Assembly (NCBI GenBank): GCA_026707405.1
Contig: JAPOWW010000004.1
Span: 213,181-277,180 of the forward strand
From: Chloroflexota bacterium
Lineage (GTDB): Bacteria; Chloroflexota; UBA11872; VXNJ01
DNA length: 64,000 nucleotides
Direction: 5' to 3'
Shown here: in pieces, positions 1 through 64,000 of the stretch
How positions within the stretch are numbered: the stretch's first letter is position 1
How the letters are laid out: each line of letters starts with the position of its first letter
Position numbers and translations under genes: made by a program
The notes under the pieces: model-generated
What the model saw: the letters and a program-made list of their open reading frames with translations, nothing else
Databases searched by the model: none
What the model was told of the DNA's origin: nothing

Positions 1-648
1 GTAAGGAGCGGTGAATCTGGCGGCGACCGAGGCCAGTTCGACCAGTTCGTCGGTATCGGCAAAGCCGCAGGGATAGTAATCGAGTCCCGTGGACAGGGCG
101 ACGGCTCCCTGCTCGAAGGACTCGGCCGTCAGGGCTTGCATAGCCTTCATTTCGTCGTTGGTCGCGGGGCGGTCCTCGAATCCGATGACTTCCGCTCGTA
201 TACACCCGTGAGGGACCATCGCCGCCACGTTGGCGGAGGTCGTTCCGTCGAACTCCGAAAGGAACTCGTCGATGCTCGACCAGCTCCAGTCGCGCCCCAG
301 CTCTCCACTGAGTCCGGCCCAGTAGCAGTGCATCTTCTCGATGTTTTCACGTGACAAAGGCGCATAGCCGATGCCGTCGAGTCCGATCAAGTCGGTTGTG
401 ACCCCTTGGTGGACCTTAGGCATGTGGTCGGGCGCCGCGAGCGCCTGGAGATCGGAGTGAGTGTGAACGTCGATGAATCCGGGACACACGACGCGTCCGC
501 CGGCGTCAATCTCACGGGCCGCAGTTCCCTGGAACCCGCCGATAAACTCGATGCGGTCGCCCGCTATGGCGACATCACTGCGGAACCAGGACATCCCAGT
601 CCCATCCACGACGTGACCGTCGCGAATAACAAGGTCGATGCCAGCCAG
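1..648 (-). CDS. amidohydrolase-superfamily N-acyl-D-amino-acid deacylase (D-aminoacylase)-like protein, N-terminal portion; gene runs off the window start
   Basis: Minus-strand translation LAGIDLVIRDGHVVDGTG...GRVVCPGFIDVHTHSD (HxH metal-binding motif of amidohydrolases) ...GLDYYPCGFADTDELVELASVAARFTAPY, open to position 1. In-frame TAG at 649-651 is followed directly by CTG. No ATG/GTG/TTG precedes the conserved N-terminus, so the start codon is unresolved. Confidence 0.6.
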   Translation of the reverse strand, partial: MAGIDLVIRDGHVVDGTGMSWFRSDVAIAGDRIEFIGGFQGTAAREIDAGGRVVCPGFIDVHTHSDLQALAAPDHMPKVHQGVTTDLIGLDGIGYAPLSRENIEKMHCYWAGLSGELGRDWSWSSIDEFLSEFDGTTSANVAAMVPHGCIRAEVIGFEDRPATNDEMKAMQALTAESFEQGAVALSTGLDYYPCGFADTDELVELASVAARFTAPY

Positions 649-838
649 CTAAATCACCTCCTGTGATGACGCGCATGACGTCATCCGCCCAGCGTTCGCT
701 CCAGCTTAACCCGCTGCTTTACATCTGAACCGGTAGAGGCCGCACATTAACTCGAACTCCGCAGTTGACAGTTTCCCCTACTCGCAGTCCGCTTGCGCTC
801 GGACCGCATGCGGGGCTTAGCTGTTTTTAGATGACGGC

Positions 839-2461
839 CTAGACCATTCGGCGATACGAATCGAAGTTGACCGGGCACTCGATGAGCGCGGAGCGGCCGC
901 GGTGCAGGTGTTCGGTCACGCTTCGCTCCAGCGCTTGGGCCGACTCGACCCTCACTCCGTCGATGCCGAGGCTCCTGGCGAGCGCGGCGTAATCGGGCGT
1001 CCCGAAATCGTTATGGGAGCCGTCTAGGGACGAGTCCTCGGCTTTCAACCGGATGAGCCCCAAGGATGAATCGACGGCCACGATCACGATTACGGCAGCT
1101 TGCGAGCGCGCCAGGGTTTCGAGCTCGCCGGCGCACATGAGCAATCCCCCGTCGCCGACCATTGACACGACCGGAGCCCCCTCCAGGTGCATTGATGCCG
1201 AGGTTGCGGCCGGAAGGCCGTAACCCATGGTAGAGAGTCCATTGGAAACCAGAAAAGTGTTGGGTTCGTAGGACGGCCAATACTGGCAGATAACGAGCTT
1301 CAGCATTCCGACATCGCAAGTAACCGGGGTGTCCCGGGGAACGGCGCGACGTATCGCGGCAAGCGCCTGATTCGGGTCCATTCCTACCGTGGTCAGCGAA
1401 CGTCTGCCCGCCTCGTCCGGTTCTCTTCCACGTACCTGACGCAAGGATTGATTCCGCGCCAGGGAGGCTCGCTCGATGCCGTCCCCCGTGCCGTTCGAGG
1501 CTTTGGCAAGCTCCGTCAGCGTCGCGCCGACGTCGCAAACGTGATGTTCGCTCGGGTAGGCCGTGTCGGGTGTCGGGTTTTCGGAGAGGCTCACGACCGG
1601 ACCGAACCGCCAGGGACGGATGAAGTCCGATCCGTCGAGACCTACGCCAAGCGTGAGTCCTGATTCGGACAGCAGACGCTCGACCCCGCCGGATCCGTAG
1701 GACGCGTAGACGCCCGCGTACAGGTCGGCGTCTGACCGATACCATCCCTTGGCCTTGGGGGTGAGCACCACGGGTACGCCCCACCGGCTTGCGAAGTCAG
1801 CACTCGCCGCAGCCACGTCGGCATTACGCGCTCCCAATCCGAGCATCAGGACGGGGTTCTCCGCGGAGCTCATTCTGTCCACGAGCTGACCGGCCACGGA
1901 CTCGACCCCGTTCGCTGCCGCGTGGATTGGTACTTCGTCCCATTTTCTGCGCTCGACCTGCGTGACCGCATCGGCGGCGGAGAGCATCAGGCAGGATGGA
2001 CCTTGCGGCCCGGCCATCGCCGCGCCCCATGCCTGTGGAAGGATCGAATGGACGTTTTCCGGTGTGATTCGAGCGGCGAGCTTGGAGACCGGATCGAAAA
2101 GCCGGACCAGGTCGAGGGTCATGTGAGTCCAGCTATCGCGCACTTCGGACGCCATGTCTCCGATCAGCGCCAGGAGCGGTGTTCGCTCCAGGTAGGAGTT
2201 GGCTACTCCGTTGACCATATTGGTAGCCCCGGGGCCGACGGTGGAGATGCATACGCCCGGTCTCCCGGCGAGTTGGGATTCGGCGTCGGCCATGTAGGCC
2301 GCGCATGATTCATGGTGCGTGAGAACGAAGTCGATTCCCACTCGCTCGGTCGCGCTTATGAGGTCGGTGACCTCGCCACCGGTCAGCCCGTAAGTTCGGG
2401 CGACATTGTTCGTCTTGAGAAAGGCCGCAACGGCTTCGGCGACTGTCCAGGTGTCCGGCAT
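839..2461 (-). CDS. thiamine pyrophosphate-dependent enzyme, acetolactate synthase large subunit (IlvB)-like
   Basis: 540 aa. N-terminal TPP-enzyme Pyr domain (GLTGGEVTDLI...THHESCAAYMA...GPGATNMVNGVANS). C-terminal TPP-binding motif GDGGLLMCAGELETLA...VIVIVAVDSSLG. Confidence 0.75.
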   Translation of the reverse strand: MPDTWTVAEAVAAFLKTNNVARTYGLTGGEVTDLISATERVGIDFVLTHHESCAAYMADAESQLAGRPGVCISTVGPGATNMVNGVANSYLERTPLLALIGDMASEVRDSWTHMTLDLVRLFDPVSKLAARITPENVHSILPQAWGAAMAGPQGPSCLMLSAADAVTQVERRKWDEVPIHAAANGVESVAGQLVDRMSSAENPVLMLGLGARNADVAAASADFASRWGVPVVLTPKAKGWYRSDADLYAGVYASYGSGGVERLLSESGLTLGVGLDGSDFIRPWRFGPVVSLSENPTPDTAYPSEHHVCDVGATLTELAKASNGTGDGIERASLARNQSLRQVRGREPDEAGRRSLTTVGMDPNQALAAIRRAVPRDTPVTCDVGMLKLVICQYWPSYEPNTFLVSNGLSTMGYGLPAATSASMHLEGAPVVSMVGDGGLLMCAGELETLARSQAAVIVIVAVDSSLGLIRLKAEDSSLDGSHNDFGTPDYAALARSLGIDGVRVESAQALERSVTEHLHRGRSALIECPVNFDSYRRMV

Positions 2462-2717
2462 TCAACTAACCGCCCGGTGACGGAAGATGTTTCAATCGGG
2501 ACTCATGGCGAGGATATGAAGTGCAAAAAGCGGTGTCAAAGGAGAGCACAATCCGTCGCTATAATCGGCCGATCAATGTTGCGGAGGTTTCGCCTGATAC
2601 AGAGTTCGGACGTGGAAGGTCCCAACAGCCGCTCCACGGGACCGTTGAATCTGTCCCGCCCGCTTTTCGTGCTACACCTTTGACGGTTCTCACTCGACAC
2701 GCAGACGTCGCGGCATA

Positions 2718-3452
2718 TTGAGTTCGGACGAAGACAAGTCTGTCCGACGTCCGGTTATCACGATAGACGGCCCGGTCGGAGCCGGTAAGACCACGGTGGC
2801 TGAGCTAGTCTCCTCAGCGCTGGGCTTCTTGTTTGTCGATACGGGCCTCTTCTACCGCGCCGTCGCGTGGCTGATGCTGCGACGGGGACTGGACCCCGGC
2901 GACGAAACTGCGGCGGCGGAGGTGGCGAGCGGGCTCGATCTGGAGTTGAAGAGGACCGTGCCCGGCGCGGTACGGCAGATGGTGGTCATCAACGGAATCG
3001 AAGCCACTGACGAGCTTTATTCGCCCGAAGTGGAGAGCGCGGTGTCGATAGTTGCGCGGAGTCCCAAGGTGAGAAAAGCCTTGCTGCCCAAACAGCGGGC
3101 GATGCTTCGGTCGGGTGGAGTGGTGGTGGCCGGACGCGACATCGGCACCGTTATCTGGCCGGAAGCCGAGCTAAAAGCCTATCTCGACGCGAGTGTCGCC
3201 GAACGTGCGCGCAGGAAATACGACGAAAGGGTTCATACGGACGGCACGGCTGACTACGACGAGATTCTCGGCCTGCTCCAAAAGCGGGACCGCATCGACA
3301 GCGGCAGAGAAGTCTCGCCTCTACGAATTCCCGAGGGGGCCGAATATATCGACACGGACGAAATGTCGGCCGAAGCGGTTGCGGAAGTCATCATCGGTAG
3401 CCTCGTCCGGAAAGTTAGAGTCAAGCCCGCAAAGTCCATAGCGTTCGACTAG
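2718..3452 (+). CDS. cmk: cytidylate kinase
   Basis: P-loop ITIDGPVGAGKTT near the N-terminus. Overall Cmk-like length and motifs. TTG start as given by the ORF track; exact start uncertain. Confidence 0.8.
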   Translation: MSSDEDKSVRRPVITIDGPVGAGKTTVAELVSSALGFLFVDTGLFYRAVAWLMLRRGLDPGDETAAAEVASGLDLELKRTVPGAVRQMVVINGIEATDELYSPEVESAVSIVARSPKVRKALLPKQRAMLRSGGVVVAGRDIGTVIWPEAELKAYLDASVAERARRKYDERVHTDGTADYDEILGLLQKRDRIDSGREVSPLRIPEGAEYIDTDEMSAEAVAEVIIGSLVRKVRVKPAKSIAFD

Positions 3453-3497
3453 GCAGTCAACCAGTGCGATCCTTCGACCGTTGAGCCGCCGTGATTG

Positions 3498-4220
3498 TCA
3501 GTCGTAGACTCCAGACGGCGCCAGGGCTGGAGTGCCGGGCGCGGGTCTGCGCTCGGGTGGCAAAATCTCCGCAATGCTGTCTTGCAGCAGCTTGGCGAGG
3601 TCCTCCAGGTCCTGCTGGCTATGTCCCCGATCTTTCCAGCGGCGCAGGTCGATGGAACGATGCACTATCACGCGGATTTTTCTGGGGCGCGGCCATAGCA
3701 TGTGAGGGGACATGGACTCGTAAGCTCCGACTACGGCCACCGGAAACACCGGCATACCCGCACGCGCGGCGCGGGCGGCCAGCTTAACGACTACGCTGTT
3801 CAATGGTCCCAGCCGGCCGGTCCGGCTGCGGCGTCCCTGGGCGGCAATACATATTCCGCGTTTGGACCTTAAGACGTGGAGCAGATTTCGCAGCGGCGCT
3901 ACGTCTCGTCCGTCACGCGTCACCGGGATCATCCCCCGAGCCCTCATCAGCGCGCCGATTACGGGTATTTTGAAGACCGAAGCTTTCATGGCCGTGACGG
4001 ACTTTGGTTTATAGGGGTCCATTACGAAGAGCGCGATAGTGTCGAGATAGCTGAAATGGCTGGTCAGCGCTATGTAGGGCGGCTCTTTTGGCGCCTCGGG
4101 ATGGAATTCGACTTCCATGCGGTGATACAGCCGCATGTACGCGCCCAGGATGGCCCTGATCGCGAGATAGTAGAACGGCTCTTTTCTGGGTGTGAGGACC
4201 GGAGTTGCCATCAGGGGCAC
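3498..4220 (-). CDS. plsC: 1-acyl-sn-glycerol-3-phosphate acyltransferase
   Basis: HX4D acyltransferase motif (TSHFSYLDTIAL). Second conserved block AAQGRRSRTG resembles the PEGTRS motif. 240 aa. Confidence 0.7.
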   Translation of the reverse strand: MPLMATPVLTPRKEPFYYLAIRAILGAYMRLYHRMEVEFHPEAPKEPPYIALTSHFSYLDTIALFVMDPYKPKSVTAMKASVFKIPVIGALMRARGMIPVTRDGRDVAPLRNLLHVLRSKRGICIAAQGRRSRTGRLGPLNSVVVKLAARAARAGMPVFPVAVVGAYESMSPHMLWPRPRKIRVIVHRSIDLRRWKDRGHSQQDLEDLAKLLQDSIAEILPPERRPAPGTPALAPSGVYD

Positions 4221-4412
4221 AGTCTAATGGGCGGCACACGCCCACCGCATTTGGCTAATGAGCGGATTCGAGTCGATGACGGAGTCTGTAGACCATCTCC
4301 GGTGTCCAACTTCCACTCCGACAGGCGATAATCAGATGGGCCTATCGCCCCTGGTTGATGCATCGATACTCCGCCCTGAGCTTGAGGCGTTAGACACCAT
4401 GATCAGATCCAG

Positions 4413-5744
4413 ATGACTTCAGCTACTCCTCCGATAGTTGCCCTTGTTGGCCGCCCCAATGTCGGCAAGTCGACCCTGTTCAACAGGATGATTGGAGCCA
4501 GGCGCGCGGTGGTCGAGGACGAACCGGGGACGACGCGCGACCGGTCGTATGGAACGCTGGAATGGAACGACGGCACGTTTCTAGTGGTGGATACCGCAGG
4601 CCTTCACGCACGCGGGCTGGATGAGGTGGCTATCGCAGCGGAAGACCAGGCCAGGATAGCTGTCGATCAAGCCGACCTGTTGGTTATGGTCGTGGACGTG
4701 ACGACATCGATAACCGATCAGGACGCGACAGTGGCCTCCGTGCTGCGAAAGAGCGGGAAACCGGTGGTGCTCGCGGTTAACAAATGCGACTCGAATCAGC
4801 GGGCCGAGCTGGTTTCGGAGTTCCACCGGCTGGGCATGGGAGAGCCGGTTCCGGTCTCGGCCTATCACGGAAACGGGGTCTTCGAGCTGATCGACCGCAT
4901 GGTGAAGGAAATACCGGAATATCCACGTGAGGAGGACGATGCCCCGCGGCCTCCCCATCTCGCGATAGTCGGCCGTCCCAATGCGGGAAAGTCCTCGCTG
5001 TTTAACCGGCTGCTCGGCGCCGAGCGCTCGCTGATAAGCGACGTTCCCGGAACTACGAGAGACTCGATAGACACCGAAATGTCTTATCGCGGCGAGCGTG
5101 TTGTTCTGGTGGATACGGCCGGCCTGCGCCGCAAAGGGCGCGTAACCCAAGGCGTGGAGAGGCATTCGGTCCTTCGCGCGCTGGCGTCGGTGCGCCGTTG
5201 CGACGTTTGCCTGCTCGTAATTGACGCCGCCGAAGGCGTGACCGATCAAGACGCGCACATAGCCGGCTACGCGCTGGAGTCGATGCGCGGACTTGCGATA
5301 GTGATATCCAAGTGGGACCTCATGCCCAAGGACAGTCCACGCCTCGCGCAGTTCGAGGAAGAGCTGACTTACAAGTTCAGGTTTATCGGTCACGCTCCGA
5401 TAGTCAAGACCTCCTCAGTCACGGGACTGAACGTGGGCCGGGTGATTCCAACCGGGCTTCAGGTTTTTGAAAGGACCCGCGTCCAGATCCCGACGAGCGA
5501 GCTAAATCGATATTTGCTAGATCGGGCGGCGAGACGAACGCCGCCGAGCCGCCGAGGGCGAATCACCAGGCTTCGATACTCAACTCAGACCGGAACGAAC
5601 CCGCCGACCTTCCGACTCTTCTTCTCGGATCCCAGAGGCATTCCCAGGGCCTACGTTCGCTATCTTGAGAACGGATTGCGTGAACAATTCGGCCTGCAGG
5701 GCGCGGCGGTTAGAATGGTCGTGCGTGGGGCGAAAGGTAGTTAA
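4413..5744 (+). CDS. der: ribosome-biogenesis GTPase Der (EngA), two tandem GTPase domains
   Basis: Two G1 motifs, GRPNVGKST and GRPNAGKSS, each followed by DTAG. C-terminal KH-like domain. 443 aa. Confidence 0.9.
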   Translation: MTSATPPIVALVGRPNVGKSTLFNRMIGARRAVVEDEPGTTRDRSYGTLEWNDGTFLVVDTAGLHARGLDEVAIAAEDQARIAVDQADLLVMVVDVTTSITDQDATVASVLRKSGKPVVLAVNKCDSNQRAELVSEFHRLGMGEPVPVSAYHGNGVFELIDRMVKEIPEYPREEDDAPRPPHLAIVGRPNAGKSSLFNRLLGAERSLISDVPGTTRDSIDTEMSYRGERVVLVDTAGLRRKGRVTQGVERHSVLRALASVRRCDVCLLVIDAAEGVTDQDAHIAGYALESMRGLAIVISKWDLMPKDSPRLAQFEEELTYKFRFIGHAPIVKTSSVTGLNVGRVIPTGLQVFERTRVQIPTSELNRYLLDRAARRTPPSRRGRITRLRYSTQTGTNPPTFRLFFSDPRGIPRAYVRYLENGLREQFGLQGAAVRMVVRGAKGS

Positions 5745-5774
5745 CCTGGCATTCTTGCCGGTGGGGCCGGTGGC

Positions 5775-6449
5775 ATGAGTGTTTTCGAGATTTTGCTGGC
5801 TATTGCGTTCCTGATTCTGTCCTATCTGGTCGGCTCCATTCCGGTCGGGTATTTGCTCGGGCGCCACTTTGCCGACAAGGACGTATTTGCCCACGGCAGC
5901 GGCAGCATGGGCATGACCAACGTCATACGCGTTCTCGGGCTGAGGGCCGGAGTCTTCGTTCTTTCCTCCGATTTGCTCAAGGGGGCGATTCCGGCGCTGG
6001 TCGTTGGGCTCGCCATGCCCAACCATCCGGAGATCCAGGCGCTGGCCGGCGTGGCCGCGGTTGCGGGGCATAGCTGGTCGGTATGGGTCGGCTTCAAGGG
6101 AGGCAAAGGACTTCTCACGGGCCTCGGTGCGGTGATTGTTATTTTCCCCACCGTGTTAATCGTGGCCGCGCCCATTGGAATCACATTGATAGTTGTCGTC
6201 AGGTACGTTTCGCTTGGATCGATCGGCGCGACTGTCGTCGCATTTGCGAGTGGAATCGTTTGGTACGTTTCAGGCTTATGGACATCCGTATGGGGACTCG
6301 TTTACGTAGGGCTCGCCGGCGCACTTATCCTCTGGCAGCACCGATCAAACATGCTTCGGCTCGCGCACGGCACCGAGTCGAGATTGGCTGCGTGGCCGAC
6401 ATACCGCCGGTCGCGGAGCAGCGAGCCAGACGAGCCGACCGGTCCCTAA
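5775..6449 (+). CDS. plsY: glycerol-3-phosphate acyltransferase PlsY
   Basis: Polytopic membrane protein with the GSGSMGMTNV (GSGNxGxTN-type) PlsY signature. Located immediately downstream of der, as in many bacteria. Confidence 0.85.
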   Translation: MSVFEILLAIAFLILSYLVGSIPVGYLLGRHFADKDVFAHGSGSMGMTNVIRVLGLRAGVFVLSSDLLKGAIPALVVGLAMPNHPEIQALAGVAAVAGHSWSVWVGFKGGKGLLTGLGAVIVIFPTVLIVAAPIGITLIVVVRYVSLGSIGATVVAFASGIVWYVSGLWTSVWGLVYVGLAGALILWQHRSNMLRLAHGTESRLAAWPTYRRSRSSEPDEPTGP

Positions 6450-6483
6450 ACCTGAACGTATTTCGGGGTTATCCGGGACTGTA

Positions 6484-7053
6484 GTGGCCGAGCGTAAGTC
6501 ACCGCCTGCCGGCGACGATTCTACGGCGACGCACTGCACGGTCCACTTGGACCGGGAGACTCTCCTGACGTGCATCAGGTGCGAACGCTCGTATTGCCGT
6601 GAGTGCATGGAGCACGTCGAAGCCGGGCTGATTTGCCACGAGTGCCTGGGCCTGCCGCCGCCGGAAGTCCAGCGTCGGAATCTCGCTATTCGCGAAGTCG
6701 TGTTCCTGACGGGTATCGCCTCGATATTCGGACTCGTGCAGCTTCTACTGTCCGCTCTCGGCCCGATTCCAATGATGCTGATCGGAGCGTTGGCCGGATG
6801 GCTGATGGGCCGCCGCCTTCGCGGTCAATGGCAGCGCGGTCTCCGGTCGGACGTATTTATGCTCGGGGCCGGCGGCGCGTTGGCTGGGACGATACTCGCC
6901 GCCATGGTGGTCGCCGGTCTGGGCGGGCTCGGCATCATCTCACTTGGAGGCGGCTCGGGCGGCCTGGGAGTCACAATAGCGCTGGTCTTGCAATCGACGT
7001 TCTATCTGGTCGGGACGATTGCCGGGCTTTTGTGGTCGGTATCCAGACGTTGA
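6484..7053 (+). CDS. zinc-ribbon domain membrane protein of unknown function
   Basis: N-terminal CxxC...CxxC...CxxC cluster (CTVHLDRETLLTCIRCERSYCRECMEHVEAGLICHEC), then 3-4 Gly/Ala/Leu-rich transmembrane helices. GTG start. TGA stop at 7051-7053 lies 1 nt before the recX GTG. Confidence 0.5.
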   Translation: MAERKSPPAGDDSTATHCTVHLDRETLLTCIRCERSYCRECMEHVEAGLICHECLGLPPPEVQRRNLAIREVVFLTGIASIFGLVQLLLSALGPIPMMLIGALAGWLMGRRLRGQWQRGLRSDVFMLGAGGALAGTILAAMVVAGLGGLGIISLGGGSGGLGVTIALVLQSTFYLVGTIAGLLWSVSRR

Positions 7054-7054
7054 A

Positions 7055-7699
7055 GTGCCCGTAGTAACGGGTTATAGCTACAAAAAGTCCCGGCGCGGTT
7101 GGGTCAGGGTGGAGTTGGACGACGGTTCATATGTATCGCTCCGTCGCGATGTCTTCGGTGAGGAAGGCTACCAAACCAACGAGGAGGTTCCGTGGGATCG
7201 CCTGCGCGACGCGGTACTGGAAAGCGAGACCAGACATGCCAAAGCCGTGGCCTACCGGTTTCTGAGCGAGCGTCCCCGAACCGTCAAGGAGATGACCGAC
7301 CGGCTCGCCAAGGAAGACTTGGGAACGAAATCAATCGAAGCGGTAGTTGCGGATCTCACTCGAAGCGGATATCTGGATGACGAGCAGTTCGCCCGATTGT
7401 GGGCCGAGAGCCGAGCAAACAACCGACCGAGGGGGCGCAGGGCCATTTCAGCGGAGCTCAGGAAGCTCGGAGTGGCCAGGGAAACTATCGAATATGTGCT
7501 GGATTCGTACTATCCCGATGATGGAGACCTTGTACGAAAGGTTGCCGTCCGCCGCGCGGAGTCGTTGCATCATCTGGACAGAGCGACTTTCCGGCGGCGG
7601 CTTGCGGGCTACTTGTCGAGACGCGGTTTCGACTATGGGACCGTGGCCCCGCTCTTGGACGAGCTATGGGAAGAATCGCCCGATTCGGAATTCGACTAG
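7055..7699 (+). CDS. recX: recombination regulator RecX
   Basis: RecX three-repeat helical pattern (AYRFLSERPRTVKEMTDRL..., LDDEQFARLWAESR..., ISAELRKLGV...). The ORF-track start (ATG 7019) overlaps the upstream gene. In-frame GTG at 7055, right after the upstream stop, gives a typical RecX length. Confidence 0.75.
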   Translation: MPVVTGYSYKKSRRGWVRVELDDGSYVSLRRDVFGEEGYQTNEEVPWDRLRDAVLESETRHAKAVAYRFLSERPRTVKEMTDRLAKEDLGTKSIEAVVADLTRSGYLDDEQFARLWAESRANNRPRGRRAISAELRKLGVARETIEYVLDSYYPDDGDLVRKVAVRRAESLHHLDRATFRRRLAGYLSRRGFDYGTVAPLLDELWEESPDSEFD

Positions 7700-9243
7700 C
7701 CAGCGACGAGCGCCCTTAGCTCCTCGATCACCTCGGGGATTTCCCCCGGCAAGTCGTCGGCGATAGCTCCGGCAGCTCCCAGCCTGTCGCCCGTTTTCTG
7801 ACCTGCAAGAGTGTGGATCAGCACTCCCAACCGCGCCGCCGGGGCGGGCTTGAGCCCTTGAGCCAGCAACGATCCGATCACTCCGGCAAGCACGTCGCCG
7901 CTGCCGGCGTGCGAGAGCGCCGGGACTGCCCAGGGACATACCACGTACGAACCGTCCGGCTCGGCCACAATCGATCCCGCTCCCTTAAGTACGACGACCT
8001 GTCCTAGCAGCCTTGCCCCCTCAAGCGCCGAGGCAAGCCGGTTGCGCTGGACCTGAATCGCGCTCGTGCCGAGCAAACGTCCCATCTCGCCCGGATGCGG
8101 GGTCACCACCAGGCTGGCCCGGCATGAAGCCAGCGTTCCGGGAGCGGGCGCACACGCATTGAGAGCGTCCGCGTCGACGACCATCGGCGTGTGGTCGGAC
8201 GCCGCTCGTATAAGCGATCTCGTGAATTCATCCGTTTCGCGGTTTCTGCCAAGTCCCGGGCCGACAACCGCGGCGTCGGCGGTCTCAATCGACTTGGCGA
8301 CCGCGTCCGAGTTGATCGCGGCGATATAGCCATCGACCTCGACAAGGTTTTCGTATGTGACGCTGCTGGTGCGTGCGGCACTTGCGGCTATGACAGGTTC
8401 GATCGATGCTAGCGACTCCATCCCGGCTCCGGTGCGAGCGGCCCCCAGGCAGGCAAGCACGGCGGCGCCGCGATAGCTTCGACACCCCGCCGCGATCAAC
8501 ACTTTCCCGTACGTACCTTTATGCCCAGTGGCCGTCCTCTCCGGAAGAGAGTTCGCTTCCTCTTCGGGCCGCAGTATTCGGCCTCGCAGTTCCGACAGGG
8601 ACTTCTCCGGTAGTCCGATGTCCGTTTCCACGAGGCGACCGCTTTTTGCCTGCGCGGGATGCAAGAGGGAGCCGACCTTTATCGGACCTGTGGCCACGGT
8701 GACATCGGCGGAGAAGGCGTTCTCGTCCGCAGCGCCTGTGTCGGCGTCGGTCCCCGACGCAACGTCACAGGCGACCCGGAGCGGTCCCGTTAGACCATCG
8801 ATTTCCTCAAGAATCCGCTGGACTTGACCGCGTAGTGGCGGCGAGCTGCCGATCCCCAACAGGCAATCGACAACGATATCTGCGTTGGCCGCGCAACGTC
8901 GGGCAAGGCCGGGTGAAAATACGATTATTCTTGCGCCGGCCTGGGCCGCGGCCTCAACAAGAGGATCGGATTCGCGGGGCCGGGATACTACTATCGTCAC
9001 CAACGCTCGGGCGCGTGCCATGTGTCGAGCGATAACCAGACCGTCGCCGCCGTTGTCCCCGGGTCCTGCCAATACCACCGCGGACTTTCCCGAAAGCCCG
9101 TTCGCCCGGGTCGATATCTCACGGAAGACGGCTGCTCCGGCGTTTTCCATAAGCCGCCCCTCGGCAATGCCGGCGCTCATGGCCGCGGCCTCCAGCTTGC
9201 GCATTTCCGAGATTGTGCAAACTCTTTCAGGGGCGGTGGTCAT
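7696..9243 (-). CDS. nnr: bifunctional NAD(P)H-hydrate repair enzyme Nnr (YjeF-N epimerase + YjeF-C ADP-dependent dehydratase)
   Basis: YjeF-N motif AGPGDNGGDGLV. C-terminal carbohydrate-kinase-like domain with GAGDVLAG. ATGA overlap with the acpS stop at 9240-9243. Confidence 0.85.
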   Translation of the reverse strand: MTTAPERVCTISEMRKLEAAAMSAGIAEGRLMENAGAAVFREISTRANGLSGKSAVVLAGPGDNGGDGLVIARHMARARALVTIVVSRPRESDPLVEAAAQAGARIIVFSPGLARRCAANADIVVDCLLGIGSSPPLRGQVQRILEEIDGLTGPLRVACDVASGTDADTGAADENAFSADVTVATGPIKVGSLLHPAQAKSGRLVETDIGLPEKSLSELRGRILRPEEEANSLPERTATGHKGTYGKVLIAAGCRSYRGAAVLACLGAARTGAGMESLASIEPVIAASAARTSSVTYENLVEVDGYIAAINSDAVAKSIETADAAVVGPGLGRNRETDEFTRSLIRAASDHTPMVVDADALNACAPAPGTLASCRASLVVTPHPGEMGRLLGTSAIQVQRNRLASALEGARLLGQVVVLKGAGSIVAEPDGSYVVCPWAVPALSHAGSGDVLAGVIGSLLAQGLKPAPAARLGVLIHTLAGQKTGDRLGAAGAIADDLPGEIPEVIEELRALVAG

Positions 9244-9611
9244 TTTGGTTTCGTGTTCCCGACCACCATGGCGATCGCCAGGTGCCTTGCATGAGTAAGG
9301 CTGATTGCAAGGTCTTCGATCCCTAAAGTTCGCGCGCGCTCTTTCGCCGCTCCGTGAAGCCGAACGTGCGGCTTGCCACGCCTGTCGGGCACGACTTCCA
9401 TCTCACGCCAACGAATCCCACGCAGACCCGTGCCGAGCGCTTTCGAGATCGCCTCTTTCGCGGCGAACCGGGCCGCCAGCTCGCGCGCGCGGCCCCTGCA
9501 ATAGCGTATTTCGCCCGGAGTGTATATACGGTTGAGGAAACGCTGACCGTGACGCTCAAGCACGCCTTCGATCCGTTCGATTTCTATGGCATCGACGCCG
9601 GTGGTCAGCAA
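9240..9611 (-). CDS. acpS: holo-[acyl-carrier-protein] synthase
   Basis: LTTGVDAIEIERIE...FAAKEAISKALGTG...ISLTHARHLAIAMVV matches the AcpS family. The ORF track extends it to 9695, overlapping the upstream gene. In-frame TTG at 9611 gives MLTTGVDAIEIERIE, the canonical AcpS N-terminus (124 aa). Confidence 0.8.
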   Translation of the reverse strand: MLTTGVDAIEIERIEGVLERHGQRFLNRIYTPGEIRYCRGRARELAARFAAKEAISKALGTGLRGIRWREMEVVPDRRGKPHVRLHGAAKERARTLGIEDLAISLTHARHLAIAMVVGNTKPK

Positions 9612-9624
9612 GGCAGTGCCACGG

Positions 9625-10953
9625 CTAGCGGCCCTCGAGCGAGACTTCCGTGACGTACGAATCGAACTCCCAGCCCGAGCCGAGCACTTCGACATGCCGG
9701 ATAAACACAGGGCGTGGATATATGGCGTGCATCAGGTCGGGGTTATCGTAGGTTACCCATTCGTAGGTCGGTACGAGGCTGGACCCCGCCACCGAGAATC
9801 CATCGGTATTCTGATGATAGAAACCGTGGTACCAAATCTGGTCCTGGCCGGCGTCGTCGACGTAATAGATTTTGATCATTATTGGGTACTCGGTGCCTGC
9901 CGATCCTCCCCCTGACAAACTCTGATAGTTGACCCTCACCCGCGCTCGCATGCCGAGGGCGGAGTAATCACGGATATCGCGGTTGATTGTCTGGGAGATG
10001 CCGGCTTCGCCGTGACGGTTTACCTGTTCGTTGCCGTTTCCGATTCTCCTGAACCGGTATGCGGAGTCCCGTTCGTAGGAGGATGCCCCGGGCGAGTCCA
10101 GATAGAACGATGATTTCGTTGTCTGCCCGTCGATGCCGGCTTCGGTTGCGACGAATGGCCGCCATGGCGACGCCGATGCCAGAGCCGTAAGCTGGGGATC
10201 GTTAAGGAGCGGGCTCATGGGTGGCAGATCGCCCCGGGGAGCGAGGTCCGCGGTATAACCGCCGCGGCCCCCGATACCCACGTTGGCCAGGTCGGAGCCG
10301 TTGAACAGGTACACCTCACCCCGTCGAACCAGTACCTCGGTGCGCTCATCCGGGAGCAACTCAATGAGGTAACTGCCTTCTACGAATTCCATCCAGCCCT
10401 GATTTGCGGCTAGCGAAAACTTCCGTTCGGACTCGTCCTGGGTGCTTGCGACTCCCAAAACGGCTCTGCCCCTGTAGAGCCGTAATCGGAGCTGTTTGAC
10501 TTCGTCGTGAAGCCAACCGCGGGCGCTCTGTTCGATAAGGACTTCCGAATTGTTGTATAGGTATATGGTGCTGCCATCGAATAGCTCCAGGAAGGCGCGG
10601 GATCCCGAGTCGGTTCCGATTCTCGATCCGGGCATTACGGGTATCGGATTGCGCAGCTGCTTCCAGGCGACTTCATTCGGGTCCTTCAATAAGACCGTGC
10701 CTTCGATCGGCTCGGCTTGAAGATTGGTATTGACGGTGATGCTTCCCAGCGCCGCGGCAATCCTGCCGGGAAGCACCAGCACGACAAGTACGAACACCGC
10801 AAACGAGCCCAGCAGAAAGATCCACGCGACCGCTCGCGTGGACCGAAATCGATCGGTCCGCCGGTCCCGGCTGGTTTCGGTCGCGGCACGGGATGGTTGG
10901 TTCACGTCGCGTTGATCCGAAAGGCGTCGTAACGATTTCTCGCGTGCCCCCAA
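9625..10953 (-). CDS. membrane-anchored protein with FecR-like beta-sandwich domain and a C-terminal domain of unknown function
   Basis: N-terminal basic tail and one TM helix (AVAWIFLLGSFAVFVLVVLVLP). Following region TVLLKDPNEVAWKQLRNPIPVMPGSRIGTD...RGEVYL resembles FecR/DUF4974 folds. Start likely downstream of 10953 because the ORF overlaps acyP. Confidence 0.45.
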   Translation of the reverse strand: MGAREKSLRRLSDQRDVNQPSRAATETSRDRRTDRFRSTRAVAWIFLLGSFAVFVLVVLVLPGRIAAALGSITVNTNLQAEPIEGTVLLKDPNEVAWKQLRNPIPVMPGSRIGTDSGSRAFLELFDGSTIYLYNNSEVLIEQSARGWLHDEVKQLRLRLYRGRAVLGVASTQDESERKFSLAANQGWMEFVEGSYLIELLPDERTEVLVRRGEVYLFNGSDLANVGIGGRGGYTADLAPRGDLPPMSPLLNDPQLTALASASPWRPFVATEAGIDGQTTKSSFYLDSPGASSYERDSAYRFRRIGNGNEQVNRHGEAGISQTINRDIRDYSALGMRARVRVNYQSLSGGGSAGTEYPIMIKIYYVDDAGQDQIWYHGFYHQNTDGFSVAGSSLVPTYEWVTYDNPDLMHAIYPRPVFIRHVEVLGSGWEFDSYVTEVSLEGR

Positions 10954-11204
10954 ATCGACCTCAGATCGTCGACCCGGGCGCCGGGCGGTCCTCTTCGGAC
11001 TGCTTTGAGAAGGTGCTCCAGCTGATTGCGCCTTCCCTCCGCAACAATTTCGAGCCGATTGTAAGTCCGGGAGTTTCGCACGTAGCCGACCAGTCCCAGG
11101 CCGTTAGCCTTTCTCATTACGAAATATCGAAAGCCTACTCCCTGCACTCTTCCAATAACGGTTGCGTGAACACTCGACGTTGTGGCTGTTCCCGATTCCC
11201 CCAT
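10902..11204 (-). CDS. acyP: acylphosphatase
   Basis: VIGRVQGVGFRYFVMRKANGLGLVGYVRNSRT...EIVAEG is the acylphosphatase signature. ATG at 11204 lies 4 nt after the ruvB stop (11209-11211). The longer ORF-track start at 11285 would overlap ruvB. Confidence 0.75.
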   Translation of the reverse strand: MGESGTATTSSVHATVIGRVQGVGFRYFVMRKANGLGLVGYVRNSRTYNRLEIVAEGRRNQLEHLLKAVRRGPPGARVDDLRSIWGHARNRYDAFRINAT

Positions 11205-11208
11205 CGGC

Positions 11209-12246
11209 CTAGAGGAGCTTCTTTTGAGCTGTTTGGGCCTCTGGATACTCGATTCCCATATGCTCGTAAGCCAATCGAGTGGCAACTCTACCTCTCGGAG
11301 TGCGGGCTATGAATCCTTGCTGCAGCAAATACGGCTCGTAGTAGTCCTCCAGGGTCACGCCGTCTTCGGCCAGAGTCGCGCCCAGCGTTTGAAGACCTAC
11401 GGGACCTCCATCGAACTTGACAATTATCGCTTCGATGATCTTCCTGTCCATGTCGTCGAGCCCGGTTGAGTCTACGTCGAGGGCCGCGAGCGCGGCTTCG
11501 GCCACTTGCCTGGTGATGCGCCCGTCGGCTTCCACCTCGGCGTAGTCGCGGACCCTGCGCAGCAGGCGGTTGCACACTCTGGCGGTGCCTCGGGACCGGC
11601 GCGCGATTTCCCTCCGCCCGCCCGGGTCGAGATCAACGTCGAGAATGGAAGCTGATCTGCCGACGATCTCCTCACATTCGTCCACGGAGTAGAAATCGAG
11701 CCGGTAAATCGCACCGAACCTGTCCCGCAGCGGCGCGCTGAGGAGACCTACCCTGGTCGTCGCACCGACGAGCGTAAAGGGCGGCAGCGCGATCCGGTAG
11801 CTTCGCGATGCCGAGCCTCTTCCCTGACCGACGACCAGATCGAGCTCGCGGTCTTCCATTGCCGGATAGAGGATCTCCTCCACCGGCTTGCCGAGCCGGT
11901 GAATCTCGTCGATGAATAGAACATCGCCTTCGTTCATGCTGTTAAGCGTGGCGGCCAAGTCTCCCGGCCGGTCCAGGGCGGGGCCGCTGGTGACGCGAAT
12001 GTTGGCGTTCATTTCGCGGGCAACAATGTGGGCTAGCGTCGTCTTACCGAGACCGGGCGGTCCACAGATCAGAATGTGGTCGACCGGCTCACCGCGTTTT
12101 TTTGCGGCCAGCAGCAGAATGCGCAGCCCGGACTTGACCTTGGACTGCCCGATGAATTCACCGTCGGCGAGCGTTCGGGGGCGCAGCGCGGCATCGTGCT
12201 GCCCCTCCAAGGTGGTCCGTTCCGGGGCGACTATCCGTTCGGCCAC
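11209..12246 (-). CDS. ruvB: Holliday junction branch migration ATPase RuvB
   Basis: AAA+ Walker [10 protein letters not shown], Walker [13 protein letters not shown]-terminal winged helix. 345 aa. Confidence 0.95.
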
Positions 12247-12275
12247 AGCAACGCTCGCGACTCTCTATGCAAGTT

Positions 12276-12854
12276 TTACCGTTTAGCCAGCGCGGTCAGC
12301 GCCGCGGATATCTGCTGCTCCACAGTCATGCCCGGTTTAGCGGAGGCCGCCGTCCCTTCCATCGCCTCGGCCCGGGAATAACCCAGCGCCAGCAAAGCCT
12401 CGATAGCCTCATCGGCTCCGTCCGGTATGGCTTGTATTGTGTCGTCGCCCACTAGCTTACCTTTTAGCTCGACGATCAGGCGCTCGGCGGTCCTGGCCCC
12501 AATGCCTGAGACTGATTGAAGGGCCTTGGCGTCGCCGCTGTTGAGCGCGCTTATCAGGCGTCCGGCGGGAAGGGCTGAAAGAACCCGCAGGGCCATTCGC
12601 GGCCCTACTCCGGAGACGGTTTTCAACGCTTCATAGGCGTCGACTTCCGTGCGATTCTCGAAGCCAAACAGCGATGGCCCCTCGTCGCTCGTGTGTATTC
12701 GCGTGTGCAGCGTGACTTCCACGCCCGGCGAAGCATATCGAGTCGCCGCGCCCTCAGTCACAAAGATCCGCAGACCGATACCGAGGCCGCGCGGCTGAAT
12801 CTCCAGCCAGTCCTCGCCCGCCCGGATTACGGTGCCGGTCACCTGGCTTATCAT
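12276..12854 (-). CDS. ruvA: Holliday junction DNA helicase subunit RuvA
   Basis: OB-fold N-terminus (MISQVTGTV...), HhH motifs (LKTVSGVGPRMALRVL; LQSVSGIGARTAERL), C-terminal domain III. Confidence 0.9.
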   Translation of the reverse strand: MISQVTGTVIRAGEDWLEIQPRGLGIGLRIFVTEGAATRYASPGVEVTLHTRIHTSDEGPSLFGFENRTEVDAYEALKTVSGVGPRMALRVLSALPAGRLISALNSGDAKALQSVSGIGARTAERLIVELKGKLVGDDTIQAIPDGADEAIEALLALGYSRAEAMEGTAASAKPGMTVEQQISAALTALAKR

Positions 12855-12912
12855 CGCCTACCTCTGACTCGACAAACCGAAGAAACCGCTAGTCTCGACA
12901 ATCGCGAGGGAC

Positions 12913-13410
12913 TCATCTACGCGAAGCCGCGAGCCTCAATCCAAGCCGATGATTGTGTATGTGGCAAATTGCGGCTGCAAGCGCGTCCGCGGCGTGATGC
13001 GGCTCCGGCGCGTTCCGCAATCCGAGAATGATCTTGACCATCTCCTGGACCCGGAGTTTATCGGCATTACCGGCTCCGGTGACCGCGTTCTTGATCTGCG
13101 GTGGCGAGTATTCGGCGACCGGAATGCCGCGCCGCGCGGCGCAGAGCATCACGACGCCGCCGGCCTGCGCAACCGAGGTGGCCGTGGATGTGTTCCGCCC
13201 GAAAACCGTCTGCTCGATGGCGACGTCGGTGACCGGGTGAGAATCGAGCACCCGTACTATGCCGTCGTGAAGCTCTAAGAGACGTTGCGGTGTGCTGTCA
13301 CGGGCGTATGTGTCCAGGCACCCGTATTCGACCAGGACCGGATCGGTTTCTCCTGCAACAAGACCGAATCCGAGGTTTGCGAGGCCTGGGTCCACTCCCA
13401 GGGTAAGCAT
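12913..13410 (-). CDS. ruvC: crossover junction endodeoxyribonuclease RuvC
   Basis: MLTLGVDPGLANLGFGLV (catalytic Asp block) ...VAIEQTVFGRN...KNAVTGAGNADK, typical of RuvC. 165 aa. Confidence 0.9.
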   Translation of the reverse strand: MLTLGVDPGLANLGFGLVAGETDPVLVEYGCLDTYARDSTPQRLLELHDGIVRVLDSHPVTDVAIEQTVFGRNTSTATSVAQAGGVVMLCAARRGIPVAEYSPPQIKNAVTGAGNADKLRVQEMVKIILGLRNAPEPHHAADALAAAICHIHNHRLGLRLAASRR

Positions 13411-13413
13411 GGC

Positions 13414-14169
13414 TCAGGCGGCCGCGTAGGTGGCTACGAGGTCTTCGGTGATATTCAGGTTTGTATCTACTTTGCGGACGTCGTCCAGCTCTTCGAGACT
13501 GGAAACAAGCCTCAGCACTTGCAAAGCGCCGCGCTCCTCTGCGTCCACCGGACTCGACGCGACTCGTCCCAACTCGGCCTGGTCGATCTCGAGTCCCTCG
13601 TTGACCAGCTTCTTGCGCACCTCGTCAAGCATATGGGGCTTGGTCCAGACGTAGACCAGCGAGTCGTCGATCTCAACGTCGTCGGCGCCCGATTCGGCGG
13701 CGATCATGAATATATCGTCCGGGTCGGCGCCGTTAGCCTTTACCACGATTTCGCCGCGTCGCTCGAACATCCAGGCGACGCTTCCGGAGCCGGCCATGTG
13801 ACCGCCGGACGTTTCGAGTACGTTGCGAATCTGCGCCACGGACCGGTTGCGGTTGTCGGTCAATACGTCGATAAAGAGCGCGATGCCGCCGGGGCCGTAA
13901 CCTTCGTAAGCAAGATCGAACATTTCGGGCGCGCCCTTGTCTTCGCCGACGCCGCGCTTGATGGCCTTTTCGATGTTTGCGCTGGGCATGTTGGCCGCTT
14001 TGGCCCGCTGCACGGCCAGCCGGAGCCGGTAATTGGAGTCCCGGTCAGCGCCGCCCAGCCGCGCCGCGATCATGATCTCTTGGGACAGCTTGGAGAAAGC
14101 GCGTCCGCGTTTGGCGTCGGCCGCGGCCTTTTGACGCTTGATGGTGGACCATTTCGAGTGACCAGACAT
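13414..14169 (-). CDS. yebC: YebC/PmpR-family probable transcriptional regulatory protein
   Basis: MSGHSKWSTIKRQKAAADAKRG...is the hallmark YebC N-terminus. Precedes ruvC-ruvA-ruvB, the conserved arrangement. Confidence 0.9.
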   Translation of the reverse strand: MSGHSKWSTIKRQKAAADAKRGRAFSKLSQEIMIAARLGGADRDSNYRLRLAVQRAKAANMPSANIEKAIKRGVGEDKGAPEMFDLAYEGYGPGGIALFIDVLTDNRNRSVAQIRNVLETSGGHMAGSGSVAWMFERRGEIVVKANGADPDDIFMIAAESGADDVEIDDSLVYVWTKPHMLDEVRKKLVNEGLEIDQAELGRVASSPVDAEERGALQVLRLVSSLEELDDVRKVDTNLNITEDLVATYAAA

Positions 14170-14293
14170 CTGACTTCGTCTACCGCCCTTGATATCCTTG
14201 AGTTGATATCCGATTTTGAGATTCTACTTTAGCGAGGCATGCTCCAAATGTGCGGGAGTCTTTCGCGAGCGCGCGTAGAACAATTGGGATTCC

Positions 14294-14791
14294 ATGGACT
14301 CTAGCGATTTCATACCCCTGCTTCTAACGGCGATAGCGGGCTTCTTTATCGCCATGATGTTCTCGAAAATCTGGGTGCCTTTCGCCAAGCCGCCTCCCGG
14401 TGTGGAAGTTCACTCGACCAAGCTCGGATTTCTTCAGAAAGTCATGGTCCATCGCTGGCATCTGCTGATCGTGCTCGGGCTCGCGAATCTGGGGAGCATC
14501 CCCGGCATCGAGGTCCCCGGCATACCTGCTAATGCGCTGGTGCTGATAATCCTCTTCGTGATTCTGATAGTCGTGCTGCCGACCCGATACAGGTTCACAG
14601 CTGAGGGCTTTGCGCTGGGACGGGGACGGATAATGCCCTGGAAGGACTTCAAGCGCTATCGCTTGGGGCCGGGACGCATCCAGTTCGAGACCAAGGGCGA
14701 GAATCCCAAGCGAGTGGATATTTTCGTAACTAACGTTCAGCAGCAGGCGCTGCGGCCCGTAATCAAGCGCTATTTCCGGGCTGGGCCTTAG
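14294..14791 (+). CDS. small membrane protein (two TM helices, basic PH-like C-terminal tail), unknown function
   Basis: Two clear hydrophobic helices and a Lys/Arg-rich C-terminus. Balanced coding composition, unlike the Arg-rich antisense ORF 14324..15286. Stop overlaps the rarA stop on the opposite strand. Confidence 0.5.
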   Translation: MDSSDFIPLLLTAIAGFFIAMMFSKIWVPFAKPPPGVEVHSTKLGFLQKVMVHRWHLLIVLGLANLGSIPGIEVPGIPANALVLIILFVILIVVLPTRYRFTAEGFALGRGRIMPWKDFKRYRLGPGRIQFETKGENPKRVDIFVTNVQQQALRPVIKRYFRAGP

Positions 14792-16122
14792 TCCGAATCG
14801 GAGTCGGTTCCGCTTACGCTTCGTAGCCGCTTCGTGATCTCGACTTCGTATCCACTTGAAGACGGCGCGTAAAAGCGGACACCCTTCAGAGACTCGGGCG
14901 TGTAGTCCTGTTCGACGAAGTGACCGGGATAGTCGTGTGCGTATTTGTAGCCTTGCCCGTAGCCCAGCGCCCTGGCGCCTGAGAACGCCTCGTTTCGGAG
15001 ATGGAGCGGGACCGTCAGATCGGCGCCCGCATCTATAGCGGCGCGGGCGGCTTGCAAGGCTTTTCCAGCGGAGTTGCTCTTGGGCGCGGTCGCCAGATAG
15101 ATGGTCGCCTGGGCCAGCGCGTAAGTCGCCTCCGGCAGACCCAGCCGTTCGACTGCCTGATATGCGGCGAGCGCCACCGATATGGCCCGCGGATCGGCGT
15201 TTCCTACGTCTTCGGAAGCCAGGATGAGTAGCCGTCGGGCTATGAATTCCGGCTGCTCGCCGGCGTGCAGCATCTTTGCCAGCCATAGCACGCTCGCGTC
15301 GGGGTCCGAACCGCGGAGGCTTTTGATGAAGGCCGAAATCGTGTCGTAGTGCTCGTCGGCCTTACGGTCGTAGCGGACGTGTCGAACCAAAACCGATCGT
15401 TCTACCGTGTCCAACTCGATGGTTTCGACACATTCGTCGATTGCAAGCTCCGCAGCCGCGTCGAGCCAGTTGAGGGCGATCCGCGCGTCGCCCCCGGAAC
15501 GGTCGGATATGAACCGTTTGGCGTCTCCGGATATCTCCAGCCCCAAGCCGCCAAGTCCCCGATCGGCGTCCGAAAGCGCCCGCTCCAGGATTCGCTCGAT
15601 CAGGTCCTGGGAGAGCGGGTTCAATCTGAGGACGCGAACCCGGCTGAGCAGCGGCGCAATGACCTCGAAATAGGGATTTTCGGTAGTGGCTCCCCAAAAC
15701 ACCACAGTCCCGTCTTCAACATAGGGAAGCAGCGCGTCCTGCTGGGACTTGCTGAAACGGTGCACTTCGTCCACGAACAGCAGGGTGTTCCGCTGATGCA
15801 GCTTGAACTCGTCTTGCGCCGACCTGGCCGCCGCCTTGATGTCCGCCACCCCGGCGGTCACGGCGCTGAGGGCTATGAAACGGCTCTCGGTAGCCGCCGC
15901 GGCCAGCGTCGCCAGGGTTGTCTTGCCGCTGCCCGGCGGTCCCCACAAGAGCGCCGACCATAGACGGTCGCGTTCGAGAGAGACCCAGAGCGGTCGACCG
16001 GGGTCCAGTAAGTGTTCTTGTCCCGCGAATTCGTCGAGCGATTCGGGACGCATCCGCGCGGCGAGCGGCGTCGATTTGAGTCTTGCATCGGCCGACGCGT
16101 GATCGAACAGATCGGGATTCAA
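14788..16122 (-). CDS. rarA: replication-associated recombination protein A (MgsA/RarA AAA+ ATPase)
   Basis: Walker A GPPGSGKTT, Walker B LLFVDEVHRF, MgsA helical lid and C-terminal domain. 444 aa. Confidence 0.9.
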   Translation of the reverse strand: MNPDLFDHASADARLKSTPLAARMRPESLDEFAGQEHLLDPGRPLWVSLERDRLWSALLWGPPGSGKTTLATLAAAATESRFIALSAVTAGVADIKAAARSAQDEFKLHQRNTLLFVDEVHRFSKSQQDALLPYVEDGTVVFWGATTENPYFEVIAPLLSRVRVLRLNPLSQDLIERILERALSDADRGLGGLGLEISGDAKRFISDRSGGDARIALNWLDAAAELAIDECVETIELDTVERSVLVRHVRYDRKADEHYDTISAFIKSLRGSDPDASVLWLAKMLHAGEQPEFIARRLLILASEDVGNADPRAISVALAAYQAVERLGLPEATYALAQATIYLATAPKSNSAGKALQAARAAIDAGADLTVPLHLRNEAFSGARALGYGQGYKYAHDYPGHFVEQDYTPESLKGVRFYAPSSSGYEVEITKRLRSVSGTDSDSD

Positions 16123-17717
16123 AGGAGCGCCCGCAAGAACTCCCTGATCCGGTCTCCGTTGCCGCGCGCGCCCTCGACCAATTCGTCATCGACCGGACCG
16201 CGCCTGTACCTTGCGTGGACGAACGCCTGTGTCAGCTCGGTGACGTCGGAGGCGTTCGACTCGCAGGCTTCCAGGAGATTCCGCTGGTACTCGATGGCGG
16301 TCTGGTTCGGGCTTCGCGCTATACCTGATCGCTCCGCCTCGCGCAGCGTGTTCAGGTAGATTCGCAGAATGCGCTCGCGGTTTGACAGCGCTTCAGCCGC
16401 CAGACCTCCCGAGAAAACCGAGGCTTTGCGGATACCCATCGCGTTCATTCCCCAGGCGGCCGCCTGTTCGCCTACCAACCTCAAAGCTTCGCCCGAAAGC
16501 TGTAGCAGCGAGGCCAGTCCGAGCAGGATGGACTTGAGGACTGCACCCAGCCCGGTCAGCACGATACTGAGCAGCTTGCCGATCTTCCATTGAGGGCGGG
16601 CGCTTGTGACACGTTTGTAGATGAGGAAGGCGGTGAAAGCCAGCACGGCCCACATAATCGCCGCCTGCAAAGACAGAAGAGCTGAGCCGTCGCTACCGGC
16701 GACCTCTGATACTGGTTGCGCGGCGGGGGCTTCAGGCACCGAGGAACCGCTGAATTGCAGCAGTGAAATCAGCTTGCCGAGCAGCGCGATCACCGCCACA
16801 AACGGAAGCATCAGGATCTGCCAGGCGACGAATACGACTTTGACCAGACCCGCCCAGAAGCCTTGGGCGTTCGGTATTTGGAAGCCGGGAATGAAAAGCG
16901 CGATCAGCAGCGCGAATCCGAGAACGAACAGGCTTGAACGGACCCAGTTTTCGGTGATCCCGGAAGCCTGCCGGGCGAGCTGCATCGACCAGGTGGAGGT
17001 CTGCCGGACGAGGTTTGCGTAGCTGTGCAGCACCAGCAACCCTATGAAATAGAACACGAGGATGGTCAGCGGAGCGGCCGGCGATACCACGGGCAAGTCG
17101 CCGCGCATTATCCCGCCGGCGGTCACCGCGGTAGTTGCTGTAAGGATCCCCCCTCCCGCGAATCCAACGGCCGTAATCTTGCCGACCGCGGCCTTTCGGT
17201 CGATCCAGCGCGCGCTGCTGGTCATCCAGCCGTAGTACTCAGGCGAGTTCACCGACGGAGGTATCTCGCTCTGCTGAGGATGGAGCTGCTCGATGTTGCG
17301 GGCCAGGAATGCGGCCGCCTGCCAGATAACGGCCAGGATCACGATCATGAGTATTGTCGACGTGTCCATGATTGCGAAGAACGATCCGATGAACCAGCCG
17401 TCTCGCTCGAAGTCGACGCCGGAGCCGCCCTGAACGATCCCAAGTCCGCGCAGGACCAAGAGCGAAGGAACGGCGAAAACGAGCCAGTCTTTCCATCCCG
17501 GTTTGTCGCCGCGCGCGCCCTGTCCCCGCATGAAGATGAAGAGACTTACGAGGAAGTTGCTCAACATCAGAGCGAAGGCCAGCCACGATTGCTGTGACGA
17601 GACACCGATTGCCATGAAGCCGAAGCCTAGGCCCAGCGCCAGCGTGCCAAAGCAAACCGACGCCAGCGACGCCAGGATCAGCCTGCTATATGGCCGCTCG
17701 ACCGTCTCGCCAGACAT
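16119..17717 (-). CDS. polytopic membrane protein with C-terminal DUF4129-like domain (MoxR/DUF58-associated)
   Basis: About 12 predicted TM segments. C-terminal soluble tail (...IEYQRNLLEAC...LTQAFVHARYRRGPVDDELVEGARG...) resembles DUF4129, the protein usually encoded after MoxR+DUF58. Overlaps rarA by 4 nt and DUF58 by 32 nt. Confidence 0.55.
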   Translation of the reverse strand: MSGETVERPYSRLILASLASVCFGTLALGLGFGFMAIGVSSQQSWLAFALMLSNFLVSLFIFMRGQGARGDKPGWKDWLVFAVPSLLVLRGLGIVQGGSGVDFERDGWFIGSFFAIMDTSTILMIVILAVIWQAAAFLARNIEQLHPQQSEIPPSVNSPEYYGWMTSSARWIDRKAAVGKITAVGFAGGGILTATTAVTAGGIMRGDLPVVSPAAPLTILVFYFIGLLVLHSYANLVRQTSTWSMQLARQASGITENWVRSSLFVLGFALLIALFIPGFQIPNAQGFWAGLVKVVFVAWQILMLPFVAVIALLGKLISLLQFSGSSVPEAPAAQPVSEVAGSDGSALLSLQAAIMWAVLAFTAFLIYKRVTSARPQWKIGKLLSIVLTGLGAVLKSILLGLASLLQLSGEALRLVGEQAAAWGMNAMGIRKASVFSGGLAAEALSNRERILRIYLNTLREAERSGIARSPNQTAIEYQRNLLEACESNASDVTELTQAFVHARYRRGPVDDELVEGARGNGDRIREFLRALL

Positions 17718-18924
17718 TCATTCCCTCCCGTCCCGCGACCGCGTGCGCTTCTATGCCCGCCGCGGCGGCGAGCGCCTTAGATTTCGAAGCGCCGAGCGCG
17801 TCGGTGAAGACCGCCGTGACATTGTGCCCCGCTTTCTTTCTGTCGAGAAGCGACCGTATTAGCTCGGCGTTACCGTTGCCGGTCACCACTATTAGCGTCG
17901 AGCCCCACGAGAGCCTGAGCGAGCCGGCGCGTAGCTCGTCTCCTATGGCTTCGCCTTCGAGCAAGCCGACTCTGGCCAGCAGGGCCAGAATCTCCATGAG
18001 ATGCTTGCGGCCCTTACCCACCGGCACCCGCGGCCGCCGTGAACCGCGGATCCTGCGCGCGCGCTCAGCCGGTATCGCCCGGCCGCCCACCATCACCCTG
18101 TCGAGACCATTGACGATCACGCCGACGGACTGCCTGTCTGATATCAAGGCGGAAGCGAGCGACGCGGCCACGACTATGCCGAGTTCGCTGGAGAAGCTGA
18201 CCCACTCCCTGGAATAGCCGCTAGGGTTAAGGTCGACGAAGATCGTCACTTCGTGACTTACCGCCGGTTCAAGCTGCCTAACGTGAATGATCCCCGTTCG
18301 GGCCGAGACCTTCCAGTTGATCATCCTCGGGCTGTCCGAAGGCTTGTATTCCCGGCAGCCAATCACTCTGGACGGATCCTCGTAGAGAATCTTCGGCGTC
18401 TTAATCGTGCCAAACGGCGTGGTCGAAGGCAGCCCCAGTTTGTCGAGCGGCACGATTTCCGGATAGACGATCACGTTTACGGGCCGGTCGAGACCGACCT
18501 GACGCTGCGCGAAGCCGAAAACGTCTCCGTACCGGGCCTCGAGCGGCCCGACGGGGTGGTAGCCCCGTCGGTTGCCGGACAGTTCATAGTCAATATCCAC
18601 ACTCGAACGCGGCTTGATGGCGATCACCCGGCGCATCACTTCGTAAGTCGCGAGCTCGTGCGGGAGCGTTTCGCGAACGTTGAGCCAGGGAATGGGCAAG
18701 AAGCTCCTGTTTTGCAGCGAAATCGTGACCGGGATCTTCTCCCCCAGAAATGCCCTGCCAGGCAGCTTCCTGCTGAGGCGGAGTCCGCGGCCGATGCTCC
18801 AGATCCAGAGCTTGCTCGCGGCGAAGATTCCAACGATTACGTAAACGAGTACGAAGAAGATGCCGAAGCCTGTTATGAGTCCCGCGGCGAGTAGCAGAGC
18901 CGCCGACACGAGGATGCCGGCCAC
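17686..18924 (-). CDS. DUF58 domain protein (vWA-like, MoxR-associated)
   Basis: Two N-terminal TM helices followed by a DUF58/vWA-like region (VTIFVDLNPSGYS...). Located 3 nt downstream of the MoxR ATPase gene. Confidence 0.7.
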   Translation of the reverse strand: MAGILVSAALLLAAGLITGFGIFFVLVYVIVGIFAASKLWIWSIGRGLRLSRKLPGRAFLGEKIPVTISLQNRSFLPIPWLNVRETLPHELATYEVMRRVIAIKPRSSVDIDYELSGNRRGYHPVGPLEARYGDVFGFAQRQVGLDRPVNVIVYPEIVPLDKLGLPSTTPFGTIKTPKILYEDPSRVIGCREYKPSDSPRMINWKVSARTGIIHVRQLEPAVSHEVTIFVDLNPSGYSREWVSFSSELGIVVAASLASALISDRQSVGVIVNGLDRVMVGGRAIPAERARRIRGSRRPRVPVGKGRKHLMEILALLARVGLLEGEAIGDELRAGSLRLSWGSTLIVVTGNGNAELIRSLLDRKKAGHNVTAVFTDALGASKSKALAAAAGIEAHAVAGREGMNVWRDGRAAI

Positions 18925-18927
18925 GGG

Positions 18928-19938
18928 CTATGACGCCAGTACTACTTCGGTGTCGGCGAGCACGGCGCCGGTTATGTCCTCGGCGGAGAATCCCCTGAGC
19001 GCGCTCTCCGGATCGACGAGGATGCGGTGCGTCAAAACGTCTGCGGCGACTTCCTTTACGTCGTCGGGCAGAACGTAGTCCCGCCCGCGAATTGCCGCAA
19101 GAGCCTGCGACGCCGCGAACAGCGCGAGCGACCCCCTGGTACTTGATCCGAGAGCCACGTTGGGATGATTCCGCGTCGACCGCGTTAGCGCCAGGATGTA
19201 GTCGGCAACCGTGTCGTCTACGTGAACCTGCCCGACGTCATTCTGCAATTCAGCCAGCAGACTCGTGTCCGTTACGGCGCCAATCGAATGGACCGGATGC
19301 CCGGAGACTTGATCGTAGAGAATGCGCTTCTCCTCATCGGTCGTGGGGTAACCGAGACTCAGCTTCATGAAAAACCGGTCTAACTGCGCTTCCGGAAGCG
19401 GGAAGGTGCCTTCGTATTCGACGGGGTTTTGCGTGGCCACCACGAGGAAAGGCTTGGGGAGTGCGTAGGTGACGCCGTCAGCCGATACCTGATTTTCCCC
19501 CATGCACTCGAGCATCGCCGACTGCGTTCTGGGTGTGGCGCGGTTGATTTCGTCGGCCAGCAAGACGTTGGCGAATACGGGACCTTCCTTGAATTCGAAC
19601 TCGGACGACTTGCTGTTGAAAACAGAGACTCCGGTTACGTCGTTGGGCAACAGGTCGGGAGTGAACTGAATGCGTTTGAACGTGCCGCCCAGCGAAATTG
19701 CGAGCGCCCGCGCGAGCATGGTCTTGCCTGTGCCGGGCAAGTCCTCCAGGAGCACGTGGCCCCGGCATATAAGGGCGACGATGATCTTCTCGATCTCCGC
19801 CTGCTTGCCGACTATTACTCTGCCGATGTTTTCGCTGACTTTTTTGGAAAAGTCTACGTAGGCGGACTGATCCAGGCGCTGCCCCCAAATCCGGTCGATG
19901 CGATTACCGGTCCGGTCGCTCCCCAGCGTCACTTGCAC
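18928..19938 (-). CDS. MoxR-family AAA+ ATPase
   Basis: VIVGKQAEIEKIIVALICRGHVLLEDLPGTGKTMLARA (Walker A), [19 protein letters not shown] (Walker B / sensor), AAA lid. GTG start. Confidence 0.9.
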   Translation of the reverse strand: MQVTLGSDRTGNRIDRIWGQRLDQSAYVDFSKKVSENIGRVIVGKQAEIEKIIVALICRGHVLLEDLPGTGKTMLARALAISLGGTFKRIQFTPDLLPNDVTGVSVFNSKSSEFEFKEGPVFANVLLADEINRATPRTQSAMLECMGENQVSADGVTYALPKPFLVVATQNPVEYEGTFPLPEAQLDRFFMKLSLGYPTTDEEKRILYDQVSGHPVHSIGAVTDTSLLAELQNDVGQVHVDDTVADYILALTRSTRNHPNVALGSSTRGSLALFAASQALAAIRGRDYVLPDDVKEVAADVLTHRILVDPESALRGFSAEDITGAVLADTEVVLAS

Positions 19939-20082
19939 GGTTGGGGCAAGCGAATATTAACAACCATCCGGATTCGCGCATCCCATGTCGTGAAGTAAAG
20001 GGCGCAAACTTGAGTAAGGCCATAGCTTGAAATAGCCTGTTCCTGCACTTGGCGGTGTAGAGACCGCCTGTACTGGTTAGAG

Positions 20083-21162
20083 ATGGACATGCCAGCGACG
20101 AATTTGCGCATACCTGGACCGACCCGGCTTCCCGAAGAAATTCTTATCGAATGCTCCCGGCAGATGATCAATCATCGGGGGCCCGACTTCGGTCGCCTGC
20201 TCCGAGAGATAACCGACAGCGCTCGCGAGTTTTTCGGCACGCGCGGCGACGTTTTCCTTCTCGGAAGTTCGGGTACGGGCGCTATGGAGGCGTCGATCGT
20301 TAATTTCTTTTCTCCCGGCGACCGTGTCCTGGCCATCGTGGGCGGAGTTTTTGCCGACCGTACCCGAGCGCTGGCGGAGGCCTTCGGTCTGCAGGTCGAG
20401 GTGCTTAAGGTTGAGCTTGGCGAGGCCGTCGACCCGGAGGAAGTGAAGACATGGCTCGACTCCGGCGAATACCGCGGAGTGTTCCTCACGCAAAACGAGA
20501 CATCGACCGGCGTGACGAACGACGTTAAAGGCGTGGGGGAGGCGAAAGGGAGCCGGGACCTGTTGTTCATCGTGGACGGCGTCAGCTCCGTCGGGGCGAT
20601 TCCGCTGGAAATGGACACCTGGCGCGTGGACGTGGCGTTCACGGCATCCCAAAAAGCCCTGATGGCGCCGCCTGGGGCGGCGCTGCTGGCGGTGACCGAG
20701 CGCGCCTGGCGATTTGGCCGTGAAGCGGCCTGCCCGCGTTTCTATTTCGATCTGCGTTCGATAAGTGATGCGCTCGATCAGGGGCAATATCCCTGGACGC
20801 CGCCTCTGCCTGTCTGCTTTGCTTTGCGGGCCGCGATGGAGCGCCTGGCGTCAGCCGGGCTTGAGAGCGTGTTTGACCGTCATCGCCAATATGGCGAGTT
20901 TGTGCGTGAGCGGATTGTCGCGGCGGGTCTGGAGTTGTTTGCATCGAACGGTTCAGCGTCGAATACCGTCACCGCCGTGCGGTTTCCCGATGGCGCCGAT
21001 TCCGCGGCCTTCATGGCCCGCGCACAACGTGAGCACGACACGATCTTCGGTGGAGGCGAGGGTGAGCTTCGAGGCCGCATATTCCGCATCGGACACATGG
21101 GGCTGATCGACCTCCAACCGCTTGCCGACGCCGTCGACGTCGCGGCGCGGCTGCTGAAGTGA
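20083..21162 (+). CDS. class V aminotransferase (alanine-glyoxylate / serine-pyruvate aminotransferase family)
   Basis: PLP-fold with FTASQKALMAPPGAA (Schiff-base Lys block of AGXT-family enzymes). 359 aa. Confidence 0.8.
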   Translation: MDMPATNLRIPGPTRLPEEILIECSRQMINHRGPDFGRLLREITDSAREFFGTRGDVFLLGSSGTGAMEASIVNFFSPGDRVLAIVGGVFADRTRALAEAFGLQVEVLKVELGEAVDPEEVKTWLDSGEYRGVFLTQNETSTGVTNDVKGVGEAKGSRDLLFIVDGVSSVGAIPLEMDTWRVDVAFTASQKALMAPPGAALLAVTERAWRFGREAACPRFYFDLRSISDALDQGQYPWTPPLPVCFALRAAMERLASAGLESVFDRHRQYGEFVRERIVAAGLELFASNGSASNTVTAVRFPDGADSAAFMARAQREHDTIFGGGEGELRGRIFRIGHMGLIDLQPLADAVDVAARLLK

Positions 21163-21914
21163 TGGCTGTGTCTTCCGCGAAAGCATCGGCAAACCGGCTG
21201 CGGGAAATGCTTCAAGCGTCGGCCACGCCCGAGAGGGCGGCCGGCGAGGCGAAGTATCTCAAGCTGAAGGACCGCGAGAACCTTGGCGTCGACGCCCCAT
21301 CTATTCACAAGATCGCTCTGGAATATGTTGGAGAGTTTGGGCTGCCCAGGGATTTGAGCGTGATCGACGGCTGGTTCTGGGCCAGCCTGGAAGAGGCGAC
21401 CTGCGCCATCAAGTTCATGTCGGGTCAGCCCTCATTTACGGCGGCTACGTGGGCGGTAGTGGAAGGGTGGTGCGCGACTCCAGACACGTGGGCGCTGGCC
21501 GATCCGATATCGATGGTCCTTACGGCCGGCCATCTGGAGGAGGGCGTGATCTCCGAGGAAACGCTGCGCGAGTGGAGCTTGCGCGAAGAACCGTTCTGGT
21601 TTCGCCGGATCGCGCTCGTCACCACGACCACGCTCAACGGGGGTTTAAGCAAGCTGGCCCGCGCACGGATGGGAAGGCTGGGACGCGTGCCAGATATCGG
21701 TAGCGTTCCACGCCCCCGGCTTACGCTCGATCTGCTCGAAGCGAGCATTCACGATAAGCGCCACTTCATCCGGCTCGGAATCGGCTGGGCGTTGCGCATT
21801 CTGGCCGACGTCGCCCCTGACGAAACGGCGGAGTTCGTATCGACGCATAGGGCGAGAATCACGAAAGCGATGCTGACTAAAGCCCGGCTGGGCGAAGATG
21901 GCCGCCGTCTGTAG
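21159..21914 (+). CDS. DNA alkylation repair enzyme (AlkD/AlkC-like HEAT-repeat glycosylase family)
   Basis: AEKYLKLKDRENLGVDAPSIHKIA...EPFWFRRIALVTT... pattern as in pfam08713 proteins. ATGA overlap with the preceding aminotransferase stop. Confidence 0.55.
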   Translation: MMAVSSAKASANRLREMLQASATPERAAGEAKYLKLKDRENLGVDAPSIHKIALEYVGEFGLPRDLSVIDGWFWASLEEATCAIKFMSGQPSFTAATWAVVEGWCATPDTWALADPISMVLTAGHLEEGVISEETLREWSLREEPFWFRRIALVTTTTLNGGLSKLARARMGRLGRVPDIGSVPRPRLTLDLLEASIHDKRHFIRLGIGWALRILADVAPDETAEFVSTHRARITKAMLTKARLGEDGRRL

Positions 21915-22022
21915 CGCGTGACCAATTCGCCGCGGCTGCGTCCGAGCCTTCGGTCCTGACGTCCTGTTCTCTCCTACAATCTTCCGGAGGCAGTCCGAGG
22001 CATTTCTATTTCAGGAGTCCCA

Positions 22023-22940
22023 ATGACAAGGTCCGTCGTGGACCGTTTTGATGAGTTCGAACTGGCGGGCGCGCCAGTCAGCCTGGATGCGGACATCGTC
22101 CGACGGACGGTTGCCGCCGCACTGGCCGAAGACATCGGCGACGGCGACATTACCTCGGAAACGGCAGTGCCGGAAGACATTCGCGTAAAGGCTCTCGCGA
22201 TCTCCCGCGAACCGGGCGTGCTGGCGGGAATCGAAGTCTTTGAAGCCGTGTTTCGCCAGGTTTCCTGTGAAGTGCAGGTCGACCGAATCCTTGCCGACGG
22301 GCAGTCGTTCGATGCACGGGAGACGCTGGCGGTCGTGACCGGAATGGCCAGGCCGATACTGACGGCGGAGCGGATAGCGCTGAATTTCCTTCAGCGCATG
22401 TGCGGAATAGCTACTCAGACGGCCAGGTACGTCGAAGCGGTCAAGGGTACCGGCACGACCATCCTCGATACCAGGAAAACCGTGCCCGGGCTTCGGATTT
22501 TCGACAAGTATTCGGTGCGCGCCGGCGGGGGCGCAAACCACCGCATGGGGCTTTTCGACGCCGCGCTGATCAAGGACAACCACATTGCCGCGGCAGGATC
22601 GCTTAATGAGGCTGTTTCGCGCGTTCGACATTCGGCAGGCGAGCGTGCCAGGTTCATTGAAGTAGAGTGCGATACTCTGAATCAGGTCGCGGAATGTCTT
22701 GAGATTGGCGTGGGCTTGATATTGCTCGACAATATGAACGTCGACCAAATGGCGCGCGCGGTGACGCTTGCCGCCGGAAGGGCTAAGCTCGAAGTGTCCG
22801 GGAATGTTGGCCTTCATAACGTGAGGGAGATTGCGGAAACCGGCGTCGATTACATTTCGGTGGGATCGCTGACGCACTCAGTAACGGCGCTCGACATAGG
22901 CTTGGATATTCGCCAGTCCGACCGGCCGGCCAATGAGTGA
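22023..22940 (+). CDS. nadC: nicotinate-nucleotide pyrophosphorylase [carboxylating] (quinolinate phosphoribosyltransferase)
   Basis: N-terminal and TIM-barrel domains with conserved blocks ILDTRKTVPGLR, GGGANHRMGLFDAALIKDNH, LLDNM, EVSGNV. Confidence 0.9.
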   Translation: MTRSVVDRFDEFELAGAPVSLDADIVRRTVAAALAEDIGDGDITSETAVPEDIRVKALAISREPGVLAGIEVFEAVFRQVSCEVQVDRILADGQSFDARETLAVVTGMARPILTAERIALNFLQRMCGIATQTARYVEAVKGTGTTILDTRKTVPGLRIFDKYSVRAGGGANHRMGLFDAALIKDNHIAAAGSLNEAVSRVRHSAGERARFIEVECDTLNQVAECLEIGVGLILLDNMNVDQMARAVTLAAGRAKLEVSGNVGLHNVREIAETGVDYISVGSLTHSVTALDIGLDIRQSDRPANE

Positions 22941-23262
22941 CCTGGATTTCACGCGGCAATACAGAACGCCTCACTCCGAGGGGTACCTGCTCAGCTTGCG
23001 CGGCGACGAATTGGGCAGGGTCGACTTGCATTACGGCTTCGAGTCGATATTCGCCACGCTGGTGCTTGTAAGAGAGGTTCGCGAGTCTCAGATACTTAAT
23101 CTCATCGAGGAGATCGACGAGCGCATCGCGCTTTCCGCCGAGTCTACGCGAGACGACTTTTGCGTGACGGTCTATCAGGGCAGGGAAATCGGGTTCTACA
23201 CCGACGACTATTTGGCGGAACACCGGCGGCGAGAACGCGGCGAAGCCAACGGTCAGGAGTAA
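22933..23262 (+). CDS. hypothetical acidic protein (109 aa)
   Basis: ORF with balanced composition, overlapping the nadC stop by 8 nt. No recognisable motif. Confidence 0.3.
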   Translation: MSDLDFTRQYRTPHSEGYLLSLRGDELGRVDLHYGFESIFATLVLVREVRESQILNLIEEIDERIALSAESTRDDFCVTVYQGREIGFYTDDYLAEHRRRERGEANGQE

Positions 23263-23271
23263 GCCTAAAGC

Positions 23272-23805
23272 CTAGGCCTTGATGCCCTGCTTGCTCTCCA
23301 TCTCAAGCAGCCTTCGCTTCAGATCAATACCGGCGGCGTAGCCTCCAACCTCCCCATTTGCCGATACGACTCGATGGCACGGAACGAATACGAGTGCGGG
23401 GTTGGAGCCGAGCGCCGCGCCCGCCGCGCGGGCGTATTTTCGTGCCGGATATCCAGCCGACTGCGCCACCCAACCGTAGGTCCGCGTCTCGCCCTTGGGA
23501 ATGAGTTGACAGGCCCGCCAGATTTTCCTTTGGAAGTCCGTTCCCTCCAGATCGAGGCCAGGCGTACTTCCGGCCGCGCCGGCAAGCCGTTCCCGCAATA
23601 GCTCGAGCCACGGTCGGGCGGGTTGGGCATCGATTGCCCGCCGTCCCGGCAGGCTCGCCTGTAGCGCTGCCGCTGCTTCGGCCGCGCTCGACTGCCCGAT
23701 TGTGGAGGCGATCAAACGTCCCGAACGCGCGGCTACGCCGCACCATCCCCAGCCATCGACTTTGTCTACGGCGATATGGTCCAAGTCCGTGATCGATTCG
23801 ACCAC
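23272..23805 (-). CDS. ogt: methylated-DNA--protein-cysteine methyltransferase
   Basis: Active-site PCHRVV plus the helix-turn-helix DNA-binding block (TYGWVAQSAGYPARKYARAAGAALGSNPALVFVPCHRVV). GTG start 2 nt after the upstream MoxR stop. Confidence 0.85.
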   Translation of the reverse strand: MVESITDLDHIAVDKVDGWGWCGVAARSGRLIASTIGQSSAAEAAAALQASLPGRRAIDAQPARPWLELLRERLAGAAGSTPGLDLEGTDFQRKIWRACQLIPKGETRTYGWVAQSAGYPARKYARAAGAALGSNPALVFVPCHRVVSANGEVGGYAAGIDLKRRLLEMESKQGIKA

Positions 23806-23807
23806 GA

Positions 23808-24755
23808 TCAGGCGGCCGTTGCCCCGGGAACCGCAATCGTGTCCAGGATTTCCTGGACCACGTCGCGCGTATCGACATTGCGTATTCGGGCCGCCGGACT
23901 AACTATCAGTCGATGCGCCAGCGTTGGCACGCACAGATGCTTTACGTCGTCTGGAATTACGTAGTCGCGTCCCCGGAAGCTGGCCAGGACTTGAGCGCCT
24001 CTGAACAGGGCCAGGCTGCCCCGGGTACTCGCTCCGAGATATATCTCCCGATGGTCTCGCGTGGCGCGCACGAGGTCCACGATGTATTCCCGCAGGACCG
24101 CGTCGACGTATATGTCTTTGATCTCTTCCTGTATTTGCAGCAGGTCCTCAATCCCGATCACCTGCTCCAACTCTTCGATCGGCTGCGTATGTAAGTGAGC
24201 CTCTATGACCTCAAGCTCGTCGGCGCGGCTCGTGTATCCCATGCTGATGCGCATAAAGAAGCGGTCAAGCTGCGACTCCGGCAGCGGGTAGGTCCCCTCA
24301 TATTCGATGGGGTTCTGAGTTGCCATAACCAGGAAGGGTTCCGGCAAGTTGTAAGTCACTCCGTCGACCGTGACCTGCTGCTCCTCCATCGCTTCGAGAA
24401 GCGAGGACTGGGTCTTGGGCGTGGCCCGATTGATCTCGTCCGCCAGAACGATCTGGGCCATTATCGGCCCCGGTCGAAACTCAAATTCAAGCGTTTTCTG
24501 GTTGAAGATCGAAACTCCGGAAACATCGCTAGGCAGGATGTCAGGCGTGAACTGGACGCGCTTGAAGGTGCACCCTATGGATTGGGATATAGCTTTTGCC
24601 AGGGTGGTCTTGCCGACGCCCGGAACGTCCTCGATAAGGACGTGTCCTCGAGCGACGAGGGCGACCAGTACCAGTTCTACCACGTCGGGCTTTCCCAGAA
24701 TGACTTTCTCTACGTTTTCACTGACTCTTCGTGCGATGTTGCGAATGTCTTGCAT
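23808..24755 (-). CDS. MoxR-family AAA+ ATPase (second paralog)
   Basis: [57 protein letters not shown]. About 60-65% identical to the MoxR at 18928-19938 over the ATPase core. ATG at 24755 ([11 protein letters not shown]...) preferred over the ORF-track start at 24794. Confidence 0.9.
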
Positions 24756-24895
24756 AACTTCCCCCGGACATCGAAATGGAGAACGATAGGTCAACTAGCT
24801 CGTTTGGCTGCGCGCATTCTAACTGTTTCTAAGGCGACGTTCGCCAATCGCCTTTGACAGCGTCCGTCTGGAGGTCTAGTCTCGAATCCCGCAGC

Positions 24896-24968
24896 GCGGG
24901 TATGGTTCAATGGCAGAACGCAACCTTCCCAAGGTTGAAATGCGGGTTCGATTCCCGCTACCCGCTCC
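24896..24968 (+). tRNA. tRNA-Gly (anticodon CCC)
   Basis: Cloverleaf by eye: acceptor GCGGGTA/TACCCGC, D-stem GTTC/GAAC, anticodon stem CAACC/GGTTG with loop TTCCCAA, T-arm GCGGG-TTCGATT-CCCGC, discriminator T then CC. Confidence 0.85.
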
Positions 24969-24993
24969 TACGCGAGCCTAGGGCAAGCGTTTT

Positions 24994-27390
24994 CTATTCG
25001 GCTCTCTTCGGCAATACGAACTGCCTGAGCGATTCGGTTCCCAGCACGAGCAATCTGCCGTCCAGCTCGCTTATCCAAAGCGCCCGAATGTCGGAAAAGA
25101 AGTTGTCGGCGCCGCGATAGATGAACTGGCGCACGAACCGCCCTTCATTGCCGTCGCGCTTGTCGATTTCGACGATGCGGTTGTTGCCGTCGTCGACCAC
25201 GTAAAGGCTCTCCGCGGTGGTATCCGTGTACACGCGGGTGGCTTTGGTGATCGGGCGGTCCAGCCCGCTGATCTGAAACCGCAATTTCTTGCCGCCCCGG
25301 TACCGCTCGATCGTGTTGTCGGACAGGAGCACGAAAATGTCGCCGTCTATAGCCATGTCTATGGCGGTGCTGATGTCGACGTCCTCCGACGGATCGAAGT
25401 AGTCGATAGGGTCGACTTCGTACCCATTGGCGGTCGGCTGGTATTTGTGAATTCGATTGGCGGCGGGGTCCAGGATGTACATGTTGTTGTTGAAGTTGTC
25501 GACCGCGACCGGGAGTTTCCATTGTTCGGTTCCGCTGACCCTTAACAGCTGCGGGGAGCGATCGGGGACGATGCTGTACACGTTGAATTCGCTGTCAATC
25601 ACCAGCAGACTCAACTCGCGCGCGACCATGCCGATGATGTTCGTGACGGCGGCTTGACCGACCTGCTCTCCTTCACGGAGCACGACAGAGCCGCGTTTAG
25701 CCGCGCGATATTCGATCAGCCTCTTATCGACGGCGTCGATTACGTACTGGACGTCCTGTCTAACTTCGAGCTGGGGAACAATCCTTGCTATACCGACCCC
25801 AGTGTCGTTGAACTCATCGATCGTGGCGCTCGTAACGAGGCGATAGACCTGGTTAAGACGGTCTTGCTCGGCCTGTATCTGTGCGAGAAGACGGTTAACT
25901 TCACCTTCGTTGTAGCCCGCGTCGATCGCCTGGTTGGCCGCGTCGATCGCATCCTGCAACCCTGCCAGAGCGGGGACTCTTTCTCTTTCTCGCACTGCCG
26001 CGTCGAAATAGCGTTTCGCCTCGGCGAATGAGTTTGCGGCGCTCCCCAGCGGCGCGGTTTGCTCAGGTTCGGCCCTCGTTTCGACCTGTCTTTCTGACTG
26101 CGGCGTTTGATTCGTTGCGACGCTGGGCGATTCGTCTCTTCGAATCGCCAGTATCAGTAGTACGGCGACGAGGGCTACTACCGAAAAGAGCAGGAGTATC
26201 GAGCCCGTCCCAAAGCGTGACCGCGAGCGGCCTCCGGAGGCCAGTGAATCACGACCGCCGAACAGCGACATGAAGACTCCTCGAACTCCGCCCCTTCCGG
26301 GATCGTCCACATCGGGCCACGGTTTGAGCACGGTATCTCGTTTCGATTCCATTACCTGTCTGTTCAGTTCGTCCAACTCTTCAGGCCCGCCGGCTATCGC
26401 CTGCCGCCGCCGCTCGTAGTCGGTCATGGGCGGACTATCGAATCCCGTCTGTCTGGCATATGGGGATGATTCGGAGGTGTCTTGCGGTCGTGACGCGAAG
26501 ACTCTGACGATGCCTTTCAAGGCCATCACCGGCAGCACAAGGACTAGCAGCAACATGCCTATTACGAATTCGCCGATCTTCGCTGCGGCGCCTTTGGAAG
26601 GACGCCCCGCCGCCGTTGCGCCCGCCTGGGCGGTGCGCCAGTCAGGTTCCAGACCGGCTGCGCGGCCTTCCGGCGCGACCGGCGGCCTGGGCCGCGTAGT
26701 GGTTTGCCGCGGCGGGCGTGCGGCTGGGCGATCGAACGCCTCCGGCACTGCAGCGGATTCCGGCTTCAGGATGAGCACGTCGCAATCGACGGCGCCGCGT
26801 TGCGCGGCCAACGCGGCTATCTGGTACGCGGAGTCTTCGGGCGGGTAGCGGACCAGAAGCCCGCGGATTTCCCTTTCGTGCAGAACACCGGCCACAACCG
26901 AGGAAGTCAGGACGATCAAGTCGCTTTCCGTCAGGTCCGCCCGGAGGATCTCTATTTCCTTGTCAAACGGCAGGCCGTCGTCAGGGGTCGTAATGTCGGT
27001 TCCCGGTTCGGGGCGCGCGTTAAGCCGGTTATCCCGAAAAATGAAGAGCTGCGTCGGTGGAAGCTGGGCTATGAACAAATCCTTGCCGCGTACCACAACG
27101 CCAGTGCTTCCCAGATCGAGCCGCTCTTCGTTGGGACGGGCCGCCGCTGCCGCCGCGCTCGAGCCAGCCCTCATGCATCGCATCAGACTGGATATCGCGC
27201 TACTGGTGTCGCCGGAGTAGTAGGCGCGGACGGCGGCGTCGGCGAAATGCGAGCACAGCCGCTCGTTTCCGCCCTCCAGCACAAGATATAGGTGGCCGGC
27301 CGATCCGCCGACCGGCGGGTCGGCGATTCTTATTCTCGAGCTTGCCAGTCCGGGCTGGCCGTGAAGAAAGCTAGCCTGTGCGAATTCCAA
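24994..27390 (-). CDS. membrane protein: N-terminal cytoplasmic PP2C-like (probably catalytically degenerate) domain, two TM helices, C-terminal NHL-repeat beta-propeller
   Basis: N-terminal region parallels PP2C blocks (LVLEGGNE vs ADGMGG; GSTGVVVRGKDLFIAQLPPTQLFIFRDNRL vs GTTAV...GDSRAYLLRDGEL; LIVLTSSVV vs LLCSDGL) with metal-ligand positions substituted. TM helices FVIGMLLLVLVLPVMAL and ILLLFSVVALVAVLLILAI. C-terminal repeats YVVDDGNNRIVEIDK and MYILDPAANRIHKY are NHL-like. Confidence 0.5.
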   Translation of the reverse strand: MEFAQASFLHGQPGLASSRIRIADPPVGGSAGHLYLVLEGGNERLCSHFADAAVRAYYSGDTSSAISSLMRCMRAGSSAAAAAARPNEERLDLGSTGVVVRGKDLFIAQLPPTQLFIFRDNRLNARPEPGTDITTPDDGLPFDKEIEILRADLTESDLIVLTSSVVAGVLHEREIRGLLVRYPPEDSAYQIAALAAQRGAVDCDVLILKPESAAVPEAFDRPAARPPRQTTTRPRPPVAPEGRAAGLEPDWRTAQAGATAAGRPSKGAAAKIGEFVIGMLLLVLVLPVMALKGIVRVFASRPQDTSESSPYARQTGFDSPPMTDYERRRQAIAGGPEELDELNRQVMESKRDTVLKPWPDVDDPGRGGVRGVFMSLFGGRDSLASGGRSRSRFGTGSILLLFSVVALVAVLLILAIRRDESPSVATNQTPQSERQVETRAEPEQTAPLGSAANSFAEAKRYFDAAVRERERVPALAGLQDAIDAANQAIDAGYNEGEVNRLLAQIQAEQDRLNQVYRLVTSATIDEFNDTGVGIARIVPQLEVRQDVQYVIDAVDKRLIEYRAAKRGSVVLREGEQVGQAAVTNIIGMVARELSLLVIDSEFNVYSIVPDRSPQLLRVSGTEQWKLPVAVDNFNNNMYILDPAANRIHKYQPTANGYEVDPIDYFDPSEDVDISTAIDMAIDGDIFVLLSDNTIERYRGGKKLRFQISGLDRPITKATRVYTDTTAESLYVVDDGNNRIVEIDKRDGNEGRFVRQFIYRGADNFFSDIRALWISELDGRLLVLGTESLRQFVLPKRAE

Positions 27391-27660
27391 GTGTCGACCC
27401 GCAGTCTAGTGATTCGGAATTGCCAAGCCTGGCCCCATAATGGAACCTCGCCTCCCAAGGCTTGGCGAAGTATAGCGCCAGCCTGTTTTGAGGGGCTTCT
27501 GGAAATCTGTCGAAATCATTGACTGTATTTGATATCGTTGCATTACCGCAGTACTTCTGGTGACATTGTTCACTTGTGGCCTTTGGACTCGTTTACGATC
27601 ATATAGGTTGTACACATGTTTCGATGTCGGTCAATAGCGCTGTAAGGTTGTGAGAGTTAA

Positions 27661-27675
27661 AAGGAGGTAGCGATA
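27661..27675 (+). promoter_or_regulatory. Shine-Dalgarno AAGGAGG plus in-frame non-canonical AUA start of infC
   Basis: AAGGAGG at 27661-27667 and ATA at 27673-27675 in the infC frame. Upstream leader 27391-27660 is markedly AT-rich. Confidence 0.55.
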
Positions 27676-28212
27676 GCTAAGGACAGTAGGGAACTTCGAG
27701 TTAACGAGAGGATTCATATTCGGCAGGTCCATCTGATTGACGACAGAAATGTCTCAATGGGAACGGTGCCGACAGACCAGGCTTTGAGAATGGCGCGCGA
27801 ACGGGGGCTCGATCTTGTAGAAGTCTCTCCGACTCAGCGCCCACCCGTAGCAAAGATCCTCGACTACGGGAAATTCAAGTATGAGCAGAATCGGAAGGAC
27901 CGGGAGAACCGAAAGCACCAGAAGGCCGGCGAGGTCAAGGAAGTTCGCTTTCGACCTCTTACAAGCGATCACGACGTGAACTTCAAAGTCCGAACGATGC
28001 AGAAGTTCCTCAAGGCCGGCAACAAGGTCAAGGTCACTGTTCGTATGCGCGGCCGCGAGCGTATACATCCAGAGCTGGCTGCGACCCTTTTGACTAAGGT
28101 TGTCGACAAGCTCAAGCATCTTTCAACCGTAGAGCGTCCTGTTTCGGCGGAACGGTCGGACCAGATAAGCATCATCCTTTCTCCGGTACGCGGCGCTTCG
28201 AGCGGGAAGTAG
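27673..28212 (+). CDS. infC: translation initiation factor IF-3
   Basis: The ORF track starts at ATG 27757 (MGTVPTDQALRMARERGLDLVEV...), but the IF-3 N-domain (KDSRELRVNERIHIRQVHLIDDRN) is encoded in-frame upstream with no canonical start. Frame opens after TAA 27658-27660. ATA at 27673 with a perfect SD is the best start. C-terminal IF-3 domain KEVRFRP...VKVTVRMRGRE is clear. Confidence 0.85.
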   Translation: MAKDSRELRVNERIHIRQVHLIDDRNVSMGTVPTDQALRMARERGLDLVEVSPTQRPPVAKILDYGKFKYEQNRKDRENRKHQKAGEVKEVRFRPLTSDHDVNFKVRTMQKFLKAGNKVKVTVRMRGRERIHPELAATLLTKVVDKLKHLSTVERPVSAERSDQISIILSPVRGASSGK

Positions 28213-28290
28213 ATTTCTCGCGGTGCCGCAATGCCCTGGCGCGTTTTCGCGACCCGCGGAATTGCAGCCTCCCCAATAGGTCCAGGCTAA

Positions 28291-28914
28291 TTGCAGGTCA
28301 ATGTTCGCTGGCACGACGAAGAAGTGCCCCGACCCGGGGGCGGCGGTACTTACGTTCGGCAGGTAGCCTGGATCGTAAGCGAAGATATCGGAGAGGACAG
28401 GGTTCGCTATCTGGCTTACCTGGGCGCGAACCCCCGTGTCACGAAAGACCTGAAACTCGAGTTCGGTGCTCTCTATCCGGAACTTGAGGTCGATTGGGAC
28501 GAGCTTGAAGCGCTGGTCGAAAAGCCCAAAACTCGGGTTCAAGACCTCACGTACGACGAGCTTGCCTTCCGGATGCGATCGATACTCGGCGAACACGAGT
28601 ACGAAATGGACGCCGTTGATACCGAATTCGGCCGCGGATGGCACAGACCGCTAAAGGAGCTGGAAAAGCTGCTCGGCAGCCCATCCGTGATAGCAAGATT
28701 CGAGCGCACTTCCGGATCTGTTTTTCGGTACTTGTGCGAATCGCATCCAGATTATGCGTATGCCGTGCTAAAAGTGAGGCTATTATTAGAGTCGCGAACC
28801 GATGAGCTTAGCGCTCTGGTAAAGGGCGAGGCGAAATTTGGAAAGGGTGGAAAAGCCCGTGAGCGTCGGGACTACTATGTCAAGGCTCTTCAATACCATG
28901 TAGGCGGAGGCTAG
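28291..28914 (+). CDS. hypothetical protein (207 aa), no recognisable domain
   Basis: Coding-like composition. Followed by a clean intrinsic terminator. Start TTG 28291 or GTG 28324. Confidence 0.45.
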   Translation: MQVNVRWHDEEVPRPGGGGTYVRQVAWIVSEDIGEDRVRYLAYLGANPRVTKDLKLEFGALYPELEVDWDELEALVEKPKTRVQDLTYDELAFRMRSILGEHEYEMDAVDTEFGRGWHRPLKELEKLLGSPSVIARFERTSGSVFRYLCESHPDYAYAVLKVRLLLESRTDELSALVKGEAKFGKGGKARERRDYYVKALQYHVGGG

Positions 28915-28939
28915 CCGCTTAGGCGGCTTCCGCCATGAG

Positions 28940-28966
28940 TCCGGTTTCGCAACCGGGCTTTTTTTG
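28940..28966 (+). terminator. rho-independent terminator
   Basis: Hairpin CCGGTT-tcgc-AACCGG followed by the T-run CTTTTTTTG, directly after the stop of the 28291..28914 ORF. Confidence 0.7.
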
Positions 28967-29002
28967 TTTGTTCAAAAGCAACCTGATCGTAAGGAGTTGA
29001 AA

Positions 29003-30796
29003 ATGTGGATGAAGCGCACGGCCACGTGCGGCGAGCTGCGCGCCGACCGCGTCGGAGAGGAAGTGATTCTCAACGGCTGGGTCAACCGGCGGCGCGACCA
29101 CGGCGGCCTTATCTTCATCGACTTGCGGGACCGATACGGCATCACCCAGGTGGTATTCAGCCCTAAACGGTCTCCGGAGGCTCACGCCGCCGGCCAGGAG
29201 CTTCGTGCCGAATACGTTATCGCGGTCAAAGGGGCGGTCGCCGAACGGCCGCCCGGAACCCAAAACTCCGAACTGGCCACAGGTGCGGTGGAGGTGCAAG
29301 CGGCGCGGCTCGAGCTATTGGCCAAATCGGAGACTCCCCCGTTTTACATAAACGAAGAGGTCGACGTGGACGAGACTCTGCGGCTCAAGTACCGCTATCT
29401 CGATCTGCGCCGCGCGCGGCAGCGTGAAAACATCATCCTGAGACACGACCTTGTGACGTTGATTCGCGACTACATGAACGAACGTGACTTTCTGGAGATC
29501 GAGACGCCGATCCTGGTCAAAAGCACTCCCGAAGGCTCGCGCGACTTCATCGTGCCTAGCCGCGTCCACAAAGGCTCCTTCTATGCTTTGCCGCAATCAC
29601 CGCAGCAGATGAAGCAGATCCTGATGATCGCGGGCTTCGACCGGTACTACCAGATCGCCCGCTGCTTTCGGGACGAGGACCCGAGGGCCGACCGTTCGCT
29701 AGAGCACACCCAGCTGGACGTCGAGATGGCCTTCGTCGAAGAATCGGATGTCATGCAGACGATCGAGGGGCTTCAGTACCGCATAGTCGAGGAACTGAGT
29801 GGCAAGAGGATAAAGGAAAAGCCGTTTCCCAAGATCACCTTGCGAGACGCGCTGGCCTACTACGGCAAGGACAACCCCGACCTTCGGTTCGACATGAAGC
29901 TGAAGGACCTGAGCGACGCCGTGCGTGGCGGCGGATTTCGCGTCTTCGATCGGGTCCTCGACCAGGGCGGCGTCGTTAAGGCTTTGCCGCTGCCGGGATG
30001 CGCGCATTACTCTCGCGGCCAGGTCGACGATCTGGCCGAAACGCTCAAGAGGTTCGGGGCGAAGGGCCAGATCTCGGTTTCGCGGGTTGGCACGGAACAC
30101 CGAAGTCCGGTCAAGTCCGCCCTTGGAGACAGACTGTTTGGGGCTGTCATCTCCGAGTTGGAGCTTGGGGACGGCGATCTGGCGTTAATCGTGGCCGACA
30201 AGGCGGAAGTCGCCAACGCCTCGCTTGGCATTTTGCGCGAGATTATGGGCGACCGGCTCGGACTGCGTGATAAGAGCGAAATGGCGTTCGCGTGGGTCGT
30301 CGGGTTCCCGGTCCTGGAACCCGTCGAAGGCGAGGACAAGTTCACCTTTTCGCACAACCCGTTTTGCGGAGTGGTCGACGGAGACGAGAGCTTGCTCGAC
30401 ACAAGCCCACTATCCGCCGGATCGAAACAGTACGACCTGGTTTGCAACGGCTTGGAGCTTGGCGGTGGCAGCGTGCGTATCCACGACGCTCAACTACAAC
30501 GGAAGATCTTCCGGCTGCTGGGGTATACGGACGGGCAGATCGAGGACCAATTCGGCGGGATGCTGCGAGCGTTCGATTTCGGCGCGCCGCCGCACGGCGG
30601 CATCGCTATGGGGATAGATCGCGTCGCCATGCTGTTGCGAGACACCGATAACCTACGCGAGATCGTGGCCTTCCCTAAAACTCAGGAAGGCGTGGACCTG
30701 GCGCAGCGTGCCCCGTCTGCCGTAACCGCCGAACAACTGGACGAGCTTGGTCTGATTCTCGACGAAGAACCCGAACCGATCTCCTACGCGGACTGA
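29003..30796 (+). CDS. aspS: aspartate--tRNA ligase
   Basis: Class IIb aaRS: N-terminal OB anticodon-binding domain, motif 1 (LEIETPIL), motif 2 (FRDEDPRADR), GAD insertion, motif 3 (GGGSVRIHD / GIDRV). ATG 29003 preceded by AAGGAG at 28991-28996. Confidence 0.95.
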   Translation: MWMKRTATCGELRADRVGEEVILNGWVNRRRDHGGLIFIDLRDRYGITQVVFSPKRSPEAHAAGQELRAEYVIAVKGAVAERPPGTQNSELATGAVEVQAARLELLAKSETPPFYINEEVDVDETLRLKYRYLDLRRARQRENIILRHDLVTLIRDYMNERDFLEIETPILVKSTPEGSRDFIVPSRVHKGSFYALPQSPQQMKQILMIAGFDRYYQIARCFRDEDPRADRSLEHTQLDVEMAFVEESDVMQTIEGLQYRIVEELSGKRIKEKPFPKITLRDALAYYGKDNPDLRFDMKLKDLSDAVRGGGFRVFDRVLDQGGVVKALPLPGCAHYSRGQVDDLAETLKRFGAKGQISVSRVGTEHRSPVKSALGDRLFGAVISELELGDGDLALIVADKAEVANASLGILREIMGDRLGLRDKSEMAFAWVVGFPVLEPVEGEDKFTFSHNPFCGVVDGDESLLDTSPLSAGSKQYDLVCNGLELGGGSVRIHDAQLQRKIFRLLGYTDGQIEDQFGGMLRAFDFGAPPHGGIAMGIDRVAMLLRDTDNLREIVAFPKTQEGVDLAQRAPSAVTAEQLDELGLILDEEPEPISYAD

Positions 30797-30828
30797 AATG
30801 GCCCGGCTCCTTGCCGCGGTCTGCCGGT

Positions 30829-30867
30829 CCCTCTGCCCCAGATCGCGGCAGGGCAGGGCTGTTTTTC
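30829..30867 (+). terminator. putative intrinsic terminator downstream of aspS
   Basis: GC-rich stem CTGCCC...GGGCAG followed by the T-run GTTTTT at 30862-30866. Confidence 0.4.
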
Positions 30868-31498
30868 GAAATGAGAAATCCTGTTCACGATACGACCGTG
30901 AGCGGTGATAATAGGGAGACGCTCGACGCCGCTCGGTATGTCACGCGGGTTGCGTTCCAACATTTCTAATCGGGGAGCTTGGCTGGTGGCGGTATCGGCC
31001 GCATAGGCTGTTAACGTCGGCCGCGGGCACCCACCTGGTAGATCCAGGGGACGAATTTCAGTGGCAGCCGGCGGCCGTGGAGCGTCGCCTCGCTATGCTG
31101 AACAGCGTCTGTCTCTCAGCTTCGCGTGGAGACCGTTTCGGAGCGCACCGGGCGCCGGTGCGCTCAACACTTTGATGGGCTCTATGGCTTCGTCCGCGAC
31201 GCGGCGGAAAACCGGACAGATCGGCTCGGCGTATTCATAACCAAACAGTCCTGGTCTGTTGTGGGGACTAACACGTGCCGTTACTTTGTCGTTGCCATTG
31301 GGCTGTCCGGCCCAATACTCAAACAAACGTTCGTAAGACGTAATCGGTGTGATAACGTTCGCAGCGCCGAGTTTCGCGTCGAGAGAAAGCCGGGTAATTC
31401 CTTTCGGCGTTCTCGCGGCGGGCTTCGGAATCAGCTCACCGGCTGCTGACAACCGGCTCGGCAGTCGCTGGCATTGCGCTTCGAGAAGAGATGCCCCA

Positions 31499-32062
31499 TT
31501 GCGAAACGTCAATGACGGTCTTCTGGCGGACCGAATAGCAATCGGCGACGAGCGCGCGCTCGCGGAGTGTTACGACAGGTTCGCGGGGATCATAAACGGT
31601 CTGGCACGCAGTGCGTTGGGCGCCGCCGCAGCCGAAGAGATCGTACAGGAGACCTTCCTGCGGGTCTGGTCGAGAGCCTCGACTTATGTTCCCGAAAAAG
31701 GAAGCCTCAACGCCTGGGTAATGCGTATTGCGAGAAACCTGATTATCGACGAGCTTCGCCGCCGGAAGAGCCGCCCGTCCGCGCGTCTGACGTGGGAATC
31801 GATCGAGGACACCGAAGAACGCATCGCGTCCGAGCCTGACGAGGAAGTGTGGCAGACCGAGCTCCGGGCGGCGGTCAGAGCGGCTTGCGACGAGCTGACG
31901 AGCGACCAGAAGGCGGTCATCGCGCTTGCCTACTTTGGCGGATTGACACAGTCCCAAGTCGCCAGGGAGCTTGGCATACCCCTCGGAACGGTCAAAACGA
32001 GGACCAGAGCCGCGCTCTTCAAGCTCCGGGACATTATGGCCGGGGGGGACCTTTGGACGTAG
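31499..32062 (+). CDS. ECF (sigma-70 family) RNA polymerase sigma factor
   Basis: Region 2 (ERALAECYDRFAG...ETFLRVW) and region 4 HTH (LTSDQKAVIALAYFGGLTQSQVARELGIPLGTVKTR). The ORF-track start at 31349 is probably too long; TTG 31499 gives a typical ECF N-terminus. Confidence 0.8.
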   Translation: MRNVNDGLLADRIAIGDERALAECYDRFAGIINGLARSALGAAAAEEIVQETFLRVWSRASTYVPEKGSLNAWVMRIARNLIIDELRRRKSRPSARLTWESIEDTEERIASEPDEEVWQTELRAAVRAACDELTSDQKAVIALAYFGGLTQSQVARELGIPLGTVKTRTRAALFKLRDIMAGGDLWT

Positions 32063-32066
32063 TCGC

Positions 32067-32819
32067 GTGAACGACGAAAGGCTTCAAGAACTGCTCGCCG
32101 CCGCTGCGCTGGGTACACTCGACGAATCCGAGCGCGCCGCGCTCGACAAGGCGCTGGTCGAAGATCCGTCTCTCCACGATGAGCTTGATGGGCTCTATGA
32201 GACCGCAGCCTTGCTCGCCTGGGGCGCTGAACCGGTTCGCCCCCGTCTTGAGATTCGCCAAGCCGTATTGCGCCGGGCGCGGGACGCCCGCGTCGAAGAG
32301 CCGCGGCCGGCCACTGGCTGGAGAAACTCCCTCTCGCTGATATTTGCGGGACTGTCCGCCGTGGCCGTCGCCGCGGCTGTGGTTATAGCGGTACTGCTGG
32401 GCGGCCGCCTTGCCGAAATGGAAGGCGCGGCAGTCGCGGGGCGCGAGCGCGCCTCGAAGCAGGTGGCGGCTCTACAAACGCTGGTGGAAGATGGAGGCGC
32501 CGGCATCACGCTCAGCGGAACCGAGAACGCGCCTGATGCGACCGCGTTCCTCTTGATGACAAGCGACAAGAACGTCGCCGTGCTCATTTGCAGCGGTCTT
32601 AAGAAACTGTCACCGGATCGCGCCTACCAGCTATGGCTCGCCAATCCCGACGGAAAGATGAGCGGCGGCATGTTAAATGCCGACTCAGACGGATTTGCCA
32701 TGATGGTCGTGGAAAGTCCCATGCCGTTTTCCATGTTCCAGTCGTTTGGAGTTACCGTGGAGCCAGCCGAGGGGAGTCCAGGGCCTACAGGCGACATGGT
32801 GCTGGGCAGCGACGCGTAG
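32067..32819 (+). CDS. anti-sigma factor, RskA-like (N-terminal anti-sigma domain, TM helix, C-terminal RskA domain)
   Basis: GTG 32067 lies 4 nt after the sigma stop. N-terminus VNDERLQELLAAAALGTLDESERAAL. TM LSLIFAGLSAVAVAAAVVIAVLL. C-terminus YQLWLANPDGKMSGGMLN...GVTVEPAEGSPGPTGDMVL matches the anti-sigma-K/RskA C-domain. Confidence 0.7.
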   Translation: MNDERLQELLAAAALGTLDESERAALDKALVEDPSLHDELDGLYETAALLAWGAEPVRPRLEIRQAVLRRARDARVEEPRPATGWRNSLSLIFAGLSAVAVAAAVVIAVLLGGRLAEMEGAAVAGRERASKQVAALQTLVEDGGAGITLSGTENAPDATAFLLMTSDKNVAVLICSGLKKLSPDRAYQLWLANPDGKMSGGMLNADSDGFAMMVVESPMPFSMFQSFGVTVEPAEGSPGPTGDMVLGSDA

Positions 32820-32872
32820 CCGCTGTCTCAACGTCAAAGAAACGCAAGCTTCGTAGCTCGGCAAGCCCGAAT

Positions 32873-34690
32873 TCAGGTTGAAGACTGCGGTACGAGGTCT
32901 TCATCGAGATCGGCTTCGTCCACCGAGAACCCCAGTCTGTACAGACGCTCGTAGTAGCCGCCCGCGTTGACCAGTTCGTCATGAGTACCTTGCTCCACTA
33001 TCCTGCCGTGGTCCATGACGATTATCCGATCGGCGTTTCTGACGGTAGAGAGCCGGTGAGCTATCACTATCGACGTTCGCCCGCGCATGAGGCGCTCCAG
33101 CGCCTTCTGAATGACTGCCTCGGTCTGCGTGTCAACGTTGCTTGTGGCTTCGTCGAGGACCAATATCTTCGGATCGTTCAGTACCGCCCTGGCGAACGAG
33201 ACGAGCTGCCGCTGGCCCACTGACAGCCGCGCCCCGCGTTCATGCACGACCGTGTCGTAGCCGAAGTCCATGTCCATCACCTGCTCGTGCAGGTTGACCA
33301 CCTTGGCGGCGGATATGACTTCCTCGTCCGAAGCGTCGGGTCTGCCAAACGTGAGGTTGTCGCGGATGCTGCCGGAAAATAAGAACGGGTCCTGAAGCAC
33401 CAGGCCGATCTGCGCTCTCAGCGATGCTTGCTCGACGCTTCGTATGTCGATTTCGTCTATCTCGATACTGCCGCCTGTCACGTCGTAGAAGCGGTGCAGG
33501 AGGTTCACGATAGTCGTCTTACCGGATCCCGTGGCTCCGACCAGAGCGATCGTTTCTCCCTGCCTGGCCCGAAACGAGACGTTCCGAAGGACCGGCTGGC
33601 CTTTCACGTATTCGAAGCCCACGTCAACGAACTGGACCCGGCCTTCGATCGCCGACATGGCCGGAGCGTCGGCCTGATCTTTTACCTTCGGTTCCTCGTC
33701 CAGAAGGCCGAATATCCGCTCGCCCGACGCCATAGCCGACTGCAAGAGGTCGAATCTCATGCCAAGCTCCTGGACCGGCTGGAACAACCGCTCGATGTAG
33801 AGAAGGAATGCCGTTACCGTTCCAAGCTCCAGCATGGAGTCCCCGAGCACGAGACGGCCGCCGACCCAGAGCACGAGACCCACGGCGATGGCCGTTAGCA
33901 AGTCGACGCCCGGAATCACGGTGACTCCGACCAGACGCGACCGCCTGTGGGCCTTGAGCTCCCGCTCCGACACTCCGAAAAACAGGGCGTTGTTCTCGGA
34001 CTCGCGGGTAAATGCCTGCGTGATTTTGACGCCCAGGATGCTCTCGGCCAGATTCGCGTTGGTCTCCGAGACGAGCTGCCGTACTTTGCGATAGGACCTC
34101 AGCGCCTGAACTTCGAAGATCGCCGCGCCTACGAGCAATAGCGGTAACACCACGAGCGTCGCCAACGCGAGCTGCCAGCTCAACGCGAACATCACGGCCA
34201 CGATTCCGACGATCATGATCAGGTCGGTGACGGTTCCGACAACCCCCTCCGTCAGGACTTCGTTGAGGGAGTTCACATCGCTGGTAAAGCGCGATATCAG
34301 CGAGCCGGTGTTCCGCGTGTCAAAGAAAGCAAGCGACAACGACTGCATCCGCTTGAAGAGCCGCGTTCGGATGTCGTAAAGCACTTTCTGGCCTACCTGA
34401 GCCAGAAGCCAGGTCTGCAACCCGATGGCCACCGATCCGCCGGCTGTGGTCGCCAGGTAGATAACGCTCAGCGCCGACAGCAGAGTAATGTTCTCGCCGG
34501 CGATTCCCTCATCGATAGCCAGCTTGACGAGTACCGGCTGCACGAGATTCATGGCGGTTATGCCGAGGGCCAGGAATCCGGCGCCGAGAGCCCTCCGGCG
34601 ATAAGGGGTCAGGAACGAGAGCAGTCGAAGCGCTATTCCGCTATTGAACCCCGCGCGTTCAACGTCGTCTTCGGTGCGGTAGTAGATCAT
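32873..34690 (-). CDS. ABC transporter ATP-binding protein/permease (type I exporter half-transporter)
   Basis: Six-TM exporter domain plus NBD with Walker A GATGSGKTT, signature LSVGQRQL, Walker B ILVLDEATS. 605 aa. Confidence 0.9.
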   Translation of the reverse strand: MIYYRTEDDVERAGFNSGIALRLLSFLTPYRRRALGAGFLALGITAMNLVQPVLVKLAIDEGIAGENITLLSALSVIYLATTAGGSVAIGLQTWLLAQVGQKVLYDIRTRLFKRMQSLSLAFFDTRNTGSLISRFTSDVNSLNEVLTEGVVGTVTDLIMIVGIVAVMFALSWQLALATLVVLPLLLVGAAIFEVQALRSYRKVRQLVSETNANLAESILGVKITQAFTRESENNALFFGVSERELKAHRRSRLVGVTVIPGVDLLTAIAVGLVLWVGGRLVLGDSMLELGTVTAFLLYIERLFQPVQELGMRFDLLQSAMASGERIFGLLDEEPKVKDQADAPAMSAIEGRVQFVDVGFEYVKGQPVLRNVSFRARQGETIALVGATGSGKTTIVNLLHRFYDVTGGSIEIDEIDIRSVEQASLRAQIGLVLQDPFLFSGSIRDNLTFGRPDASDEEVISAAKVVNLHEQVMDMDFGYDTVVHERGARLSVGQRQLVSFARAVLNDPKILVLDEATSNVDTQTEAVIQKALERLMRGRTSIVIAHRLSTVRNADRIIVMDHGRIVEQGTHDELVNAGGYYERLYRLGFSVDEADLDEDLVPQSST

Positions 34691-36456
34691 CCGGGATTGC
34701 CACCGGAGGCCGGACGCCCGTCGATTTCGAGCGCTTCGGCGGGCGACTGGAGCAGGTTGATTCGATGGTAGAGACCCCTGGCGGCGAGCAGCGCCTCGTG
34801 TGTTCCACGCTCTACGATCTTGCCGGCGTCCATGACGACGATCTCGTCGCAGTTCATAACGGTCGATACCCGCTGGCCGATCAGAATAGTCGTCCGGCCG
34901 CTAAACGCTTCTTGCAACTCTTCCCGGATGAGACGTTCGGTGGCCGTGTCCAGGCTCGCGGTGGAATCGTCCATGATCAGGACTCCAGCGTTCATCAGCA
35001 GCGCGCGCGAGATCGTCACGCGCTGGCGCTGTCCGCCGGACAGACCGACCCCGCGCTCGCCTACGATAGTGTCGTACCTATCCGGCAGGGCGTCGATGAA
35101 CCGTCCGGCCTGCGCTTGTTCGGCGGCCGCGACAATCGCGTCCAGCCGGGCGCTCGGTCTGGCGAACGCAATGTTCTTAGCCATTGTGTTCGAAAACAGG
35201 TAGGCGTCCTGAGGCACCATGGCGATCCGGCTTCGCAGCCAGTGGAGGTCGAGATCGCGTACGTCCGTTCCATCGAAGGTGAGATGCCCCGAGGAAACGT
35301 CGTAGAAGCGCATGATGAGGTTTATGAGCGTCGTCTTGCCGGAACCTGTCGGGCCGATAATGCCCAAGGTTTGCCCTGGCTCGATGACCAGATTGATGTC
35401 TCGAAGCTGAGGAGCGCCTCGACCGTAGGCGAAGGTGACGTGGTCGAATTCGACGCGACCTCGAACTGCGCGGGGCGCAAGCGCGCCTGCCTTGCTGGCG
35501 ATTTCGGGTTTGGTGTCCAAGACTTCGAACAGACGTTCCGCCGATGCGATGGCCAGTTGGAGCCGCTGGACGATGAACCCGATTCGCCGGGACGGCGGAG
35601 CCAGTCGAACGAAGTAGTAGTAGAACGCTATCAACGCCCCCACCGAGACCACGTCGGTGATAACGAGATAGCCGCCCAGCCAAATGACGGCCACCGTCCC
35701 CAGACTCGACAGGAAGAGCATCAGCGGAAAGAAGACCGACCAGTTCCGCATGGCGGCCAGCATGTTGTCGTTGAGCTGCCGGACCGACCCCGAATAGCGC
35801 TCGATCTGCCGAGGTTCCTGCGCGAATGCCTTCACGACTCGCACGCCGGTCAGGTTCTCGGTCAGGACCGCTGTCATCTCACCCCTTTGGGCCTGCACTC
35901 TGCGCCAAAGCTGACGAATGACCTTTCCGAATTTCAACGCGGTCCCAACCATCACCGGCAGCGTGACCATGGCGAGGACCGCCAACTGCCAGTTGGTGAG
36001 GACCATGGCGATGAAGACGACCACGAACGTTCCGGTGACGGTGATGATTTGAAAGAGACCCATGCCGACGGCCATGCGCGCCGACTCGATGTCGCTGACT
36101 GCGCGTGAGATCAGGTCGCCGGAGTTCGCTCTGTCGTAATACGAATAGGAGAGTGTCTGTAGATGGCTGAAATACTCGTTTCGCATGTCGCGCGAGACCT
36201 TGTGCGCCATGTACTGAATCAGGAAGTCGTGCACCGCCGTAAGTACTCCGCGGGCGATCAGCAGTCCCGCTGCCGTGGCGGCAAAAGCCAGTATGAGCGT
36301 TGTGTTCTGGTCGGCGATTCCTCGGTCGATCGCCAGGCGTATGGCCTGAGGTCCGGCCACGTCGGCGGCGATGGCGCCCACCCAGGCGAGCAGTCCCCCG
36401 GCGATGTATAACTTGTGCGGCCGCTGATAGCTGAGAAGCCGAAGAAGCGTCTTCAG
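34687..36456 (-). CDS. ABC transporter ATP-binding protein/permease (type I exporter, partner of the downstream gene)
   Basis: NBD with GPTGSGKTT, LSGGQRQRV, LIMDDSTASLD. The ORF track begins at GTG 36381 inside TM1. The in-frame sequence upstream (..HLKTLLRLLSYQRPHKLYIAGGLLAW) is a typical exporter N-terminus with no canonical start. 5' end uncertain; see findings. Confidence 0.85.
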   Translation of the reverse strand: MKTLLRLLSYQRPHKLYIAGGLLAWVGAIAADVAGPQAIRLAIDRGIADQNTTLILAFAATAAGLLIARGVLTAVHDFLIQYMAHKVSRDMRNEYFSHLQTLSYSYYDRANSGDLISRAVSDIESARMAVGMGLFQIITVTGTFVVVFIAMVLTNWQLAVLAMVTLPVMVGTALKFGKVIRQLWRRVQAQRGEMTAVLTENLTGVRVVKAFAQEPRQIERYSGSVRQLNDNMLAAMRNWSVFFPLMLFLSSLGTVAVIWLGGYLVITDVVSVGALIAFYYYFVRLAPPSRRIGFIVQRLQLAIASAERLFEVLDTKPEIASKAGALAPRAVRGRVEFDHVTFAYGRGAPQLRDINLVIEPGQTLGIIGPTGSGKTTLINLIMRFYDVSSGHLTFDGTDVRDLDLHWLRSRIAMVPQDAYLFSNTMAKNIAFARPSARLDAIVAAAEQAQAGRFIDALPDRYDTIVGERGVGLSGGQRQRVTISRALLMNAGVLIMDDSTASLDTATERLIREELQEAFSGRTTILIGQRVSTVMNCDEIVVMDAGKIVERGTHEALLAARGLYHRINLLQSPAEALEIDGRPASGGNPG

Positions 36457-36472
36457 GTGTGCACCATTTGTT

Positions 36473-37621
36473 CTACTCGGGCTTGCCCCCGGCGGCTTCG
36501 CCTATCACTTCTTGCGGGTGTTCTTCCGTTGGCGAATCGGACGGCGTACGGTCTGCTTCGGCTTTGCGAACGACGGAGACCCATCTCGTGTAAGCAGCCC
36601 TAATCGCAAAGTAGACGAGCGCTCCGAATGGGACCGCAAATACCGCTCCCCAGAATCCGGCCGCAGCCGTTCCCACAAGCACCGAGGCGATGACGACCAG
36701 CGGGTGAATTCCCACCGCGCTGCCAATCACTCTCGTCTTTACGACGTTTTCGAGGATCACCTGCACGGCCAGCAGCGCTATTCCGACCCACAGCGCGACC
36801 GTCGGGGAGGTAAGAAGCGCAACGAGGACCGGAGCCAGGATGCCCAATACGGGGCCCGCGAACGGAACGGCGAGCACCAGACCCGAGAAGATCGCGATGA
36901 CGATCACGTAGTCGAGACCCGCGATCAACATGACCACCGCAACAGCTATTCCGAACAATGTCGACTCGGTCAGCTGGCCGCGCAGGAAGCCCGCGAACGT
37001 TACCTCCACGGCCTGCACCGCCTGTCGGAACTCCGCTCCCCAAACGCCCGGCAGCGACTTCTCGAAACGGGCCAGCGCCCTGTCCCAATCGAGCACCAGG
37101 TAGAACGACACGATCAGCGTCATGAAGAAGACCAGCACCGCCGTCGCAATTCCGGTCAGTGCACCAATCAGGCCGCTCAGGGCGGTCGCGCCAAGGTCGG
37201 CAAAGTTCGATCCGAGATCGCCCAGGGCGTCCTTCAGCGCCGATTCCGGTATACCGATGCTCTCCAGCCATTGAGTAACGTCGTCGATCCAGCGCTGAAC
37301 GTCGTCGCCGTAGTCGCCGATCCGCGTGGTGATGCCCGCCAGGTCGTGCAGCACCGGCGGCACCACGAACAAGGCGGCGGCGACGCTGGCTCCCGCCAGC
37401 GCGAGATAGACGATGGCTGTCGCCGGAAATCTCGACAGCTTGAGGCGTTCCAGGCGCCGGACCGTCGGAGAGACGGCGAAACTCACGATCCAGGCGAGCA
37501 AAAAGATGAGGATCGCCGTACCGAACTGGCCGCCCAGATTCCATAAAAACTGCCCAAGCCAGACGACCGCCACGGCGATGCCGAGCAGGAGTAAGGCGTT
37601 CTGCAGCTTTTTGGAGTCCAA
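36473..37621 (-). CDS. AI-2E family transporter (PerM/YhhT-like, UPF0118)
   Basis: Eight-TM membrane protein with conserved AI-2E blocks (FYLVLDWDR..., AVPFAGPVLG...). 382 aa. Confidence 0.8.
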   Translation of the reverse strand: MDSKKLQNALLLLGIAVAVVWLGQFLWNLGGQFGTAILIFLLAWIVSFAVSPTVRRLERLKLSRFPATAIVYLALAGASVAAALFVVPPVLHDLAGITTRIGDYGDDVQRWIDDVTQWLESIGIPESALKDALGDLGSNFADLGATALSGLIGALTGIATAVLVFFMTLIVSFYLVLDWDRALARFEKSLPGVWGAEFRQAVQAVEVTFAGFLRGQLTESTLFGIAVAVVMLIAGLDYVIVIAIFSGLVLAVPFAGPVLGILAPVLVALLTSPTVALWVGIALLAVQVILENVVKTRVIGSAVGIHPLVVIASVLVGTAAAGFWGAVFAVPFGALVYFAIRAAYTRWVSVVRKAEADRTPSDSPTEEHPQEVIGEAAGGKPE

Positions 37622-37665
37622 GCAGCCCTCGCGGCCCCGAGCGCCTAGCAGCTAAAAGATAGATT

Positions 37666-38562
37666 CTACCGGTTCAGAGAGGGTTCCCCGTCAATCTCGC
37701 CGTGTTCCAGGTACTTTCCGGCCAGTCCGCGAACCCATGCGATGCCCTCGGTGACGAACTCTTCCGAGGTGTCTTTTCTAATCGTCGGTTCGAAGACTAT
37801 GGAAACTTCGGGATTGGCCTTCGCAACCTCTCCAATCACTCGCTCGACGTCCGCGTATCCGTCATCCGTGCGGTGAGAGGGGTGCACGGGTATGTGACCG
37901 AATTTGGCGAACTCTTCTCCGGAGCTAATGTTCCAGACGTGCATTGAAGCGACGTGCGGCGCAAGAACCCCAACTGCGGCGTGCTCGTCGCCGTTGTGGA
38001 TTTGAGCCCAGCGATGAAGGTGCCCCGTGTCGAGGCATAGCTTGAGCGGCGGGTTGGACTCGATCAGCTCGGCGAATCCGGCCGGCTGATGGAACGATCC
38101 GTGATATCCGAGAAACTCGATATGGACCTCCACGCCGTGCCGCACGGACGCTTCAGCCATCCACCCGGCGGCCTCATGGGCAAGCGTCCGCGCCGAGTCG
38201 AAGTCGATGGGTTCTTTCGAATCGGCCACGTGCGTGACCGCGAACCGGCAGCCCGTCTCGGCGGCTCGGCGCAGCGAATCATCGAGCCACTCGAACGATC
38301 TCTTACGGGCGGATGCGTCAGGATGCAGGAACAAACTTGACCGCGGCCGCTCGAATCCCCGCCACGGGGAGATGTAGGGATGATGCACGCTCAAGCCCAC
38401 GCCGCGCCGGGCGATTCCGGCGGCCAGATCTCGATATCCATCGACTGTGCAGAGCAACAGTTGCCAGTCGGTCAACCCCACGTTGTACATGCCTCGCTTT
38501 GCCAGTTTCGCCTGCCGCCAGTCGTGGAAATCAAAGCCGGGCCAGAGGTTATCCATGTTCAT
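37666..38562 (-). CDS. sugar phosphate isomerase/epimerase (xylose isomerase-like TIM barrel) family protein
   Basis: TIM-barrel pattern with metal-ligand His/Glu blocks (VHIEFLGYHG, CLDTGHLHRW). Confidence 0.65.
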   Translation of the reverse strand: MNMDNLWPGFDFHDWRQAKLAKRGMYNVGLTDWQLLLCTVDGYRDLAAGIARRGVGLSVHHPYISPWRGFERPRSSLFLHPDASARKRSFEWLDDSLRRAAETGCRFAVTHVADSKEPIDFDSARTLAHEAAGWMAEASVRHGVEVHIEFLGYHGSFHQPAGFAELIESNPPLKLCLDTGHLHRWAQIHNGDEHAAVGVLAPHVASMHVWNISSGEEFAKFGHIPVHPSHRTDDGYADVERVIGEVAKANPEVSIVFEPTIRKDTSEEFVTEGIAWVRGLAGKYLEHGEIDGEPSLNR

Positions 38563-38669
38563 GTGTTGCCTAAATCCTCAATCCTTTAGTTCGGACGGCT
38601 GATCGCGGTCGCCGTCAAATACAATCGATAGAGCAGCCAGTTAGCCATAATTGATTCCGGCGGCCGCCA

Positions 38670-40601
38670 TTGTTAACTGTCGAAGCCATAGATGAAAAGC
38701 TCCACGCTTTGCCGGCCAAGCCGGGCGCTTACCTCTTCAAGAACGCGGCCGGTCAGGTCCTCTACGTTGGCAAGGCGGCCTGCCTCAGAACTCGCGTCCG
38801 CTCGTATTTTGGAGGTCAGCGCGGCTTTTCGCCGAAGACCGTTAGTCTCGTTCAGGCTGTGCAGGATATCGAGACCCTCGTCACCGATTCCGAGATCGAA
38901 GCGCTCCTTCTTGAAATCAATCTAATCAAGCGCCACCGTCCCCGCTACAACATCATGTTCAGGGACGACAAGCAGTATCTTTACATAAAAATAACGACCG
39001 GCGAGACGTACCCGCGCGTGTTCACGACTCGCAAGATCACCCGTGACGGCTCGCGCTATTTCGGACCTTTCACAAGCGCAAAGGCGCTTCGCCAGACGCT
39101 CAAGCTGCTAAACAGGCTGTTCCCGTATCGGACGTGCTCACTGGATATGGCCAAAGAGTGGGACCGTCCCTGCCTCAAATATCACATCGAGCTTTGTAAC
39201 GGACCCTGCATACGCGTCGTTACGCCGGAGGTATATCGAGGCGTGATCGATCAGACAATCGATTTCCTCGAAGGGCGCGCCGACTACGTGGTCGACAAGA
39301 TGCGTGAGTCGATGGAAATCGCGGCGGCGGAGCTGAAGTTCGAGGCCGCGGCGCTCATGCGCGATCGCATCAGGTCGATAGAGAAGGTGATCGTCGAGCA
39401 GAAGATGGTCGATCCGCGGCGCGGCGACCGGGATGTGGTGGGTATAGCACGCGACGGCCGCGAGGCGATGGGGCAGGTGCTCAACGTGCGCAACGGCAAA
39501 GTCGTGGGGCAGGAGACCTATCGGCTGCAAGTGACGGGCGGCGAGACCGATGAGGAGATTACGTCCGAGTTCGTTCGCGAGTACTACCATCGCGCGCCGG
39601 AGGTGCCCAGGGAGATTCTGCTCCCGACCGGAGTGAACGACGGTGAAATTCTCACAGCGTGGCTTCAGACGTTGAGGGAAGGGTCCGTACGCCTGCGCGT
39701 CCCCAAGCGCGGCGTTCTGAGACGGCTTGTCAAGCTGGCCGAGTCCAACGCCGGTGAAACACTCGAGGCCGACCGGACCATTCTTCTCAATAGCTCGCGG
39801 CGGCTCAGGCACGCGCTCCTCGAGGCGGGCCAAGCACTGGACCTTCCACGCTTGCCCCGGCGGATCGAATGTTATGACATCTCGCACATTCAGGGGTCGT
39901 TGACGGTCGCTTCGATGGTCGTCTTCGAGGATGGCGTGCCCAAGAAGGGCAAATATCGACGGTTCAAGATCAGAGGATCGGCCAACGACGACTTCGCGGC
40001 CATGCGCGAGGTGATTCGCCGCCGGTTCAAGCGGCTCGCCGAGGCCGGCGGTCGGAAAGACGGAGGAGGACTCGGCGTCCGGGCGCTCAAGCGCGTGCCG
40101 CTTACCGACTTCGATCCCGCCGCGCCGCTTCCCGAGACCGCGGAGGAATCGGTCGGCACCAGCAAAGAGTGGAACTCAGTCCCCGACCTAATACTCATCG
40201 ATGGCGGCAAAGGGCAGCTTTCGGCGGCGTTGAAGGCGATGTACGAGGTTGGCGTCGAGGGCTTGCCCACAGCCGCGATCGCAAAGAAACGCGAAGAGCT
40301 TTTCTTGCCGGGAAATCCCTCGCCGATTCTGTTACCGGCTTCGTCGGACGGACTTCACCTTTTGCAGCGCATCCGCGACGAGGCGCATAGATTCGCGGTC
40401 AGCTTTCACATCCGTCTCAGGACGAAGGCTGGCCGGAGATCGATTCTCGACGAAATCCCCGGGATCGGCCCGAAACGCAAGCGCGCCTTGTACCGCAAGT
40501 TCGGTTCGTTGACCCGCATCCGCGAAGCCGGAGTCGAGGAGCTGGCGAGTGTCAAGGGCATGAGCAAACCGGCCGCCATGGCGCTCAAGGAATCGCTTTA
40601 G
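38670..40601 (+). CDS. uvrC: excinuclease ABC subunit C
   Basis: N-terminal GIY-YIG (PGAYLFKNAAGQVLYVGKA...), UvrBC-interaction domain, RNase H-like endonuclease domain, C-terminal (HhH)2. 643 aa. Confidence 0.95.
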   Translation: MLTVEAIDEKLHALPAKPGAYLFKNAAGQVLYVGKAACLRTRVRSYFGGQRGFSPKTVSLVQAVQDIETLVTDSEIEALLLEINLIKRHRPRYNIMFRDDKQYLYIKITTGETYPRVFTTRKITRDGSRYFGPFTSAKALRQTLKLLNRLFPYRTCSLDMAKEWDRPCLKYHIELCNGPCIRVVTPEVYRGVIDQTIDFLEGRADYVVDKMRESMEIAAAELKFEAAALMRDRIRSIEKVIVEQKMVDPRRGDRDVVGIARDGREAMGQVLNVRNGKVVGQETYRLQVTGGETDEEITSEFVREYYHRAPEVPREILLPTGVNDGEILTAWLQTLREGSVRLRVPKRGVLRRLVKLAESNAGETLEADRTILLNSSRRLRHALLEAGQALDLPRLPRRIECYDISHIQGSLTVASMVVFEDGVPKKGKYRRFKIRGSANDDFAAMREVIRRRFKRLAEAGGRKDGGGLGVRALKRVPLTDFDPAAPLPETAEESVGTSKEWNSVPDLILIDGGKGQLSAALKAMYEVGVEGLPTAAIAKKREELFLPGNPSPILLPASSDGLHLLQRIRDEAHRFAVSFHIRLRTKAGRRSILDEIPGIGPKRKRALYRKFGSLTRIREAGVEELASVKGMSKPAAMALKESL

Positions 40602-40616
40602 CCCGACCGCTCTGGG

Positions 40617-41624
40617 CTATTCGACCGCGATCGGCCTGCCGGTGCGGTTTGATTCGTAGGCCGCCATCACGACTTTGAAATTTCTATAGCCTTCCTCGAA
40701 CGGAACGGGCGGGGGGGCGCCGGATTCGAGCGCATCGGCGTATTCCTCGAATAGCGGGGCAAACGAACCGGATTCTTCTGCGGGTACGTCGGGATAGCTC
40801 CAGTCGTCGCCCCGCAGCACGGCGAGTTGCCGTCCTTCATGATCGAACAGGATGCTTCCTTTGTCACCGTGAATTTCCTGCACGCGTTTGGCCGCCCCGA
40901 CGCTCCATCCGATGAGTATCTGACTCGTTCCCCCGTTGGCGTGAGTCAACGTCGCCACAACCGTGTCTTCGACCTCGATATCGCGCACGAACGTTCCCAG
41001 CCGGGCGTACACCTCGGTAACCGGCGAGCCCAGGTAGGCGGCGGCGGAATAGAGACTGTGATAGGCGTTGTCGATAAGCGCGCCTCCGCCGCCCGTGCTG
41101 GTCCGCGTGCGCCAGTCGGGATCATATGCCTTGGCGCCCGGCCAGTGGCTGTCCGACAGACTTTCGATGCGTACCAGGAACGGTCTGCCGATGCCGCCTT
41201 CGTCGATCACCCGCAAAGCGGCGCTCGAACTGGCCGAATAGAGGTAGTTGTGGATTATGCAGGCGGGCGCGCCGGACTTCGCGACCGCAGCCATGATTTC
41301 GTCGGCTTCTTTCAGCGACGTTGCCATCGGCTTTTCCATGAGGATCGCTTTTCCCGAGGCGGCCGCCGCCACGCACGAGTCGCGGTGCAAAAAATGGGGA
41401 ACGGCCATGTCGACGAGATCAATGCTGTCGTCTCGCAACAGATCGTTCCAGGTGGAATAGCGGCTAACTGGAGGCACCCCGAAGCGGCCGCCTATCAGAT
41501 CGCGCCGCTCTTCGGATGGATCGGCGACCGCTACGATTTCGAAGCGGTCGCGTAGCCGTTCAAAGGCCGGCGCGTGGCCCTCTTCTACGATCCGTCCACA
41601 GCCTACGATTCCGACGCGTATCAC
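40617..41624 (-). CDS. Gfo/Idh/MocA-family NAD(P)-dependent oxidoreductase
   Basis: Rossmann N-terminus MIRVGIVGCGRIVEEGHAPA, EKP motif (MEKPMA), C-terminal alpha/beta domain. Confidence 0.85.
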   Translation of the reverse strand: MIRVGIVGCGRIVEEGHAPAFERLRDRFEIVAVADPSEERRDLIGGRFGVPPVSRYSTWNDLLRDDSIDLVDMAVPHFLHRDSCVAAAASGKAILMEKPMATSLKEADEIMAAVAKSGAPACIIHNYLYSASSSAALRVIDEGGIGRPFLVRIESLSDSHWPGAKAYDPDWRTRTSTGGGGALIDNAYHSLYSAAAYLGSPVTEVYARLGTFVRDIEVEDTVVATLTHANGGTSQILIGWSVGAAKRVQEIHGDKGSILFDHEGRQLAVLRGDDWSYPDVPAEESGSFAPLFEEYADALESGAPPPVPFEEGYRNFKVVMAAYESNRTGRPIAVE

Positions 41625-41648
41625 GTTAAAGCCGCGCGCGTCGCGTAA

Positions 41649-42500
41649 CTAATTGTTCTCGGCGCCGACGTCGAAGCCGAGAACGTCGGTCATAAACCGG
41701 GTGTTCACTTCCAGGCTCTGCCGCGGCGTCGTCTGCGAGCGGTCGAGCTCGACTGTAAGCCAACCGTCGAAGTCAGCCCTACGCAGCGCCTCGATCATCG
41801 CGACGATGTCGACCGTTCCCTGGTCCAGCTCGCTGAAAAACGCCAGCGTCGGCGCCAGTCCGTCGTGCGGCACGGCGGCTTCGGGCGTGTCGAGCTCGGG
41901 CGAGTAGTTCTTCATGTGGGCATAGATGATTATGTCGGCGTAGGTCTCAGCCACTTCGACCGGATCGTCCCCCGCCTTGGCTATGTGGGCGGGGTCGAGG
42001 ACCATCTTCACCAGGCTGGTGTCCACCTGATCGTAGAACTCGGTGATCTCGTCCCGGTTCTGGATCACCGTATTCCAGTGCGGGTGTACTCCGACCGCGA
42101 CGCCCATGTCCCGGGCGCCCTCGCATATTCGGGTCACGACCCGCGCCATCTGCGCGATCTCGGCGCTGCTGGGTCCGCCTTCCGGACGCCGCCCCGGGCC
42201 GAGCACGAGATGATGGGAGTCCATGCGCTCCAGGAATCCGGCGACCTTGAGGTTGTAGTCGATTACCTCGGTTTCGGCGGACGGATCGTGCATAAGACCG
42301 CCGCCATAGAGCCCCGAGAGCTGCAAGTTTCGCTCGGCTAGCATCGACTGGAGCTCGTCCTCGCGTCCGTCGAAATCGTCGACCACGTAGGCGAACGTCT
42401 CCATGCCCAGGTATCCGAAATCCCGGATATCGTCGAGCGCCTCAATCAGATTCTCGGCGCCCCACGTTATCTGGTGAACGGAGCAGCGAAACCGGGCCAT
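41649..42500 (-). CDS. sugar phosphate isomerase/epimerase (xylose isomerase-like TIM barrel)
   Basis: Conserved blocks GMETF, VGVHPH, VLDPAHIAKAG, IYAHMKN. Confidence 0.8.
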   Translation of the reverse strand: MARFRCSVHQITWGAENLIEALDDIRDFGYLGMETFAYVVDDFDGREDELQSMLAERNLQLSGLYGGGLMHDPSAETEVIDYNLKVAGFLERMDSHHLVLGPGRRPEGGPSSAEIAQMARVVTRICEGARDMGVAVGVHPHWNTVIQNRDEITEFYDQVDTSLVKMVLDPAHIAKAGDDPVEVAETYADIIIYAHMKNYSPELDTPEAAVPHDGLAPTLAFFSELDQGTVDIVAMIEALRRADFDGWLTVELDRSQTTPRQSLEVNTRFMTDVLGFDVGAENN

Positions 42501-42523
42501 GGGTGGCTAACTAGAGCCTGTTT

Positions 42524-43495
42524 TCACGCCCAGTAGGCCACGCCCGCGGGTTCGGTCATCAGGACTTCCTGCAGGAGCTTGACGCCCTTTTCGAGGCCCT
42601 CGTTGGGCGACATCAGGCTGTCTTCGTGCTCGATGCTCAAGACGCCGTCGTAGCCGATCATCCGAAGCTCGCTGATCATGTCCTTCCAAACGGTGAGGTC
42701 GTTTCCGTAGCCGAGCGACCGGAAGATCCACGAACGGTTGATCTCGTCCGTGTACGGCTTGGTATCGAGTACGCCGTTGACTCTGGTGTTGGCCGAGTCC
42801 ACGCGCGTGTCCTTGGCGTGGAAGTGGTGCATCGCCCCGGCTTTGCCGATTTCACGGATCGCCGCCGTAGCGTCGATGCCTTGCCAGAACAGGTGGCTCG
42901 GATCGAAGTTGGCTCCGATCTCCGGGCCTACGGCGTCGCGCAGGCGCAAGAGCGTCTCCGGGTTGTACACGGCGAATCCGGGGTGCATCTCGAATCCGAT
43001 TTTCGAGACCCCGTGATCGCGGGCGAACGCCGCCGACTCCTGCCAGTACGGAATCAGGACCTCGTTCCACTGCCACTCCAGAATTTCCGGGTAGTCCGGC
43101 GGCCACGCGCATGTAACCCAGTTGGGGTATTTCGCGCCTTCGTGGTCGCCCGGGCAGCCCGAGAACGTGATTACCGTGTCGACTCCCATCTTCTCGGCCA
43201 GGCGCATGGCGTTCCGCTCGTCTTCGACGTGCTCGGCGGCGATGTCCTTGTTCGGATGAACAGGATTGCCGTGCATGCTAAGCGCCGAGACCTCCAGGTT
43301 GTGCTCGGCCAGCGTCGCTTGGAGGGCGTCGATTTTGGCCGGATTGGCAAGCAGGTCCTTGGCGTTGCAATGAGCGTTGCCGGGATATCCTCCGCAGCCA
43401 AGCTCCACCGCTTCGACTCCGAGTCCGGATAGGTACGTAAGGACCTTCTCGAATGGCTGATCGCTCATCAGAACCGTGAATACGCCGATTTTCAT
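42524..43495 (-). CDS. sugar phosphate isomerase/epimerase (xylose isomerase-like TIM barrel)
   Basis: Blocks AVELGCGG, FEMHPGF, NFDPSHLFWQG, HHFHAKD. Confidence 0.8.
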   Translation of the reverse strand: MKIGVFTVLMSDQPFEKVLTYLSGLGVEAVELGCGGYPGNAHCNAKDLLANPAKIDALQATLAEHNLEVSALSMHGNPVHPNKDIAAEHVEDERNAMRLAEKMGVDTVITFSGCPGDHEGAKYPNWVTCAWPPDYPEILEWQWNEVLIPYWQESAAFARDHGVSKIGFEMHPGFAVYNPETLLRLRDAVGPEIGANFDPSHLFWQGIDATAAIREIGKAGAMHHFHAKDTRVDSANTRVNGVLDTKPYTDEINRSWIFRSLGYGNDLTVWKDMISELRMIGYDGVLSIEHEDSLMSPNEGLEKGVKLLQEVLMTEPAGVAYWA

Positions 43496-43534
43496 CTGTC
43501 TAGCCTCCCTTTGCGCCCCGGCGGCGCCGCGCCG

Positions 43535-44737
43535 CTAATACGAAATCTCGACACGCGAGCCTCCGTTGTCCGAAGACCTCGCGATCGAGTCCATGATGAC
43601 ATCACACTTGTAGCCGTCTTCGAATGTCGCCCCCAGCGGCGCCACGTCCTTGTCGTTGACTATGCAGTCGAGGAAGTGGTGCAGTTCATGGGCGAACGTG
43701 TGCTCCCATCCGATTATGTGCCCGTGCGGCCACCAGTGTTCCCAGTATGGATGGTCCGCCTCAGTGACGAGCACGTTTCGGAACCCGCCGGCCTGCGACG
43801 GCTGAGTGTCGGCGAGGAATACCTCAAGCTCGTTGAGACGTTCCAGGTTGAACGAAATCGAACCCTTGGATCCGTTGATCTCGAACGTGTTCAGGTTTTT
43901 CCGGCCCATCGCGAAGCGCGTGGCTTCCATCGTCCCGATGGCGCCGTTTTGAAACTCGAAGAGGCTGACGAATGCGTCGTCAACGTCAACCGGGCCCGTC
44001 TTCGAGGAGTCGTCCTCCAGGGGCCTTTCCTTGATGAAGGTCTTGAGCAGGCCGTTAACAGCCTTGGGTTCGCCGATGAGGAATCGCGCCAGGTCGATTA
44101 TGTGCGCGCCCAGGTCGCCCAGCGCTCCGCTTCCCGCTATGGCCTTGTCCAGACGCCACACCCTGGGAAACTGCGGATCGATGATCCATTCCTGACAGTA
44201 TCTGGCGCGGAAATGGAAGATATCGCCCAGGTGTCCCGCCTGAATCAGCTCCCGGGCCTGCACGATTGCGGGCACGAAGCGGTAGTTGAAGCCGCACATG
44301 TGCTTGACTCCCGCGGCCTCGGCGGCTTCGAGCATTGCTCTCGACTCGTCGGGGTTCCTGCCAAGGGGTTTCTCGCAAATCACGTGCTTTCCGGCCTGGG
44401 CCGCCGCGATGCTCGGCTCGGCGTGGAGATTGTTAGGCCCGCCGTTATCGAGAACCTGTACATCGCTGTCGGAAATCAGATCGCGCCAATCGGTGCAGTG
44501 CCGCTGGAATCCGAAGCGCTTGGCGGCGTCGGCGACCGGTCCCTCGGAGCGTCCGGCGATGTTGACGAGCACCGGATTTGCCGCGGGCGGGTACATCATG
44601 TAGGCGAGCTTCTTGTATCCGTTGGCGTGCGCCTTGCCCATGAAGGCGTAGCCGAGCATTCCGATGCCTATCGATGGGATTTCTCCCGCCGAGTCCGAAA
44701 CGCTTCCCATCGTCGTGAAACCGACATCGTCTGCCAT
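43535..44737 (-). CDS. Gfo/Idh/MocA-family oxidoreductase
   Basis: Rossmann IGIGMLGYAFMGKAHA, EKP motif (CEKPLG), long C-terminal dimerisation domain. N-terminal extension may be over-called. Confidence 0.85.
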   Translation of the reverse strand: MADDVGFTTMGSVSDSAGEIPSIGIGMLGYAFMGKAHANGYKKLAYMMYPPAANPVLVNIAGRSEGPVADAAKRFGFQRHCTDWRDLISDSDVQVLDNGGPNNLHAEPSIAAAQAGKHVICEKPLGRNPDESRAMLEAAEAAGVKHMCGFNYRFVPAIVQARELIQAGHLGDIFHFRARYCQEWIIDPQFPRVWRLDKAIAGSGALGDLGAHIIDLARFLIGEPKAVNGLLKTFIKERPLEDDSSKTGPVDVDDAFVSLFEFQNGAIGTMEATRFAMGRKNLNTFEINGSKGSISFNLERLNELEVFLADTQPSQAGGFRNVLVTEADHPYWEHWWPHGHIIGWEHTFAHELHHFLDCIVNDKDVAPLGATFEDGYKCDVIMDSIARSSDNGGSRVEISY

Positions 44738-44824
44738 GTGAGGCCCTCCGGTGAGCGGCCTTCCTTCCGTACGCGAAAGCCCTATCGGCGTGGGCGGAAA
44801 ACGTACCGCAAACCCCGCCGGTTA

Positions 44825-44850
44825 GCAAACGCCGGACACTCGGCGTTTGC
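44825..44850. promoter_or_regulatory. perfect 26-bp palindrome GCAAACGCCG-gacact-CGGCGTTTGC (candidate operator or hairpin) in a divergent intergenic region
   Basis: 10-bp perfect inverted repeat with a 6-nt spacer, 88 bp upstream of the minus-strand oxidoreductase start (44737) and about 200 bp upstream of the ZIP transporter gene. Confidence 0.3.
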
Positions 44851-45048
44851 CGCCGCAACCGGACGCGGCATTCGGTTTCGAGCCCGTGGACAGGCTGTTT
44901 AACGCACTGATTCCATCACAAGAATGTCCGGCTCTCTGCGGGATCTACATTTGGCCTGGGCAATTGACAGTTCGTAGTATTTCTCAATTCGGCTACCAGT
45001 TCCAACGGCGTCGGCGTTGATGTTTTGTAGATACGTGAGGGGCTAGCT

Positions 45049-45918
45049 ATGGAGCTTCTACCGGTCAAGCTGCTCGCCGGTCTTGGGATCATTGCGGTAA
45101 CGGTGATCGGCGGCGCCATTCCCCTCCTTGCGGCCAGCCGCCAGGTAGGCTGGCGGTTCTTCTCGCTGGGCAACGCCTTCGCCGGTGGAATCTTCCTTGG
45201 GGTCGGTTTCATTCACTTACTGCCCGAGGGGATTCATGAGCTGGAAGAGGTCGTCGACTACCCGCTGGGAGCGCTGCTGGCGGCGATAGGCGTTGGCCTT
45301 CTTCTTCTAATCGATCGCGTGATCTTCGACCGTGGACACGGACATGGTCACGGCGAAGTCCCGGCGGGTGGGGCGCCCCAGGGGGCCATCTACCCGTACA
45401 TGCTGCTCGTTCTTCTGTCGATCCATTCGATCGCCGCGGGTATCGCGCTCGGACTTGAGGAGCACTTGACGACCGTGATCATCCTTGTAATTGGAATCCT
45501 GTCTCATCAGGGTTCGGAGGCCTTCGCGTTCGTGGTCAGCACTCACGCCGCGGGACTCGAGGCAAGACGCCAGAAGATCATGCTGACGATCCTTTCCCTG
45601 ACCGTTCCCGTGGGGATCCTCGCGGGTTTGGCAACTTCAACCGCCTTGTCCGAGATGAGCGACGTGAGAAGTCTCATCGAAGGCAGTTTCGTCGCGTTCG
45701 CGGCGGGGACCTTCATCTACGTTGCGATCATCGACATCATCCACGAGGAGTTCGCCAGGAGAGAGGTGCGCGTGGCGAGGTTCGTCATGAGTGTCCTTTC
45801 CGGAGACGACGACGTACCGATGCCGACGGTGGACAGGGACCGAGTTGCGAAATTCGTGCTGATAGCTGCGGGTATCGCCTTAATGGCGGTCGTAGCCCTG
45901 TTCGCCGAGCACCACTAG
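45049..45918 (+). CDS. ZIP-family (ZupT-like) divalent metal transporter
   Basis: Eight-TM protein with His-rich loop HGHGHGH and conserved ZIP metal-binding helices (HSIAAGIALG, SHQGSEAFAF). Confidence 0.85.
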   Translation: MELLPVKLLAGLGIIAVTVIGGAIPLLAASRQVGWRFFSLGNAFAGGIFLGVGFIHLLPEGIHELEEVVDYPLGALLAAIGVGLLLLIDRVIFDRGHGHGHGEVPAGGAPQGAIYPYMLLVLLSIHSIAAGIALGLEEHLTTVIILVIGILSHQGSEAFAFVVSTHAAGLEARRQKIMLTILSLTVPVGILAGLATSTALSEMSDVRSLIEGSFVAFAAGTFIYVAIIDIIHEEFARREVRVARFVMSVLSGDDDVPMPTVDRDRVAKFVLIAAGIALMAVVALFAEHH

Positions 45919-46255
45919 AGCGCAGGAGAACGCTCTCCTCCAAGGGGCGATGGTTCCGGTCGGCTCTTGAGCGCAAGTGGAACCTCCTCGTCTGTTAGAG
46001 GAACTAGACGGAGCTATCCAGACACCGGATATCCGCGTTGGGAGGTCGTCAGGCTTGCGCACACCCCGGTGACGGCGCGCTCGTAGGACCGTTAGAAACG
46101 GTACCTCTGCTCACCGAGCCTATCCCGATGGATGGTCTTCTACCCCGAAACTGATTTGAAGACGGGGGCAAGTCCGGATGCTCACGGGACTAACATAGTC
46201 GGCAGTAGAAGCCTTGGGGGCAGGTCACGACCAATGGGTATGTGGAGGATGACCG

Positions 46256-46558
46256 TTGACTACGACCAACGCACTGGATGACCCGTTCGAAGAAGCAGAA
46301 AGAGGTCTGGACTGGCTTGAAAAGCTCGAGGCCTTGCAGGTCCGCGCTGCGTCCGACCGAGCTGCCTATGAAGTTGCAGAGTACGTGATGAAACTGCGCA
46401 CGGCAGTTACCGAGTTGGCCGGCAACCGTACCGTCTCCGAGTTGGGTGACGACGTTGGAACGGAAACCGTGCGACTGGTGGAGGAGTTGCGACGGGCGGG
46501 CGACGTTGATGTATGGAACACAAGAATACGTCCTGCGCTTTTGAAGACGGACTCCTAA
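46256..46558 (+). CDS. hypothetical small helical protein (100 aa)
   Basis: TTG start preceded by GGAGGA at optimal spacing. Balanced acidic/helical composition. No known motif. Confidence 0.4.
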   Translation: MTTTNALDDPFEEAERGLDWLEKLEALQVRAASDRAAYEVAEYVMKLRTAVTELAGNRTVSELGDDVGTETVRLVEELRRAGDVDVWNTRIRPALLKTDS

Positions 46559-46967
46559 ACAAACCGCAATTCCGTCCGCTTGTTCCCACCTCAGCAGACG
46601 GGGATTACGATCATGTCTATCACTCTTGGAGACACGCTGTACGCCGTCAAGTGATCCCAGCGGCAGTCTGCGCTGTTAGTGACCTGTCCCCAAGGCTTAG
46701 ACCGCCATCGCGTCAGAGGCGTGTAGCGACCTCAGTCGACTCCCCGGATTGATCCTGTACATGGGCAGCTTTCGGTCTTCGGTTCCCCCATTTACGAGAT
46801 TACGCGGTTTGCCTGTGAATCGTTCCGTCGGCGACTTCGAGACTTTGCTTGTTGGGATGGAACGAATTAGTCGGCGGCTAGCGGATTGTTGGGGCTCTGA
46901 TCGTGATGGCGAACGCTACACGGGATTAGGTCGACCATCCCAATGGAGCGTCGGGCGCGATGAGTGG

Positions 46968-48206
46968 TTAGCGGATACCCGCCGGGCGTTCGGAGTCGAG
47001 TGCTTCCTCGCTCGATCGTGAGAAGAGCCGCAGGGCCGCGAACGCTCCTGCGGCCACAAACGCGACAGCGGCGACGTGCATCAGCGGCAGCACGCCCGTC
47101 CAGTCGCCCAACAGGGTTGCGAGTCCCATTCCGCCGACCATCGTAAGCGCCTGGGTGGTGCTGAAGGCGCCGAAGACCCGGCCCCGGTAATCGTCGCTCA
47201 CGCCCCGATGCAGCAGCGTCTGCGCGCTTACGAAAAAGGCCACAATTGGCGCCCCCAGGATTGTGGTGAGCACGATCGCAAACGCCAGATTCGGAGAGTT
47301 GACGATGGCGACTAACAGCACGGCCATGCCGACCGCTCCGAGCGGAATCAATCGAGAGGGTTGCAGATTGCGTCCCAGTTGACTCAAGAGCAGTCCCGCG
47401 GCCAGTCCTCCACCCGCCTGCGCCGCGAGCAGCGAGCTCAATTGCAGCGCGCCCCCGCCGAAGACTTCGGCGACGAAGACGATCATGAGCGCGTTTAGGA
47501 TTCCAAGTCCGAACATGGCCGTTCCGACGGAAATGAAGACCGCCGAATGCCGGCGGTTGTGGGCCACGAGTCTCAATCCGCCCAGCCATTCGGTCCAGAT
47601 TCCGACCGTTCCCTGCTGACCCGCCGCGTTGTCGCGCCGCCGTGGAACGGAAATGAGCATGATGACGGCGGCCGACATTGCGTAGGTCACCGCGTCGAGC
47701 AGCAGCACGCTGCTGACTCCCAGAATGCCGATCAGCGCGCCGCCGAGAGGCGGGCCGATCAGACGGGTCAGGTTTTCAGTCGTCGCGTTAAGGGAGTTGG
47801 CGGTGACAAGCTGCTGCCTCTTAACAAGCTGGGGGAGGACCGCGTTCTTGGCCTGGTTGAAGAATTGAGATACCGACGATTCCAAGAATGCGAGCGGAAA
47901 TATCAGCCAAAGCTGCTCCGCCGCAATAGCGCCCAGCAGCACGATGACGATCGCGGCCCGAAGAAAGTCGGCGATGATCATCGTCCGCTTGCGGTTCCAA
48001 CGGTCCACGAAAACGCCGGCTACCGAACCGACCAGCAGTCTCGGAAGCACGTTGCTAATGAACATCGCGCCGGTCGCCAGAACCGAACCTGTCTGCTCGT
48101 ATATGTAGATCGGCAGGGCAATGAAGATGACCCAATCGCCGGTCATCGAGATGAGCTGGGCAAGCCAGAGCAGCGTGAAGTTGCGGTTGCGGAGCGTTTC
48201 AACCAT
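46968..48206 (-). CDS. MFS transporter (12 TM)
   Basis: Conserved motif A region (GVFVDRWNRKR), 12 predicted helices. 412 aa. Confidence 0.85.
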   Translation of the reverse strand: MVETLRNRNFTLLWLAQLISMTGDWVIFIALPIYIYEQTGSVLATGAMFISNVLPRLLVGSVAGVFVDRWNRKRTMIIADFLRAAIVIVLLGAIAAEQLWLIFPLAFLESSVSQFFNQAKNAVLPQLVKRQQLVTANSLNATTENLTRLIGPPLGGALIGILGVSSVLLLDAVTYAMSAAVIMLISVPRRRDNAAGQQGTVGIWTEWLGGLRLVAHNRRHSAVFISVGTAMFGLGILNALMIVFVAEVFGGGALQLSSLLAAQAGGGLAAGLLLSQLGRNLQPSRLIPLGAVGMAVLLVAIVNSPNLAFAIVLTTILGAPIVAFFVSAQTLLHRGVSDDYRGRVFGAFSTTQALTMVGGMGLATLLGDWTGVLPLMHVAAVAFVAAGAFAALRLFSRSSEEALDSERPAGIR

Positions 48207-48280
48207 TTGCGCCCCCCGGCATGGCCGTCAACTTACAGCCTTCACCTTAGCGAACTTTCGCCGTCACCGGAGAGCCGGGT

Positions 48281-49627
48281 CTACGCCGGAATCTTGACCT
48301 CCCGGCTCCAGGCCAACTTTTCCCTCAGGTAGTCCATCAGCTCGGCGGTCGAAACTCTGTCTTGGACCAGCGTGTCCCTGTCCCGGACCGTGACCGCGCC
48401 GTCCTCCAGCGAGTCGAAATCCACCGTCACGCAGTAGGGGGTCCCGGCCTCGTCTTGCCGCCTGTACCTGCGCCCGATAGCGCCGGTTTCGTCGTAGTAG
48501 GTCAGCCATTCAGAGCGGGCGAGGTCCTGGAGCTCCTTGGCCATTACTTGCAACGGCTCGCGTTTGATCAGTGGAAAGAACGCGACTTTGACGGGGGCTA
48601 AACGCGGGTCCAGCCTGAGTACCGTTCGGCGCTGCATCTTGCCGGAGGCCGAGGGCACTTCTTCCTCGTGGTAGGCGTCGGTCAGGAAGGCCAGCGCGCA
48701 GCGGTCGACGCCGACGGACGGCTCCACGACCCACGGCAAGACATGTTGGCCGGTTGCGTCGTCGAAATAGGTCAAGTCCCTGCCCGAGACCTCCTGATGC
48801 CTCCCCAGGTCGTAGTCTCCGCGATTGGCAACGCCCTCCAGCTCGGCCCGGCCGAACGGGTAGTCGTACTCGATGTCCGTAGTGCCGCGGGAGTAGTGGG
48901 CAAGCTCGGCTTTGTCGTGGGCGCGCAGATGCAGCTTGTCCGAATTGAGTCCATACCGCCGGTACCAGCTGAGCCGCTCGGATATCCAGTATTTGAACCA
49001 CTTTTCGTCCTCACCAGGAGGTATGAAGTACTCCATCTCCATCATTTCGAATTCCCGGGTGCGGAAGATGAAATTGCCGGTGGTGATCTCGTTTCTGAAC
49101 GCCTTGCCGATCTGGGCTATTCCGAACGGCAGCTTCATGCGGGAGCTTTGCTGGACGTTGCGGAAGTTGGCGAAGATGGCCTGGGCGGTCTCCGGTCGCA
49201 GGTAGGCGGCCGAGGCGTCGTCTTCGACCGGGCCGACGAACGTCTTGAACATGGTGTTGAACTGCCTGACGTCGGTCAGCTCTCCGGCGCATTCCGGGCA
49301 GGCTTCCCTGTCGATCTGATCGGCCCTGAAACGGCGCTTGCACTGCTTGCAGTCGACCAGAGGGTCCGAGAAGTGCTCCAGGTGGCCGGACGCCTGCCAG
49401 ATGTTGGGATGCGACAGTATCGCCGAATTGAGTCCCACCACGTCATCCCGCGCCGTAATGGTGTCTCGCCACCAGGCCTGCTTGATGTTCATCAGAAGCT
49501 CGGCCCCCAGCGGCCCATAGTCCCAAGTGCTCGCGAAACCGCCGTAGATCTCGGAGTTCGGGTATACGTAGCCGCGGCGCTTGCACAGCGACACGAGCTT
49601 TTCCATCGAATTCAAGTTGTCACTCAT
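48281..49627 (-). CDS. glyQS: glycine--tRNA ligase (dimeric class II GlyQS type)
   Basis: MEKLVSLCKRRGYVYPNSEIYGG...WDYGPLGAELLMNIKQAWW matches alpha2-type GlyRS. C-terminal anticodon-binding domain present. ATG 49627 with upstream AAGGA preferred over the extended ORF-track start at 49756. Confidence 0.9.
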   Translation of the reverse strand: MSDNLNSMEKLVSLCKRRGYVYPNSEIYGGFASTWDYGPLGAELLMNIKQAWWRDTITARDDVVGLNSAILSHPNIWQASGHLEHFSDPLVDCKQCKRRFRADQIDREACPECAGELTDVRQFNTMFKTFVGPVEDDASAAYLRPETAQAIFANFRNVQQSSRMKLPFGIAQIGKAFRNEITTGNFIFRTREFEMMEMEYFIPPGEDEKWFKYWISERLSWYRRYGLNSDKLHLRAHDKAELAHYSRGTTDIEYDYPFGRAELEGVANRGDYDLGRHQEVSGRDLTYFDDATGQHVLPWVVEPSVGVDRCALAFLTDAYHEEEVPSASGKMQRRTVLRLDPRLAPVKVAFFPLIKREPLQVMAKELQDLARSEWLTYYDETGAIGRRYRRQDEAGTPYCVTVDFDSLEDGAVTVRDRDTLVQDRVSTAELMDYLREKLAWSREVKIPA

Positions 49628-49668
49628 TGCGTTCCTTTTTCGGGATCGGGCAGTTAGGGATTCGTTTC

Positions 49669-50451
49669 CTAAACCGGCCGTGGGGCGTTGTGTGTGCGGG
49701 AGCGATCCAGCAGCGACGCCGATCTCAGCATGCCTCCCAGCACCTGGTTCAGGCAAGCCGTGTGAATCCGTTCCAGCTCGGCGTCGAGGGCGGCGTTGGA
49801 ATTGAGGCGGGCGGCCGTCCCGATCTCCTGAGTTTCGAGCCAGCGCATCACCTTTATTGCCGACGGAGAAATCGTCAGCGCCGCCCCGTCCGAATCACAT
49901 GTGTGGCACATTACCCCGCCAAGGCCGGGCGAAAACTGGTTGATCACCTCTTTCAGGCCGCCGCCGCAGTTGACGCATGACTCCAGATGCGGACGGTACC
50001 CGAGTCTGCTCAAAGCGTGAAGCTCAAACTGCCTTAGGTGGATGGACCGGCGCTCGTCTTCCGAGGCTAGCAGCCGGATTGTCGCGAGCAAGAGCGCGAA
50101 CAGCTCCGGGTCAGGCTCGCCGACAAGCGTGAGTCGGTCGACGACCTCCGCCGCCCAGGAGGCCTCTGCAAATCGGTCTAGATCGTTCGACATTGTCGGG
50201 AAGATTTCTATCGCTGTCGCTTGGGTCAGAACGTCGAGATTGGTTCCCACGGCCAGATAGACATCTACGTGCGTGAAAAGCTCGATATGACCTGCCAGAC
50301 GGCTTTTCGTACGGCGCACCGACTTTGCGACCGCCCTGCGTTTGCCGAACTCGCGGGTATAGAGCGTGACAATCCTGTCCGCTTCGCCGAGGTTCGACCG
50401 GCGCAGCAGTATTGCTTCCGCTCTGTATGATTTCGACCTTTGGAGCCGCAT
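49669..50451 (-). CDS. recO: DNA repair protein RecO
   Basis: N-terminal OB-fold (EAILLRRSNLGEADRIVTLYTREFGK), C-terminal zinc-binding CxxC...CxxC (CVNCGG...CHTC). Upstream of glyQS as in Firmicute/Chloroflexi-type era-recO-gly arrangements. Confidence 0.85.
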   Translation of the reverse strand: MRLQRSKSYRAEAILLRRSNLGEADRIVTLYTREFGKRRAVAKSVRRTKSRLAGHIELFTHVDVYLAVGTNLDVLTQATAIEIFPTMSNDLDRFAEASWAAEVVDRLTLVGEPDPELFALLLATIRLLASEDERRSIHLRQFELHALSRLGYRPHLESCVNCGGGLKEVINQFSPGLGGVMCHTCDSDGAALTISPSAIKVMRWLETQEIGTAARLNSNAALDAELERIHTACLNQVLGGMLRSASLLDRSRTHNAPRPV

Positions 50452-50564
50452 GTCTTGGATCTCGATATCCAGGCGCCCAACCGCGAGATTGAAGTGGTTG
50501 CGCTGCGCCTACAAGCCATTATATGAGCCGCCAAACCCGCTTGGAGGCCAACCCGTGACGAGCG

Positions 50565-51431
50565 ATGACTGAAGCCGCGATTGGCCTGGTGCTCGCTTCG
50601 GCGGTGCTGCATTCGACCTGGAACTACATGGCCAAGCGATCGACGGACAATCTCCTGTTCCTCTGGCTCGCTGCCGCTGCAGGACTGGTTCTGTTCACGC
50701 CGGCCTTCATCCTGGTGGTTCAGGACAATCCGGTTCCGCTTGCGGGCTGGGTCTTCATAGGTCTTTCGTCGGTCGTACACGTCATGTATTTCGTCCTGCT
50801 CGGCGGGGCGTATTCGCGCACCGACCTCTCGGTCGTGTATCCGCTGGCCAGAGGAACAGGCCCGATATTCGTCCTGGTCCTTTCCATCGCTATTCTGCGC
50901 GAACTCCCTTCGCTGCTTGGCTTGCTGGGGATCCTGGCTGTCGTAGTTGGCGTATACCTGATTCAGGCAAGCGCTCTGACCTTCAATGCTCTCGGCGCGC
51001 CGCTTCGTGCAATCGTGTCGTCGGGGTCGCGATGGGCGCTGCTGACCGGACTGACTATTGGGCTGTATTCGATCATCGACAGCGCCGGCGTCCGGCACGT
51101 ACACCCCCTCGTATATATGTACCTGTGGTCAGTCGGAACGTTCGCGATCATCGCTCCCTGGATGGCGCCGCGAGTACGCAAGGCGCGGGGGTTGAAGCGT
51201 GAGGCCGTATGGATATTCGCGGCAGGCGCTCTTATGTTCGGCGCCTATGTTCTGGTATTGACGGCTTTGCAAACCTCCAGCGTGAGCTACGTTGCCGCGG
51301 CGCGCGAGACGAGCATTGTGTTTGCGGCGATCTACGGCGGACTGCTTCTGCGCGAAGGCGTCGGTCCGGCTCGAATTCTGGGAGCCTGCCTCGTCGCATC
51401 CGGTGTCGCGCTTATAGGAATCGCCGGCTAG
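50565..51431 (+). CDS. EamA/DMT-family transporter
   Basis: Ten-TM protein with two EamA repeats. 288 aa. Confidence 0.8.
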   Translation: MTEAAIGLVLASAVLHSTWNYMAKRSTDNLLFLWLAAAAGLVLFTPAFILVVQDNPVPLAGWVFIGLSSVVHVMYFVLLGGAYSRTDLSVVYPLARGTGPIFVLVLSIAILRELPSLLGLLGILAVVVGVYLIQASALTFNALGAPLRAIVSSGSRWALLTGLTIGLYSIIDSAGVRHVHPLVYMYLWSVGTFAIIAPWMAPRVRKARGLKREAVWIFAAGALMFGAYVLVLTALQTSSVSYVAAARETSIVFAAIYGGLLLREGVGPARILGACLVASGVALIGIAG

Positions 51432-51517
51432 CGAGGGGTTGTGGGACATTTTGCCGGCTCGTGCGAACAGCTAGACGCGGCGTGGGTTTAGCCCTGTGGG
51501 CCTCCTTTGCCTTCCGG

Positions 51518-52801
51518 CTATGCCCCAGCCGGAGTCCTCGCAACCCTGAGTCTGCGGATTCGCGTGTTTTCGACGCGCAATACCTCGACGGTCGCCCCAT
51601 TTACCGAGATGCGGTCGCCTTCGTCTGGAACGCGGCCCAGCGTTACGAAGACCAATCCGGCTATGGTGTCGGCTTCGTCGAAAGTTAGCTGTAAGTCCAT
51701 TTCGTCGTTCAGATCGGCGATGCTGAACTTGCCGTCGACCACCGCCTCGTTTTCGTTGAGAGCGATGAAACTGGTCAGTTCGCGGTCGGACTCGTCGGCG
51801 ATTTCGCCCACGATTTCTTCGATGATGTCCTCCATCGTGACGATTCCGGCGGTATCGCCGTATTCGTCGACCACTACGGCAAGGTGAACTCTGTTGTTTT
51901 GCATGTCGGCCAAGGCGTCATCGACCATCTTGGCTTCCGGAACGAAATGGGGATCGCGCATCACCGTGTCTACCATGGCGGGCGTCTGTTCGCCGTCGTT
52001 CATGCTGGCCGCGATGTCGCGCACGGAGACCGTTCCTACGACTCGGTCGATGGAGTCCTGGTAGACGGGAATTCTGGAGAATCCCCGCACCAGCGCCAGT
52101 TTCAGCGCCTCCGTTATCACCGTTCCGGTCGGCACCATCACTACGTCTGGGCGCGGCGTCATTATCTGTCGCACGGCGCGGTTATGGAGGTCGAAGACGC
52201 CGTGAATCATCTCGACCTCTTCCTGATCGATAGTGCCGCGCTTCTCGCCTTCTTCGAGCAAGATTCGCACTTCCGCGTCGGTGACCGCGGGCAGGGAGAC
52301 GCGACGGCTGGACCCCATAAGTCGCAACAGGAACCCGCTCGCCCCCTCGAGCACGGACACGATCGGGGCCAAAACGCGAGCGATGATGCTGACGGGAGCC
52401 GAGATTCGGAGGGCGAAGCTCTCGGCGTTTTGCAGCGAGAGAGACTTAGGGACTATTTCGCCGCCGACTATAGATATGAATGCCGCGACGAGCGTCACGA
52501 TCACCACCGCCACAGCGTCGTTGGGGATCAGCCTGGCGAGCTCAGGCCCCAGATTTACGGCTCCAACCGCGCCGGCAAAGAACCCGAGAATTGTGATGGC
52601 GATCTGGATCGTTGCGAGGAATCTGTGCGGATTATCCAGGAAGGCCTGGACCCGTCTGGCCCCGGCGTTACCCTGGGCGACAAGCTCCTGTATCCGGCTT
52701 GGCCTGACTGAAACAACGGCAGTCTCCGCGGCTGCGAAAAAGCCGTTGGCTAGCGTCAGGGCGAAAATCGCTATGAGGCTGGCCCAACTAGCGGGTTCCA
52801 A
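51518..52801 (-). CDS. hemolysin-family protein (CNNM/DUF21 transmembrane domain + CBS pair + CorC_HlyC)
   Basis: N-terminal DUF21 TM region, tandem CBS domains (IMTPRPDVV...; HLAVVVDEYGDTAGIVTMEDIIEEIVGEI), C-terminal transporter-associated domain. Confidence 0.85.
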   Translation of the reverse strand: MEPASWASLIAIFALTLANGFFAAAETAVVSVRPSRIQELVAQGNAGARRVQAFLDNPHRFLATIQIAITILGFFAGAVGAVNLGPELARLIPNDAVAVVIVTLVAAFISIVGGEIVPKSLSLQNAESFALRISAPVSIIARVLAPIVSVLEGASGFLLRLMGSSRRVSLPAVTDAEVRILLEEGEKRGTIDQEEVEMIHGVFDLHNRAVRQIMTPRPDVVMVPTGTVITEALKLALVRGFSRIPVYQDSIDRVVGTVSVRDIAASMNDGEQTPAMVDTVMRDPHFVPEAKMVDDALADMQNNRVHLAVVVDEYGDTAGIVTMEDIIEEIVGEIADESDRELTSFIALNENEAVVDGKFSIADLNDEMDLQLTFDEADTIAGLVFVTLGRVPDEGDRISVNGATVEVLRVENTRIRRLRVARTPAGA

Positions 52802-52893
52802 GAATGGAACCGAACCTCCTGGTGTGCGCGACGCTCAGTGTCGTCTGCGCTGGGCTCGTTGAGCGCCTCAGACCCTATAACTCGGCGGTCTGA

Positions 52894-53838
52894 CTAGCTG
52901 AACAACGCGCTTACTGACTCGTGCCGGTGAATCCTGTCGATGGTCTCCGCGAAGATCCGCGCGGTAGAGCACACTTCTATCTTACTATCGGGCGGGCGTT
53001 GGTTTGGGATCGGTATCGTATCGGTCACCAAAATACTCTTGAGTCTCGAAGATTCCAACACTTTAACCACGTCTTCGGTGAAGTCGGCGTGCACCGCGCA
53101 GGCGTGGACCTCTTTGGCGCCTCCTTCGAGCAGCGAGTCGGCGGCAGTGATAAGCGACTTCCCGGTTGAAATGATGTCGTCGATGATTATCGCCACTCGC
53201 CCCCTCACGTCGCCCACGAGGTGAAGAGGGGTCACGTCATCGGGCGTGTCGCGGCGCTTGAACACCACAAACAGGTCAGACCCGCCGAGCCTGCGGCTGA
53301 AGTCCTCGGCCCGCGCCACGCCGCCGGCGTCCGGCGAGCCGACCACGGCGTTATCGAGCGCCAGCTCTTTTACCTTTTCTCCCAGCAGTCCGGCCGCTCT
53401 GAGGTGGTCGACGGGTATGTCGAAAAAGCCTTCGATGGCGGGCGCGTGCAGATCCATAGTGAGGATTCGGTCGGCGCCGGCCACGGCCAAAAGGTTGGCG
53501 ACGAGCTTGGCCGAGATGGGTTCCCTGCCCGCGGTCTTCTTTTCCTGGCGCGCGTAACCGAAGTAAGGGACCACGGCGGTTATTCGGTCCGCTGAAGCCC
53601 TGCGAACGGCGTCCATCATTATCAAGAGCTGCACCAGGTTTTTATCGACCGGCGCGCATACGGACTGAACGAGGAACACGTCGAGCCCCCGGACGTTCTC
53701 CTCAATGCGGACCCGCGTCTCGCCGTTGGGGAACGAGGCGACGTAAGACCGTCCCAGCGGAACCCCAAGATGCTTGGCTGTAAGCCTGGCCAGCTCCGGA
53801 TTGGAGGACCCCGAGAAAATCTTAAGGGTTCTGGCCAT
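52894..53838 (-). CDS. prs: ribose-phosphate pyrophosphokinase
   Basis: Conserved PRPP synthetase motifs (KIFSGSSNPELA, VVPYFGYARQE, DLHA, PRPP-binding loop IIDDIISTGKS). Confidence 0.95.
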   Translation of the reverse strand: MARTLKIFSGSSNPELARLTAKHLGVPLGRSYVASFPNGETRVRIEENVRGLDVFLVQSVCAPVDKNLVQLLIMMDAVRRASADRITAVVPYFGYARQEKKTAGREPISAKLVANLLAVAGADRILTMDLHAPAIEGFFDIPVDHLRAAGLLGEKVKELALDNAVVGSPDAGGVARAEDFSRRLGGSDLFVVFKRRDTPDDVTPLHLVGDVRGRVAIIIDDIISTGKSLITAADSLLEGGAKEVHACAVHADFTEDVVKVLESSRLKSILVTDTIPIPNQRPPDSKIEVCSTARIFAETIDRIHRHESVSALFS

Positions 53839-53846
53839 TATTCGGA

Positions 53847-55256
53847 CTAGCCCTCGTCTTCGCTGTCTACAGGCTTGATTCGTTTCAGCCGCGCTGGAAC
53901 GCCGTAGGACAGCGCTCCGTCGGGGATATCCCGGGTCACGACCGAGCCGGCTCCAATAGTCGCCCCACGTCCTACCGAGATCGGGGCAACGAGCATCGCG
54001 CCGCTGCCGACGAACGCATGGTTTCCGATGAGCGTTCGATGCTTATCTCGCCCGTCGAAGTTGCACGTGACCGCCCCGGCGCCAATGTTGACGCCGTCTC
54101 CAACGTCGGCATCCCCAAGATAGCCGAAATGCCCCATGAGAGTATCGGCGCCGATTCTGGAGTTCTTTATCTCGGCGTAGTTGCCGATATGCGCCCCGTC
54201 GCCAACGACCGCCTCCTGTCGAATATGCGAAAACGGGCCTACCGTTACGTTGTTGCCTAGTCGGGAATTCTTGACGACGGATTGTCGCACAACGCAGCCT
54301 TTGCCTATCGTCGAATCGACTATCTCGGTCGCCGGTCCGATCGAGCAATCCGCGTCTATAACGGTGTTTCCGCGCAAGAATGTTCCCGGCTGGATTTCGG
54401 TGTCCCGGCCCGCCTGAACGGTGTCGTCCACGTAGGTCGCTTGCGGATCGCGGACCGTCACTCCCGCCAGCATCAGCTCTTCCAGCTTGCGGGTCCGTAT
54501 GATTCGCTCCGCCCGCGCCAACTCGATCCGGTCATCGCAGCCCATCCCTTCCAACGGATCGTCCAGCGTCAGGCACTCCACCTCCCTGCCCTGCGCGATC
54601 GCCATGGCGACGAGGTCGGTGAGCAGCGTCTCTCCCTTTGCCGGATCGGGAGTGAGCCGCGAAATGTTTCGCCACAGCCATGCCGAGTCGAAGACCACGA
54701 TTCCGGTGTTGATCTCGCGGACGCCAAGCTCGTCTGCCGTTGCGCCCGCCGCCTCGACGATACGTTTTACCTTTCCGCTTCCGTCGCGCAAGACTCGCCC
54801 GTATCGCGCCGGGTCGTCCGGGATCGCCGAGAGTACCACTATCGCGGCTTGCGAGATCTCTCGCTCGTCGAGCATTCGGACAACCGTCGATGGCGTCAGC
54901 AGGGGCGTGTCGGCGAACAGCACGAACGTCGAGGCCGACTTGCCGTGCTGGTTCGGCGCGGCCTGCGCGGCGGCGTATCCCGTGCCGTAACCTCGCGTGC
55001 CCTGTTCGACGACCTCCGCCTCTGGCATGAGGTCGCGCATCCGCGCGGCGCTCTCATTGCCGGCGACGACTGTTATCGGGCTCAGCGAAAGCGATACGCA
55101 CAGCTTTAGTGGGTAGCCGACCAGGGTCCTCCCTGCGAGCGTGTGCAGCGGCTTGGGAGTCTTTGACTTCATCCGCGTGCCATGACCTGCCGCGAGGATG
55201 ACCGCGGAGGCGCGCGCAGCGGCGCTCAGCTTACGCCGATCGCTTTCATCGACCAC
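53847..55256 (-). CDS. glmU: bifunctional UDP-N-acetylglucosamine pyrophosphorylase / glucosamine-1-phosphate N-acetyltransferase
   Basis: N-terminal nucleotidyltransferase (ILAAGHGTRMKS) and C-terminal left-handed beta-helix hexapeptide repeats. Upstream of prs, as is common. Confidence 0.9.
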   Translation of the reverse strand: MVDESDRRKLSAAARASAVILAAGHGTRMKSKTPKPLHTLAGRTLVGYPLKLCVSLSLSPITVVAGNESAARMRDLMPEAEVVEQGTRGYGTGYAAAQAAPNQHGKSASTFVLFADTPLLTPSTVVRMLDEREISQAAIVVLSAIPDDPARYGRVLRDGSGKVKRIVEAAGATADELGVREINTGIVVFDSAWLWRNISRLTPDPAKGETLLTDLVAMAIAQGREVECLTLDDPLEGMGCDDRIELARAERIIRTRKLEELMLAGVTVRDPQATYVDDTVQAGRDTEIQPGTFLRGNTVIDADCSIGPATEIVDSTIGKGCVVRQSVVKNSRLGNNVTVGPFSHIRQEAVVGDGAHIGNYAEIKNSRIGADTLMGHFGYLGDADVGDGVNIGAGAVTCNFDGRDKHRTLIGNHAFVGSGAMLVAPISVGRGATIGAGSVVTRDIPDGALSYGVPARLKRIKPVDSEDEG

Positions 55257-55359
55257 GGCGAACGGCGCGGCGCGCCGGCAGCGTCCGCGCCCCGATCGCG
55301 TTTCTCATCCCGACATTCTCCCGCCTGACGGTCATTCCCTGCTTGCGGATGGGCAGTGC

Positions 55360-55433
55360 GGCTGGGGCGGTAGGATTCGAACCTACGAATGCCGGCTCCA
55401 AAGGCCGGTGCCTTACCGCTTGGCGACGCCCCA
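55360..55433 (-). tRNA. tRNA-Gln (anticodon TTG)
   Basis: Reverse complement TGGGGCGTCGCCAAGCGGTAAGGCACCGGCCTTTGGAGCCGGCATTCGTAGGTTCGAATCCTACCGCCCCAGCC. Anticodon stem CCGGC/GCCGG with loop CTTTGGA. Closely resembles E. coli tRNA-Gln. Confidence 0.9.
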
Positions 55434-55520
55434 TTCAGTTCATGCTAGGAGCGGCATGAAAACAGCGTCAAGCACACAGGCCCATGTAGCGCCGCCGGCT
55501 GGCGGTCCTTGCCGTGAGTT

Positions 55521-56027
55521 CTATTGAACGTCTTCGGCGCTCACTAATATCACGTCTCCATTTTGGACCGGTCCAGGCCGGATCACGCGAGCGTACCAGC
55601 CCCGGCGACCTATCATCGCTCTGATGAACTCCGTGACGCGCGCCCGACCGACGTAAGGCAGCAATCGCAGGTTCGCGCAAGGCTGGCAGGCCTCGGTTAT
55701 CTCCAGATCCGCCTCGCCGATTCGGACCCGCGTTCCCGGGGGAAGGTCGGCATAGCCTATGCCGATGGTCGTGATGTTCTCGCCTATGTGTCCGGGCTCC
55801 ACCGGCCAGCCGTCGGCCTGAATCTCGTGGAGAGTTTCCAGCGGCATGATCAGGACGGCCATGTTGGGAGTGCCGCCCTTGGCCTCGGTGCGGTACCGGT
55901 TGAAGTCGCCGGCCAGACCGTTTGCGGTAATTTCGGCCGAGGGCACGGCTTGCTTGGGCAGCCCCCGCTCGCCGGTCACCTTTGGTTTGACGTTCAGTGA
56001 ATGAACCCGGCCTTCGATCACGGCCAT
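55521..56027 (-). CDS. MOSC domain-containing protein (YiiM-like)
   Basis: MOSC beta-barrel region with conserved Cys in ITEACQPC. 168 aa. Confidence 0.7.
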   Translation of the reverse strand: MAVIEGRVHSLNVKPKVTGERGLPKQAVPSAEITANGLAGDFNRYRTEAKGGTPNMAVLIMPLETLHEIQADGWPVEPGHIGENITTIGIGYADLPPGTRVRIGEADLEITEACQPCANLRLLPYVGRARVTEFIRAMIGRRGWYARVIRPGPVQNGDVILVSAEDVQ

Positions 56028-56176
56028 GCGCTTTCCATCATCTGGCTATGCACTCGGGTTAACAGTCTAAGGGCCGGTCTACCGCTCCGCGACCGAGCGT
56101 GCGGGGCGACATCTCGGAAAAGTACCGGAAAGCGCGCCTCCGCTGCTGACTGTTCAAATGACGCTTGCGTTGAAGC

Positions 56177-56252
56177 TGGTGCCGAGAGTCGGAATTGAAC
56201 CGACGACACATGGATTTTCAGTCCACTGCTCTACCGACTGAGCTATCTCGGC
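56177..56252 (-). tRNA. tRNA-Phe (anticodon GAA), CCA encoded
   Basis: Reverse complement GCCGAGATAGCTCAGTCGGTAGAGCAGTGGACTGAAAATCCATGTGTCGTCGGTTCAATTCCGACTCTCGGCACCA. Anticodon loop CTGAAAA. Near-identical architecture to E. coli tRNA-Phe. Confidence 0.9.
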
Positions 56253-56496
56253 TTGCCGCTTTGGCGGCGTAATAAGAGTCTAGCGAACGGTCGGCGGACT
56301 TGTATCCATCGCACAAAAGAGATGCAGGCGAAGATGGTTCGTGGAGTGCCAACGCCAAGTGCCGCTCGCACAGCCGGACCCATATCTTCCGGAATCTCCC
56401 CAGTCCCGAGACCAGGTTGCTGGACTTGGCGATACGGCGGGACAGCTACATGATCGAACGCCGCTACTGCTCCGACGCCCGGCGTCGCGCGAGAGC

Positions 56497-57678
56497 CTAG
56501 CGCACTGCCTTGTAAGCCTTGTACGCGCCGCGCGATAACGTCGAGAAGGCATTGGCGAAACTAAAAAGCCGGCGGCGGTCCGGCAGGAATTCGGCAGCGT
56601 CCAGATCTTCGATGGCCGCCAGTGTTCTGCGCAGGCTGACTTCCGCCAGCCGACGGCTCCGGTCAAATGGCAAGTCCACGCCGCCGCACAGGAAGACCGC
56701 GACCACGAGGCGGCCCAGCACATATTCTCGATAGAGGCGCCAGCATTCTTCGAAGGTGAAGTCGTTGACTCCCATACCGCAAAGGATGTCGTGGTACTCC
56801 TCCAGCGATTCGCGCTCGATCTGGCGGCGGACTTCGGTCGAAACGCTGCTGCCAAGAAGGAAGGCCACGTCCCACAAGCCGCAGGCAAGCCCGCTGATCT
56901 GCCAGTCGACCAAGGTCAGGTCTTCGCTGGCGCCGGGGCCGAAGAACATGTTGTCCAGCCGGAAGTCGCCGTGTACGAAGGTCTTGGGTCCGGCCGCGGC
57001 CTCGCCGATATGGTCGGCGACCCGCGGCCCGTAGGCTTCGGCCAGGCGGCGCATCTCGTCCGAGAAGGCGTCGCCGAAGCGATTTAACGTCGGAACAAGG
57101 CTTGCCAAATAGACGATCTGCAGTAATGGCCGGTACTTCGCGGCAAAGATGTCGTGCAAACCGGATAGCGGCGGCCGGTCTACCTTGTTCCAATAGTGTC
57201 CGTGCAGTTTGGCAGCCGCGCGGATGGCGCGTTTTGCGTGCTCCCCGCTGGCGCCTTCTATCTCGTCGAACACGTCCATGCCGCGAAGGTCTTCGAGCAC
57301 CAGGACGAAGCGGTGGCTGCTCGCTTCGAAGTCGCCGTAGAGCAGCCTCGGTGATCGGAGCGGGCTGTGCCGCGACAGGTGGCGATAGTACGCGTATTCT
57401 CGCCTGTAGAGCCGTTGCCATTTGCCCATGCGGAGAGTCTTGCGGTGGGTGCTGGGCAGCTTAACGACGACGGACTCCGGCGCGGCGCGGGCGTCGTCGC
57501 GATAGGTCAGGTGGCAGCGCAGGATCTCCGCCAAGATGCCGACTCCGGCGCCGATGTCTTTGACAACGACGTCCTCTATCGCCGGAAGACCGGACGCGGC
57601 GCCCGCTGTCAGCGCCTGCCGTAGCCATTCAGCGGTTATAGCGTTTCTGTTTTCGGGTATTGCCGGACTGCTCGCCAC
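56497..57678 (-). CDS. phosphotransferase-family protein (APH/ChoK/EcKL-like kinase fold)
   Basis: Brenner-type catalytic motif HGDFRLDN and downstream D-W motif (LVDWQ) typical of aminoglycoside/choline/ecdysteroid-kinase-like enzymes. 393 aa. Confidence 0.7.
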   Translation of the reverse strand: MASSPAIPENRNAITAEWLRQALTAGAASGLPAIEDVVVKDIGAGVGILAEILRCHLTYRDDARAAPESVVVKLPSTHRKTLRMGKWQRLYRREYAYYRHLSRHSPLRSPRLLYGDFEASSHRFVLVLEDLRGMDVFDEIEGASGEHAKRAIRAAAKLHGHYWNKVDRPPLSGLHDIFAAKYRPLLQIVYLASLVPTLNRFGDAFSDEMRRLAEAYGPRVADHIGEAAAGPKTFVHGDFRLDNMFFGPGASEDLTLVDWQISGLACGLWDVAFLLGSSVSTEVRRQIERESLEEYHDILCGMGVNDFTFEECWRLYREYVLGRLVVAVFLCGGVDLPFDRSRRLAEVSLRRTLAAIEDLDAAEFLPDRRRLFSFANAFSTLSRGAYKAYKAVR

Positions 57679-57867
57679 GCGCCCTATCCCGTGTTTGTTT
57701 CAGCCGCCAGTCTAATGTCGCGGAGAATCAGCCCAAGCCTAGTCCATCATCGTGACTTGAGAAGAGGGCCGCCCCTGCGCCACTCAAATAGGCTCGTCAG
57801 GATATCTTCAAATTGCCGGGTGAAGCTGCTAAGCGCCATGGGTGGCCCGGTTCTAACGGGCCGGCGG

Positions 57868-57943
57868 TGGTGGGCGATGCAGGGCTCGAACCTGCGACCT
57901 CTACGGTGTAAACGTAGCGCTCTCCCGGCTGAGCTAATCGCCC
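57868..57943 (-). tRNA. tRNA-Val (anticodon TAC), CCA encoded
   Basis: Reverse complement GGGCGATTAGCTCAGCCGGGAGAGCGCTACGTTTACACCGTAGAGGTCGCAGGTTCGAGCCCTGCATCGCCCACCA. Anticodon stem CTACG/CGTAG with loop TTTACAC. Confidence 0.9.
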
Positions 57944-58085
57944 GGCATGGCTCCGTGGAGCCGATGCTGGAATTCCCCTCGGCGCAGACTGGCGAAGCGA
58001 GCGCGGACCACGCGCGCGATGTACGCATAGTCCGCCGTTCGCACAGGCCGGGTGCCGCCCGCCTTCTTATCGCTATTCCCTAAGG

Positions 58086-58952
58086 CTAGGGCCCCGCTCC
58101 GCTCGGCTGCCCCGCGTTCACGAACACGGGCAGTCCGGTATTCGGGCTAACCGGAACGTATATCACGTTGCCGTCTTTCTGCTCGGCGAGATTCTCGATG
58201 TAAAGGAACTGCAGGTACTCCGGAGTCAGGGTGGAGTTGATCAGCTCCTGCGCATCCCTTATTCCCGCGGCTTCCTCGCGTCGGCGGTTCGCCTCCTCCG
58301 TAGCCTCTTCAACCCGGAACCGGCGTTCCTGGATCTGCTGCTCGGCGGCGAGCTTCGATTCGATCGCCTGTTGAATCACCGGGGGAAGCGCCACGTCTCT
58401 CAGCAGCACGCGCTCGACCGTTACTCCACGCGGATCCAGGTCCGCGATCAGCGAGTCCTGTATCTCGACACCGACGCGTTCGCGCGCCACGTTATAGAGG
58501 TCCTCGGCGGTGTACTGGGCGACGACGTCCCGGATTGCGTTGCGGATTGCCGGACGAATGATGATTCCTCGGTAGTCAGGGCCTATCGTGCTGAAAACGA
58601 TAGGGGCTTGATCGGGCTGTAGGGAGAACCACACCGTGAGGTCGAGTCCGACGGTCAGTCCTTCCGAAGTAAGCGTCCGAATCGTGTCGCCTGCCACCAG
58701 CGATTGTTCTTCGGCGACCGATCCCATGGTGAACTGCTGAGTCCGTACGCTCATAGTTTCCAACGCCGCCCACGGCGCCTTGAAGGTCAGTCCCGGCTGC
58801 CTGGGTGTGGTGTCGACGACACCGAACGTGTGGATAACTCCTACTTCACCGACGCCGACTATCCGGATGCTGAAGAGTGCCAAGAGAAGCACAACGGCTA
58901 TTCCCAGCACCGTGATGCCGAGTGCGGTAGACCCCATTCGCGATTGCACCAT
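58086..58952 (-). CDS. SPFH/Band 7 (prohibitin-like) membrane protein
   Basis: N-terminal TM anchor followed by the SPFH domain (GEVGVIHTFGVV..., coiled-coil EQQIQERRFRVEEATEEANRRREEA). Confidence 0.85.
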   Translation of the reverse strand: MVQSRMGSTALGITVLGIAVVLLLALFSIRIVGVGEVGVIHTFGVVDTTPRQPGLTFKAPWAALETMSVRTQQFTMGSVAEEQSLVAGDTIRTLTSEGLTVGLDLTVWFSLQPDQAPIVFSTIGPDYRGIIIRPAIRNAIRDVVAQYTAEDLYNVARERVGVEIQDSLIADLDPRGVTVERVLLRDVALPPVIQQAIESKLAAEQQIQERRFRVEEATEEANRRREEAAGIRDAQELINSTLTPEYLQFLYIENLAEQKDGNVIYVPVSPNTGLPVFVNAGQPSGAGP

Positions 58953-59278
58953 CCTGTTTCCTCCTAGGCTGCTAGCGGCTCGACTCTCATCGGGGTGTTG
59001 CTCGCGTGGCGGCCATTGGCGTGGTAGTTAATGTCCGATTACTTCGCCAATATGATGGTAGCACTTCCACCCGTTCGCGGTGGTCATAATCGTGAAGATT
59101 CGATCCTCCCATAACACCTCTGGCTTTAGGAGCGCATTCGCCGTAAATTTGGAATTGAAACGTTCGCGGATCGTGAGTTCGGTATAGCGTCCGTGTTTGC
59201 GAGTTTGCGGCAGTTGCTCCGGCAAGAAAGGACTCGATTAAATCGCCTACGCGTAACTTACTGACTCGACGACGCCTT

Positions 59279-60649
59279 TTGGGCGGGATGGCGGGATATG
59301 CCGCTGTTTTGGCAATCGCCGGATGCAACGGCGACGAACCGCCCTCCCCGGAAGTCCCATCCCCGCCCAAGCAACGGCAAGTGGCTGTGCCGACCGTGGC
59401 CGCCCCGACCGTGGCCGCGCCTACCGCGGAGCCTCCACCGGCTCCAACCTCACCAGCTGCCAAGGCGGCAACCACGGCGCCACCTCCGCCGACTCCGACG
59501 ACCGAAGCCGCGCCCACCGCTGAGGCCTCGCCGACGGCCGAGGCGGAAGCGGAGGCCGAGCCAACGCCCACTCCCGAAGTCGCCGTTACCAAAGAGGCCC
59601 AAGAGCCGGTAACCGGCGGGCTGAGACCACTAGAGGCATACGGCTTCCAGGCCCACCTCTATAACCAGGACCGGTCGCTTCTCACGCGTCTTACCAGGGA
59701 GGCCGGCTTCGATTGGCTCAAGCAGCAGGTCGTCTGGTTCTATACCGAGCCCGAGCAGAAAGGCGGTTATGACTGGCGTGAGCTGGACAAGGTCGTGACC
59801 GCCGTTAATGACGCCGGCCTTAAGTTCCTGATTAGCGTCGTTAGAGCGCCTACTTGGGCGCTTAACGGCCGCGATCACGGGCCTCCGGAGAATCTGGCGG
59901 ATCTGACCGATTTCATGCAGGCGCTGTCCAGCAGGTACCGGGGACATGTTCACGCGTACGAAGTGTGGAACGAAGCGAACCTCTCCCGCGAATGGGGATA
60001 CGGCCGCCTGAACGCCGGTGAGTTTGTCGAGTTGCTGGGCGCGGGACACCGTGGAATCAAGGCAGGCGATCCCGACGCGGTCATCATAGGCGGCGCGCTC
60101 ACGCCCGCCGGAGACGTGGATGTTCCCGATCAGAAGATCCAGGCCATCGACGATCTGCGATTCTTGCGGCAGATGTACGAGTACAACGGCGGGGTGGTAA
60201 GGGACTATTTCGACGCCTGGGGAATGCATCCCGGCGGGTTCAACAACGCGCCCGACCAGGCGATGGGGTCCGACAGAGGGAACGGCTGGAACGGCCATCA
60301 CAGCTTCTACTTTCTGCGGTTCACCGAGCACCGCCAGGTGATGGAGGAGTTTGGCGACGGCCACAAGCCCATCTGGTTCACCGAGTTTGGCTGGAGCACT
60401 GAAAACCAAGATCCGAACTATGGCTTCGGCAAAGACAACTCCGAGCAAGACCAGGCGGATTTCCTGGTCAGGGCGTTCGATGTGATCAGAGCCGACTTTC
60501 CCTACGTGACGCATATGTTCGTCTGGAATCTGAATTTCCAGATGGTCGTCGGACCGGAAGATGAAAAGTATCCGTTCGGCGTCATCAAGAGCGACGGCAG
60601 CCCGAGACCCGCCTACGAAGCATTGAAGACGATGGACAAGGGGCGTTAG
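59279..60649 (+). CDS. secreted lipoprotein with Pro/Ala/Thr-rich linker and C-terminal glycoside hydrolase (GH5-like TIM barrel) domain
   Basis: Lipobox LAIAG-C. About 90-aa PAT-rich low-complexity linker. Catalytic-core-like blocks YEVWNEAN (acid/base NE) and IWFTEFGWS (nucleophile E). True start possibly upstream (in-frame TRRRLLGG Tat-like motif with no canonical start). Confidence 0.6.
   Translation: MGGMAGYAAVLAIAGCNGDEPPSPEVPSPPKQRQVAVPTVAAPTVAAPTAEPPPAPTSPAAKAATTAPPPPTPTTEAAPTAEASPTAEAEAEAEPTPTPEVAVTKEAQEPVTGGLRPLEAYGFQAHLYNQDRSLLTRLTREAGFDWLKQQVVWFYTEPEQKGGYDWRELDKVVTAVNDAGLKFLISVVRAPTWALNGRDHGPPENLADLTDFMQALSSRYRGHVHAYEVWNEANLSREWGYGRLNAGEFVELLGAGHRGIKAGDPDAVIIGGALTPAGDVDVPDQKIQAIDDLRFLRQMYEYNGGVVRDYFDAWGMHPGGFNNAPDQAMGSDRGNGWNGHHSFYFLRFTEHRQVMEEFGDGHKPIWFTEFGWSTENQDPNYGFGKDNSEQDQADFLVRAFDVIRADFPYVTHMFVWNLNFQMVVGPEDEKYPFGVIKSDGSPRPAYEALKTMDKGR
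59390..59418 (+). repeat. short tandem repeat (two near-perfect copies of CCGACCGTGGCCGC, period 15) inside the PAT-rich linker coding region
   Basis: Encodes VAAPT-VAAPT within the low-complexity linker of the lipoprotein. Confidence 0.5.
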
Positions 60650-60696
60650 GCACCCAAACCCCGTATAGTCTCAAAATATCCGGTCTCGTAGCGCTT

Positions 60697-61752
60697 TTGG
60701 GGGACAAGAGCATGACGGACGAACGAATTGGCCTGGGATTCATAGGCGCGGGCGACATCGTGCGGACGCGCCATCTGCCCGGTTTCGACAAGATCCCAGG
60801 AGTCGAGTTTGCCGCTGTGGCGAACAGGAGCCGCGAGTCGGCGTCGCGCGTCGCCGCCGATTTTGGGATCGCGGACGTCTGCGGCGACTGGCGGGAGGTA
60901 ATAGACCACCCTAACGTCGACGCGGTCGTTATCGGTACGTGGCCCTACAAGCACAGCGAGTATGGGATCGCTGCACTTGAAGCTGGCAAGCACGTGTTCA
61001 GCCAGGCGCGCCTGGCCATGGACGCGGCCGATGCCCGGAGGATGGTCGCGGCGGCTGCTGAATCCGGCCTGACCACGATGGTCTGTCCGCCGCCGCACGG
61101 CATGAGGGTCGAGCCGACCGTAATGCGTATGGTCGCCGATGGCTTTCTCGGCGACCCGGTGCACGTAGTCGTCCGGCACTTTCAGCCCAGCTACATGGAA
61201 GCGGCGACCCCGCTCCATTGGCGTCAGATCTCCGAGTATTCCGGCTTCCACACCCTTACCTTGGGCATATTCGCCGAGATCGTCGGCAGGTGGTTCGGGT
61301 ACGCAGCCGAAGTATCTGCAGTCGACGCGACTTTCACGCCTGAGCGGCCACTGATCGACGGTTCGGGTTCCGGGGCCGTGGGCCGGCCCGACTCGGTCTT
61401 CATCGCCGGTCGAATGGAAAGCGGCGCGACTCTGTCCTATGCATTCAGCGGCGTCGTCGGCGCTCCGTCCGGAAACGTCATCGAGGGATACGGGCTGAGC
61501 GGATCGCTTCGATACCTTGAAGATGAAGACGTCCTGCTGGCGGCGTCGGCTCCTGACTGGGTCGAGGAAGAGGTCCAGATCGCGCCTGGCGATGAGGGCG
61601 GCTGGCGGGTCGAAGAGGAGTTCATCCAGGCGATCAGAGAGGGCCGCAGCGGCAACCCCTCCTGGGAAGAAGGGTTGAAGTATATGCAGTTTGTAGAAGC
61701 TGTTGAAGAATCGGCGCGTACAGGCCGGTCGGCGTCAGTCTCTTCGGTCTAG
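60697..61752 (+). CDS. Gfo/Idh/MocA-family oxidoreductase
   Basis: Rossmann RIGLGFIGAGDIVRTRHLP, conserved EAGKHV, C-terminal domain. 351 aa. Confidence 0.85.
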   Translation: MGDKSMTDERIGLGFIGAGDIVRTRHLPGFDKIPGVEFAAVANRSRESASRVAADFGIADVCGDWREVIDHPNVDAVVIGTWPYKHSEYGIAALEAGKHVFSQARLAMDAADARRMVAAAAESGLTTMVCPPPHGMRVEPTVMRMVADGFLGDPVHVVVRHFQPSYMEAATPLHWRQISEYSGFHTLTLGIFAEIVGRWFGYAAEVSAVDATFTPERPLIDGSGSGAVGRPDSVFIAGRMESGATLSYAFSGVVGAPSGNVIEGYGLSGSLRYLEDEDVLLAASAPDWVEEEVQIAPGDEGGWRVEEEFIQAIREGRSGNPSWEEGLKYMQFVEAVEESARTGRSASVSSV

Positions 61753-61757
61753 GCTCA

Positions 61758-62621
61758 ATGGTCCGGTATCAGGATCGGTGGGTGACGGCTGACGGCCTTC
61801 GGACGCGGTACTGGGAGATCGGCGAGGGGCCGCCGGTTATCTTGCTTCACGGTATCGGCGCGCACGCCGGTTTCTGGCGGGCGTCTATACCGGCGCTTTC
61901 GGACACCTATCGAGTCATTGTCCCGGACCTGTGCGGCAGCGGTCGAAGCGAAGTCCCGCGCGAAGTTTCGCGAGCGGTCTTCGTCGGCTGGCTCGCCGGT
62001 TTCATCGACGCCGTAGGGGCGTCGCCGGCGAGTCTTGTGGCGAGTTCGATGGGAGGCGCAATAGCGCTCGCCGCCGCGCTCGACCATCGCGAAAAGGTCC
62101 AGACGCTCATTCTTGTGGATCCCGTGGGCCTCGGCAGGAGCGTGGGATACGCGTTCCGCGTCGCCAGCATACCTATCGTGGGCGAGCTCGTGGTGCCGTC
62201 GGATGCCAAAGGCATTCGCCGTCAGCTGCTGCGGCTCAGCTATGACGACGACTGGCTCTCGGACGATCTGACAGCGGAAACCGAGGAGCTCGCTCGGGAT
62301 CGGGAGCACAGGCGCTTCTTCTTCAAGTCGCTTCGCTGGGGGGTAAGCTGCATTCGTGGGATGCGCCCATCCACCCTGCTGGCTGACGAGCTTCGGAATC
62401 TCTCGATTCCCGTGCTAGTAGTCTGGGGGCGGCACGACGGCGTTTTTCCGGTTAAGCTGGCGAAAGTTGCCGCGGAACGAATACGTGGAGCCGACCTGGT
62501 TGTGATGGACCGTTGCGGGCACATGCCTCATCTCGAGCGCCCCGAGGAGTTCAATGCCCACGTTCGTCGGTTTCTACAGTCGGCGTTGACACCATCTGGC
62601 ACGCCGCCGAGCCCGAACTGA
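61758..62621 (+). CDS. alpha/beta-fold hydrolase
   Basis: HG oxyanion motif (ILLHGIGAHAG), nucleophile elbow ASSMGG, C-terminal catalytic His (CGHMPHLERPEEF). Confidence 0.8.
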   Translation: MVRYQDRWVTADGLRTRYWEIGEGPPVILLHGIGAHAGFWRASIPALSDTYRVIVPDLCGSGRSEVPREVSRAVFVGWLAGFIDAVGASPASLVASSMGGAIALAAALDHREKVQTLILVDPVGLGRSVGYAFRVASIPIVGELVVPSDAKGIRRQLLRLSYDDDWLSDDLTAETEELARDREHRRFFFKSLRWGVSCIRGMRPSTLLADELRNLSIPVLVVWGRHDGVFPVKLAKVAAERIRGADLVVMDRCGHMPHLERPEEFNAHVRRFLQSALTPSGTPPSPN

Positions 62622-62674
62622 CGTTGGCGTTCGTTTTACCCGCTTCAGCTTCAGACTTAATGTAGGGACATTAA

Positions 62675-63451
62675 ATGAGATTTGGCGTCGTGACGGGATC
62701 AGAGACCTTGGCAGCAGCCCGGGATATCGGGTTCGATTTCGTGGAAATACCGCTTGCCCGCGAGGTCAGCCCGCTTTTGAGCCGGAGTGAGCGAGCCGCC
62801 AAGAGCAAATTGCTCGCGGACGCGCCACTTCCCGTGGAAGCCGGCTGCGTGTTCTTCCCCGCGGAGATGAAGGTCATTGGTCCAGATACGAACGACTCCG
62901 CGGTGACGGAATATGTGTCCGCCGTTCTGGATAGGTGCTCGGAACTGGGAATGGAAATCGTCGTCTTCGGAAGCGGGAACTCTCGCAATATTCCCGACGG
63001 ATTCCCGATTGAACAGGCCGAAGATCAGGTGGATGCTCTCTTGCAGATGATGGGCGATGAGGCGCAAACGCGGGGGATGACCGTGGTCATCGAGCCGCTC
63101 AACACCGGGGAGTGCAACTGGATTAACTCGGTGGAAGAGGCGGCGGACATCGTGGCGCGAATCGACCATCCCAACGTCAAGGTGCTAGCCGATCTCTACC
63201 ATATTTCCGTCGAAAAGGAGGGCTTTCACGGCATGCTTGGGGCAGGCTACGACGTGGAGCACGTGCACGTGTCGAGCGCCGACCGCAGTCCTCCCCGGGA
63301 AGACGGCGCCGACTGGACTTCGATGTTCCGGGCCTTGAAGGCCCTCGGTTACGACTCGCGCCTGTCGATGGAGTGCCGTTGGACAGACTTCGAACGAGAA
63401 GCGCCTGACGCGCTCGCCTTCCTCAAGCGGGCGTGGGACGAGGCCTTTTGA
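62675..63451 (+). CDS. sugar phosphate isomerase/epimerase (xylose isomerase-like TIM barrel)
   Basis: Blocks DFVEI, VVIEPLN, LADLYHISVEKEG, HVHVSSADR. Confidence 0.8.
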   Translation: MRFGVVTGSETLAAARDIGFDFVEIPLAREVSPLLSRSERAAKSKLLADAPLPVEAGCVFFPAEMKVIGPDTNDSAVTEYVSAVLDRCSELGMEIVVFGSGNSRNIPDGFPIEQAEDQVDALLQMMGDEAQTRGMTVVIEPLNTGECNWINSVEEAADIVARIDHPNVKVLADLYHISVEKEGFHGMLGAGYDVEHVHVSSADRSPPREDGADWTSMFRALKALGYDSRLSMECRWTDFEREAPDALAFLKRAWDEAF

Positions 63452-63512
63452 TTGTGAGCCGGGCCGTGACTCTTGGAATCAGCAAGAATGAACAGGGCGG
63501 GAACGGGAGGAA

Positions 63513-64000
63513 TTGACCATAGAAGATAAACAGCGGTGCAAATGGGCCAACGTCAGCCCTGAGATGTCCGTATATCACGACGAAGAATGGGGCGTGCCTC
63601 CGGCGGACGACGACGCCTACTTCGAGTCCCTGACGCTGGAGATCTTCGAGGCCGGTCTCAACTGGACGCTCATCTTCAACAAACGGGAAGGTTTCAGGGC
63701 CGCATTCGACGGGTTCGCCGTGGAGGCCGTCGCGGAGTATTCGGACGACGACGTGGAACGCATCATGGCTTCCCCGGACATCGTGCGAAATCGCCGGAAG
63801 ATCGTTGCCAGCATCGCCAACGCTCAGCGGTTTCGGGAGCTTCAGATAGAGAATGGCTCCTTTAGAGACTGGCTCGAAGGTCTTGAAGGCGATGAACCCG
63901 CGCTGATCGCCGAATTGAGAAAGCAGTTCAAGTTCGCGGGACCGTCTGTCTCTCGCAGCTTCCTTCACGACGTGGGCAGGACTCCCGAGCCTCACTATCC
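63513..64000 (+). CDS. tag: DNA-3-methyladenine glycosylase I (partial, continues beyond window end)
   Basis: KQRCKWAN...YHDEEWGVP...FESLTLEIFEAGLNWTLIFNKREGFRAAFDGF matches the Tag family, including the N-terminal Cys of the zinc snap motif. TTG 63513 preferred over ATG 63564, which would delete that Cys. Confidence 0.8.
   Translation, partial: MTIEDKQRCKWANVSPEMSVYHDEEWGVPPADDDAYFESLTLEIFEAGLNWTLIFNKREGFRAAFDGFAVEAVAEYSDDDVERIMASPDIVRNRRKIVASIANAQRFRELQIENGSFRDWLEGLEGDEPALIAELRKQFKFAGPSVSRSFLHDVGRTPEPHY

Follow-up and report, generated by a model that had tools for sequence, protein, structure and literature searches.

The window analysed here, a 64,000-nt stretch of DNA from a Chloroflexota bacterium, carries on its minus strand genes coding for a xylose-isomerase-like TIM barrel protein (AP_endonuc_2), an AI-2E family transporter and the two half-transporters of an ABC exporter, referred to as ABC1 and ABC2 (Table 1). 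The AP_endonuc_2 gene is likely the first gene of a four-gene operon. The sole promoter-like site on this strand lies upstream of the gene, at 38676-38647, and a terminator-like site follows ABC2 at 32860-32845; the counts of both scans were no higher than in shuffled sequences, and only the positions fit the operon. Both ABC1 and ABC2 contain the Pfam domains PF00664 and PF00005. The motifs LIMDDST and LSGGQ are found in ABC1, whose Walker B is D-D (degenerate ATP site), and LVLDEAT and LSVGQ in ABC2, so that a non-catalytic Walker B in one subunit is matched by a deviant signature in the other. PDB matches include 2hyd (E = 2e-102) and 3qf4_B (E = 3e-100), while all NCBIfam matches remain below the curated cut-offs. 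With these sequence features, the pair is predicted to be a heterodimeric ABCB-type (type IV) transporter with a degenerate site. Its linkage to the AI-2E family transporter gene is conserved.

Table 1. Features of the AI-2E/ABC exporter locus (window coordinates)
Feature	Position	Strand	Remarks
AP_endonuc_2 / xylose-isomerase-like TIM barrel gene	37666..38562	-	Pfam; synteny kept in relatives
AI-2E family transporter gene	36473..37621	-	Pfam PF01594; TAG 36475-36473, 16 nt before CTG
Mini-ORF ATG GTG CAC ACC TGA	36453..36467	-	TGA overlaps CTG; ATG species-specific
GGTG, weak Shine-Dalgarno-like element	36462..36465	-	5 nt 5' of CTG; seen in sequence
CTG, proposed ABC1 start	36454..36456	-	CTG in 12/12 aligned orthologues; L169/L171 CTG/ATG switch
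25 codons (elbow helix and first part of TM1) absent from public annotation	36382..36456	-	Protein-level conservation
GTG start of gene callers (P0001, 564 aa)	36379..36381	-	Not conserved
ABC1 CDS, re-annotated (589 codons + stop)	34687..36456	-	ABC_membrane + ABC_tran; Pfam, NCBIfam, Sav1866 match
ATGA overlap, ABC1 stop/ABC2 start	34687..34690	-	True ATGA
ABC2, second exporter subunit	32873..34690	-	Canonical Walker B D-E, signature LSVGQ

The AI-2E frame is followed by a mini-ORF coding for MVHT* (ATG 36467-36465, GTG, CAC, ACC, TGA 36455-36453). The ABC frame is open from 36501 onwards, downstream of the stops TGA TAG at 36507-36502, and its translation reads AKPPGASPSRTNGAHLKTLLRLLSYQRPHKLYIAGGLLAWVGAIAAD. 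It contains no ATG, GTG or TTG between 36501 and 36382, the first canonical start being GTG 36381. The CTG at 36456-36454 shares bases with the TGA of the mini-ORF (cTGA). Removal of AC from the CACAC run would give the reading MVHLKTLL. The original prediction had described this arrangement with coordinates that all proved correct, and proposed an assembly indel, a genuine frameshift or initiation at CTG 36456 to account for it. By our own estimate, 40 codons devoid of canonical starts occur by chance with a probability of ~15%, so the stretch alone is unremarkable and its significance comes from the relatives.

Conservation of the proposed start codon

The homologous codon is CTG in 12/12 aligned orthologues (100% down to ~50% identity). 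The loci carrying it are the window itself, L001, L002/3, L084, L085, L088, L004, L005, L086, L087, L168, L169 and L170; L088 is a close relative contributed by a metagenome scan, which added at least this one among the matches listed. Among 137 conserved degenerate columns, codon 0 alone is invariant, against 0 of the other 136 (4-fold or higher degeneracy). Likewise, a single codon is used throughout the 12 orthologues at only one of the 28 all-leucine columns, codon 0, the remaining 27 using 2-5 codons. In more distant homologues, the annotated Met of 32/120 best database hits aligns at the CTG with offset 0, and ATG, GTG or TTG occupy the homologous codon in distant loci. The sister clade has ATA at this position. 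Locus L171 has ATG where its close relative L169 has CTG; the flanks are the same and the pair differs only at the start codon. In-frame stops are located 2-8 codons 5' of the CTG in L086, L002 and L005, and 2-19 codons upstream in the relatives overall, in no case with a canonical start in between. The codon therefore shows what is expected of a near-cognate start: no canonical start 5' of it, alignment with the start Met of more distant homologues and conservation beyond the need of the amino acid.

The surroundings of the codon are conserved to a variable extent. The base following the CTG is A in 14/14 loci, even at the cost of an AGY serine codon or the rare arginine codon AGA. Most starts are preceded by G-rich Shine-Dalgarno-like elements (AGGTGGA, AAGGACGAGG, AAGGA). 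As a counterpoint to the CTG start, the element of the window amounts to GGTG, which is also found in L001, L002, L084 and L004 and is replaced by CGTG in L085 and GGTA in L088. The GTG at -8 is retained in 6/7 species of at least 79% identity, L088 having GTA, and is missing in L005, L086 and L169. In L001, which is 96-97% identical, AAG replaces the ATG of the mini-ORF and CAGAC replaces CACAC while the frame is unchanged; the ATG and the CACAC run are thus specific to the window's species. The CTG and the frame relation are, unlike them, conserved among relatives.

Near-cognate starts are used in this organism, since infC of the same genome starts at ATA with a strong Shine-Dalgarno sequence. 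Lineage-wide use was examined on 24 ORFs of the window whose open leaders are long; their stop-to-stop translations were compared with NCBIfam, and about ten had an informative full-length model. Among these roughly ten testable window genes only infC (ATA) needs a non-canonical start, and lineage-wide use was rejected; because the others have canonical starts, the CTG start appears gene-specific. A Shine-Dalgarno survey of the window says little, given the small number of motifs and the poor reliability of first-in-ORF starts.

Overall, the comparison makes CTG 36456-36454 the best-supported start codon and supports the third proposal of the original prediction. Most likely, the exporter gene is not broken and starts at a rare CTG retained across a group of uncultured Chloroflexota. 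It would be translated from this near-cognate codon, probably decoded by the initiator tRNA, to yield fMet-KTLLRLLSYQRPHK... (589 aa). On the other side, CUG initiation in E. coli reporters reaches only ~1-2% of that of AUG (10.1101/063800). Such a weak start would persist through selection and not by accident, and its weakness may serve to restrain or control expression, with IF3 as one conceivable mediator.

Proposed delivery of ribosomes to the CTG

Many relatives have a 4-nt overlap between the AI-2E stop and the ABC start, which takes the form cTGA in L004, L005, L086 and L088, aTAA in L007-L010 and aTAG in L017 and L174/L175. This exact overlap is found in half of the near-cognate loci. 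In the window a 4-nt overlap is present between ABC1 and ABC2; at the ABC1 start only the mini-ORF (3-4 codons) overlaps, the AI-2E stop lying upstream. By analogy, the geometry resembles the classic ATGA coupling overlap and suggests that initiation at the CTG is coupled to upstream translation, on which ABC1 would then depend. The ancestral state would be the 4-nt overlap of AI-2E stop and start (cTGA; aTAA or aTAG in the ATA clade), and in the window's sub-lineage the AI-2E stop would have shifted 16 nt upstream. There, the weak GGTG and/or the mini-ORF ending at TGA may help to recruit ribosomes to the CTG. ABC2 would be coupled to ABC1 through its own ATGA. At a distance of 16 nt, termination-reinitiation in E. 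coli and Haloferax had already fallen by 40-80% (PMC10666635). Moreover, in L169, which has a 65-nt spacer, the overlapping TGA terminates no ORF and the small ORF stops at TAG(-4), and in L170 the CTG belongs to the first gene of the operon, with GGAG upstream and no preceding AI-2E gene. Together with the 16-nt distance in the window, these loci indicate that coupling is not obligatory everywhere. We nevertheless hold with good confidence that the sequence is correct, the gene intact and the CTG start kept by selection, ribosomes most likely being delivered by upstream translation.

The alternative with the best prospects, though we would not favour it, is ordinary Shine-Dalgarno-guided de novo initiation of 30S subunits at the CUG, independent of upstream translation, the overlaps reflecting nothing but common compact spacing. 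It would account well for L170 and L169 and for the G-rich elements before most starts, and infC offers a precedent in the same genome. The exact overlap in half of the near-cognate loci, the +4 base that makes the overlapping stop and is conserved despite codon preference, and the 4-nt Shine-Dalgarno of the window argue against it, none of them decisively.

A strict dependence on termination is rather unlikely. CUG and AUA would be too weak for free 30S initiation and would serve chiefly ribosomes fresh from termination at the overlapping stop (cUGA, aUAA, aUAG), and where the AI-2E stop has drifted a relay ORF (GUG-N-N-UGA in the window; 15-20 codons in L087, L168 and L171) would restore termination. 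If this were true, exporter synthesis would depend strictly on translation of the AI-2E transporter, and the requirement would have left its mark in the +4 A, which is kept despite codon preference. A small ORF that stops at TGA(+1) or TAG(-4) is present in every spacer-bearing locus. Such ORFs are expected by chance in ~50-70% of 60-nt spacers and ~20% of 16-nt spacers (own estimate); with this frequency and only 3-4 independent lineages, the pattern is not significant and the relay mini-ORF was rejected as a proven feature. Ranging from a 4-nt overlap through spacers of 16 nt and 60-75 nt to the absence of an upstream gene, the loci could serve as a natural test set for whether termination-reinitiation relaxes start stringency.

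Readings without a CTG start

A genuine 5' truncation or pseudogene, in which a canonical codon inside the gene, GTG 36381 or another, would serve as the start while the 25 preceding codons decay, is improbable. The public gene calls of the clade do all begin internally. These internal starts are conserved neither in position, being scattered 11 to 66 residues inside the protein, nor in sequence: the counterpart of GTG 36381 in relatives is GTG, GTC, ACC, TCC, GCC or ATG. The 25 codons evolve as coding sequence, with third-position bias (variable columns 13/11/23 by codon position; pairwise differences 203/163/436), and are retained as protein. Their loss would cut into the Pfam TMD; it would delete the elbow helix together with a portion of TM1, both of which Sav1866, TM288 and full-length models possess. 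The restored N-terminus aligns from residue 2-6 to such models and to Sav1866, ABC1 residues 2-570 matching positions 4-575 of NCBIfam TIGR02204 and residues 6-570 matching chain residues 4-576 of Sav1866 (2hyd). The rest of ABC1 and its partner gene are intact across ~50% divergence. The original prediction had named orthologues beginning at the VGAIAAD position, together with read-level support for the sequence, as grounds for its refutation, a test that is apt to mislead. Orthologues are indeed annotated from there, but this reflects the gene callers, which accept ATG, GTG and TTG only. N-termini are called at least 10 residues short in 64/120 best database hits. The CTG being most likely the real start, public annotations drop at least 25 residues. 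The annotated proteins of the whole orthologous group lack the elbow helix and some of TM1, with consequences for structure prediction and family models.

Programmed recoding is very improbable. Ribosomes starting at ATG 36467 or GTG 36464 would have to enter the exporter frame at ACC-TGA, either by a -1 frameshift or by a short hop. Shifts are known to be stimulated by a stop codon that enters the A site after 3-4 codons, and the retention of the -8 GTG described above would fit. The sequence C ACA CCT is, however, no slippery heptamer; no X XXY YYZ or CUU UGA-type site is present, and the -1 frame offers CAC or GAC, with which the tRNA-Thr bound at ACC cannot pair anew. There is no canonical start near the site in that frame in L005, L086, L088 and L169. 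A conserved stimulatory RNA structure is absent, as the junction folds no better than its shuffles (z = +0.82) and the consensus structure of 9 orthologues reaches -3.5 kcal/mol with no useful covariation. An Rfam search at gathering thresholds gave no match at the site, the window's hits being four tRNAs and 6S RNA, all elsewhere. Two related candidates were discarded. The take-off/landing pattern of a hop (ACC...ACG in the window; ATC...ATT in L004) breaks in L088, L005, L086 and L087. For a fusion of AI-2E and ABC by frameshift, the relative frame varies by lineage (+1, +2, 0) and in-frame stops occur within 6-57 nt. The junction comparison in related genomes that the original prediction had suggested gives the same frame relation in every relative, although neither the ATG nor the CA repeat is conserved, and this refutes a genuine frameshift.

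The assembly indel can be practically dismissed. On this reading two nucleotides wrongly inserted in CACAC (or one wrongly lost) would part a real ATG from the exporter frame; in its favour, the repaired MVHLKTLL is a plausible N-terminus and the CACAC run is repetitive. However, the NCBI MAG contig and the Logan assembly of SRR10996933, made by different assemblers, have the identical junction, and L001 lacks both ATG and CACAC. The same frame relation, with no in-frame upstream ATG, recurs in 12 further loci that come from different samples and technologies, so that the arrangement is common to all relatives and the second assembly.

Comparison with known systems

ABC1 and ABC2 resemble TM287/288, BmrCD and LmrCD, type IV heterodimers with one degenerate ATP site, in their Sav1866 fold and adjacent half-transporter genes. 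The window pair is set apart by its conserved AI-2E family linkage. Stop/start overlaps of -4 nt (NTGA) and coupling by termination-reinitiation were described, and such overlaps are reportedly enriched among subunits of heteromeric complexes (PMC6728339, PMC10666635, PMC12548453). The cTGA, aTAA and aTAG of the relatives have the same geometry, and the ABC1/ABC2 ATGA fits the enrichment. The starts in described overlaps are ATG, GTG or TTG, whereas the ABC1 start is a near-cognate codon, separated from the AI-2E stop by 16 nt in the window.

The E. coli genes infC (IF3) and pcnB have conserved AUU starts, weak and IF3-sensitive, that limit or autoregulate their translation. ABC1 likewise has a near-cognate codon where homologues have AUG, conserved across species. 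It differs in its codon (CUG, with AUA in the sister clade), in coding for a membrane exporter subunit instead of a translation or RNA-metabolism factor, in its weak Shine-Dalgarno and in a start that often overlaps the upstream stop. To our knowledge, well-supported natural CUG or AUA starts in bacteria are few and most are based on a single genome. The depth of evidence for ABC1 is unusual in this respect, with a codon invariant over ~50% protein divergence, a CTG/ATG switch and an ATA sister clade.

Other rare starts are GTC in Streptomyces sigR (PMC5472188), ATT in Enterococcus faecalis ebpA (PMC4447247) and those documented by N-terminomics in Deinococcus deserti (PMC2830850). They too reportedly concern individual genes with non-canonical, attenuating starts missed by automatic annotation. 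They were proven experimentally, whereas the CTG of ABC1 is proposed from comparison; in return, the clade over which it is conserved is much deeper, and a CTG/ATG switch has occurred there naturally. Near-cognate start codons are thus already known in bacteria as a kind, and the CTG of ABC1 would add to them a new, well-supported case.

The start codon of ABC1

The layout of the junction described in the original prediction was accurate when the minus-strand ORFs, codons and coordinates were re-read. Five bases separate the stop of the AI-2E transporter gene from the ATG of a mini-ORF, whose TGA is overlapped by CTG 36456-36454. In the frame of ABC1, the first exporter subunit, no ATG, GTG or TTG is present between 36501 and GTG 36381, the start taken by gene callers. 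Since a run of forty codons free of canonical starts is roughly estimated to occur by chance in about 15% of cases, the argument is built on comparison with relatives and not on the gap by itself.

Coordinates of features in the window and of spacers in relatives
Feature	Position	Strand	Details
AI-2E-family ORF	37621..36473	-	stop TAG 36475-36473
Mini-ORF	ATG 36467-36465, then GTG, CAC, ACC, TGA 36455-36453	-	translation MVHT*
ABC-exporter frame	open from 36501	-	preceded by TGA TAG 36507-36502; reads AKPPGASPSRTNGAHLKTLLRLLSYQRPHKLYIAGGLLAWVGAIAAD
infC (IF3)	27662-28212	+	aaAGGAGGtagcgATAgctaag; start ATA 27673-27675
tRNA Gly-CCC	24896-24968
tRNA Gln-TTG	55360-55433
tRNA Phe-GAA	56177-56252
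tRNA Val-TAC	57868-57943
gcaaaaggacNgcRagtagY-clade spacer, L087	2886-2951
gcaaaaggacNgcRagtagY-clade spacer, L168	2374-2451
gcaaaaggacNgcRagtagY-clade spacer, L169	2411-2481
gcaaaaggacNgcRagtagY-clade spacer, L171	2437-2502

CTG 36456 is the predicted start codon of ABC1, an option of the original prediction favoured by codon homology, invariance, upstream stops and a complete N-terminus. In a protein search, every N-terminus called for database orthologues falls inside TM1, and the called starts vary (MGAIAAD, MLAWVG, MAGPQ, MVRGIL, MVFSIA, MWGVATAMD, MDLVIPQ and others). When the best 120 protein matches were aligned to the CTG-initiated protein, 64 were short by at least 10 residues (from 11 to 66 in complete proteins; one partial entry more), 32 had an annotated Met exactly at the CTG codon, 11 lay at other offsets within 9 residues of it and 13 were more than 8 residues longer.

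Start codon and upstream stop in homologous loci (L handles; L001 is the closest relative)
Character	State	Loci
Homologous codon	CTG	window, L001, L002/3, L084, L085, L088, L004, L005, L086, L087, L168, L169, L170
Homologous codon	ATG	L171
Homologous codon	TTG	L006
Homologous codon	ATA	L007-L010, L017, L174/L175
Homologous codon	ATG, GTG or TTG	more distant homologues with alignment reaching residue 1
AI-2E stop	overlap cTGA	L004, L005, L086, L088
AI-2E stop	overlap aTAA	L007-L010
AI-2E stop	overlap aTAG	L017, L174/L175
AI-2E stop	16 nt upstream	window, L001, L085
AI-2E stop	60-73 nt upstream	L002, L084, L087, L168, L169
AI-2E gene	absent upstream	L170

The start is tightly bounded in several relatives because in-frame stops lie close upstream (TGA ATC CTG in L086, TAG GGT GAA GAC CTG in L002, 8 codons away in L005). 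The flanks of the codon, gcaaaaggactgcRagtagc-NTG-AGAACTCTGCTGCGG, are common to L169 and L171, its first base being C in the former and A in the latter. In L170 the CTG stands at the distance from the conserved Pro36 and AID motif that is seen in the window, and is therefore homologous to the window's CTG. Codons 1-25 behave as coding sequence, with 13/11/23 variable columns and 203/163/436 pairwise differences by codon position; the 24 nt upstream of CTG are variable at almost all positions. Across the full length of the gene in the 12 orthologues aligned, codon 0 alone among the 28 all-Leu columns has one codon in 12/12, and the 136 remaining fully conserved columns that are at least 4-fold degenerate all vary in codon. 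If CTG is the start codon, its first base leaves the protein unchanged. With synonymous sites saturated among these orthologues, the retention of C in place of A, G or T suggests, in our own reading, that the weak codon itself may be selected.

Alignments of the restored N-terminus begin at residue 2-6, opposite position 3-4 in full-length NCBIfam models and residue 4 in Sav1866; a start at GTG 36381 would remove part of the Pfam ABC_membrane domain (residue 23 = profile position 6). A small 5-bp hairpin CUGAA/UUCGG (window 36425-36456, minus strand) can pair the CTG with Leu-Arg codons 4-5. It is kept mainly through conservation of these two codons, in a region without energetic significance.

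Possible coupling to upstream translation

The gene order AP_endonuc_2, AI-2E, ABC1, ABC2 on a single strand is kept down to about 54% identity. The sole promoter-like site on the operon strand lies upstream of AP_endonuc_2 and a terminator-like site follows ABC2, with counts not above those of shuffles. ABC1 and ABC2, the second exporter subunit, overlap by ATGA. Walker B of ABC1 is D-D and the signature of ABC2 is LSVGQ, an asymmetry usual in heterodimeric exporters in which one of the ATP sites is degenerate. In L170 (2361-2470), which belongs to a subgroup at 46% identity, a divergent uvrC immediately precedes the exporter pair. CTG AAG is retained there at the homologous position, about 107 nt from uvrC.

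Directly after CTG, 14/14 CTG loci carry A, although the amino acid at residue 2 differs between them (K, N, S, R). The Ser codon at this residue is AGC or AGT, never TCN, and the Arg codon is AGA, which the genes concerned use just 1-2 times among about 52 Arg codons. Since A persists despite varying residue 2 and codon usage, the overlapping TGA, or A at +4, is itself conserved. The AI-2E-stop overlaps of relatives share the geometry of ATGA-type coupling overlaps. Such overlaps have been associated with termination-reinitiation, and heteromeric-complex subunits are enriched in them (PMC6728339; PMC10666635; PMC12548453). In E. coli reporters, initiation from CUG or AUA reaches about 1-2% of that from AUG (10.1101/063800). 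Reinitiation drops by 40-80% when the distance is 13-14 nt and almost disappears past about 20-38 nt (PMC10666635). In the best reading, we infer that ABC1 is coupled to upstream translation: the CUG start would be deliberately weak and supplied largely by ribosomes coming from upstream, assisted in the window's sub-lineage by a weak GGTG (36465-36462) and perhaps by the mini-ORF. Because of L169 and L170, coupling cannot be obligatory everywhere.

Mini-ORFs, recoding and sequence error

A relay in which the mini-ORF brings a termination event to the start is attractive, as GTG at -8 is retained in 6/7 species of at least 79% identity, even with GGTG changed to CGTG in L085, and as ORFs of 20 codons (L087, L168) or 15 codons (L171) end at the same TGA. 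Such ORFs are nevertheless common by chance, on a rough estimate, and the independent lineages are too few to judge. In the clade at about 55% identity, a conserved gcaaaaggacNgcRagtagY stands directly before the start, with TAG at -4..-2; ORFs of 15-20 codons in L087, L168, L169 and L171 begin 1-20 nt past the AI-2E stop and end at TAG or at the start-overlapping TGA.

A programmed frameshift or hop out of the mini-ORF into the exporter frame is an alternative to CTG initiation, but a slippery site and a conserved structure are absent, as is an upstream-frame start in L005, L086, L088 and L169. The original prediction also offered a 2-nt assembly indel or genuine frameshift. The Logan assembly of SRR10996933 is identical across 4,695 nt, junction included (NCBI MAG contig compared: DAOUHN010000002.1, GCA_034428555.1, uncultured Chloroflexota MAG). 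More decisive is L001 (96-97% protein identity, 3.2-Mb contig), whose junction reads gagtagaacaaAAGGTGCAGACCTGAAGACG: AAG replaces ATG and CAGAC replaces CACAC, with the frame relation unchanged. The comparison of related genomes that had been proposed gave the same arrangement, with no in-frame canonical start upstream, in L002/L003, L084, L085, L088, L004, L005, L086, L087, L168 and L169, from various samples and assemblers. The second assembly, L001 and these relatives together refute both the assembly indel and the genuine frameshift. An internal start or a pseudogene is contradicted by 25 codons conserved at the protein level, internal canonical codons scattered among orthologues and a gene pair intact across the clade.

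Frameshifts do occur elsewhere in the assemblies of these relatives. AI-2E is frameshifted in L084 (about 1755-2863) and L088 (about 1300-2435), and uvrC is broken in L003 (1-661) and unbroken in the otherwise identical L002. The contig names of L084 and L003 are of long-read style; the split genes may stem from indels in the assemblies or be real pseudogenes.

Probable near-cognate starts in the window, and known systems

For 24 window ORFs that have long open leaders, translations from stop to stop were compared with NCBIfam, giving about ten matches to informative full-length models, among which only infC required a non-canonical start. The near-cognate start is thus gene-specific and no lineage-wide habit. 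The ATA of infC lies 5 nt after a perfect SD AGGAGG (27662-27667), and the match to NCBIfam TIGR00168 begins at residue 10 of the ORF read from stop to stop. A start at the first canonical ATG (27757) would drop 28 residues, and gene callers are therefore expected to truncate the gene. A near-cognate start with a strong SD is the classic IF3-type arrangement. The infC case shows that near-cognate starts operate in this organism, as presumably does IF3 discrimination. A 6S RNA match (30918-31087, plus strand) scores 48.5 bits, barely above the Rfam gathering score of 46.4. The window holds four tRNA genes in all, with no initiator tRNA or rRNA among its genes.

The consequence for annotation is real and broad, the start codon itself being a prediction from comparative sequence. 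No prior description of the ABC1 case or of near-cognate -4 overlaps was found in the literature covered by a search of limited scope. ABC1 resembles infC and pcnB (AUU), sigR (GTC) and ebpA (ATT) as a single gene with a conserved or functional near-cognate start. It departs from these genes in three ways: CUG serves as the predicted start codon, with AUA in its place in the sister clade, the product is a membrane exporter subunit and the start often overlaps the stop of the upstream gene.

Follow-up and report, generated by a model that had tools for sequence, protein, structure and literature searches.

Two Gfo/Idh/MocA oxidoreductases encoded together with two xylose-isomerase-like TIM barrels raise the question of which 3-keto-sugar chemistry, if any, a Chloroflexota bacterium carries out with them, and whether this is the cleavage of C-glycosides. 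We examined this cluster within a stretch of 64,000 nucleotides of contig JAPOWW010000004.1 (hereafter, the window). The four co-directional genes that the original prediction had placed between uvrC and a ZIP transporter gene were recovered as minus-strand open reading frames with exactly the predicted boundaries and Pfam families (Table 1): the outer products, P4 and P1, carry the GFO_IDH_MocA N- and C-terminal domains, and the inner ones, P3 and P2, the xylose-isomerase-like TIM barrel PF01261, all with scores far above gathering. The arrangement is operon-like, with gaps of 39, 23 and 24 bp between the genes and GGAGG-type ribosome-binding sites ahead of the first two. The divergent intergenic region upstream contains a minus-strand Shine-Dalgarno sequence (GGAGGG, 44744-44749) together with a perfect inverted repeat of 10 bp (44825-44850; GCAAACGCCG-N6-CGGCGTTTGC), which occurs once in the window, where 0.01 occurrences are expected by chance. 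An exact copy of the repeat was not found in the related loci fetched; nor did we find a promoter consensus above chance in the intergenic region, or a riboswitch or other Rfam element tied to the cluster.

Table 1. The four-gene cluster and its flanks (positions in the window).
Feature	Coordinates	Strand	Length	Description
uvrC	38670-40601	plus		cluster flank
P1	40617-41624	minus	335 aa	generic second Gfo/Idh/MocA oxidoreductase
P2	41649-42500	minus	283 aa	TIM barrel, IolE/LgdB1 group
P3	42524-43495	minus	323 aa	xylose-isomerase-like TIM barrel, AtHYD/LgdB2-LgdB3/SCO6571 group
P4	43535-44737	minus	400 aa	Gfo/Idh/MocA oxidoreductase, levoglucosan-dehydrogenase-like
Intergenic region	44738-45048	none	311 bp	divergent, 5′ of the operon
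ZIP gene	45049-45918	plus		cluster flank

The same pair of families had also been said to recur at 37666-38562 and 60697-63451, and the genes to be accompanied by no kinase, transporter or regulator. The recurrence holds for Pfam families but not at closer similarity: the three oxidoreductases match one another at 57-66 bits, no mutual match among the four TIM barrels was found at E < 1e-5, and 37666-38562 is a lone TIM barrel whose partner oxidoreductase is absent. As to transporters, MFS, EamA, AI-2E and ZIP genes and an ABC exporter pair do lie near the cluster, but none of them is a recognizable sugar importer; an importer, a kinase or a regulator was not seen beside the four genes in any genome examined. 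The cluster lies amid housekeeping genes.

By sequence comparison, the closest characterized relative of P4 is levoglucosan 3-dehydrogenase. P4 matches the NCBIfam model for levoglucosan dehydrogenase (LGDH; NF052479) over its full length, with 381 bits (cut-off, 650), and its best PDB matches are LGDH (6a3f, E 4e-100) and 4h3v (E 4e-101). It is 45-47% identical to the crystallized LGDH and keeps the EKP and GDxxxH catalytic motifs, and it falls in a separate clade, equally far from LGDH and from the uncharacterized 4h3v clade, with orthologues (52-74% identity) in Chloroflexota, Bathyarchaeia, Dormiibacterota, Planctomycetota and Actinomycetes MAGs. We propose that P4 is the C3-dehydrogenase of the cluster's substrate. 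Gly-Arg-Ser stands where LGDH has the NAD-selecting Glu43, which leaves the cofactor of P4, and hence the direction of its reaction, uncertain.

For P3, the PDB profile matches were 2zds (1e-23) and AtHYD (8ro4; 5e-11), which also ranked first and next in Foldseek (TM about 0.73-0.79) and share with P3 the motifs ELHPG, DPSH, FHxKD and ExE. P3 forms a hydratase-like superclade (NJ bootstrap 94%) with AtHYD, SCO6571 and LgdB2/LgdB3-like proteins, the last at 26-28% identity; here and below, the labels LgdB1-, LgdB2-, LgdB3- and LgdC-like denote a position beside LgdA orthologues and not the authentic Bacillus smithii sequences. The family is highly conserved, members from Clostridia, Atribacteria and Chloroflexota being 64-66% identical, and it comprises at least 8000 clusters at 90% identity, with 368 representatives found at E ≤ 1e-30. 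The only functionally named relative of P3 is AtHYD, a 2-hydroxy-3-keto-glucal hydratase, and we propose that P3 is a 2-hydroxy-3-keto-glycal hydratase.

P2 bears on the question of whether the TIM barrels group firmly with inositol enzymes, the outcome that would have spoken against the original prediction. This was seen in part: the nearest solved structures of P2 are IolE proteins, but its score on the IolE equivalog model (85 bits) falls far short of the cut-off (290). Since LgdB1-like eliminases match the same model, likewise below threshold (99-131 bits), the resemblance of P2 to IolE does not discriminate between the two, and its clustering with inositol enzymes is not firm. A profile of the P2 family scored 134-190 bits on TIM barrels of ~270-299 residues adjoining LgdA in four loci (L012, L011, L013 and L014, whose LgdA genes are 57-95% identical to LGDH), and 116 and 95 bits on IolE structures. 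P2 shares just 24-29% identity with LgdB1-like proteins, with which it groups at an NJ bootstrap of 26%, versus 11% with IolE-type proteins. Among 80 LGDH-family loci from GTDB species-representative genomes, a P2-type barrel was found only in four canonical lgd loci, in L019, which is the locus carrying this cluster, and in the IolE-like outliers L042 and L076. P2 retains an H-x-H motif, as is typical of IolE and of AtOGE, and the spacing of its H-x-H, D, H and E residues equals that of the metal and catalytic residues of AtOGE. These features suggest a metal-dependent beta-eliminase acting beside a C3 keto group.

P1 is the least distinctive of the four. It remains below threshold with all the equivalog models (IolG, 110 bits; LGDH, 99 bits), its best PDB matches being glucose-fructose oxidoreductase (7e-29) and aldose-aldose oxidoreductase. 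It carries the motifs VAVAD (NAD-type), EKP and DNAYH. Its orthologues are chiefly from Chloroflexota, identity falling from ~38% to 33% after roughly 80 matches, and at about 25% identity to LgdC-like proteins it is not an LgdC orthologue. The role that we propose for P1, a 3-keto-sugar reductase regenerating NAD+, was assigned by elimination only.

We put at about one half the probability that the four genes form a single operon for redox-neutral C3 oxidation, beta-elimination, hydration and reduction of a pyranoside or anhydrosugar. The central idea of the original prediction, that a Gfo/Idh/MocA C3-dehydrogenase and TIM-barrel enzymes work through a 3-keto sugar, draws support from the homology of P4, P3 and P2. 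The products would act in the cytoplasm as a redox-neutral 'split glycosidase', one of the levoglucosan (Lgd)/3-keto-glycoside type. The LGDH-like P4 would oxidize a pyranose-type substrate, either an anhydrosugar or a glycoside, at its C3 hydroxyl with NAD(P)+; the IolE/LgdB1-like P2 would then take the C2 proton, the C1 substituent leaving by beta-elimination to give a 2-hydroxy-3-keto-glycal; the AtHYD/LgdB2-like P3 would add water to yield a 3-keto sugar; and P1 would reduce this to the free sugar, regenerating the oxidized cofactor.

Among characterized systems, the cluster most resembles the four-enzyme levoglucosan pathway, and not the C-glycoside-cleaving Dgp system, although each enzyme is only a distant relative. 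In the levoglucosan pathway (B. smithii S-2701M; Paenarthrobacter spp.), two oxidoreductases and two TIM barrels suffice, and the chemistry ends in free hexose (PMC7676230). The B. smithii lgdA-lgdB1-lgdB2-lgdC products are of 44, 30, 36 and 43 kDa, with ~275 residues in LgdB1 and ~325 in LgdB2 (PMC7676230; PMC10066097). The cluster likewise combines two Gfo/Idh/MocA proteins with PF01261 barrels of ~280 and ~325 residues; P4 is akin to LGDH, LgdB1-type barrels beside LgdA give the P2 profile its highest scores, and P3 lies in the LgdB2/LgdB3-like superclade. However, the components are distant paralogues (at the identities given above, with P4 below the equivalog cut-off), the gene order is A-B2like-B1like-C, and whereas canonical lgd loci include ABC sugar transporters and regulators (PMC7676230; PMC10066097), the ABC transporter and a LacI/ROK-type regulator are missing here, in a core-like housekeeping setting. 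The 3-keto-glucoside pathway of Agrobacterium tumefaciens comprises the eliminase AtOGE (8BVK), the hydratase AtHYD (8RO4) and a Gfo reductase. The AtHYD motifs and fold of P3, the AtOGE residue constellation of P2 and the adjacency of an oxidoreductase to a hydratase-type barrel are in common, but P3 and AtHYD are 19% identical, the P2 profile reaches AtOGE only at E 5e-4, and the first enzyme of that pathway, a periplasmic FAD glycoside 3-dehydrogenase, is missing here. For the 3-keto-glucoside lyase system of Bacteroides (BT2156-BT2160) and Alistipes (AL1), the BT_2158 and BT_2159 models gave at most 36 bits (cut-offs, 650-750), and AL1 ranked below IolE, Art22, 2zds, AsbF and AtHYD.

The main rival, which we consider unlikely, is the conversion of an inositol-type cyclitol: one or both oxidoreductases would be inositol or inosose dehydrogenases, P2 an IolE-like inosose dehydratase, and P3 and P1 would process the diketone, the product being deoxy-inosose or feeding a non-canonical inositol catabolic route. 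IolE also catalyses a metal-dependent beta-elimination beside a ketone, several P2 homologues carry the JGI annotation 'inosose dehydratase', P4 and P1 match IolG below threshold and, with E values of 3e-52 and 3e-24, the scyllo-inositol dehydrogenase 5ya8, and the missing transporter and housekeeping context would fit an endogenous cyclitol. However, the oxidoreductases fall well short of the IolG cut-off (110-120 bits; cut-off, 355), as P2 does of that for IolE, and in the PDB search P4 is much nearer to LGDH than to scyllo-inositol dehydrogenase (339 versus 182 bits). Moreover, iolD, iolB, iolC, iolJ and iolA were not found near the cluster, which leaves nothing to open the ring, and P3, whose one named relative hydrates a pyranoid glycal, is without a counterpart in the iol pathway. 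Less probable still is a module for the epimerization or isomerization of keto sugars, in the style of YcjQRS or of L-glucose and rare-sugar metabolism, in which the oxidoreductases would form and reduce a keto sugar and the TIM barrels, as epimerases or isomerases, would interconvert sugars or glycosides with no bond cleavage. For both P2 and P3, epimerase-type barrels clearly rank under the dehydratase/eliminase/hydratase group, P2 has the H-x-H motif noted above, and the window's sole epimerase-like barrel, which matches IolO and psicose epimerase, is encoded by a separate gene (62675-63451).

Other Chloroflexota genomes or MAG contigs, at least five in number, share the four-gene order at protein identities of 51-74%, and such sharing of order and sizes is far beyond chance. 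The four genes, in equal order and sizes, lie between proS and uvrC in L008/L009, L090, L093 and L094, and in part in L019; local GC across the loci sharing the cluster runs from 45% to 66%. At least some of the Chloroflexota MAGs with the syntenic, core-like cluster are marine. In this lineage, synteny extends over the entire region from proS to uvrC, and adjacency could partly reflect general genome stability; it is nevertheless very improbable that descent alone keeps the four genes side by side and that they serve separate pathways. They are co-directional and tightly packed, and they stay together while their flanks differ, the adjoining ZIP and MFS genes being missing from L008, L090, L093 and L094 and DUF2927 or LVIVD insertions occurring. 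The rearranged yet four-component L092 has an LgdB3/2zds-type barrel in the position of P3, which argues for functional equivalence, and the pairing of a Gfo/Idh/MocA oxidoreductase with a hydratase-type barrel recurs in Clostridia, Atribacteria, Terriglobia, Rhizobium, Streptomyces and Bathyarchaeia.

Least probable of all is the C-glycoside cleavage of the DgpA/DgpBC or CarABC type named in the original prediction: the Pfam families equal those of DgpA and DgpC, DgpA structures are among the distant matches of P4 and P1 (E 1e-19 to 5e-22), and C3 oxidation followed by beta-elimination through 2-hydroxy-3-keto-glucal would be common to both, but the Dgp/Car deglycosidases are heteromers of a TIM-barrel alpha subunit and an obligatory small beta-sandwich subunit, essential for activity (PMC8563793), whose gene is missing from the tightly packed cluster, and P2 and P3, both full TIM barrels, belong to other subfamilies, with no detectable sequence relation to DgpC/CarB, a low structural rank for Dgp/Car and, for either barrel, no C-glycoside deglycosidase alpha subunit in PDB profile searches (E ≤ 0.1) or the Foldseek top 50. 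The architecture of the cluster effectively refutes this reading.

At least six genomes retain, under selection as a unit, the four genes of what may be a levoglucosan-like, redox-neutral route. The substrate is probably other than levoglucosan itself, because P4 lies well outside the LgdA equivalog group, and, given the housekeeping surroundings of the cluster, it could be endogenous.

The four genes of the cluster, designated P4, P3, P2 and P1 in 5′ to 3′ order, encode two oxidoreductases of the Gfo/Idh/MocA family (GFO) flanking two xylose-isomerase-like TIM barrels, and occupy exactly the coordinates of the original prediction. The genes are separated by gaps of 39, 23 and 24 bp, and ribosome-binding sites of the GGAGG type are found ahead of P4 and P3. 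At the downstream end uvrC is convergent with P1, and at the upstream end a ZIP gene is divergent from P4, with 311 bp between them. A perfect inverted repeat is located in the divergent region common to P4 and the ZIP gene, 88–113 nt upstream of P4, together with a third related half-site. The repeat, a possible operator or hairpin, occurs once in the window, and none of the related loci carries an exact copy. Scans for promoters and terminators gave nothing above chance, and no riboswitch was found near the cluster with Rfam. A 6S RNA (48.5 bits vs the Rfam gathering score of 46.4) is encoded away from the cluster, and none of the four tRNA genes of the window is close to it.

Coordinates and assignment of the features in the window
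Feature	Position (nt)	Strand	Domain or composition
P4, GFO, 400 aa	43535–44737	−	GFO_IDH_MocA N- and C-terminal domains (Pfam)
P3, TIM barrel, 323 aa	42524–43495	−	PF01261 (Pfam)
P2, TIM barrel, 283 aa	41649–42500	−	PF01261 (Pfam)
P1, GFO, 335 aa	40617–41624	−	GFO_IDH_MocA N- and C-terminal domains (Pfam)
Inverted repeat	44825–44850		GCAAACGCCG-N6-CGGCGTTTGC
Third related half-site	44808–44817		
Three-gene group	60697–63451	+	GFO, 351 aa; alpha/beta hydrolase, 287 aa; TIM barrel, 258 aa
Lone TIM barrel, 298 aa	37666–38562	−	PF01261
6S RNA	30918–31087	+	
tRNA genes (four)	24896; 55362; 56180; 57871		

The P4-P3-P2-P1 unit, unchanged in order and sizes, is found between proS and uvrC in the related loci L008/L009, L090, L093 and L094; in L019, an Arabian Sea Chloroflexota MAG and the best genome match to the window, the contig ends after the first three genes. 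Marine samples, Tara among them, supplied further relatives, and the window's own contigs are of metagenomic origin. Across the syntenic loci, P4 and P3 are each 65–74% identical to the window proteins, P2 51–60% and P1 51–57%, and local GC varies between 45% and 66%. The flanking genes differ between genomes and the four genes remain together. In L092, a rearranged version is formed by a TIM barrel (333 aa), two GFO proteins (383 and 371 aa) and a P2-like gene, with a barrel of the LgdB3/2zds type in the position of P3. Because the four genes are kept together despite their variable flanks, and the rearranged version is still four-component, we regard the cluster as a selected unit. As the original prediction had observed for the window, no sugar importer, kinase or regulator lies beside the four genes, and this holds for all of these loci. 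The GC content of the syntenic region, 45% in the marine contig L008 vs about 61% in the window, spreads widely for one syntenic lineage.

The window contains other genes of the same two families, for which recent duplication as a source was rejected from a comparison among the window proteins. The three-gene group is unrelated to the cluster; its barrel is of the epimerase type, with sub-threshold matches to the 5-keto-L-gluconate epimerase IolO and to psicose 3-epimerase, and not of the eliminase/hydratase type. A similar alpha/beta hydrolase adjoins a TIM barrel and a P4-like gene in a planctomycete locus (L025). The lone barrel just past uvrC has no partner oxidoreductase, and its sole match, a weak one, is to CbiR, a cobamide-remodelling phosphodiesterase; a PF01261 gene is found at the equivalent position in L008 (42% identity) and L094, and is absent from L090 and L093.

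P4 gave a full-length match to the NCBIfam model for levoglucosan dehydrogenase (LGDH, or LgdA; NF052479). It matched the crystallised LGDH (PDB 6a3f) with an E value of 4e-100 and an identity of 45–47%; an uncharacterised Kribbella protein (4h3v) was matched equally well. Our residue comparison with LGDH covered the generic catalytic motifs EKP and GDxxxH, which are conserved, and the cofactor determinant, the NAD-selecting Glu43, in place of which P4 has Gly-Arg-Ser. A survey of 80 LGDH-family loci from GTDB species-representative genomes revealed three clades: canonical LGDH, 56–95% identical to 6a3f; an actinobacterial clade including 4h3v, usually with a 2zds-type barrel immediately downstream; and the P4 clade, 52–72% identical to P4 and usually beside a barrel of about 330 aa. 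The P4 clade is separate from the canonical LGDH loci (L010–L015), and its members come from MAGs of Chloroflexota, Bathyarchaeia, Dormiibacterota, Planctomycetota and Actinomycetes; in Bathyarchaeia and Anaerolineae the P4-like genes have housekeeping neighbours only, which give no clue to the substrate.

In one Bathyarchaeia MAG (L017, 6876–9143), a P4 orthologue (61% identity) adjoins a hydratase-type barrel in the neighbourhood of genes for an archaeal Cdc6, a DNA polymerase small subunit and an intein-containing eIF2-gamma; the high identity of P4 across domains suggests that this pair moved by horizontal transfer. Four actinobacterial MAGs (L021, L028, L049 and L050, at about 6900–9100) show an ORF of more than 700 aa with a P4-like match, extending upstream across a stretch in which a hydratase-type barrel is encoded as well. 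These ORFs may be a long-open-frame artefact of high GC content, or an overlap or fusion; the high-GC actinobacterial and planctomycete neighbourhoods were left uninterpreted, because greedy ORF calling is unreliable there.

P3 belongs to a large family, which comprises at least 8000 clusters when grouped at 90% identity and has 368 representatives at E ≤ 1e-30; its members in Clostridia, Oscillospiraceae, Atribacteria and other Chloroflexota are 64–66% identical to P3. P3 matched the 2-hydroxy-3-keto-glucal hydratase of the Agrobacterium tumefaciens 3-keto-glucoside pathway (AtHYD, PDB 8ro4, for which we found no paper) with E values of 2e-8 (phmmer) and 5e-11 (profile), at an identity of only 19%, and has in common with it the motifs ELHPG, DPSH, FHxKD and ExE. 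A Foldseek search with the predicted model of P3 (pLDDT 81) returned as its top two matches 2zds, of the SCO6571 group, and AtHYD (E 9e-16; TM 0.73). For the Lgd proteins other than LgdA, the references were genes adjoining LgdA orthologues in GTDB genomes (LgdB1/B2/C-like), as proxies for the B. smithii proteins. In a neighbour-joining (NJ) tree, P3, the LgdB2/LgdB3-like barrels, the 2zds type, the barrels adjacent to P4-clade genes and AtHYD fall into a single clade (94% bootstrap), in which the P3 family is monophyletic (also 94%) and separate, at 26–28% identity to the LgdB2/B3-like proteins. Barrels of the P3 family, or P3-like, adjoin a GFO gene in Clostridia, Atribacteria, Terriglobia, a Rhizobium plasmid and Streptomyces. 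In gut and other Clostridia (L003–L005, 6167–10091), a four-gene block encodes a GFO (361 aa), a TIM barrel (240 aa), a P3-family barrel (321 aa) and a second GFO (354 aa); the 321-aa barrel, 65% identical to P3, is its sole component orthologous to the window cluster, and the block lies amid housekeeping genes (argG, argH, an aminoacyl-tRNA synthetase) with no transporter.

The P2 family is narrow, with 45 homologues. Its profile scored 116 and 95 bits on IolE structures and 134–190 bits on the 270–299-aa barrels beside canonical LgdA genes (L012, from Paenarthrobacter, L011, L013 and L014), which were taken to be LgdB1 and are 24–29% identical to P2. With the IolE model (TIGR04379, cut-off 290 bits), P2 scored 85, P3 38 and the LgdB1-like proteins 99–131 bits; since the LgdB1-like proteins also match this model below threshold, the resemblance of P2 to IolE is non-discriminating. 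In the NJ tree the P2 family adjoins the LgdB1-like proteins, with IolE further out, and the weak bootstrap values (26% vs 11% for the alternative) do not separate LgdB1-like from IolE-type proteins as its sister group; a firm clustering of P2 with IolE, of the kind that the original prediction had named as refuting it, was not found. In AtOGE, the A. tumefaciens 3-keto-glucoside eliminase, and sites of its type, the metal ligands are His/Asp/His/Glu and the catalytic His lies two residues past the first His. The invariant residues of P2 (E34, H139-P-H141, D169, H195, K197 and E251) match this spacing of ligands and catalytic histidine, and also align with the IolE motifs HHH, DxGH, HxKD and E. 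These relatives of P2 (LgdB1-like, AtOGE and IolE) all carry out a metal-assisted beta-elimination beside a carbonyl.

P1, judged from its sequence, is a generic member of the Gfo/Idh/MocA family. The PDB entries that it matches best are glucose-fructose oxidoreductase and aldose-aldose oxidoreductase, it scores far under the cut-off of every equivalog model, and its orthologues are largely restricted to Chloroflexota, where a homologue 94% identical to it is annotated as a Chloroflexi MAG protein.

From these relationships we infer a four-step route in which P4, assigned by homology, would oxidise C3 of the sugar, P2 would beta-eliminate the C1 substituent, P3, as a proposed hydratase, would hydrate the resulting 2-hydroxy-3-keto-glycal, and P1 would reduce the product to the free sugar and recycle the cofactor. 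The first-acting oxidoreductase could be either P4, with its substitution at the Glu43 position, or P1, which carries a classical VAVAD motif. We prefer this sugar reading, with a probability of about 0.5, mainly because two oxidoreductases and two barrels suffice for such Lgd chemistry (PMC7676230), while the ring-opening enzymes that a cyclitol route requires are absent here; we consider action on a cyclitol rather unlikely.

The cluster is best described, by analogy, as working like the Lgd pathway but falling outside the Lgd family. Its composition and protein sizes fit the published description (PMC7676230; PMC10066097), but P4 fails the LgdA equivalog cut-off (381 vs 650 bits) and P1 shares about 25% identity with the proteins at the LgdC position in L012 and L014 and is no orthologue of LgdC. 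Moreover, lgd loci commonly carry a sugar ABC transporter and a transcription regulator nearby (PMC7676230; PMC10066097), and neither was found within ±10 kb of the window cluster or in the syntenic loci. As to the Dgp-type signature of the original prediction, the 3-keto-sugar logic is supported by homology, with P4 LGDH-like and P3 in the AtHYD clade, but identity with DgpA/DgpBC is not. The Dgp/Car deglycosidases need a small beta-sandwich beta subunit (DgpB/CarC) beside the barrel alpha subunit (PMC8563793); the cluster has only its four closely spaced genes, the middle two encoding full PF01261 barrels, and no beta-sandwich protein. No alpha subunit of the DgpC/CarB/DfgA type was found with the P2 or P3 profile at E ≤ 0.1 or in the Foldseek top 50, and DgpA structures scored 70–82 bits with P4 and P1, vs 339 bits for LGDH with P4; a Dgp/Car C-glycoside system was therefore rejected. 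A canonical iol cluster is excluded by the sub-cut-off IolE and IolG scores (for IolG, TIGR04380, cut-off 355 bits, P1 scored 110 and P4 120 bits) and by the lack of iolD/B/C/J/A companion genes in the neighbourhood. The Bacteroides BT2156-2160 system is ruled out by best scores of 36 and 28 bits with the BT_2158_fam and BT_2159_fam equivalogs (cut-offs 750 and 650 bits).

Only in recent years, and to our knowledge only in a few soil and gut bacteria, has the cleavage of glycosides and anhydrosugars by oxidation in place of hydrolysis been elucidated. The architecture and logic of the cluster are familiar, and all four components fall outside the characterised subfamilies; it is a conserved locus without a transporter in an under-studied lineage, retained in every relative examined, at least some of them marine. 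A far-reaching and rather improbable extension is that the operon is devoted to a class of substrates new to these organisms, and the P3 family a general salvage hydratase for 2-hydroxy-3-keto-glucal in many phyla. The substrate could then be pyrogenic anhydrosugars deposited in the ocean (levoglucosan, mannosan, galactosan), or an endogenous or algal glycoside whose cleavage needs no glycoside hydrolase, and a P3-type hydratase would cover the unidentified step of the gut Dgp pathway. Should the cluster act on cyclitols, the finding would be more ordinary. For the preferred sugar reading, the cluster proteins would be concrete candidates for expression. Assigning a function to the P3 family, which is large, highly conserved and always paired with a GFO gene, would annotate thousands of genes; a four-gene version of the pathway conserved among Chloroflexota MAGs, of which some are marine, would bring this chemistry to an abundant, poorly cultivated group.
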